A stretch of 14,145 nt of DNA, from assembly GCA_043816965.1 (NCBI GenBank), contig JBDRHK010000032.1, forward strand, positions 1 to 14,145, read 5' to 3'. Below, piece after piece: positions 1 through 14,145 of the stretch. A program made the translations under genes and the position numbers. The notes beneath the pieces were generated by a model. It made no database searches. It worked only from the letters and a program-made list of their open reading frames with translations, and had not been told where the DNA came from. The DNA comes from Candidatus Iainarchaeum sp. Lineage in GTDB: Archaea > Iainarchaeota > Iainarchaeia > Iainarchaeales > JAFCCJ01. Position 1 is the stretch's first letter, and the number at the start of each line of letters is the position of its first letter.

Positions 1-134
1 CTAACTGCTTCTCAGGAATATTTACAAAAATAGTGTGTTTAAGGGGACCATCCGGCTGTTCCCCTTAACAACCCCTTACCGTGGCCTCGATTCATCTATC
101 CCCTAAAGGGGATAGGTTTCTCTCGGCCAGCGAA
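1..134 (-). mobile_element. Left end of an IS200/IS605-family element (partial; continues beyond window start)
   Basis: The minus strand reads TTAG(138-135)|TTCGCTGGCCGAGAG AAAC(119-116) CTATCCCC-TTTA-GGGGATAG(115-96) ATGAATC. This is a perfect 8-bp subterminal hairpin with a 4-nt guide at +16..+19, the same geometry as the IS608 left end. The hydrophobic EamA sequence breaks exactly at this junction. No tnpA/tnpB is visible in the window. Confidence 0.8.
39..68. repeat. Second inverted repeat inside the IS end (TTAAGGGGA-N12-TCCCCTTAA)
   Basis: 39-47 ttaagggga and 60-68 tccccttaa are exact reverse complements. Confidence 0.7.
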
Positions 135-585
135 CTAATGAAAGAATGTCTCCTTTGGTTGCAACAATAAATACTCCTATAAAGGATATTAGCATACTGG
201 CTAATTTTATAGTTGTGAACTTTTCTTTCAGAATTGGAACTGCAAATAAAATAACCATTATTGGCCAAAGGTAATTGATTATGAAAGCTTCTTGGGCGGG
301 AAGCAGGGCAATCGCACCATATAAGAAAATAAAATAGAGAAAAACACCCAGAAACCCCATGTAGGCAAAAGTCAAGTAATCCTTAGTTTTATAGCTTAAA
401 ACCAAGCTTAATTTTCCCTGAAAGAAAGCAATGGCAAATAAAGCGATAGTTGCAAAAAATGACGCAAAAAAAAGTAATTGAATATTACTTATATCGAAGA
501 GCAATAACTTGGAAACAGCTGCTGTAGAAGCCCATAAAAATACAGCCAAAAAAACAAACAAATAAGCCAAACGGTTACTATTCAT
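103..585 (-). pseudogene. EamA/DMT-family transporter, truncated after its first repeat by IS insertion
   Basis: About 5 TM segments with DMT motifs (LWAST, YMGFLG, AFIINYLWPIMVILFAVPILKEKF, LISFIGVFIV). Only ~150 native codons against ~290 for two-repeat EamA proteins. The last 10 residues (VRWPRETYPL) and the stop are read from the IS end. Confidence 0.8.
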
Positions 586-607
586 TCAAATAATAGAAAG
601 AAACTCA

Positions 608-615
608 TATTTAAA
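608..615 (-). promoter_or_regulatory. Putative TATA box (TTTAAATA) for the EamA gene
   Basis: Lies ~23 nt upstream of the ATG at 585, a spacing typical of leaderless archaeal mRNAs. Confidence 0.45.
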
Positions 616-622
616 TCCTAAG

Positions 623-636
623 TTTTTAAACACAAG
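623..636 (+). repeat. Left copy of 14-bp target-site duplication TTTTTAAACACAAG
   Basis: Identical to 1576-1589 and directly abuts the left inverted repeat. Confidence 0.92.
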
Positions 637-1575
637 TGTCTTATCCCGAATTAAGTTCCTTCGTAAAATTGATTTATACATGAGGAAACTTAATAAACGC
701 AAAGTTGCATGGATTGTTAGGGAACTGGGGAAGGGAGAACTCCCAACATCGCAGATAGCGAAACAGCAGGATATAACAGTACGCTGGGCAAAGGAGCTGC
801 TGAAGCGCTATGAGCAGGATGGCTATCTTCCGGTTCCGGGAAAACCAGGCCCGACACCAAAACCAATACTAAGTGCTGAGATAGAACTTGTTAAGTGGTT
901 CAAGGGGAAGCATGGTTCTGGTGCTGTCAACCTGGAGAAGATAATGCATAGGGAGGGAATATATATCTCACACAACAGGATACATTCTGTGCTGAAGAGC
1001 CAGGGACTGGCGAACAACGAGCCCAAGAAGCAGATGAGGAGGAAATGGGTTAGGTTTGAGAGGAAACACAGCAACAGCCTGTGGCAGACTGATTGGGTGG
1101 AGATCAACGGACTGCATATCATAGCCTTCATAGACGATGCCTCCAGGCTTATTATGGGGGTCGGGGTGTTTGGTGAGGCCACTGCGGATAATGCTGTGCT
1201 TGTGCTCAACCAGGCTGTGAAAGACCTTGGTGTTCCCAAACAGCTGATGTCTGACCATGGGACACAGTTTATGAGCAATATGTTCAGGGAGTGTGTTGAG
1301 GGGCTTGGAATAGAGCACATAAAGGCAAGGGTTAAGCATCCGCAGACCAATGGCAAGATAGAGCGGTGGTTCGGGACGCTTAAACAGATGCTGAAGCATT
1401 TCAAGGACCTGGATTATACTGTGTGGTTCTACAATAACGAGAGGCCGCACATGAGCCTTGAGAAAGCGGACGGGACACTGGTTACGCCCATTGAGGCGTT
1501 TCGGGCCAAGAGGTTAAAACGAGGTGAGGAATGTGAGGAAAAAAGCAAAAGTGGAAGTTAATTCAGGACAACACA
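637..1575 (+). mobile_element. Complete IS481-family insertion sequence, 939 bp
   Basis: IRL 637-659 TGTCTTATCCCGAATTAAGTTCC versus reverse complement of IRR 1553-1575 TGTGTTGTCCTGAATTAACTTCC (19/23 identical). TGT...ACA termini, a single DDE transposase ORF and 14-bp flanking direct repeats. Confidence 0.92.
680..1561 (+). CDS. IS481-family DDE transposase (HTH + rve integrase core), 293 aa
   Basis: N-terminal HTH; RFER..SNSLWQTD, DDASR, SDHGTQF, PQTNGKIERWF and YNNERPHMSL motifs. The stop codon lies inside the IRR. Confidence 0.93.
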   Translation: MRKLNKRKVAWIVRELGKGELPTSQIAKQQDITVRWAKELLKRYEQDGYLPVPGKPGPTPKPILSAEIELVKWFKGKHGSGAVNLEKIMHREGIYISHNRIHSVLKSQGLANNEPKKQMRRKWVRFERKHSNSLWQTDWVEINGLHIIAFIDDASRLIMGVGVFGEATADNAVLVLNQAVKDLGVPKQLMSDHGTQFMSNMFRECVEGLGIEHIKARVKHPQTNGKIERWFGTLKQMLKHFKDLDYTVWFYNNERPHMSLEKADGTLVTPIEAFRAKRLKRGEECEEKSKSGS

Positions 1576-1589
1576 TTTTTAAACACAAG
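1576..1589 (+). repeat. Right copy of 14-bp target-site duplication
   Basis: Identical to 623-636. Confidence 0.92.
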
Positions 1590-1674
1590 TCCTGGTTTAA
1601 GAGTTTTTAAACAAGGTCAGCCTGGCAGAAATGATTAAAAAGAACAAAACTACTCTATTATCAAGGGTGCAACA

Positions 1675-2118
1675 ATGGCGATTGAAATAGACGGGAAATT
1701 TCCTTTTGTTCATTTAAAGAAAAAGCAGAAGGCACAGGCATATGACATGAGCCAGATGACCAACCAGTCTGTGGTGGGGATTATTGAGCAGATGTGCCTG
1801 GATTTGAGGCCTGAAGATGAAATTCTTGAAACCCTGAATGAAATGGGCCTGGATGAGAAATCCGCGAAAAAAATCTATTTTCTTGCCAGGTCAAATATCC
1901 TGAAGGAATTCAAAACTGATATGGACAGGCTGACTGTCCAGAACCTTGAGGCAAGGCTTCCTGAAATTATAAGGAAAATGCAGAAGGACACAAAGCACAG
2001 GGCTGAAATGCGGGAAATAATGGAAAATTTTGATAAAATCGGGCTTGAGGAATTGAGGGTCGGGGATTTGAAGAAAAAGCCGAAATCTGCAGAAACTGCC
2101 GGCGAAAACGGGGATTAG
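1675..2118 (+). CDS. Hypothetical soluble helical protein, 147 aa
   Basis: Intact ORF with a GGGTG RBS-like motif upstream and charged helical composition. No recognised family. Confidence 0.75.
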   Translation: MAIEIDGKFPFVHLKKKQKAQAYDMSQMTNQSVVGIIEQMCLDLRPEDEILETLNEMGLDEKSAKKIYFLARSNILKEFKTDMDRLTVQNLEARLPEIIRKMQKDTKHRAEMREIMENFDKIGLEELRVGDLKKKPKSAETAGENGD

Positions 2119-2182
2119 CCGCCTTTTAAAGCCATTAATAAAAAAGAAGCCTTTAAAATGATTAAAAGCTATTAATTATTGG

Positions 2183-2539
2183 ATGAATACTAATCAAAAA
2201 TTATTGATTGGGTTTGCATTATTCACAGTCCTATTTCTGGCAATTATTTCTTTAGGGGGTTTAACCCTGAATGCGATTGCCGAAAATATTGTTGAGATTC
2301 TGTTTGGCTATGTTTATGTTTATTCGGTTATTGTTGTATGGGGGGCTTACAGGAAGGGCAGGAACAGTAACATCCTTATGGTGGCGGTTGGTGTTGGCTT
2401 CCTCCTGATTGGGAAAATTTTCGATATTTATTTCCACACAATAGGCTTCATTCCGGCAGATGCAAGGACAATCACGGACATAATCAGGCTTGTGGGAATT
2501 GTGCTTTTCCTTTTCGGCCTTTGGAGGGCGATAAAATGA
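2183..2539 (+). CDS. Small membrane protein (~4 TM), 118 aa
   Basis: Four hydrophobic segments; TATA-like ATTAAAA at 2161-2167; ATGA overlap with the next gene. Confidence 0.8.
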   Translation: MNTNQKLLIGFALFTVLFLAIISLGGLTLNAIAENIVEILFGYVYVYSVIVVWGAYRKGRNSNILMVAVGVGFLLIGKIFDIYFHTIGFIPADARTITDIIRLVGIVLFLFGLWRAIK

Positions 2540-2817
2540 CCGACACCATCTTTGCAATCGAGCTTGTGTCAGTCATAAGCTTTGTAATCGCCATTGGGAT
2601 GATTTATGTCGGCAGCCTTTATTTCAAAAGGCATGAAAGGAATTTCCGCTGGGTTGCCTACGGGCTTTATTTCCTTGCGCTGAGGTTTTTCATAGATATC
2701 CTGCTGGTTGTATTGGTGCCCACCCATGAGTTTTACAATATAATTCCCCGTGTAATGGGCCTTATCGGAGTATTGATAATAGTGCTAGCAATAACCGGAA
2801 AATTCGATGAAAAATAA
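2536..2817 (+). CDS. Small membrane protein (~3 TM), 93 aa, paralog of the upstream gene
   Basis: The ATG at 2536 overlaps the upstream TGA and follows GGAGG at 2523-2527, so it is preferred over TTG 2521. Three hydrophobic segments. Confidence 0.8.
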   Translation: MTDTIFAIELVSVISFVIAIGMIYVGSLYFKRHERNFRWVAYGLYFLALRFFIDILLVVLVPTHEFYNIIPRVMGLIGVLIIVLAITGKFDEK

Positions 2818-2819
2818 GG

Positions 2820-2826
2820 TATAAAT
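2820..2826 (+). promoter_or_regulatory. Putative TATA box (TATAAAT) for the C/D sRNA
   Basis: Preceded by a purine-rich BRE-like tract and ~22-28 nt upstream of the sRNA terminal stem at 2848. Confidence 0.55.
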
Positions 2827-2847
2827 TACTTTCCACAGCCAATTATC

Positions 2848-2913
2848 TGCCAGATGATGATTTGTAGGTACTGATTGTGGAAAACTTGATGATACTGGTT
2901 CGAACTGATGGCA
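2848..2913 (+). ncRNA. Archaeal box C/D methylation-guide sRNA
   Basis: TGCCA(2848-52), box C ATGATGA(2854-60), 10-nt guide, D' CTGA(2871-74), loop, C' TGATGA(2887-92), 12-nt guide, box D CTGA(2905-08), TGGCA(2909-13). All four boxes match consensus, there is a 5-bp terminal stem, and the locus is intergenic with an upstream TATA. Confidence 0.9.
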
Positions 2914-2966
2914 CTTAAAATTTGCTTTCACAGGCAATATTTTGCAAATTTTACAGAAGCAAAACA

Positions 2967-2998
2967 TTTATATTGCGCTTGTAGTATAATATATTACA
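2967..2998 (+). promoter_or_regulatory. TATA box and palindromic operator of the PIN/UPF0175 operon
   Basis: TTTATA at 2967-2972 follows GCAAAACA. TGTAGTATA-A-TATATTACA (2980-2998) is an 8/9 inverted repeat overlapping the start codon. Confidence 0.6.
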
Positions 2999-3492
2999 TG
3001 ATTGCAGTTGATGCTTCAACTCTAATATTAACGGCAAAAACAGAGTTGCTGGATCTTTTCCTGCAATCAACCAAGCAAGCAATTATTTCAGAAGAAGTTG
3101 AAAAAGAGGCAACAAAAAAGGAATCGTTTGATGCCATTCTGATAAGGCAACGAATCAAAGAAAAGAAAATAAGCGTAAAAAAAGCAAAGGGGAAAAAGCG
3201 GGTTGAAAAATTAGCAAAGGATTTCAAAATGCATAGGGGAGAAGCGGAAACACTAGTGCTATGCCTTGAAAACAATTGCCGAGGAATAGCAACAGACGAT
3301 TACAATGCAATGAAAGCATGTACGGTACTTGAAATAAAATATATTTCAACAATGGCAATATTGATAAATTTGGTTAAAAAAAAGAAATTGAACAGGGAAG
3401 AAGCCATGGGCAAATTGGATTTATTGGTAAAATATGGGAGATACTCAAAAGAAATTATTGATGATGCCAAAAACAAGATAGGAGGCGCATGA
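2998..3492 (+). CDS. PIN-domain (VapC-like, DUF3368/COG2405-type) toxin/nuclease, 164 aa
   Basis: MIAVDASTLI, ISEEVEKE, MHRGEAETL and IATDD supply the PIN acidic residues. ATG 2998 is preferred over 2908 because the PIN domain begins there and the extension overlaps the sRNA and promoter. Confidence 0.88.
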   Translation: MIAVDASTLILTAKTELLDLFLQSTKQAIISEEVEKEATKKESFDAILIRQRIKEKKISVKKAKGKKRVEKLAKDFKMHRGEAETLVLCLENNCRGIATDDYNAMKACTVLEIKYISTMAILINLVKKKKLNREEAMGKLDLLVKYGRYSKEIIDDAKNKIGGA

Positions 3493-3493
3493 A

Positions 3494-3790
3494 ATGCAGA
3501 AAGTGCTAAGCATGAGAATTGATGAAGACGACCTGGAGTTTGTCAGACTTGAGGCCAAAGAGGGAAAAGTTGATAAGGCAAAAATAATACGCGAACTCAT
3601 AGAGAAAGGCAGGCTACAAACAGCCATAGAACAGCACAGCCAAGGGAAAATATCGATAGGAAAGGCCGCAGAAAAGGCAGGAATAACAATAAGCGAAATG
3701 ATTGACAAACTGGCAGAGCTGGGGATACAAAACCCGATGACAAAAGAGCAATATCTCCGGGGGCTCAAAAACGCGGAAGAAATACTATGA
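3494..3790 (+). CDS. UPF0175-family antitoxin (RHH-like N-terminus + HTH), 98 aa
   Basis: KVLSMRIDEDD..KAKIIRELI (RHH-like) and GKISIGKAAEKAGITISEMIDKLAELGI (UPF0175 signature); GGAGG RBS at 3481-3485. Confidence 0.88.
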   Translation: MQKVLSMRIDEDDLEFVRLEAKEGKVDKAKIIRELIEKGRLQTAIEQHSQGKISIGKAAEKAGITISEMIDKLAELGIQNPMTKEQYLRGLKNAEEIL

Positions 3791-3924
3791 AACAAGAAAA
3801 GCCTACTTCCGAAGAAAAAAGGGCGATCAGGCGGGGAGTGAAAGAATTCAGGGAAGGTAGTTTCAGGCTCTGGCGTGAAATTAATTCAGGGATGAAGTTA
3901 ACCGGATGCCGGATAAAGAAATAA
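3787..3924 (+). CDS. Unannotated 45-aa ORF resembling the C-terminal half of archaeal RelB-type antitoxins
   Basis: Translated by hand: MKQEKPTSEEKRAIRRGVKEFREGSFRLWREINSGMKLTGCRIKK*. It has an ATGA overlap with the UPF0175 stop and fills the whole intergenic gap. Confidence 0.55.
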   Translation: MKQEKPTSEEKRAIRRGVKEFREGSFRLWREINSGMKLTGCRIKK

Positions 3925-3937
3925 ATTGGTGGCAAAA

Positions 3938-4621
3938 ATGCAGCAGGTTTTGAATTTCAGTTCCGGGGAGAAGGGGAAAATGAAAAAAATACTGGAGGAA
4001 TTTCCCCAGATTGGCACCAATACCCAATATGAGGAATACCGGTGCAAAATCGGGGCATGTACAGTTACCCTTTACAGCACAGGAAGAGTGGTTATTCAGG
4101 GCGAAACAAGTGAATTGGTGAAGGGCATGGTTCTTGGGAAAATGGATTTGAAAGAGGAATTGGTTTTTGGGATTGATGAGACAGGGAGAGGGGAATCTAC
4201 AGGCCCGTTTGTTGTAACAGGTGTTTTGGGTGACAGGAATAAACTAAGGGGCCTTCGGGACAGCAAGAAAATGAGTGATATTCAATCCGCTTATAAGCTG
4301 GCTACGGCCAATTCTATGGCAAGAATAACGGTTTCCCTCAATTCCGGCCAGATAGACCGGGTTAGGAACAAAGGGCTTACAATGAACGAAATAGAGGCCA
4401 AAATTGTGGATTCAATGGCCAAATTAATGGGGGAATTGGGGGAAAATGCACAAATTAGAGTAGATGGAAGTGCATTAAACACAAAGGAAAAGGGGATTGA
4501 ATTCCTCGTAAAGGGGGATGATAAGGATTCGGTTATTGGGGCTGCTTCGGTTATTGCAAAGGCTGTGAGGGATATGTCGGGAGATACGGGGACAAGGAAA
4601 AGTTGGAAAACTAAAAAATAG
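3938..4621 (+). CDS. Type 2 ribonuclease H with N-terminal TBP-like (RNase HIII/DUF3378-type) domain, ~227 aa
   Basis: YRCKIGACTVTLYSTGRVVIQG (RNase HIII N-domain); GIDETGRGE..GP, LRDSKK, VDG and KGDD..IGAASVIAK..RD. GGTGG RBS at 3928-3932 favours ATG 3938. Confidence 0.88.
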   Translation: MQQVLNFSSGEKGKMKKILEEFPQIGTNTQYEEYRCKIGACTVTLYSTGRVVIQGETSELVKGMVLGKMDLKEELVFGIDETGRGESTGPFVVTGVLGDRNKLRGLRDSKKMSDIQSAYKLATANSMARITVSLNSGQIDRVRNKGLTMNEIEAKIVDSMAKLMGELGENAQIRVDGSALNTKEKGIEFLVKGDDKDSVIGAASVIAKAVRDMSGDTGTRKSWKTKK

Positions 4622-4623
4622 GG

Positions 4624-5100
4624 CTAGTTCTTCTTTTTTGTTATTTTATTTTTTGCTGCTTTTTTTGCCTTGCCGGCGTAAATCATTTTGTGGAATTCTT
4701 CGGCCTCTTTCTGGGTTGCGGTTGGATAGCGCCTTGCCTTTATGTTAATTCCGTTGTTCTGAAGCTCAAGGAGGATTTCCTTCATTGCCTTTAGCTCAAT
4801 CTCAGTATTTGCCCTGAAATTGCTAAAGCCTTCCATCTGCTTGCCAAGGCCTTTGGGCACCTTAAGTGTGGAAAGGGATTTTTCCACATCATTTATCCTG
4901 TCATGGGCCATCCTCACCTTCTCATTCAGGGCGCGGAAATTGGATTCCATCATCTTAATCTCGGTAGCATTTCCCATCTGATTCTGGGAAGGAAGCATTA
5001 CATCCCCCTGTTCATCAGCAGGCTTGGTGAAAAACAGCAGCCCATGGCCCACTGTCAATGCCCCAACCATCACAAGCAAAAATGTAGTTATAACACTCAT
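4624..5100 (-). CDS. Hypothetical protein with N-terminal membrane anchor and coiled coil, 158 aa
   Basis: Hydrophobic N-terminus, heptad-like middle region and Lys-rich tail. Fills the gap between RNase H and TatD. Confidence 0.75.
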   Translation of the reverse strand: MSVITTFLLVMVGALTVGHGLLFFTKPADEQGDVMLPSQNQMGNATEIKMMESNFRALNEKVRMAHDRINDVEKSLSTLKVPKGLGKQMEGFSNFRANTEIELKAMKEILLELQNNGINIKARRYPTATQKEAEEFHKMIYAGKAKKAAKNKITKKKN

Positions 5101-5145
5101 AAAAACCCCAAACCACTAGAATTGTGCCCAGAACGGTTTAAATTA

Positions 5146-5892
5146 CTATTCCTGGGGAAAGAGATTTAAAGAGTTTTTAGAGGTGGTTTCCTCAATTTCT
5201 TTCAGCGGAATCCCGTGAATTTCCGCCACTTTTTCCGCAACTTTTGGAATCCAGGAAGGTTCCGCCGCTTTCCCGCCAAACTCGACCGGGGCATCAGTCT
5301 CGAGGAGCAGGGATTCAAGCGGAATTAGTTTTGTGAGTTCTGATGATTTTTTGTCTGAAAGGATTATTGGGCCTGCGGAGATGAAATATCCGAGGTCAAG
5401 GGCTTTTTCAATTGATTCTTTTTTGTTGTTGAACCAGTGCATGAGGACTTTTCCAGGGGAATTTTTTTCGAGAATTTCAAGGAGTTTTTCGTCCGAATAG
5501 CGGGAATGCACTATGAGGGGTTTTTTGTTTTCCATTGCGAGCGAGATAAATTCCTGCAGGTATTTTTCCTGCAACTCCTTCTGCGATTTTGTTTTCGCAT
5601 GCTTGTAGTCCAAACCAACTTCCCCAACTGCGGAAAAAGAAGCTAAATTCTTTTTTAAAAATTCAATTCCTTTCCTGATTTCATTTTCCTCCATAAAAAG
5701 CATGTCTTTTGGATGGATTCCCCCTGCTGCGGAAACTATTTCAAATTCTTCCGCGAGGGAAAGGTTTTTCCGCATTGAATCCAAATCTGTGGAATTTGAG
5801 ATTATTAGGCCCACTTGTGCCTTTTCAGCGGCTGAAACAACTTTTTCAGGGTTCCTGAACCAGTCCAGGTGGCAATGCGCATCAACAAACAT
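5146..5892 (-). CDS. tatD: TatD-family metal-dependent hydrolase/DNase
   Basis: DAHCHLD, GIHP, AVGEVGLDY, IVHSR, MHWF and LETDAP motifs; GGTGAG RBS upstream. The start may be TTG 5895. Confidence 0.95.
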   Translation of the reverse strand: MFVDAHCHLDWFRNPEKVVSAAEKAQVGLIISNSTDLDSMRKNLSLAEEFEIVSAAGGIHPKDMLFMEENEIRKGIEFLKKNLASFSAVGEVGLDYKHAKTKSQKELQEKYLQEFISLAMENKKPLIVHSRYSDEKLLEILEKNSPGKVLMHWFNNKKESIEKALDLGYFISAGPIILSDKKSSELTKLIPLESLLLETDAPVEFGGKAAEPSWIPKVAEKVAEIHGIPLKEIEETTSKNSLNLFPQE

Positions 5893-5970
5893 CAAAACTC
5901 ACCATATAATAAGATTTATAAGAATTATCCGAGAGAAAGAATTAAAGAAGCAACTTTTTTGGTGTTTTTT

Positions 5971-7161
5971 ATGGAATCTCAGGAAAATAAATCTGAAAAT
6001 AAGGAGATTGGACAGGAAACTATGGGGGCAGCTCCTAAATCAGGAAGCATGGCAAAAAAATCTAAAACAGGAAAAAAGGCGGATTCGGGAATTTCCTTGT
6101 ATTTGGTTGTTCTTCTTGTGATATTGGCGCTCTTCGTGGGGTTTAGCTTAAATATTCTGCTTGCAGGGCCTGCTTCTAAACCTATTGGTGTTGAATGCCT
6201 GAATTTGAAACCATTGCTAAAAACCAAGCTTATTTACTCAGATGACTGCCTTTCCTGCGCAGACACCCACACTTTATTGCTGAGTTTTGGGGAGAAGGAT
6301 GTCAACTACTCCGTGGAAAGGATTGAGGCATCTAGTGCCGAGGGAATAAAACTAATTGGGCAATATCAGGTGAAAAATGTCCCTGTGCTGCTTATAGAGA
6401 AGAAAAATCTTAAGGAGTATTGGGGTTTGGAGGCAACCCTTGCCCAATTTTACGCATTGATTGGGGATTATTATGTGGCATATGAAAATAACTGGAATCC
6501 ACAGGAAGTTGTGCCAAGAATGGACTTAATCCAGGCAGACGGGAACTGCAATGCTGAAACTCCGAACATGCTTCTCTTCGACGATCCTTATGATTTCATC
6601 TCAATCATCCATGATTCTGAAATAAAGGCTTTCAATGAAAAGTTCGGGGATGAGATTGAGATAGAATTCAATTTCTTTCCGAAAAAAACCATGGAGCTGC
6701 GCACGAAGTATGGTAAAGATGCCGAGCTTGCAGTTGATAATTTAATCTGTGCGCAGGAACAGGGAAAGTACTTTGAATTTAAGGAGGCAGTGATGTCTGT
6801 TTTTTGTGACGAGAATAATGACGGGGAACTTACCAATGAGGAGATTGCAGTTTGCGGAAACCCTGCGATGTTCTTCTATCCCAATTATGATGAGCCACTT
6901 CACCAGTCAGATATTGATAAGGTGGCGGGAATGGTCGATGGTTTGGACCTTAATGCAATGGCAAATTGCCTGCAAACAGTTGATGATATAAAGTCAGGGA
7001 TGCTGGAAAAGGCCGAACTCTACAAAATCAGCAGTGTGCCTGCCGTGATTTACAACTGCCAGTACAGGCTCTATGCAAAACGCGACACTGCCGAACATGC
7101 GTCCCTGTCAAGATTGGATTCGGCGGTCTGTGGAATCAATCCCTCCCTGAGTGCGTGCTAA
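5971..7161 (+). CDS. Membrane-anchored thioredoxin/DsbA-fold protein, ~396 aa
   Basis: Charged N-tail and one TM; domain 1 has CLSC and VKNVP; domain 2 is DsbA-like (LICAQEQGKYFEF, ISSVPAV). ATG 5971 avoids overlap with tatD. Confidence 0.75.
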   Translation: MESQENKSENKEIGQETMGAAPKSGSMAKKSKTGKKADSGISLYLVVLLVILALFVGFSLNILLAGPASKPIGVECLNLKPLLKTKLIYSDDCLSCADTHTLLLSFGEKDVNYSVERIEASSAEGIKLIGQYQVKNVPVLLIEKKNLKEYWGLEATLAQFYALIGDYYVAYENNWNPQEVVPRMDLIQADGNCNAETPNMLLFDDPYDFISIIHDSEIKAFNEKFGDEIEIEFNFFPKKTMELRTKYGKDAELAVDNLICAQEQGKYFEFKEAVMSVFCDENNDGELTNEEIAVCGNPAMFFYPNYDEPLHQSDIDKVAGMVDGLDLNAMANCLQTVDDIKSGMLEKAELYKISSVPAVIYNCQYRLYAKRDTAEHASLSRLDSAVCGINPSLSAC

Positions 7162-7167
7162 TTGGCG

Positions 7168-7752
7168 ATGAAGAAATTTTTCTTTCTTAACCAGGAATTC
7201 TCTGTTTTTCCAACTGTTTATGAGCCTGCAGAGGATTCTTTTCTCCTGGCCGAATCTGTTGAAGTTGGGGAGAATTCAAGTGTACTTGATTTGGGCTGCG
7301 GAACAGGCATACAAGGCATCAACAGCCTGCTAAAGGGGGCGGGCAAAGTTGTTTTTTCTGATTTAAACCCCGGGGCAGTTGAGAATGCGAAGGAGAATGT
7401 TGGTAAGATTAGTTCGCTGGAAAAGGCTGAATTTAAGGAGAGTGATTTGTTTGCGGAAATTTCCGGAAAATTTGACACTATAATTTTCAATCCGCCATAT
7501 GTGCACAGCGAAAGAAAGGAACTGATGGATGTTGACGGGGGAAATCAGGGCAGGGAAATTCTGGACAGATTTTTGGGGCAATTTCCTGAATATTTGAACA
7601 GAAATGGAAGGTGCTTTTTTCTCCAGAGTGATTTAAATGGAATTGGGGAAACTGAAAGGAAATTGAAAAAGAGGGGACTGAATTTTGAAATTATCGCCAA
7701 AAAGAAGCTGTTTTTCGAGAAATTGCTGGTTTTCAGCTGCTGTAAGGGTTAA
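7168..7752 (+). CDS. HemK2/MTQ2-family (archaeal PrmC-like) protein methyltransferase
   Basis: VYEPAEDSFLL, VLDLGCGTG, SDLF, FDTIIFNPPY and GGNQGREILDRF. Confidence 0.92.
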   Translation: MKKFFFLNQEFSVFPTVYEPAEDSFLLAESVEVGENSSVLDLGCGTGIQGINSLLKGAGKVVFSDLNPGAVENAKENVGKISSLEKAEFKESDLFAEISGKFDTIIFNPPYVHSERKELMDVDGGNQGREILDRFLGQFPEYLNRNGRCFFLQSDLNGIGETERKLKKRGLNFEIIAKKKLFFEKLLVFSCCKG

Positions 7753-7784
7753 ATAGTTTTTGAGGGAATCTTTTTTGTGATAAC

Positions 7785-8852
7785 ATGCCTACAAATGTCT
7801 CAGTTGAATATGCCGCTGCCCAGGAAAAGTATGAGGCCGCAGAAACAATGAGTGAAAAGTTAGCGGCATTGCAGGAAATGAGATCCACTGCTCCGACACA
7901 CAAAGGTGCGGAGAAGATGAGGGCCGGGATTAGCAAGAAGATTGCGCTTCTGAAAATCCAGATGGAAAAGCAAAAGGAACAGGCAAAGAAAAGTGGGGGC
8001 GGCCAATCAATAAATGTGAAGAAGGAGGGCATGGGCCAGATTGTTATAGTTGGCATGCCGAATTCGGGGAAGAGTTTCCTGCTAAAAAGGCTAACCGGAG
8101 TTGATGTTGAGATTGCGGATTACCCATTTACCACCAAAAAACCAGAGATTGGGATGATCAACTATAACGGGGGGTGGATTCAGCTGATTGAGATTCCGGC
8201 ACTAATTGAAGGGAGCAGTGGGGGAAAGGCAAACGGAATCCAGCTTATTTCACTTGTAAGGAATGCGGATGCGGTTGTTTTTACAATTGCCAATAATGAT
8301 GAGGAAAAAATTCTCCTTAACGAGCTGAACAGGTCAAACATAAAGGTGAATAGGAGCAGGCCAAAAATTGAAATCAAGGTCACCGATTACAAGGGGATAA
8401 CAATTGCAGGAAAGAATAATTTAAAGGTCACGGAGGATGAGCTTAAGGATTTTCTCAAGGGGATGGGTTATCACAAGGCAAGCGTTTTATTGGGGGAAGA
8501 AACAACGATTGAAAAGGTTGCTGAGGTACTGGACAGCCGAATTGAATATAAGAAGGCGGTTTTTGTTAAAAGGGGCGATGATGAAAATGATGAGAAATTG
8601 AAAGAGAGGCTATTCAACATGCTTGGAAAGATTCTCGTTTATACAAAAAAGCCGGGAGGTAAGGCCGATATGGATGACCCGCTGGTTTTAAAGGAGGGGG
8701 CAACTGTTGAGGATGTTGCGGGAAATCTCCACAAGGATTTCGCAAGGAACCTGAAATATGTGAAGGTATGGGGCTCGGCCAAATACCCTGGCCAGAGGGT
8801 TTCAAGGGATTACGAATTGAAGAATGGGGACATTATAGAGATTTACAGCTGA
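7785..8852 (+). CDS. DRG/OBG-family GTP-binding protein with C-terminal TGS domain, 355 aa
   Basis: PTHKGAEK, G1 GMPNSGKS, G2 YPFTT; TGS domain VYTKKPG..ATVEDVA..LHKDF..VWGSAKYPGQRV..L..GDIIEI. Confidence 0.93.
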   Translation: MPTNVSVEYAAAQEKYEAAETMSEKLAALQEMRSTAPTHKGAEKMRAGISKKIALLKIQMEKQKEQAKKSGGGQSINVKKEGMGQIVIVGMPNSGKSFLLKRLTGVDVEIADYPFTTKKPEIGMINYNGGWIQLIEIPALIEGSSGGKANGIQLISLVRNADAVVFTIANNDEEKILLNELNRSNIKVNRSRPKIEIKVTDYKGITIAGKNNLKVTEDELKDFLKGMGYHKASVLLGEETTIEKVAEVLDSRIEYKKAVFVKRGDDENDEKLKERLFNMLGKILVYTKKPGGKADMDDPLVLKEGATVEDVAGNLHKDFARNLKYVKVWGSAKYPGQRVSRDYELKNGDIIEIYS

Positions 8853-10175
8853 TTATGGCTTATCCCATTTGGAAATTTCCACTTCCTCTTCATTTCCAGG
8901 TTTCAGTGCCCCGGAAATCTTTTCCCTGTTCTGGAAAGCAAAAATCAGTAAAAGAAGGGCGCCCAATACTACGGCAATCAGGATTAAAAGATCTGTTGAA
9001 ATTATGGGGTCATTGCCTGAATCGGAAAAGCCATCCCCGTAAACGGCTATCGCATAGGTTATTGATTTTTCGGCAGAGGATGCCGCAAGCTCATATTTCC
9101 CGTTTTCAAAGTAACGTTCTGTGCTTCTCCATTCCTCCTCGAATTTCTGGAGCTTTTCCCTGTTCTTCCAGTAGGATTTGTTTTCCTTGGCGAGGATTGT
9201 CTCGGCCGCCTTCCTCAGGGTGGGGAGTTCTGAATCGGTCTTATCAATAAGCCGAGGATTGTCAAGGTTGATTGCATTGTATGCCGCATCCCTTTGCAGC
9301 CTTAGCTCAAAATCGTCAAGCTGGGAATCGTTCCTTGCGTTCACATTGGAGTAGATAGTGTCTATCGAGCCCTTAAGGTTCATCGCATCCTGGGAGTAGC
9401 CGGTTATGCCCACTATTTCTTCAGGAGGTTTCGCCAGATTATCAATATAGCTCTTCTCATCCGCCGCCAGGGAAAGGCCGGGGATTTTCTGCCTGAGCTG
9501 CTCAACTTTTGACTCATATTCCTCCTTGTCGGTTTTAAGCCCGATCATAAGGCCTAGTGGGGCGGTGAATTTACTTTTAAGGGAATTGTATTCCTTCGTG
9601 TCAGGGGAGGTTATAAAATTGCCCTCAAATAAAAGGGATTCATTGATTCCTGCGGAAATGTCATCACATTTCCGTATCATTGCGGAGAGCATTGAATTCA
9701 GCTCAAGTATATCTGACCTTATGCCTGAATCATTCACCGAGGAGGATATTATGTTCAATTGGAACTGCTCATCGGAAAGCTTGCGGGAGATTGTTTCAAA
9801 GGAACTTGCCCTGTCGGAAATAATCGGCCAGTCAACCTGCGGGTTTGCACTGACCCCTTTCTTTACAAGCAAGTATTCCCTCAATAGGTCGGCGCTCCGG
9901 AACAATTTGGAATTGGTAGCCCTGGTTTCCTCCAATTCTCCACTTGAGGAATCCAGTGCGAAAAATGTGGACGGGGCGTTCCCGGAAATTACAGGCACAA
10001 CCCAATAGCCGTCCTCGCCGTTTATTATCTTTACAATAGGTTCCTCCACTGTTTCACCTGTGTACAAATAATAGTGCTGCTCCCCAACAAAGCGCGCGGC
10101 CTCGTTGGATGACATTGCACTTGCACCGGCAAGCATAAGTGACAGGGCTAAAACCAGCAATATTCCTTTCTTCAT
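8853..10175 (-). CDS. Secreted/membrane-anchored helical hypothetical protein, 440 aa
   Basis: Signal peptide MKKGILLVLALSLMLAGASA, long helical ectodomain and C-terminal TM LLILIAVVLGALLLLIFAF. Confidence 0.85.
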   Translation of the reverse strand: MKKGILLVLALSLMLAGASAMSSNEAARFVGEQHYYLYTGETVEEPIVKIINGEDGYWVVPVISGNAPSTFFALDSSSGELEETRATNSKLFRSADLLREYLLVKKGVSANPQVDWPIISDRASSFETISRKLSDEQFQLNIISSSVNDSGIRSDILELNSMLSAMIRKCDDISAGINESLLFEGNFITSPDTKEYNSLKSKFTAPLGLMIGLKTDKEEYESKVEQLRQKIPGLSLAADEKSYIDNLAKPPEEIVGITGYSQDAMNLKGSIDTIYSNVNARNDSQLDDFELRLQRDAAYNAINLDNPRLIDKTDSELPTLRKAAETILAKENKSYWKNREKLQKFEEEWRSTERYFENGKYELAASSAEKSITYAIAVYGDGFSDSGNDPIISTDLLILIAVVLGALLLLIFAFQNREKISGALKPGNEEEVEISKWDKP

Positions 10176-10268
10176 TGCAATTACCTAATTAATAAACGAT
10201 TTACCTATTTAAAGCTTTATTTATGCGTAATTCCCAAACTTTTAAATATTCCCCACCTATATTCTATT
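10176..10268. promoter_or_regulatory. AT-rich divergent promoter region
   Basis: TTTAAATA on the minus strand (10206-10213) and TTTTAAAT on the plus strand (~10240-10247), each ~20-30 nt from its start codon. Confidence 0.5.
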
Positions 10269-10820
10269 ATGGACAAAATGCTAATGGTTAAAATCGGGGA
10301 AATTAAGGATGCATTCTCCAAAAATAGGCCCTTTGAGCTGAAACGCCTTTCAAATGAGCTTATCCAGGGCGCAGTTGTTGATTATGATGAGACAATGGCT
10401 GAACTGGCGATTGTCGCATATTCCCTTAACAAGCTCAATTCCAAGGAGCACATAGTGAACAGCAAAAAGTGGGCCGACGCGAAAAAGACGATCATTGAAT
10501 CAATGGATGAGATGGCAAACGCTGTTGAGGCAGATGATGAGGGGAAATTTTCCGAAATTCTTAAGGATCTTTCGCAAAATGTTACTGAAATTGACGGGGA
10601 ATTGGGGAATTATGTCCAGAATGTTTACGACAAGGCAAGGGTGAAGATGGCATCAAATGCATACGCCATGGGTTTGAGCCTGGGCCAGGCTGCTGAATTA
10701 ACAAAAGCCGACAAGAAAAATTTGCAGAGTTACATCGGCAATACATTAATACATGACAGGATTGCAGAGAAGACAAGCATAGGAACGAGGGTTGAGAAAC
10801 TGAAGAAGCTTTTCGGATGA
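10269..10820 (+). CDS. Hypothetical helical protein with C-terminal UPF0175-like HTH, 183 aa
   Basis: GLSLGQAAELT resembles KISIGKAAEKA of the UPF0175 protein at 3494; lies 4 nt upstream of a PIN gene. Confidence 0.75.
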   Translation: MDKMLMVKIGEIKDAFSKNRPFELKRLSNELIQGAVVDYDETMAELAIVAYSLNKLNSKEHIVNSKKWADAKKTIIESMDEMANAVEADDEGKFSEILKDLSQNVTEIDGELGNYVQNVYDKARVKMASNAYAMGLSLGQAAELTKADKKNLQSYIGNTLIHDRIAEKTSIGTRVEKLKKLFG

Positions 10821-10824
10821 TTGC

Positions 10825-11502
10825 ATGAACAGGATGGTTTTTGATTCAAGCAGCATAATTTCCATTTCGGACAAGTGCTTTATAAACCTGCTGAAGAAAA
10901 TGGGCTCAATGGAAAATGTTGAGTTTATAATTCCGCAGGAGGTTTACAATGAAACTGTCTCTGTCCCGATGGGGATAAAGAGGTTTGAGCTGAATGCGAT
11001 TAGGATAAATGATGCCATTGACCAGGGCTATTTCACAATCGCAAAGCCAAGCTCTGAAATAAATAAAACAGTTGAAAAAATATCTGCGCTTGTGAACTGC
11101 ATTGCCTTTTCAGGAAAGAAGTGCCTTAAGCTTGTTCACCACGGGGAACTTGAAACCCTAGCTCTTTGCAAGGAGATTGGGGCAAGCGCTTTGGTGATTG
11201 ATGAAAGGACAACAAGATTGCTTGTGGAGGACCCGGAAGGCTTGAAGGGGTTTCTACAGCAACGCTACCAGAAAGAGATTGAAATTGTTGGTGAGAAGAT
11301 TTCTGAACTCAAGAAATTTTTAGGGGAACTAGAAATAATACGCTCGGTTGAACTTATTGCACTGGCTTATGATATGGGCCTGTTTGAGGGGGAACTTTCT
11401 ACAAATAAAAAATCCCTGGAGGCCGCCCTTTATTCCATGAAGTTTGCTGGCTGCGCTGTTTCATTTGAGGAGATAAAGCAATTTCTGGGAGAAAGGAAAT
11501 GA
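10825..11502 (+). CDS. Extended PIN-domain protein (DUF3368-like), 225 aa
   Basis: MVFDSSSIISI, IIPQEVYNE, VHHGELETLAL and LVIDERTTR carry the PIN acidic residues. Confidence 0.8.
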   Translation: MNRMVFDSSSIISISDKCFINLLKKMGSMENVEFIIPQEVYNETVSVPMGIKRFELNAIRINDAIDQGYFTIAKPSSEINKTVEKISALVNCIAFSGKKCLKLVHHGELETLALCKEIGASALVIDERTTRLLVEDPEGLKGFLQQRYQKEIEIVGEKISELKKFLGELEIIRSVELIALAYDMGLFEGELSTNKKSLEAALYSMKFAGCAVSFEEIKQFLGERK

Positions 11503-11951
11503 ATATAGTGGGTGCGGAAGAGAAAGACCTTCCACGCATATGTGAACTTATCAGAAAGGAATTTCCCTACACCAAACTATCTTTTGGGGATTTAAGGGCA
11601 AGGTTCAATTCCAAAGAATTCTTTTTTTTAAAGGCCATCAAGGGGAAGGATATGGCCGGGTTTATCGAATTCAGGAAAAGGGGGAAAGAGGGGAAGATTT
11701 TTGGATTAGTGGTATTGGAAAATTTCCGGGGAGAGGGAATTGGGGAGAAACTTGTTAATGCCGCCGTTGATAAAATCAGGAAAATGGGGGCTGATGAAAT
11801 AACTTTGATTGTTGCCCAGGATAATGAAAACGCAAAAAAGATTTACAGGAACTTTGGCTTCAGGCCCTTTGGTTTTCTGGAGAGGGAAATTGCCGGCAAG
11901 AAAATAGAGGCCATGATTCTTGATGCCACAAGTGCCAAAACCGCCTCATGA
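11499..11951 (+). CDS. GNAT-family N-acetyltransferase (RimI/Ard1-like), 150 aa
   Basis: Motif A VLENFRGEGIGEKL and motif B LIVAQDNENAKKIYRNFGF; ATGA overlap with the PIN gene. Confidence 0.9.
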   Translation: MNIVGAEEKDLPRICELIRKEFPYTKLSFGDLRARFNSKEFFFLKAIKGKDMAGFIEFRKRGKEGKIFGLVVLENFRGEGIGEKLVNAAVDKIRKMGADEITLIVAQDNENAKKIYRNFGFRPFGFLEREIAGKKIEAMILDATSAKTAS

Positions 11952-11956
11952 ATAGG

Positions 11957-14145
11957 TCATTTGTAAAGCATCTCAACTACTTTTTCCGCAACCTGGGGGG
12001 AATACCCCTGCGCAAGGATTGCATTAGTCATCTCCTCCCTGCTGTAATTGGAAACACTCTTCTCAAGCACAAAAACAAGCCTCTTTATTTCCTCCCTCTC
12101 GGATTCCGACATCTTGCTTGTCAGGTCCTTCTCAACAGCCTGCTCATTTTTCCTCATAATTTTATCCATCCGCTCCCCAAAACCGCCAAGCACAGATGTT
12201 TTCTTCTCCTCATTTGCGCGGGTTTCAATTTTCTTCATTACTTCCTTCTTTTCAACCTCCTTTTCTGCATGCGGCCTTTTGGTAACATCCTCCTTAACCC
12301 CCAGCAAGGAATCAACAGTGGCAAGCTGCTGCTGGGCATTGAGCAGCCTCTCTTTGTATTCCTTATCACTTATATGGCGCTTGTAATATTCGAATTTAAG
12401 CTTCTTTGCCAGGCCTTTCAGGTTTCTTCTTTCAAGCTCCAGGTGCCTCCTTATGCGTGCCCTTTCCCTCAACAGTGAGCTTGTGAAATAAATCGCCAGA
12501 AGCAAAACAGCAACCGCAACAATAACCAGGACAATTGAAAGCCAGTCAATGGGCTTAACAAGTACTGAAACAACCGTTCTTGGTTCTGACTCAATATTAA
12601 CTTCCTCAAGAAGGATTTCGAAGGTGTTTTCGCCCTCCCTCAACTCATAATCTAAAGATGCCTCATAATGGTCTTTCTTATCCCATAATTGAATCTTAGT
12701 TTTCACACCTGTATTCAAATCATGATATTTCGCGAGAATCGGTGCTTCCTTAAAATAGTGCGAACCATCAGGATATGTAATATTAAGGACAATTTTATTC
12801 GGGTTTTCAGGGTCAAAAGCTGTTGCCCCCCTCAAATTGGAATCCAGGGGATAGAGATACTCAATATTGACCTTATTTGAAAGTTTAATCTTTATTTTCT
12901 TATATTCAATAATCTCCTGCCCCTCAACTGTGGCATCCACCCGCAAATCATATTCCTGGAAATCAGTAGCTTCATTTTTACTTGGCATTTCAAGATTTGA
13001 AATTTCATATGCGTCTTCATCTTTGTTGTAGTTAAAATAATTTTCCAAAGTATCGCCTGTCCCGCTAATATATGGCCTGCCAACATACTCATTGGGAATT
13101 GGTTTCCCATCCAGGAGGATTTCCACCTTAAAATAAACAAGCTGGCCATAGCCATAGGTCTTATCAAGCTCCGGGGAGAGGACATTTATTTGCAAATCAT
13201 ATTCCTTCTGGCCAGGAGGGACATATTTTTCTGTAACAGCAGTATTAATTGTTTCAGATATCTGCGCTCCCTTGGAATCAGACACTTTCACAGTTGTTGT
13301 GTATGTGCCTGGCAAACTAAAAACTGGCCTTGCATTTGGTTCATTCCCCTCAAGGTCAATCACCCCATCACTCTCAAAGTCCCATTCATATAGATATGGG
13401 AGAACGCCACCGCTTGCTTCGGCAATAAATGTCCTCCCATAGGAAGCCTCGCCGGTTTCTGCATCATAGGAATACAGGTTCAATTCCAGAGGAAATATTT
13501 CATCCACAGGAGCCACAGTAATCGATACAGACGAGGAATTGGAAATGCCCCCAGCCTCCGCAGTTAATTTGGCAGAGAATATTTTTTTTGAACTGCCATA
13601 ATAGGTATGCTCAGTGCTACCAATAACTATTTTTGACCATTCACCCGGGGAAAATTCATTACCATCACCTAATTCAAGATTGCAGTAAGAAATTGGATCT
13701 ACTGTGGAAAAACAGTTCAAATCAAAGGAAACAGATAACGGGGAAAATCCCTTTTGCGGATCTGCTGCAATAGTCGCCAGAACTTGGGGCACTACTTCCG
13801 GCGGCGGTTCTACATTCGAAGAAATTGTGAAGCCCCAGGAACTTTTGTCGTCAAGGCCATATAAGTCGGCAACGTAAAGATTCACCGCATAGTTGTCCTC
13901 TGGCCATTGCGTGTCAGGAGTATATTCGACCCGACCATTATCCGGATTATAGTTCAGATCTAGATATTCCAGCTCTAACTGGGTAAAATCAAGCGATTGG
14001 CCATCAATTGTCAGGATAATGCTGGATATATCAATGTCAGAATCAGCATCATGAACAGTTGCGGCAATTGTGGGGGTTGTGTCATTAATGATGCTGCCAG
14101 GGGCGGGCTCTTCATTGCTGATTACTGGCTTGGTTTCATCATGCT
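11957..14145 (-). CDS. Large cell-surface protein with Ig-like/PKD domains, TM anchor and cytoplasmic tail (5'-partial)
   Basis: The frame stays open from 13885 to the window edge (HDETKPVISNEEPAPGSIINDTTPTIAATVHDADSDIDISSIILTIDG...). PKD-like motifs GFSPLSVSF..LGDG..HTY and YEWDFESDG..PGTYTTTVKVSDSKG; TM WLSIVLVIVAVAVLLLAIYF. Confidence 0.88.
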   Translation of the reverse strand, partial: HDETKPVISNEEPAPGSIINDTTPTIAATVHDADSDIDISSIILTIDGQSLDFTQLELEYLDLNYNPDNGRVEYTPDTQWPEDNYAVNLYVADLYGLDDKSSWGFTISSNVEPPPEVVPQVLATIAADPQKGFSPLSVSFDLNCFSTVDPISYCNLELGDGNEFSPGEWSKIVIGSTEHTYYGSSKKIFSAKLTAEAGGISNSSSVSITVAPVDEIFPLELNLYSYDAETGEASYGRTFIAEASGGVLPYLYEWDFESDGVIDLEGNEPNARPVFSLPGTYTTTVKVSDSKGAQISETINTAVTEKYVPPGQKEYDLQINVLSPELDKTYGYGQLVYFKVEILLDGKPIPNEYVGRPYISGTGDTLENYFNYNKDEDAYEISNLEMPSKNEATDFQEYDLRVDATVEGQEIIEYKKIKIKLSNKVNIEYLYPLDSNLRGATAFDPENPNKIVLNITYPDGSHYFKEAPILAKYHDLNTGVKTKIQLWDKKDHYEASLDYELREGENTFEILLEEVNIESEPRTVVSVLVKPIDWLSIVLVIVAVAVLLLAIYFTSSLLRERARIRRHLELERRNLKGLAKKLKFEYYKRHISDKEYKERLLNAQQQLATVDSLLGVKEDVTKRPHAEKEVEKKEVMKKIETRANEEKKTSVLGGFGERMDKIMRKNEQAVEKDLTSKMSESEREEIKRLVFVLEKSVSNYSREEMTNAILAQGYSPQVAEKVVEMLYK

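Follow-up and report, generated by a model that had tools for sequence, protein, structure and literature searches.

An intergenic segment of 66 nt in the genome of an archaeon carries, in the expected order, the sequence boxes of a box C/D guide RNA. It raises the questions of whether it is a functional RNA gene and, if it is, which nucleotide of which RNA it would modify. The segment lies on the + strand at positions 2848-2913 of the stretch of DNA analysed here (hereafter the window, 14,145 nt). A first-pass annotation, made from the letters of the window without database searches, had described it as a stand-alone dual-guide box C/D RNA, probably with two targets in domain I of 23S rRNA. 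The analysis reported below indicates that the anatomy given in that annotation was right and that its target assignment was probably wrong. The sRNA is genuine and previously unannotated, and it is a new family within the box C/D RNA class rather than a new kind of system. Judged from patterns of complementarity, the most likely role of its conserved guide is to direct methylation at the nucleotide equivalent to E. coli A2598 in helix 93 of the LSU rRNA.

Anatomy and genomic setting of the sRNA gene

The gene (2848-2913, + strand) is intergenic apart from mechanically called ORFs. Its terminal boxes, box C (AUGAUGA, 2854-2860) and box D (CUGA, 2905-2908), follow the RUGAUGA/CUGA pattern of archaeal box C/D sRNAs and are joined by a terminal stem of 5 bp, in which UGCCA (2848-2852) pairs with UGGCA (2909-2913); a single G separates the 5' strand of the stem from box C. 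The internal boxes of such RNAs are present as box D' (CUGA, 2871-2874) and box C' (UGAUGA, 2887-2892), separated by a linker of 12 nt (2875-2886) with a GUGRAA-like core that is kept in most homologues. Between box C and box D' lies the D' guide, UUUGUAGGUA (10 nt, 2861-2870), and between box C' and box D the D guide, UACUGGUUCGAA (12 nt, 2893-2904). A TATA-like promoter element, TATAAATT (2820-2827, + strand), stands directly 3' of the stop codon of an upstream ORF (2521-2817). It is centred about 25 nt before the terminal stem, which is where an archaeal TATA box is expected. Every box named in the first-pass annotation, together with the terminal stem, was found on the + strand, as was the TATA box that it had assigned to the RNA. 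As a single strand the sRNA folded no better than its shuffled versions (z 0.52), which is usual for C/D RNAs.

The neighbouring genes upstream are small ORFs without Pfam matches; downstream there is an ORF without Pfam matches, followed by a UPF0175 gene and the gene for RNase HII. The two small adjoining ORFs just 3' of the sRNA (2998-3790, + strand), of which the second carries the UPF0175 domain, may form a toxin-antitoxin-like pair. A possible insertion element, consisting of an ORF that encodes an rve integrase core (680-1561, + strand), lies 1.3 kb 5' of the sRNA.

The host assembly (G000; 1,343,559 bases in 109 contigs, 42.5% G+C, estimated to be 86% complete), of which the window is contig C32, was scanned in full and on both strands for boxes C, D', C' and D at archaeal spacings. 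Six raw candidates at five loci were obtained, and a terminal stem was present at one of the five, 2848-2913. The same locus was the sole match when RUGAUGA was required to be followed by CUGA 40-85 nt on and by a stem of at least 5 bp; the reversed genome gave 0 matches. A looser scan returned 36 matches, most of which lay in coding-like sequence and none of which had internal boxes, against 1 in the reversed sequence; since coding DNA favours TGATGA, the reversed sequence is a poor control here. The assembled genome appears to contain no canonical C/D sRNA besides this one.

At gathering thresholds, Rfam gave no match over the window, in agreement with the unannotated status claimed at the outset. 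At relaxed thresholds, 19 of the 23 matches within 2780-2980 were to C/D-box families, all on the + strand and at about 2846-2916. All of these were far under the family cut-offs (the best scores were 22 bits against a cut-off of 65 for snoR10 and 16.2 against 41 for sR3), and their alignments covered the boxes and not the guides.

Conservation of the gene within one archaeal order

Homologues were sought in the host's order, with the same-genus genome designated G001 and the relevant families f1, f24, f4 and f32. When 91 nt were used as a BLAST query on 196 genomes of the order, G001 (94% over 80 nt) and numerous f24 genomes were recovered. Fourteen full-length homologues were aligned and used as the basis of a covariance model, which at E ≤ 0.01 had matches in 24 of 151 genomes. 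Strong matches were found in f1 (2/2, the host included), f24 (14/16), f4 (2/3) and f32 (2/2), with weak ones elsewhere; the sRNA family spans at least four families of one order.

Boxes C and D were invariant in all 14 aligned homologues. Among the 24 homologues with a D guide of 12 nt, box D' read CUGA in 21; the exceptions were G024, with CUAA, and G169 and G004, in which CUGA was absent at that place. Box C' read UGCUGA in most homologues of f24. The boxes and both guides were identical in the host and G001, whereas the linker differed. The D' guide was a different sequence in all remaining families. The terminal stem was paired in 90% of the cells of the 14-sequence alignment, and four of its five pairs showed changes on both sides. 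The covariation score was reached by none of 500 shuffles and collapsed in the slid controls.

The promoter block is likewise held in position. With the start of box C as reference, A or T occupied every one of the positions -34 to -29 in 22-23 of the 24 homologues, and 22 of the 24 had an A/T run of at least six overlapping -38 to -27. Taken together, the anatomy, conservation, covariation and promoter make it very likely that the locus is a transcribed, structured and selected RNA gene.

Some further loci came to light during these searches. A second A/T block (AATTAT-like) was present at -14 to -8 from box C, corresponding to window 2840-2846, in 19 of the 24 homologues (L017-L094), and may serve as initiator region, leader or processing signal. 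Partial copies with a D guide and box D, and without a recognisable box C, were seen at L018/L078 (G115:C36:14464-14485), L099 (G128:C19:119-198) and L100 (G118:C185:726-789); the copy in G115 lies 2.5 kb from the intact gene. These copies look duplicated or decaying. In families f11 and f30 the model weakly matched a different canonical C/D sRNA, the D guide of which ends in GAUGGGCGAA (L096, G144:C1:769229-769289, and L095, G183:C123:620-681). A second C/D candidate in G001 (contig C82), a weaker match to the model, was rejected as a C/D RNA on finding that its boxes were not conserved in the host.

Host lineage and protein machinery

The genes of the three core proteins of archaeal box C/D particles, named in the first-pass annotation as a check, were all found in the host genome with Pfam scores above cut-off. 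Fibrillarin (C28:37159-37818, E 8e-79) is adjoined by Nop5 (C28:37934-38419, E 4e-44), the frame of which reaches the end of the contig before its N-terminus; L7Ae is encoded elsewhere (C71:16049-16318, E 8e-27). All 31 representatives of the order's families have fibrillarin. Among named fibrillarins the nearest to that of the host (93% identity) comes from a MAG labelled 'Candidatus Iainarchaeum archaeon', a lineage which we take to be of DPANN type, and the genomes of the order measure 0.3-1.5 Mb; the host is therefore regarded as a small-genome, DPANN-type archaeon.

Searches of the host genome for LSU and SSU rRNA found neither, the same-genus genome G001 gave no rRNA, and RNase P RNA was not found in the host genome. 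Among sequencing runs, no RNA run was listed as containing the stretch, which tells neither for nor against transcription, and the best DNA run shared 0.21 of the words. Contigs of four sequencing runs, aligned with the LSU of a relative, were a mixture of many organisms in which the host rRNA was not readable. Since the host and G001 have no assembled rRNA, the rRNA of relatives was used as the target in what follows; the corresponding segments of the host rRNA presumably resemble them.

Target of the D guide

Guide positions are counted from box D, and rRNA positions follow the E. coli MG1655 rrlH gene. Positions 4, 5 and 7-11 of the D guide were invariant in 24/24 homologues with a guide of 12 nt. 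Eight genomes combine a homologue with an rRNA operon. Their own D guides, scored on their own SSU and LSU, all had the same 12-mer as best site, 5'-UGCGAGCCAGUU-3', which was identical in all 19 LSUs examined. This segment is the 5' strand of helix 93 in domain V (E. coli 2594-2605). When the host guide was scored over all alignment columns, helix 93 had the highest mean score (9.5, the next being 8.84). On the relatives' helix 93 the host guide forms nine contiguous pairs at positions 3-11 (eight Watson-Crick and one G-U), and a further pair at position 1. The fifth base 5' of box D, U2900 of the window, faces A2598, and A2602 of the peptidyl-transferase centre is four nucleotides away; the G-U pair (position 6) is directly beside this predicted methylation nucleotide. 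For the common guide variant the match is by itself not significant, as 6-75% of shuffled guides equalled it within a 5-kb operon.

The variants of the guide are more telling. At position 6, U is replaced by C in G169 and G004 (both f4) and in G070 (f32), and at position 2, A is replaced by C in G128 and G130 (both f24); both changes give Watson-Crick pairs with helix 93, and both lower the complementarity to every rival site. The guide of G130 pairs with its own LSU at 12 of 12 positions, a match equalled by 3 of 2000 shuffled guides, and that of G070 makes 11 Watson-Crick pairs out of 12, equalled by 27 of 2000. We take these variants as decisive for helix 93 as the predicted target. Weaker pairing was found where position 3 changes from G to A (G127 and G118) and where position 6 changes from U to A (G069), and the spacer of G122, at 13 nt, would shift the +5 position.

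Other RNAs were also considered. The first-pass annotation had proposed looking for complements of the guides in the 23S, 16S and tRNAs of the organism; the host's 23S and 16S are not in the assembly, and its 19 tRNAs detected by aragorn offered a best D-guide pairing of 8 bp, at generic T-loops with the +5 nucleotide at A58, which was set aside. Neither the SRP RNA nor the 5S rRNA of the host genome contained a convincing D-guide site. A scan of the whole genome for D-guide complements gave dozens of 10-bp matches in coding DNA and was uninformative. In five related genomes a perfect D-guide complement of 11 nt occurred only as the antisense of the sRNA genes themselves, and counts with one mismatch equalled the control. 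Three further LSU sites, near E. coli 99-110, 449-460 and 789-800, were rejected, since genomes that keep the guide lack complementarity there and since the variants at positions 2 and 6 speak against these sites.

As a separate observation on the same domain, the A-loop and helices 90-92 (equivalent to E. coli 2548-2590) of the relatives' LSUs (L066-L073, L104 and L105) deviate both from E. coli and from the archaea of a published alignment, with for example GGUGUUAACUGAUUAAAAC where E. coli has GGCUGUUCGCCAUUUAAAG.

The domain I sites

The two LSU segments named in the first-pass annotation do exist in bacterial 23S rRNA, and the archaeal LSUs of the relatives differ from them at both places. 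In E. coli MG1655 rrlH, AGUGAACCAGUA at 449-460 forms nine Watson-Crick pairs and one G-U pair with the D guide of the host, and UACGUACAAG at 521-530 forms eight Watson-Crick pairs and one G-U pair, with one mismatch, with the D' guide. Sixteen LSUs of relatives could be aligned over these sites. At the first site, seven of the 16, all from f24, the sRNAs of which keep the same D guide, read AGCUCACUAGUA, which is mismatched at positions 4 and 5, the latter being the +5 position. The alternative GAACUAGUA was present in three of the 16 only, namely G027 and G029 (AGUGAACUAGUA, with 10 contiguous pairs including two G-U) and G017 (AGAGAACUAGUA). The second site read YGG... and not UAC... in 16/16, and likewise YGG... 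in five archaea of the published alignment, as far as these are shown there. The domain I assignment was therefore not borne out in the relatives, and the conserved site of the D guide was helix 93 of domain V. That the D guide resembles the domain I site is simply due to the likeness of the two rRNA segments: GUGAACCAGU of E. coli domain I and GCGAGCCAGU of helix 93 in the order differ at two of ten positions.

Metagenomes were scanned for the complement of the D' guide just after CUGAAAC. At least 119 stretches were found and 80 loci were fetched, 20 of which were LSU rRNA. These 20 aligned with E. coli over 256-781 nt and with the archaeal relatives over 74-225 nt, and all 20 are therefore classed as bacterial-type. 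One of them, L157 (metagenome contig Ga0209963_1008144), carries exact 10-nt complements of both guides about 60 nt apart, which we read as a coincidence. A D' match of the quality seen in E. coli, within 150 nt of the first site, is reached by 5-6% of random 10-mers.

The D' guide

The D' guide of the host had no significant target in the rRNA operons of relatives. Partial matches recurred in 9 of 19 operons in a hairpin of variable sequence around E. coli 2200, and in 4 of 19 operons at E. coli 206-215, the latter with the highest mean column score, 7.44. The site at 206-215 was rejected after its pattern, AGTACCTACARRAAAAG, was matched in none of the 196 genomes of the order. Separately, a motif of conserved position, CUUACAAA, was noted in the 16S-23S spacer of seven of 19 relatives (among L066-L073, L104, L105 and L006); it would form eight Watson-Crick pairs and one G-U pair with the host D' guide, a score at chance level.

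In the eight genomes with a homologue and an operon, the D' guides of f24 and f32 had no recurring site on their own operons, and their top scores were at chance level. The D' guide of G070 can form nine contiguous Watson-Crick pairs with its own LSU (L104) at the equivalent of E. coli 2487-2498, presumably in helix 89. The helix 93 site follows about 107 nt further downstream. As another site scores higher for this guide, the pairing is no more than a lead. A D' spacer of 12 nt is optimal in archaea; that of the host sRNA is 10 nt.

Proposed function and alternatives

The observations are probably best explained, as far as sequence comparison carries the argument, by a box C/D sRNA of 66 nt, the D guide of which pairs with helix 93 and directs methylation of A2598. 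The sRNA would be transcribed from its own TATA-like promoter (2820-2827) and would presumably assemble with the L7Ae, Nop5 and fibrillarin encoded by the genome. The D guide (2893-2904) would then pair with the 5' strand of helix 93 in LSU domain V, and fibrillarin would methylate the 2'-OH of A2598 according to the box D +5 rule.

It is unlikely, though the strongest competitor in our estimation, that the RNA is a real C/D sRNA with a main role other than methylation of A2598. It might serve as a folding chaperone, holding helix 93 and a segment of pre-rRNA bound by the D' guide, or might act on another RNA substrate such as an intron-containing pre-tRNA, a spacer or an mRNA. Neither the G-U pair beside the +5 nucleotide nor a D' spacer of 10 nt is optimal for catalysis, and the D' guides evolve fast, with none significantly assigned in the eight genomes. 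The recurrence of partial D' matches, in the SSU-LSU spacer (7/19) and in the hairpin near 2200 (9/19), would also suit a chaperone, a function that has been proposed for archaeal dual guides (PMC4644070). Against such a role, all four boxes are canonical in the host genome and fibrillarin is retained. The 19 tRNAs, SRP RNA and 5S rRNA provided no better target, and the exact D-guide complement was absent from the five related genomes apart from the sRNA genes. More doubtful still is a function in domain I, in which, within this genus, the D guide would address 449-460 and methylate the A453 equivalent, and the D' guide would address 521-530, some 60 nt further 3', as a classical pair of neighbouring targets, instead of or besides helix 93. 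This arrangement has in its favour the complementarity in E. coli, the double match in L157 and the three relatives with GAACUAGUA, and the U at position 12 of the host guide would pair in domain I and not in helix 93. The genomes of f24 keep the D guide, yet 7/7 of their aligned LSUs read AGCUCACUAGUA; C at guide position 6 or 2 costs pairing there; the second site differs in every relative aligned and in the five archaea of the published alignment as shown; the LSU loci with the D' complement were all bacterial-type; and random 10-mers reach the D' match often enough to weaken it. A small probability is kept for this arrangement because the host rRNA sequence is missing from the assembly.

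It is very improbable that short motifs have merely come together here by chance, in a locus that is untranscribed or has no function. A chance origin would fit the unremarkable folding energy, which is ordinary in this class of RNA, and the lack of an Rfam family at threshold. It would not account for a locus that is the sole one of its kind in the genome and has homologues in four families, in which the boxes are invariant, the stem covaries and the promoter block keeps its position, nor for guides that are identical within the genus while the linker differs.

A bolder form of the preferred explanation, methylation at helix 93, can be offered tentatively and with much more doubt than confidence. 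In this form the RNA would be the only C/D guide RNA that the lineage has retained, so that a machine of three proteins serves one RNA, and the guide would both hold and methylate the strand of helix 93. The U common at guide position 6 would permit pairing with domain I as well, and the RNA could thus bridge domains I and V during folding. If true, the system would be a natural minimal C/D system in a reduced genome.

The work adds an unannotated RNA gene to the genomes of this lineage, along with a covariance model of its family, and predicts one specific ribose methylation beside the ribosome's catalytic centre, at the A2598 equivalent. A further suggestion is that archaea with small genomes and an apparently mesophilic life may retain the whole fibrillarin machinery for very few guides, and such archaea would offer a simple setting in which to probe one methylation or one contact between a guide and rRNA. 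It also illustrates that targets taken over from bacterial rRNA can be misleading for an archaeal host.

Relation to known box C/D RNAs

Literature searches by lineage and by machinery found no description of box C/D guide RNAs of the host's lineage, and the published archaeal C/D sets come mainly from cultivated, mostly thermophilic species. With the archaeal box C/D sRNAs (Pyrococcus-type sR families) the RNA shares a length of about 60-70 nt, RUGAUGA and CUGA boxes, a short stem and internal D'/C' boxes, as well as two guides of 10-12 nt, a promoter of its own, core protein genes in the genome and a guide with predicted complementarity to an LSU segment that is conserved in its relatives. 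Unlike those families, it falls under all Rfam cut-offs and has a D' spacer of 10 nt and a long D'-C' linker of 12 nt. Eukaryotic box C/D snoRNAs have the box architecture and the +5 rule in common with it, and many of the sub-threshold Rfam matches were to snoRNAs; in contrast to these, it has an archaeal gene and promoter, machinery of the L7Ae type and no host intron, and no similarity of guides was seen.

In numbers, the single canonical C/D sRNA detected in the host genome compares with 7 in Methanococcus maripaludis, a mesophilic methanogen, and 26 in Nanoarchaeum equitans, as given in Table 1 of PMC4644070. Helices 90-93 are described as a hotspot of archaeal C/D targets (PMC4644070 and PMC7994747). 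In the supplement entries compared, Sulfolobus acidocaldarius sR3 and Ignicoccus hospitalis sR411 are predicted to target 23S G2871 and G2873, respectively, in the alignment numbering of that paper (PMC4644070; the sR3 entry, 'G28713', was taken as G2871 with a footnote mark). These correspond to E. coli G2597 and G2599, which flank A2598, the comparison being one of target tables and not of guide sequences. Among the entries for seven archaea in that supplement, no sRNA for A2872 (= A2598) was found, only those for the flanking G2871 and G2873. Helix 93 itself reads GCGAGCCAGUU in the host's order, as against, for example, GCGAGACAGGU in the archaea of PMC4644070 for which the segment is displayed. 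The base of this helix (U/C2880, equivalent to E. coli C2606) is reported in the same source as the most conserved C/D target in thermophilic archaea (Dennis et al. 2015, PMC4644070). The sRNA described here differs from the pan-archaeal C2606 sRNAs in its predicted pairing, 2594-2605, which stops short of C2606 and places the +5 nucleotide at A2598, eight positions upstream; it shares with them the same domain V helix at the peptidyl-transferase centre.
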